Source of the DNA: a virus
Taxonomy: Duplodnaviria; Heunggongvirae; Uroviricota; Caudoviricetes
Length of the DNA stretch: 5,915 nt
Virus record (IMG/VR): IMGVR_UViG_2585427735_000012
Reading direction: 5' to 3' (one strand)
Shown: in pieces, positions 1 to 5,915 of the stretch
Position numbering within the stretch: position 1 is the stretch's first letter
Layout: each line of letters starts with the position of its first letter
Notes under the pieces: generated by a model
Told to the model about the DNA's origin: nothing
Database searches by the model: none
The model's input: only the letters and a program-made list of their open reading frames with translations
Translations under genes and position numbers: made by a program

Positions 1-5
1 ATCAG

Positions 6-33
6 TTGACCGATCCAGTGGCTGTGTAAGAAT
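6..33 (+). promoter_or_regulatory. Candidate sigma70 promoter for the transposase (-35 TTGACC 6-11; 16-bp spacer; TG 25-26 plus -10-like AAGAAT 28-33)
   Basis: Hexamer inspection only. The -35 matches consensus 5/6; the -10 is weak (4/6) but has an upstream TG. The predicted start near 40 would lie inside the 5' arm of the hairpin. Confidence 0.25.
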
Positions 34-65
34 CCGGAAACGCTCACTTGTTTCCGGATTTTTTT
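32..65 (+). promoter_or_regulatory. Terminator-like hairpin plus T-tract immediately upstream of the transposase ATG
   Basis: Perfect 10-bp stem ATCCGGAAAC (32-41) / GTTTCCGGAT (50-59) with 8-nt loop GCTCACTT, followed by TTTTTT (60-65) and ATG at 66. The structure is read from the sequence; the function is inferred. Confidence 0.5.
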
Positions 66-1394
66 ATGCACATTGGACAGGCTCTTGATCTGGTATCCCG
101 TTACGATTCTCTGCGTAACCCACTGACTTCTCTGGGGGATTACCTCGACCCCGAACTCATCTCTCGTTGCCTTGCCGAATCAGGTACTGTAACGCTACGC
201 AAGCGCCGTCTTCCCCTCGAAATGATGGTCTGGTGTATTGTTGGCATGGCGCTTGAGCGTAAAGAACCTCTTCACCAGATTGTGAATCGCCTGGACATCA
301 TGTTGCCGGGCAATCGCCCCTTCGTTGCCCCCAGTGCCGTTATTCAGGCCCGCCAGCGCCTGGGAAGTGAGGCTGTCCGCCGCGTGTTCACGAAAACAGC
401 GCAGCTCTGGCATAACGCCACGCCGCATCCGCACTGGTGCGGCCTGACCCTGCTGGCCATCGATGGTGTGTTCTGGCGCACACCGGATACACCAGAGAAC
501 GATGCAGCCTTCCCCCGCCAGACACATGCCGGGAACCCGGCGCTCTACCCGCAGGTCAAAATGGTCTGCCAGATGGAACTGACCAGCCATCTGCTGACGG
601 CTGCAGCCTTCGGCACGATGAAGAACAGCGAAAATGAGCTTGCTGAGCAACTTATAGAACAAACCGGCGATAACACTCTGACGTTAATGGATAAAGGTTA
701 TTACTCACTGGGACTGTTAAATGCCTGGAGCCTGGCGGGAGAACACCGCCACTGGATGATACCTCTCAGAAAGGGAGCGCAATATGAAGAGATCAGAAAA
801 CTGGGTAAAGGCGATCATCTGGTGAAGCTGAAAACCAGCCCGCAGGCACGAAAAAAGTGGCCGGGACTGGGAAATGAAGTGACTGCCCGCCTGCTGACCG
901 TGACGCGCAAAGGAAAAGTCTGCCATCTGCTGACGTCGATGACGGACGCCATGCGCTTCCCCGGAGGAGAAATGGGGGATCTGTACAGTCATCGCTGGGA
1001 AATCGAACTGGGATACAGGGAGATAAAACAGACGATGCAACGGAGCAGGCTGACGCTGAGAAGTAAAAAGCCGGAGCTTGTGGAGCAAGAGCTGTGGGGT
1101 GTCTTACTGGCTTATAATCTGGTGAGATATCAGATGATTAAAATGGCGGAACATCTGAAAGGTTACTGGCCGAATCAACTGAGTTTCTCAGAATCATGCG
1201 GAATGGTGATGAGAATGCTGATGACATTGCAGGGCGCTTCACCGGGACGTATACCGGAGCTGATGCGCGATCTTGCAAGTATGGGACAACTTGTGAAATT
1301 ACCGACAAGAAGGGAAAGGGCCTTCCCGAGAGTGGTAAAGGAGAGGCCCTGGAAATACCCCACAGCCCCGAAAAAGAGCCAGTCAGTTGCTTAA
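66..1394 (+). CDS. insG: IS4-family DDE transposase (InsG-like), 442 aa from ATG 66
   Basis: Open frame 48-1394; ATG at 66 is preferred over the ORF-track TTG at 48. Candidate DDE residues: D 462-464 (L-A-I-D-G), D 690-692 (T-L-M-D-K-G), E 1005-1007. The IS4-family signature Y-x2-R-x3-E-x6-K is read directly as Y 984-986, R 993-995, E 1005-1007, K 1026-1028 ([15 protein letters not shown]). Identity to E. coli IS4 InsG is from memory. Confidence 0.93.
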
Positions 1395-1407
1395 CTGACT
1401 GGCATTA
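1390..1407 (+). repeat. IS4 right terminal inverted repeat (IRR), copy A
   Basis: Last 18 bp of the element, CTTAACTGACTGGCATTA. The 11 bases AACTGACTGGC (1393-1403) form a perfect palindrome with GCCAGTCAGTT (1378-1388). Exact IR limits are from memory of IS4. Confidence 0.5.
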
Positions 1408-1442
1408 CACCCGAAGGTAGCCTGTTGTAATAAATGATTTAT

Positions 1443-2558
1443 TTAAATCCCTGCTTTTCTGAATACCTGTGCATCACGCTCACGGAGCTGCTTCAGCGTC
1501 AGCCATTCGCCTTTATCGGTGTAAAATTCATCTGGCGACATACCACCATCCCGAATCAGCTTTGCTCGGGTTTCCCCCACAATCTGTTTTTGTCTGGTGT
1601 AAGGCTGACGCAAAAACCATTCCCTGTAGGTTGTATCTCCGGCCACCACGCCATCCATGCTGGCCCGCTCAGCCGGGGAAATATCGCGAACATCAATACC
1701 CAGTTCCTTCGCTGATTTCAGAATGAACGTTTCCGTTGAGCGGCAGCAGAAATGAATTTTTCCCGGCCCCTGCAAATAAGGCACGCTGTGACCTACAGGT
1801 TTATTATTCAGCGTATATTTGAGGCGATCCCTGATTCGACATTGTGGCGTAGTACGATTATCAAGCGTTGATAACCATTGCTTACCCTTAATCAAATCAT
1901 TATTCGCGCTGGCAAAACTCTCACGGGCAGTAGCAGCAAGATGTCCAACCGCTGTTTTTGCAATGCTGGCCGCATTAGCCCGGCTCATCTGCAATGCACC
2001 ATCCTGAAATCCCTTACTGACATGTCCCCGAATTTTTCTTGCGATCTGCTCATTGGTATCCCCCAGCAAAAAACCCTGACGCACTGTATTTGTTATGCGT
2101 CTGAGCCGATCCGCCTCAAGATCTGAGGCCCACTCACTGAGCAGTCGTCCCTGGAATGGTCGCGCCATTGCAGCGGCATAAAGTGCATCAGGAGAGATAC
2201 CAACCAGAGGGTGAACATCAGCAACAAAATCAGGTAGCATAGAATCAAACAGACTTAACTGATAACCAGCCTCATAAATTGCCAGCTCGTTCAGCTCTCC
2301 GGAGAGACTGGTAAACATGCTGTTAATAGCAGTGCGGTTAACCTTTCTGACGCTCGCCAGAAGTGACTCCAGGCGCTTAACGGTAAAATTACCTGGATCG
2401 AGGCTGTCCAGTGCTATCAGCAGGCGAGCAGTAAGTTCCGCATCGCTGTCATTCAGTATTTTCACCATTCTGGCAGCCACGCCAGTGCTATAGCGGGATA
2501 TCCAGACTGCATGAGCAATTGATTCATCACGCAGCCGTTCATTCACGGTTTGCATCAT
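1443..2558 (-). CDS. Phage minor head / head morphogenesis protein, MuF-like (SPP1 gp7 family), 371 aa
   Basis: Complete ORF with ATG ATG start and SD-like GGAAAT upstream. Motifs typical of the MuF domain are read in the translation: W-L-S-T-L-D-N-R-T-T-P-Q-C-R (about 1830-1870) and G-P-G-K-I-H-F-C-C-R (about 1740-1770). It sits immediately downstream of the portal gene, as in SPP1- and Mu-type head modules. Confidence 0.82.
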   Translation of the reverse strand: MMQTVNERLRDESIAHAVWISRYSTGVAARMVKILNDSDAELTARLLIALDSLDPGNFTVKRLESLLASVRKVNRTAINSMFTSLSGELNELAIYEAGYQLSLFDSMLPDFVADVHPLVGISPDALYAAAMARPFQGRLLSEWASDLEADRLRRITNTVRQGFLLGDTNEQIARKIRGHVSKGFQDGALQMSRANAASIAKTAVGHLAATARESFASANNDLIKGKQWLSTLDNRTTPQCRIRDRLKYTLNNKPVGHSVPYLQGPGKIHFCCRSTETFILKSAKELGIDVRDISPAERASMDGVVAGDTTYREWFLRQPYTRQKQIVGETRAKLIRDGGMSPDEFYTDKGEWLTLKQLRERDAQVFRKAGI

Positions 2559-3945
2559 TGATTTCCATCAGCATTACACTCTGATTTTTTAATTCATCGA
2601 TCACTTCCTCTGGACGGGAATCCTGATCGATAAATTTCAACGCCTGCAACACCCGAACCGCATCAATCTGACGTATATCACCGCCCTGACGCAATGACTG
2701 AACAGCCAGCGCGGAGGATGAGTCAAACACCTGGGCAGATACATCCAGTTCAGTGCGCACATCCACATTGCCACCGCAACTCTCTCCGATCCATTCCGCC
2801 ATTATCTGGAGAATATTATCGAGGGCATCTTCGAGGGAGTTCGCCATTGTATAAAGCGGCGAGTTTTCCTGCATTCGCTCTTCATTAGTCTGATCAACAG
2901 ATTTGGTGGATGTATTTTCAGCACGCAGAAGTTTAGCGCCGGCATGACGCATCTGATTTTCCAGCTTCTCAAGTGATGTTTCGCCAGATTCTATCGCTGC
3001 GCCACTATGTTCAACATATTCGAGGCCATTTTTTGTTCTGTCCTCAAAAATCGTAGCGGTGGATGCACCAACCGTCAGTTCTTCATTCCTGTCCAGCCCG
3101 TAGGCCACCAGCAATGGAACGCGGGTAACATGAAGAATATTGTCCTGCTCGCTCTGGCTTTGCCAGTGCTTGATATTCAGCAAGCCAAGATTAAGCAATG
3201 GCGGTGTACCACGCATAAATCCTGTTTTCTTCGTGTACAGTGTTACCAGAGGAATATCATCACGGCTGGTATTCCATGACTCATGAAGCGTCCAGACAGA
3301 TTCGCCATTAGTGCCTTCGCTACGTCGATAAATTTCAACTCGACGGGGCATAATATGGCGGATCTGCTCCACCTTCTTCTGCCCGAAATCATCACCATCA
3401 ATAATGATGACCTCTTTTATACGCAAATCAGTGAGAACAACTTTCCCTTTTTCAACTTTCGATTTCCATCCAATAACCTGGCGTGGATTCAGCATCGTAA
3501 CGTACGGACGACCACCGGTCGCGTTTTCATCGGCTTTTGTACGAATCTCTTTCATATCCGTTCGTGGATAGTCCACCAGCGCATGTGCCACACCATACTG
3601 AAATGCGAGGCTGAAAAATTGCTGCGCCCACACATCCAGTCGGCTCCCCTCCATGTCGATATTTTCTGCATATTCCCTGATTTTTGCCGGCGTTTCCTCA
3701 CTCAATACTGTCGGCTCTGCAAATATGCGCCCAATATTTTGCTTGATGCTTTCTTCATACACAGGAAGTAGCGTAGCCACAGACAGGCGTTTTTTATAAG
3801 CGTCTTCATCTTCGTTAGGCCATTTTGGGAGATAATTTTCCCCCTGCCTGCGCATTTCAAGCGTACCGCCCATCAGTGCGTCGTTAATATCCCACGCCTC
3901 CAGCATATCGTTATAGTCGAGGTTGGGTGTTGATATATCAGCCAT
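2539..3945 (-). CDS. Phage portal protein, 468 aa
   Basis: Complete ORF between the terminase fragment and the MuF-like gene. Its stop overlaps the MuF start by 20 bp, and its ATG is 2 bp after the terminase stop (TAATTATG). Size and position match a portal; family assignment (DUF4055-like or DUF935-like) is not resolved without an HMM search. Confidence 0.72.
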   Translation of the reverse strand: MADISTPNLDYNDMLEAWDINDALMGGTLEMRRQGENYLPKWPNEDEDAYKKRLSVATLLPVYEESIKQNIGRIFAEPTVLSEETPAKIREYAENIDMEGSRLDVWAQQFFSLAFQYGVAHALVDYPRTDMKEIRTKADENATGGRPYVTMLNPRQVIGWKSKVEKGKVVLTDLRIKEVIIIDGDDFGQKKVEQIRHIMPRRVEIYRRSEGTNGESVWTLHESWNTSRDDIPLVTLYTKKTGFMRGTPPLLNLGLLNIKHWQSQSEQDNILHVTRVPLLVAYGLDRNEELTVGASTATIFEDRTKNGLEYVEHSGAAIESGETSLEKLENQMRHAGAKLLRAENTSTKSVDQTNEERMQENSPLYTMANSLEDALDNILQIMAEWIGESCGGNVDVRTELDVSAQVFDSSSALAVQSLRQGGDIRQIDAVRVLQALKFIDQDSRPEEVIDELKNQSVMLMEINDANRE

Positions 3946-3947
3946 AA

Positions 3948-4508
3948 TTAAATCCGAAGTGATGTGACTCTTCCGGTCGGTTTGACAATAGGGAATTGCT
4001 TAACGATGAAATAACCTCCGGCATCATTCGGGTGATCATTGCCAGATTTTTTATCAGGCTCCCCCTTCTCATCCCAGACCTGTTGCTCCAGAGATTCGGC
4101 ATATAACGGGCAACGCTTCACATTAACTTTATAGCGACGCTCACCATTGGCATTGCAGAACATTGCATTCATTGAGTTAACGCGATCTTTTACTGGCGGG
4201 TTCGAGCTGTTCACCACAACGTTAAAACCAGCCTGCTTAAGCTGGGCTATATCCGTCGTACTTGCGTTACTTGATTTTCTGGAATCCCCGGAAGCATCTG
4301 GATAAATATAAATTTCCCTCACTTTCCGGTAATCATTCCCATCATACAGCCAGAAGCGTTCTTTAATGATGCGGATCATATCCGGCGTATCGTAGGCATT
4401 GATGATTTCAGTTACCGCACATGGAAGCCCCAAACGCAGCACATGGACGATTCCCGCCATCTTTCCAACGTTAAAATCCATCCCAATATAAATCGGCTCC
4501 CCTGGCTG
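3948..4508 (-). pseudogene. Phage terminase large subunit, C-terminal nuclease-domain fragment, 5' end truncated by IS4 copy B
   Basis: The ORF-track Met at 4479-4481 is internal: the frame stays open upstream to the IS junction (..P-G-E-P-I-Y-I-G-M-D-F-N-V-G..). Motifs I-G-M-D-F-N-V-G, Y-P-D-A-S-G-D and D-H-P-N-D-A-G-G-Y resemble terminase nuclease-domain acidic motifs. No ATPase (Walker A/B) part is present in the window. Confidence 0.72.
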
Positions 4509-4526
4509 TAATGCCAGTCAGTTAAG
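4509..4526 (-). repeat. IS4 right terminal inverted repeat (IRR), copy B
   Basis: Mirror of 1390-1407: TAATGCCAGTCAGTTAAG on the + strand, directly abutting the truncated terminase reading frame. Confidence 0.5.
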
Positions 4527-5850
4527 CAACTGACTGGCTCTTTTTCGGGGCTGTGGGGTATTTCCAGGGCCTCTCCTTTACCACTCTCGGGAAGGCCCTT
4601 TCCCTTCTTGTCGGTAATTTCACAAGTTGTCCCATACTTGCAAGATCGCGCATCAGCTCCGGTATACGTCCCGGTGAAGCGCCCTGCAATGTCATCAGCA
4701 TTCTCATCACCATTCCGCATGATTCTGAGAAACTCAGTTGATTCGGCCAGTAACCTTTCAGATGTTCCGCCATTTTAATCATCTGATATCTCACCAGATT
4801 ATAAGCCAGTAAGACACCCCACAGCTCTTGCTCCACAAGCTCCGGCTTTTTACTTCTCAGCGTCAGCCTGCTCCGTTGCATCGTCTGTTTTATCTCCCTG
4901 TATCCCAGTTCGATTTCCCAGCGATGACTGTACAGATCCCCCATTTCTCCTCCGGGGAAGCGCATGGCGTCCGTCATCGACGTCAGCAGATGGCAGACTT
5001 TTCCTTTGCGCGTCACGGTCAGCAGGCGGGCAGTCACTTCATTTCCCAGTCCCGGCCACTTTTTTCGTGCCTGCGGGCTGGTTTTCAGCTTCACCAGATG
5101 ATCGCCTTTACCCAGTTTTCTGATCTCTTCATATTGCGCTCCCTTTCTGAGAGGTATCATCCAGTGGCGGTGTTCTCCCGCCAGGCTCCAGGCATTTAAC
5201 AGTCCCAGTGAGTAATAACCTTTATCCATTAACGTCAGAGTGTTATCGCCGGTTTGTTCTATAAGTTGCTCAGCAAGCTCATTTTCGCTGTTCTTCATCG
5301 TGCCGAAGGCTGCAGCCGTCAGCAGATGGCTGGTCAGTTCCATCTGGCAGACCATTTTGACCTGCGGGTAGAGCGCCGGGTTCCCGGCATGTGTCTGGCG
5401 GGGGAAGGCTGCATCGTTCTCTGGTGTATCCGGTGTGCGCCAGAACACACCATCGATGGCCAGCAGGGTCAGGCCGCACCAGTGCGGATGCGGCGTGGCG
5501 TTATGCCAGAGCTGCGCTGTTTTCGTGAACACGCGGCGGACAGCCTCACTTCCCAGGCGCTGGCGGGCCTGAATAACGGCACTGGGGGCAACGAAGGGGC
5601 GATTGCCCGGCAACATGATGTCCAGGCGATTCACAATCTGGTGAAGAGGTTCTTTACGCTCAAGCGCCATGCCAACAATACACCAGACCATCATTTCGAG
5701 GGGAAGACGGCGCTTGCGTAGCGTTACAGTACCTGATTCGGCAAGGCAACGAGAGATGAGTTCGGGGTCGAGGTAATCCCCCAGAGAAGTCAGTGGGTTA
5801 CGCAGAGAATCGTAACGGGATACCAGATCAAGAGCCTGTCCAATGTGCAT
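4522..5850 (-). CDS. insG: IS4-family DDE transposase (InsG-like), 442 aa from ATG (reverse complement of 5848-5850)
   Basis: Translation identical to the copy A transposase. ORF track gives 4522-5868 with a TTG start; ATG at 5850 is preferred. Confidence 0.93.
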
Positions 5851-5884
5851 AAAAAAATCCGGAAACAAGTGAGCGTTTCCGGAT
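5851..5884 (-). promoter_or_regulatory. Terminator-like hairpin plus T-tract upstream of the copy B transposase start (mirror of 32-65)
   Basis: On the minus strand: ATCCGGAAAC / GTTTCCGGAT stem followed by TTTTTT, then ATG. Confidence 0.5.
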
Positions 5885-5910
5885 TCTTACACAGCCACTG
5901 GATCGGTCAA
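5883..5910 (-). promoter_or_regulatory. Candidate sigma70 promoter for the copy B transposase (mirror of 6-33)
   Basis: Same hexamers as copy A on the minus strand; inspection only. Confidence 0.25.
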
Positions 5911-5915
5911 CTGAT

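Follow-up and report, generated by a model that had tools for sequence, protein, structure and literature searches.

An inverted pair of IS4 copies

A virus record that begins and ends in the same insertion sequence, with only a few phage genes between the two arms, raises the question of what kind of unit it represents: a composite transposon with phage cargo, two separate insertions in a prophage, a small virus genome with inverted terminal repeats, or a product of assembly. The window analysed here is the whole stretch of 5,915 nucleotides.

As the first-pass annotation had it, window positions 1-1409 and 4507-5915 are exact reverse complements of each other, and a repeat of 1409 bp cannot have arisen by chance. 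The first mismatch between the arms falls at position 1410; a looser repeat length of 1412 bp results from a search that allows this mismatch. We placed the true IS4 ends at 1407 and 4509 because the arms were aligned with full-length 1426 bp copies at three related loci (L001, L008 and L013), and the 2 bp beyond these ends (CA/TG) are a coincidental match of the flanks. Copy A differs from the full-length copies by 1 nt, and copy B (4509-5915), read as its reverse complement, reproduces 1-1407 exactly. The window begins and stops at IS4 position 20, and the terminal 19 bp of the element, TAATGCCGATCAGTTAAGG, are therefore missing from each arm.

1-1407, plus strand: IS4 copy A (IS4 positions 20-1426); IRL cut by the window edge, IRR at 1407 toward the phage segment
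48-1394, plus strand: IS4 transposase (InsG-like) of copy A; 448 aa from TTG at 48, 442 aa from ATG at 66
303, plus strand: T in place of the C found elsewhere at IS4 position 322 (synonymous, private SNP), mirrored at 5613 in copy B
4509-5915, minus strand: IS4 copy B (IS4 positions 1426-20 on the plus strand); IRR at 4509 toward the phage segment
4522-5868, minus strand: IS4 transposase of copy B, from the open reading frame list

IS4 of Escherichia coli, the insG element of K-12, is the type element of the IS4 family and a common E. coli insertion sequence. The earlier assignment of the arms to IS4 was corroborated by transposase matches to the Pfam families Nterm_IS4 (3e-33) and DDE_Tnp_1 (3e-31) and by the single nucleotide that separates the copies from the reference copies. 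The predicted protein has the same sequence as the one in L008. It is encoded by a single open reading frame and contains the DDE motif and the YREK motif, the latter as the Y-(2)-R-(3)-E-(6)-K signature that defines the IS4 subgroup (PMC2266710). Full copies in L001, L008, L013 and the contig L025, introduced below, measure 1426 bp and start with TAATGCC, in agreement with the size (1400-1650 bp) and the -AATR... termini of the subgroup; 1407 bp of each copy lie inside the window. The window copies are 1406/1407 identical to IS4 in several E. coli genomes, with which they share the one transposase gene with its two motifs, the TAATGCC... termini and the 12 bp duplications seen at related loci. 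They differ from E. coli IS4 in having T for C at IS4 position 322, a private and synonymous change, and in that the outermost 19 bp of IRL fall outside the window.

Both transposase genes read inward and the IRR ends face the enclosed DNA, as had been described. This is the geometry of Tn10 (IS10) and Tn5 (IS50), in which an inverted pair of IS4-family elements with inward transposase genes surrounds a unique segment (PMC2266710), and the likeness proposed in the first-pass annotation is confirmed at the sequence level.

The enclosed segment belongs to a Rac-like prophage

The segment between the arms, 1408-4508, is 3101 bp long and holds phage packaging and head genes, in keeping with the earlier description of the cargo.

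1443-2558, minus strand: Phage Mu-F-like minor head (morphogenesis) protein, 371 aa; Pfam PF04233 (Phage_Mu_F); L001 and L002 annotate it as 'phage minor head protein'
2539-3945, minus strand: portal-type protein (DUF4055), 468 aa; Pfam PF13264 (5e-45), and the annotation in the L001 and L002 contexts
3948-4508, minus strand: 3' part of terL, the gene for the terminase large subunit (nuclease domain), broken by copy B; Pfam Terminase_6C

The longest open reading frame in the terL fragment spans 3948-4481 on the minus strand (177 aa). Comparison with relatives of the prophage that lack IS4, a check suggested at the outset, disclosed that the segment matches, at 100% identity, a contiguous and uninterrupted Rac-like prophage stretch in many IS-less genomes, for example ECCHD184, where it has a DUF6651 gene on its left and the remainder of terL on its right. 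In the IS-less locus L002 it corresponds to positions 9001-12101 at 100% identity, within the terS-terL-portal-MuF-DUF6651-capsid synteny of a Rac-like late operon, and the same order was found in L003-L024. The intact terL of L002 crosses the insertion point of copy B; in 14EC029, terL is an annotated pseudogene. A look-up with the 177 aa TerL fragment recovered related genomic contexts, while the Mu-F protein was present in 8,620 blocks, the matches listed being long IS-free contigs only. The Rac-like defective lambdoid prophage of E. coli is known by its trkG, ydaY and ynaK neighbourhood, and trkG and ydaY are among the neighbours at related loci. The terL-portal-Mu-F block of that prophage matches the enclosed 3101 bp at 100% identity in many strains; it is uninterrupted in most strains, whereas in the window it is bracketed by IS4.

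A complete virus genome with inverted terminal repeats was considered and rejected, since the repeats are IS4 and the insert consists only of a truncated terL, the portal gene and the Mu-F-like gene.

Copy B interrupts terL at a recurrent target

Evidence on the outer side of copy B came from a second contig, L025 (IMGVR_UViG_2585427735_000015), which contains lysis genes, trkG, terS and the 5' half of terL. In L025 this half of terL adjoins the IRL end of IS4 through the 12 bp CAGCCAGGGGAG (window positions 4497-4508 in reverse complement), so that the junction reads CAGCCAGGGGAG followed directly by TAATGCCGATC..., the IRL end. Past the junction, L025 matches window positions 1-1369 at 100% identity, up to the end of the contig.

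4497-4508, no strand assigned: inner 12 bp target duplication of copy B, CTCCCCTGGCTG; outer copy beside IRL in L025

The L025 flank of 6493 bp and the window segment are both 100% identical to ECCHD184, where they overlap by exactly the 12 bp of the duplication. Joined, they rebuild an intact terL, and copy B therefore appears to be a simple insertion, on the assumption that L025 comes from the same genome. L025 and the window share the private SNP, have an identical prophage background and break at complementary points, which suggests a common origin. On that assumption, the per-copy duplication that the first-pass annotation had proposed to look for is present at copy B, with the 5' half of terL directly beyond the element, a pattern it had named as refuting the composite reading. 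Its length of 12 bp agrees with the 10-13 bp duplications of the IS4 subgroup, which has strong target-arm specificity (De Palmenaer et al. 2008, PMC2266710).

The same 12 bp lie on both sides of IS4 in L001 and L008. In 14EC029, IS4 occupies the 12 bp site of copy B in the opposite orientation, and in two NCTC-type assemblies it does so in the same orientation, with C at position 322 and a segment that differs by 47 nt. Occupation of the site in these two other settings identifies it as a recurrent target, struck by IS4 on at least three separate occasions. Derivation of copy B by a simple flip of the 14EC029 arrangement was also considered and rejected, because an inversion between IS copies keeps the same IS end against the segment.

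Copy B splits the gene for the terminase large subunit between its ATPase and nuclease domains, probably by cut-and-paste into the 12 bp site CTCCCCTGGCTG with a target duplication of its own, at a position that was hit independently in other strains. Such an insertion is expected to leave the prophage unable to package DNA. The terL site, located in a widespread Rac-like prophage, is a natural example of strong IS4 target preference, and it also illustrates the repeated inactivation of prophage packaging.

Copy A lies in a terminator hairpin loop

The inner junction of copy A falls at a terminator hairpin on the minus strand, downstream of the Mu-F-like gene. In IS-less sequence the site reads AAAAAAGGC-CACCCGAAGGTA-GCCTG.

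1408-1419, no strand assigned: predicted 12 bp target duplication of copy A, CACCCGAAGGTA, centred on the intrinsic-terminator hairpin loop

This loop is a typical IS4 target, and an IS4 downstream of yeeJ is placed in a hairpin loop with the same geometry. A consensus of AAA-N20-TTT has been published for IS4 targets; it forms no part of the evidence. IS4 favours hairpin loops between A-rich and T-rich arms, and copy A would have entered the loop just downstream of the Mu-F-like head gene, with CACCCGAAGGTA as its predicted duplication. We infer that copy A is likewise a simple insertion. Its outer side would then read ...GCAGCAATAAAAAAGGCCACCCGAAGGTA abutting TAATGCCGATCAG..., followed by the DUF6651 and capsid genes, and the native flank predicted outside its IRL is ...AAAAAAGGCCACCCGAAGGTA. 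The predicted outer junction (native flank, target duplication and IRL) had no match in IMG/VR, leaving the outer flank and outer duplication copy unrecovered there. The native left flank occurs in 53 IMG/VR contigs, in all of them uninterrupted, and none of the 53 is from genome 2585427735. The outer side of copy A could be rearranged.

Identity of the arms and the private variant

Zero divergence between the arms had been read as a sign of recent transposition or gene conversion. This reading is unsafe as it stands, because the window is probably a draft-assembly contig that breaks inside a collapsed IS4, and the identity of the arms may be a product of assembly, with one IS4 consensus placed on both ends. 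An exact match to the T322 variant was not found among the IS4 places of complete E. coli genomes (4837) or of plasmids (351), about 5,200 other copies in all, and L025 is the sole IMG/VR contig that has it. A shared private SNP suggests that the two copies are sisters, if both are real; should the arms represent a single collapsed consensus, the assignment of T322 to each physical copy would fall short of strict proof. With T322 in both copies, a local hop of one from the other would be the likeliest history, and the two presumably stand as parent and daughter.

Probably two ordinary insertions in place

Taken together, we consider it highly probable that the window is an E. coli-type draft contig in which two ordinary IS4 insertions of opposite orientation, 3.1 kb apart, sit in the late operon (packaging and head genes) of an in-place, defective Rac-like lambdoid prophage. 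The first-pass annotation had offered two independent insertions in a decaying prophage as its alternative, and this alternative is the better supported one, through the copy B duplication and the 5' half of terL beyond the element. The finding is of an ordinary kind and adds little new biology. Insertion sequences routinely ground cryptic prophages, and every composite transposon begins as two nearby insertions.

A less likely account retains copy B as a simple insertion and holds that the junction or outer side of copy A was rearranged, by duplicative inversion from copy B or by later recombination of copy A with a third IS4 elsewhere, so that the enclosed segment or the DNA beyond copy A has lost its native order. 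Simple insertion plus a flip and duplicative inversion give identical sets of junctions, which contigs cannot separate, and perfect inverted repeats of 1.4 kb are good substrates for RecA-dependent inversion. In addition, the capsid/tail side of the prophage of genome 2585427735 is absent from IMG/VR, while its lysis/terS side is present. However, this absence is weak evidence, as the window's own contig is likewise unfound there; the position of the junction is exactly that expected of a simple insertion in the hairpin loop; and the IS4-family elements studied, IS10, IS50 and IS231A, transpose by cut-and-paste and not by replication (PMC2266710). The window also resembles IS-bracketed invertible chromosomal segments, in that perfect 1.4 kb inverted repeats surround 3.1 kb of DNA and the contig mirrors itself at the junctions, so that it fits either orientation. 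It differs from them in showing no evidence of actual inversion and in having neither a dedicated invertase nor a regulated switch.

Two ordinary insertions would produce the Tn10/Tn5 geometry, and such an arrangement might in principle be mobile, or be inverted when its arms recombine. That the sister copies already form a nascent, still functional composite, able to transpose via its outer IRL ends or to flip between the arms, is very improbable in our view. If true, it would be a rare natural composite of IS4 proper with phage portal and head-morphogenesis genes, caught just after birth.

There is no sign of past movement as a unit. We consider it extremely improbable that the unit was mobilized by its two outer IRL ends and that terL' was relocated together with the portal and Mu-F-like genes; the composite transposon of the first-pass annotation is retained as architecture only. 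The inward-reading geometry with both transposase genes intact speaks for such a unit, and the outer flank of copy A is unrecovered. The bracketing of a unique segment by two IS copies is confirmed; the outer IRL of one copy is intact in L025, and the other outer end lies beyond all recovered sequence. Against it, the 12 bp at the outer IRL of copy B recur at the inner IRR side of that same element (4497-4508) instead of one duplication surrounding the whole unit, again taking L025 as the same genome. The outer flank and the segment rebuild the native terL at 100% identity, and the cargo is a non-selectable block of gene fragments. Unlike Tn10 and Tn5, the window unit has neither a sign of unit movement nor selectable cargo; one of its insertion sequences has its own target duplication in a native gene, and the block is known from one context.

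Database searches gave no second location or replicon for the unit either. With a record required to cover at least 80% of the window, the IS4-segment-IS4 unit had no match among complete E. coli genomes (5,426), plasmids (72,556) or phage records (50,697). Partial matches at 70-81% coverage were other IS4 sites with similar hairpin-like flanks, such as the one downstream of yeeJ. Both inner junctions lacked a match in the 5,426 complete E. coli genomes, in which the opposite IS4 orientation at site A was also looked for and not found. Junction A had no match in IMG/VR, GTDB-genome or metagenome (JGI) contigs; junction B had none in IMG/VR, the one set scanned for it among the viral, genome and metagenome contigs.

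Finally, we give almost no credence to a mis-join with one real IS4, or to a linear phage-like genome of small size whose inverted terminal repeats are genuine: the window ends are symmetric inside IS4 and without unique outer DNA, as in a graph-based contig, and CheckV takes contigs with inverted terminal repeats as candidate complete viral genomes (PMC8116208), but both inner junctions lie exactly at the IRR terminus beside IS4-target-like sequences, unlike a random mis-join, a single IS4 cannot supply both, and three phage genes, one of them truncated, are not a genome. L025 too breaks inside IS4, and IS4 is therefore repeated in that genome. A short contig that ends in 1.4 kb IS inverted repeats can wrongly be read as a whole viral genome with inverted terminal repeats or as a composite transposon, and the identity of the arms in such IS-ended contigs may come from repeat collapse.

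IS4 arms and the enclosed prophage segment

Comparison of the window ends confirmed a perfect inverted repeat, with positions 1–1409 being the exact reverse complement of 4507–5915 and the first mismatch at 1410; a mismatch-tolerant repeat search returned 1412 bp instead of 1409 bp by allowing that mismatch. Alignment of the arms with full-length IS4 in the annotated loci L001 (14EC029), L008, and L013 placed the true IS4 borders at 1407 and 4509, and the 2 bp of repeat beyond these borders reflect a chance likeness of the flanks. Each arm covers IS4 positions 20 to 1426, while the outermost 19 bp of the outer end (IRL), TAATGCCGATCAGTTAAGG, lie outside the window at both edges. The following features were identified:

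48–1394, plus strand: transposase ORF of copy A (arm 1–1407), Nterm_IS4 and DDE_Tnp_1 matches
1443–2558, minus strand: Mu-F-like minor head gene, Mu-F match
2539–3945, minus strand: portal-type gene, DUF4055
3948–4481, minus strand: terL 3' fragment (longest ORF), Terminase_6C
4522–5868, minus strand: transposase ORF of copy B (arm 4509–5915), Nterm_IS4 and DDE_Tnp_1 matches

Both transposases contain the signature motif used as a criterion of the IS4 family (De Palmenaer et al. 2008, PMC2266710), and by sequence the element is IS4 itself. In agreement with the first-pass annotation, the transposases read inward, with the IRR ends toward the enclosed DNA, and the cargo consists of phage packaging and head genes.

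The enclosed segment (1408–4508, 3101 bp, three minus-strand genes) matched at 100% identity a contiguous stretch of a lambdoid prophage carried by many E. coli genomes and assigned as Rac-like from its neighbours trkG, ydaY, and ynaK. In the IS-less genome ECCHD184, the segment leads uninterrupted into DUF6651 and capsid genes in one direction and into the remaining terL and then terS in the other. Judged by this alignment, the segment is a block of Rac-like prophage.

Copy B occupies a recurrent IS4 site in terL

At IS4 position 322, each arm has T (window 303 and its mirror, 5613) where four of four reference copies have C, a synonymous change. A 61 bp probe spanning T322 was matched exactly by none of the 4,837 IS4 places of complete E. 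coli genomes and by none of the 351 in plasmids, 129 Shigella plasmids included. The only IMG/VR contig with T322 (at about 6815) was L025 (IMGVR_UViG_2585427735_000015, 7,881 bp), which contains lysis genes, trkG, a ParB-like gene, terS, and the terL 5' half, followed by ...GAAGAAGTGGAG CAGCCAGGGGAG|TAATGCCGATCAGTTAAGG. Its IS4 part is 100% identical to window 1–1369 and ends with the contig at IS4 position 1388, and the 12-mer adjoining IRL corresponds to window 4497–4508 in reverse complement. The L025 flank (6,493 bp) and the window segment are each 100% identical to ECCHD184 and overlap there by exactly 12 bp. Most simply, as these matches strongly suggest, a single draft genome yielded both L025 and the window as separate contigs. 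In this reading, L025 would enter IS4 from the terL 5' side and end at a path fork, since the segment follows either IRR end, and the window path would run from the segment outward through IS4 both ways, ending where the two outer flanks part. Both window ends (1 and 5915) break at IS4 position 20 and L025 (7881) at position 1388, 19 bp and 38 bp, respectively, from the far IS4 end; the exact points could stem from a rule of the assembler or from differences between IS4 copies close to their ends.

In 14EC029, the sole carrier of its IS4/terL junction among 5,426 complete genomes, IS4 lies at the same terL base as copy B in the opposite orientation, with the 12 bp duplication CTCCCCTGGCTG. A flip of that arrangement was rejected as the origin of copy B, since inversion keeps the same IS end against the segment. 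In loci L008 and L009, IS4 lies at this site in the window's orientation, again with that duplication, and the terL 5' half adjoins the element on its outer side; their segment differs from that of the window by 47 nt, indicating a separate event. The 12-mer lies at window 4497–4508, L001 12090–12101 and 13528–13539, L008 8536–8547 and 9974–9985, and L025 6482–6493. These alignments indicate at least three independent IS4 insertions into the same 12 bp, window included. The site behaves as a natural hot spot: IS4 has entered it either way round and in more than one prophage background, with the duplication always the same.

Provided that L025 shares the window's genome, as we infer, copy B arose by simple insertion into a repeatedly used site, since it has a duplication of its own and is followed on the outside by the terL 5' half. 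For this copy, that is the pattern which the first-pass annotation had named as contradicting a composite transposon.

The terL gene of the Rac-like prophage is also broken in loci L003–L011 (around 8500–10000) by an IS5-like element (L004), IS3-family elements (L005, L010), IS4 (L006, L008, L009), or no IS at all (L003, L007, L011), and the same 177 aa C-terminal ORF remains in all of them. This variety fits a prophage under repeated inactivation.

Copy A lies in a predicted terminator hairpin

In IS-less genomes, the copy A site (1407/1408) reads AAAAAAGGC-CACCCGAAGGTA-GCCTGTTG, which on the minus strand is a predicted intrinsic-terminator hairpin, AGGCTACC-TTCG-GGTGGCCT plus a T-run, just past the Mu-F-like gene. 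The end of copy A adjoins CACCCGAAGGTA, 12 bp with the hairpin loop at the centre. Similarly, several strains (L013, L014) have an unrelated IS4 insertion downstream of yeeJ in the terminator-like hairpin AAAAAAGAGTG-CTCCGAATGGAG-CACTCTTT; its duplication, CTCCGAATGGAG (12 bp), is centred on the loop (4613–4624 and 6051–6062). Such similar flanks explain megablast matches running 20–30 bp past the IS end at other IS4 sites, for example yeeJ. The loop position and the yeeJ parallel, together with the 10–13 bp duplications and marked target-arm specificity reported for the IS4 subgroup (PMC2266710), make the copy A site look like an ordinary IS4 target.

IMG/VR did not yield the outer flank of copy A, which may have been rearranged: the predicted outer junction had no match, and T322 appeared only in L025. 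The native left flank was found in 53 IMG/VR contigs, all uninterrupted and none from genome 2585427735.

The IS4 pair compared with composite transposons

The composite-transposon reading holds for geometry, the pair being inverted with inward transposases like Tn10 and Tn5, but not for behaviour. Unlike a composite transposon, the window unit has no duplication around the whole, assuming that L025 belongs to the same genome, and no evidence placed it in more than one context. Across 5,426 complete E. coli genomes, 72,556 plasmids, and 50,697 phage records, coverage of the window by any one record did not exceed 77%. Both inner IS4/segment junctions, as well as an opposite-orientation IS4 at the copy A site, were absent from the complete E. 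coli genomes. Exact matches were likewise absent for the copy A junction in IMG/VR, GTDB species genomes, and JGI metagenomes, and for the copy B junction in IMG/VR, the only one of these contig collections scanned for it. The IS4-segment-IS4 arrangement is real but ordinary.

Zero divergence between the arms had been attributed to recent transposition or gene conversion. Should the window be a draft contig, the arms may be identical as one collapsed IS4 consensus, making their identity uninformative on age. The shared T322 is still informative: IS4 copies differing at 322 would normally break the contig there, so the two copies are probably sisters.

Studied IS4-family elements transpose by cut-and-paste (PMC2266710). 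In the most likely history, a T322 IS4 lay in terL and a sister copy then made a short-range hop of 3.1 kb into the terminator hairpin, in the opposite orientation, or the two sites were occupied in the reverse order. Simple insertion plus a flip and duplicative inversion give identical junction sets, so the present segment orientation is not readable from short contigs. The segment could flip by homologous recombination between the two 1.4 kb inverted repeats.

A virus genome with inverted terminal repeats was dismissed, the window's terminal repeats being the IS pair. CheckV uses inverted terminal repeats of ≥20 bp as one completeness signature, although its authors note that just one third of the contigs with such repeats appear complete (PMC8116208); the window shows how an IS pair can mimic this signal.

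Predicted effects and features of the IS4 ends

Copy B parts the terminase ATPase and nuclease domains, a separation that would abolish packaging. Copy A would place an IRR-end terminator-like hairpin after the Mu-F-like gene and ahead of the scaffold and capsid genes that lie downstream, and should thus be polar on the late operon.

This IRR-end hairpin (11 bp stem, window 1403–1378, minus strand) faces inward. The IRL has three GATC (Dam) sites within its first 35 bp (positions 8–11, 19–22, and 31–34; L008 8555–8581; window 12–15), overlapping a promoter-like TTGACC-16-AAGAAT (window 6–33), and the IRR end has none. The IRL pattern is reminiscent of Dam control in IS10 and IS50. A 14 bp hairpin with a T-run immediately precedes the transposase start; hairpin features lie at window 28–63 and 1378–1403, mirrored in copy B at 5853–5888 and 4513–4538. 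Together, the two predicted hairpins would keep outside transcription from reaching the transposase gene and give insertions a polar effect.

Follow-up and report, generated by a model that had tools for sequence, protein, structure and literature searches.

Large terminases of the T4 type and of the Terminase_6 family combine a packaging ATPase and an RNase H-like nuclease in one chain. IS4 of Escherichia coli, a 1426-bp element of the IS4 family and IS4 subgroup, has ends that begin with TAATGCC…, imperfect 18-bp terminal inverted repeats, target duplications of 11–13 bp and a marked preference for palindromic, terminator-like targets. In the IS4-family composite transposons Tn10 and Tn5, two inverted IS copies enclose a passenger. 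A further point of reference is the Rac cryptic prophage of E. coli K-12, with its markers trkG, ynaK, ydaY and a ParB-like gene, which has lost its head genes. The locus described here touches on all of these systems, as prophage head-gene DNA lies between two inverted IS4 copies, one of which ends inside a gene for a large terminase (terL).

The window, by which we mean the whole 5915-nt stretch of DNA analyzed, is symmetric. IS4 arms at 1–1407 and 4509–5915 bracket 3101 nt of phage DNA (1408–4508) with three phage genes, all on the minus strand and in the order terL, portal, minor head. A preliminary description of this DNA had reported the IS4 insertion in terL; it was silent on the second, inverted IS4 (1–1407) in the terminator of the minor-head gene and on the symmetry of the window. 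The features are as follows.

Positions 1–1407, plus strand: IS4 copy A, nt 20–1426 of the 1426-bp element (Pfam and NCBIfam), its outer (IRL) end cut off by the window start.
Positions 48–1394, plus strand: transposase ORF of copy A.
Positions 1390–1407: IRR of copy A, CTTAACTGACTGGCATTA.
Positions 1408–1419, no strand assigned: CACCCGAAGGTA, presumed to be one copy of a 12-bp IS4 target and lying in the middle of the rho-independent terminator hairpin that intact prophages carry behind the minor-head gene.
Positions 1443–2558, minus strand: intact 371-aa minor head or head morphogenesis protein, Mu F-like (Pfam Phage_Mu_F; phrog_241, E = 6e-183).
Positions 2539–3945, minus strand: intact 468-aa portal protein (Pfam DUF4055, E = 5e-45; phrog_145 portal, E = 3e-165).
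Positions 3948–4508, minus strand: 3′ fragment of terL, codons 248–433 plus stop, covering Terminase_6C profile positions 1–154 of 155 and 100% identical to the intact C terminus.
Positions 4497–4508, minus strand: 12-bp IS4 target copy CAGCCAGGGGAG, codons 248–251 (Q-P-G-E), within the linker that connects the ATPase domain to the nuclease domain.
Positions 4509–5915, minus strand: IS4 copy B, running from nt 1426 back to nt 20 in the opposite orientation to copy A, matching that copy at all 1407 of 1407 nt and having the same junction as in GCA_900450515.1 and GCA_900448445.1.
Positions 4509–4526: IRR of copy B, reading TAATGCCAGTCAGTTAAG from 4509 inwards.
Positions 4522–5868, minus strand: transposase ORF of copy B, in the same direction as terL.

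The terL fragment corresponds, at 100% identity, to residues 248–433 of an intact 433-aa terminase large subunit, encoded by a single 1302-nt gene in E. coli ECCHD184 (locus L001; WP_000625348.1) and by the same intact gene in deposited induced-phage records (ON4705xx). The intact protein comprises a Terminase_6N domain (PF03237, residues 24–238) with a Walker A motif (GFGSGKT, 26–32) and a Walker B-like motif (LVDELD, 121–126), followed by a Terminase_6C domain (255–417) with the acidic motifs IGMDFNVG (D258), YPDASGD and DHPNDAGG. The acidic residues of these motifs are the putative catalytic residues of the nuclease. A phmmer search of the intact protein against PDB sequences retrieved no relative, even at E up to 10, and a single-sequence AlphaFold2 model of the 186-aa fragment was unusable (pLDDT 33). 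Alignment to the intact homologue places the break after residue 247 of the single 433-aa gene, between the ATPase and nuclease domains. Because the fragment comprises residues 248–433 exactly, the break falls within the 16-residue inter-domain linker.

The preliminary description had assigned about 187 retained codons to the terminase nuclease domain. Profile searches of 3948–4508 (186 codons plus the stop) agree, returning PF17289 (Terminase_6C) over profile positions 1–154 of 155 (E = 3.5e-11, Pfam) and phrog_10250 ‘terminase large subunit’ (E = 2.8e-55, PHROG); the fragment is thus a complete Terminase_6C RNase H-like nuclease domain. The ATPase half, likewise described as absent from the window, was not recovered there by tblastn of residues 1–247, which yielded only a noise match at E = 7.1. 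As this half is present in the intact homologue, the window gene is a fragment rather than a functional member of the terminase family and, in contrast to T4-type and other Terminase_6 proteins, the window carries the nuclease half only. The portal gene lies directly downstream of the fragment (3945), and in relatives the small terminase gene lies upstream of terL.

Within the fragment, a 177-aa ORF runs on the minus strand from an ATG at 4481 to a stop at 3950–3948. Its frame had been noted as open upstream of this Met through 4508 and across the junction; reading the minus strand confirmed this and carried the open frame to 4517, with an in-frame TGA at 4520–4518. The junction codons read L-A-L/Q-P-G-E-P-I-Y-I-G-M-D-F-N-V-G, where the slash marks the IS4 end (between 4509 and 4508). 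Also consistent with the initial account, the junction offers no start, as neither ATG, GTG nor TTG occurs among the nine phage codons (QPGEPIYIG) upstream of Met 4481 and no AGGAG-like Shine–Dalgarno sequence was found before the ATG (bases ATTTATATTGGG). A candidate hybrid promoter at the IS/phage junction (ATTACA-16-TATATT, 4512–4485, minus strand, just upstream of ATG 4481) matched at 9 of 12 positions, which is chance level, and was therefore rejected as evidence of fragment expression. This promoter-like site (4485–4512) is formed in part by the IS4 end.

Gene calls give some reason to ask whether the 177-aa ORF could be a nuclease gene in its own right, with Met 4481 as its natural start and its ATPase encoded separately. 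At least 24 contigs carry a gene call for the product, with 97 blocks of the collection listed in the index, and phrog_10250, although annotated as a terminase large subunit, is short (228 positions). The same profile, however, reaches 41 positions upstream of the fragment, and the upstream gene was visibly broken at every examined locus with the 177-aa call, whereas the intact versions, in L001 and in the phage record inspected, are single 1302-nt genes. Met 4481 is internal residue 257 of the intact protein and lies inside the first nuclease strand motif, IGMDFNVG, which excludes a natural separate nuclease gene starting there; homologues that naturally begin at this Met were the case that would have spoken against a split gene. 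We consider the chance of a stand-alone gene negligible.

The loci with this call also show that decay of this terL gene is commonplace. In other strains (among loci L003–L012), terL is broken by IS5 at nt 674–677, by IS3-family elements at nt 739–741 and nt 715–722, by one or two base substitutions, presumed from truncated gene calls to be nonsense changes, and by a 1-nt indel. All of these breaks leave the same 177-aa ORF call, and since the loci were found through the exact 177-aa product, the recurrence partly reflects the search.

At the right-hand junction of the window, the phage sequence ends at CAGCCAGGGGAG, directly against the terminal base of the IS4 right end (4509). The claim that IS4 splits terL is thereby borne out, with the break abutting the last base of the element in the linker of the 433-aa protein. 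The same insertion is present in three other assemblies. GCA_900450515.1 and GCA_900448445.1 (L008 and L009) have IS4 at CAGCCAGGGGAG in the orientation and with the junction sequence of the window, while E. coli 14EC029 (NZ_CP024141.1; L002, identical to L006) has it at CAGCCAGGGGAG in the opposite orientation. In all three, the 12-bp target is duplicated at the terL site, so that CAGCCAGGGGAG stands on both sides of IS4, and the 5′ half of terL directly abuts the far IS4 end. These assemblies therefore show the ATPase half, with its Walker A motif, beside the outer end of IS4, the arrangement that the preliminary description had proposed to look for in the parent genome; this half encodes a 251-aa, Terminase_6N-only product that ends at a TAA supplied by the IS4 end. 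In 14EC029, PGAP annotates the two sides as partial terminase pseudogenes (CR538_RS14190 and RS14200) flanking IS4 (CR538_RS14195).

Among 5426 complete E. coli genomes, 14EC029 alone has IS4 at this site in its orientation, and none (0 of 5426) has it in the orientation of the window. IS4 in terL at this site is thus rare but not unique. All three assemblies share with the window the prophage family, the gene and the 12-bp target, and their 186-codon 3′ fragment is identical to that of the window. They differ in having no second IS4 in the minor-head terminator, after which the DUF6651 and capsid genes follow directly. L008 and L009 match the window exactly in the terL fragment and the IS4 junction, with a one-base difference in IS4 itself; in the portal and minor-head genes there are 47 mismatches to the window (window 1488–3876). 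Such a pattern, 47 differences beside an identical junction, would fit an exchange by recombination between prophages as well as a separate insertion of IS4 at this target.

Each IS4 copy of the window encodes a 448-aa transposase with Nterm_IS4 (PF13006) and DDE_Tnp_1 (PF01609) domains, as known for IS4 of E. coli, and the transposase scores 299.5 bits against NCBIfam transpos_IS4_1 (NF033592; cut-off 115). Copy A is 99.9% identical to the annotated IS4 of NZ_CP024141.1. The full element in 14EC029 measures 1426 bp, with ends TAATGCCGATCAGTTAAG… and …CTTAACTGACTGGCATTA, both of which can also be read in L008. Compared with known IS4, the element itself is no different, except that the window copies are cut at nt 20. 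Both run from IS4 nt 20 to IRR, with the IRR ends facing inward, so that the window lacks IRL and the first 19 nt and contains only the inner copy of each IS4 target. The IRR end holds a hairpin with an 11-bp stem (GCCAGTCAGTT-AAGC-AACTGACTGGC) followed by TCTTTTTC (window 1378–1403 and 4513–4538). It overlaps the transposase stop codon and scores as terminator-like for transcription entering the IS from the IRR side.

The left-hand junction lies in what is, in L001 (5997–6016), an intact terminator, AGGCUACC-UUCG-GGUGGCCU followed by a U-run (−13.8 kcal/mol, z = −3.0). For comparison, we collected six IS4 targets, namely adhE/tdk, yeeJ, ymcF, a site inside another IS and terL in both orientations (flanks at L002 9090–9101, L008 8536–8547, L013, L014, L016 and L018). 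The chromosomal targets (yeeJ, adhE/tdk and ymcF) are clear palindromes of one shape, consisting of an A-run, NGG, CTCC-N4-5-GGAG (the 12–13-bp duplication), CCN and then a T-rich arm; the other collected targets match it in part. In general, the specificity for target arms is strong in the IS4 subgroup (De Palmenaer et al., PMC2266710). The left site, next to copy A, fits both this shape and the 12-bp register of the six others, so the junction has the appearance of a true IS4 insertion and not of a chance break. Only one arm of the terL target (AAATCGG-CTCC) conforms to the shape, yet this target is occupied in both orientations.

Exact-pattern searches for the left, right and predicted outer-left junctions in genome, metagenome and viral contigs returned no relevant match. 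One pattern match, in a Pseudomonas MAG contig (L015), was a chance terminator match without IS4. Neither window junction occurs in complete E. coli genomes (0) or in the phage and plasmid collections, and look-up of the junction-spanning 74-aa and 102-aa ORFs retrieved no record.

In contrast to the junctions, the phage DNA between the IS4 copies is well represented. Many complete E. coli genomes contain prophage DNA that matches the segment 1408–4508 at 100% identity, which far outweighs a chance origin, and at least 80% of the segment is present in 723 of 5426. The minor head protein is identical to WP_001351715.1 from the intact prophage of ECCHD184. Some phage records (for example, L019 5954–7066) label the product of this gene (1443–2558) ‘NAD+--asparagine ADP-ribosyltransferase’. 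The window protein matches only the first 365 of the 679 positions of phrog_241, so longer relatives have a further C-terminal part that the window protein lacks. Scans of the window for Rfam families and tRNAs returned no match. In relatives, the segment is adjoined by trkG, ynaK/ParB-like and ydaY genes and the full head–tail module is kept, which identifies a Rac-like prophage with a complete head–tail module. The presence of trkG, ynaK, ydaY and the ParB-like gene near the segment is the likeness to Rac of K-12; the retained head–tail module, and the recovery of some relatives as phage records, set these prophages apart from it. Very probably, then, the central 3.1 kb come from the late operon, which encodes the head, of a lambdoid, Rac-like prophage in E. 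coli or Shigella.

Because both window ends lie inside IS4, at nt 20, neither the outer flanks nor the ATPase half can be seen for this genome. The statement that the insertion left only the nuclease domain accordingly holds for the window and does not necessarily hold for the genome, as the window stops inside the IS. The identical end points also give the window the look of a contig that was carried on into a collapsed repeat, and assembly itself may have made the two arms perfectly identical.

Taken further, this observation would mean that the assembler attached IS4 arms to a repeat-bounded 3.1-kb contig, or that reads of several strains were chained, and that one or both junctions do not coexist in a single genome. 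Ends at the same nucleotide and arms identical at 1407 of 1407 nt are indeed typical of such contigs, but each junction coincides exactly with the last base of IS4, the right one occurs independently in two other assemblies and the left one is in the correct 12-bp register of a consensus-type target. Moreover, the segment meets an IRR at each end, an arrangement that calls for two IS copies or else two populations, and a mixed population produces branches that normally break a contig. Pure misassembly is therefore unlikely, and we give an artefact of either kind very little credence.

The geometry of the arms raises a different question. Two identical inverted IS4 copies with IRR inward correspond to a composite transposon and form a substrate for inversion, the outer flanks lie beyond the window, and the two-IS arrangement was matched in no collection searched. 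An IS4-associated rearrangement, whether an inversion between the copies, an IS-mediated deletion or a composite move in the manner of Tn10 or Tn5, could account for these features and would leave the ATPase half elsewhere or absent. Both inner junctions are, however, precise IS ends at sites that fit the IS4 target preference; the right junction is the same simple insertion, with target duplication, that is seen in L008 and L009; and neither the left junction nor the whole unit was matched in any other context. A rearrangement is thus unlikely, although less so than an assembly artefact, and as terL is split by IS4 under this account too, the original finding stands.

The resemblance to Tn10 and Tn5 lies in the two inverted IS copies around a passenger (1407-nt arms, 3101 nt apart). 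Unlike in those transposons, nothing indicates past movement of the unit, its passenger is an unbroken stretch of prophage DNA, and the outer ends with their duplication are beyond the window. It is conceivable, at long odds, that the inverted IS4 pair forms a functional 5.95-kb composite transposon that has carried, or could carry, the portal, minor-head and terminase-nuclease genes out of the prophage; a more modest version of the same speculation would have the preference of IS4 for terminator-like palindromes make the terL linker a recurrent, orientation-independent IS4 site, so that Rac-like prophages are disabled there again and again. Only the inverted IS4 pair around the segment is mildly unusual.

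The most economical history, and very probably the correct one, is that IS4 entered a decaying prophage twice by ordinary insertion, at sites about 3.1 kb apart, one of the insertions splitting terL. The sequence itself establishes what the fragment is, where the break lies, which IS end it meets and what the target is; from these we infer where the ATPase half lies in this genome, in what order the events took place and that packaging was lost. Copy B would have transposed into terL at CAGCCAGGGGAG (codons 248–251), in the linker between the packaging ATPase and the RNase H-like nuclease. As IS4 ends begin with TAATGCC, the upstream half of terL stops at an IS-supplied TAA (after 251 aa in relatives), and the downstream 186 codons are left without a promoter-proximal start or ribosome-binding site. 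With one half stopped and the other startless, terL becomes a two-piece pseudogene, of which the window holds the nuclease piece. The transposase is in a different frame from terL and stops at 4522, so no fusion protein is possible. Copy A sits in the hairpin of the terminator beyond the minor-head gene, in keeping with the liking of IS4 for terminator-like palindromes.

Two simple insertions predict, on the plus strand, …AAAAAAGGCCACCCGAAGGTA/TAATGCCGATCAGTTAAGG… to the left of copy A and …CCTTAACTGATCGGCATTA/CTCCCCTGGCTGCTCCACTTC…, leading into the 5′ half of terL, to the right of copy B, where the slash marks the junction. Under either pairing, the outer flanks would be expected to read …GATCGGCATTA/CTCCCCTGGCTGCTCCACTTC (plus strand) on the side of the terL 5′ half and …AAAAAAGGCCACCCGAAGGTA/TAATGCCGATC on the DUF6651/capsid side.

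A large terminase probably needs its ATPase and nuclease in one chain docked on the portal, and from what is known of large terminases it is a reasonable inference, as the preliminary description stated, that this prophage would be unable to package DNA or to cut it. The portal may likewise be translated less well, because its start (3945) lies 2 nt beyond the terL stop and no ribosome-binding site is evident there. At the far end of the segment, copy A would break the terminator and present its own IRR-end hairpin and T-run to transcripts from the minor-head gene, and it may be polar on the capsid genes.

An IS-disrupted prophage terL represents routine prophage decay, and the insertion seen here was already present in public genomes and had already been annotated once. 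In annotation, the 177-aa ‘terminase’ ORF should appear as the 3′ part of a pseudogene disrupted by IS4, and the prophage should be scored as packaging-defective; beyond annotation, the result matters little. The inactivation of the same terL gene by IS4 in both orientations, by IS5, by IS3-family elements, by substitutions and by a frameshift illustrates how routine such decay is among these prophages.
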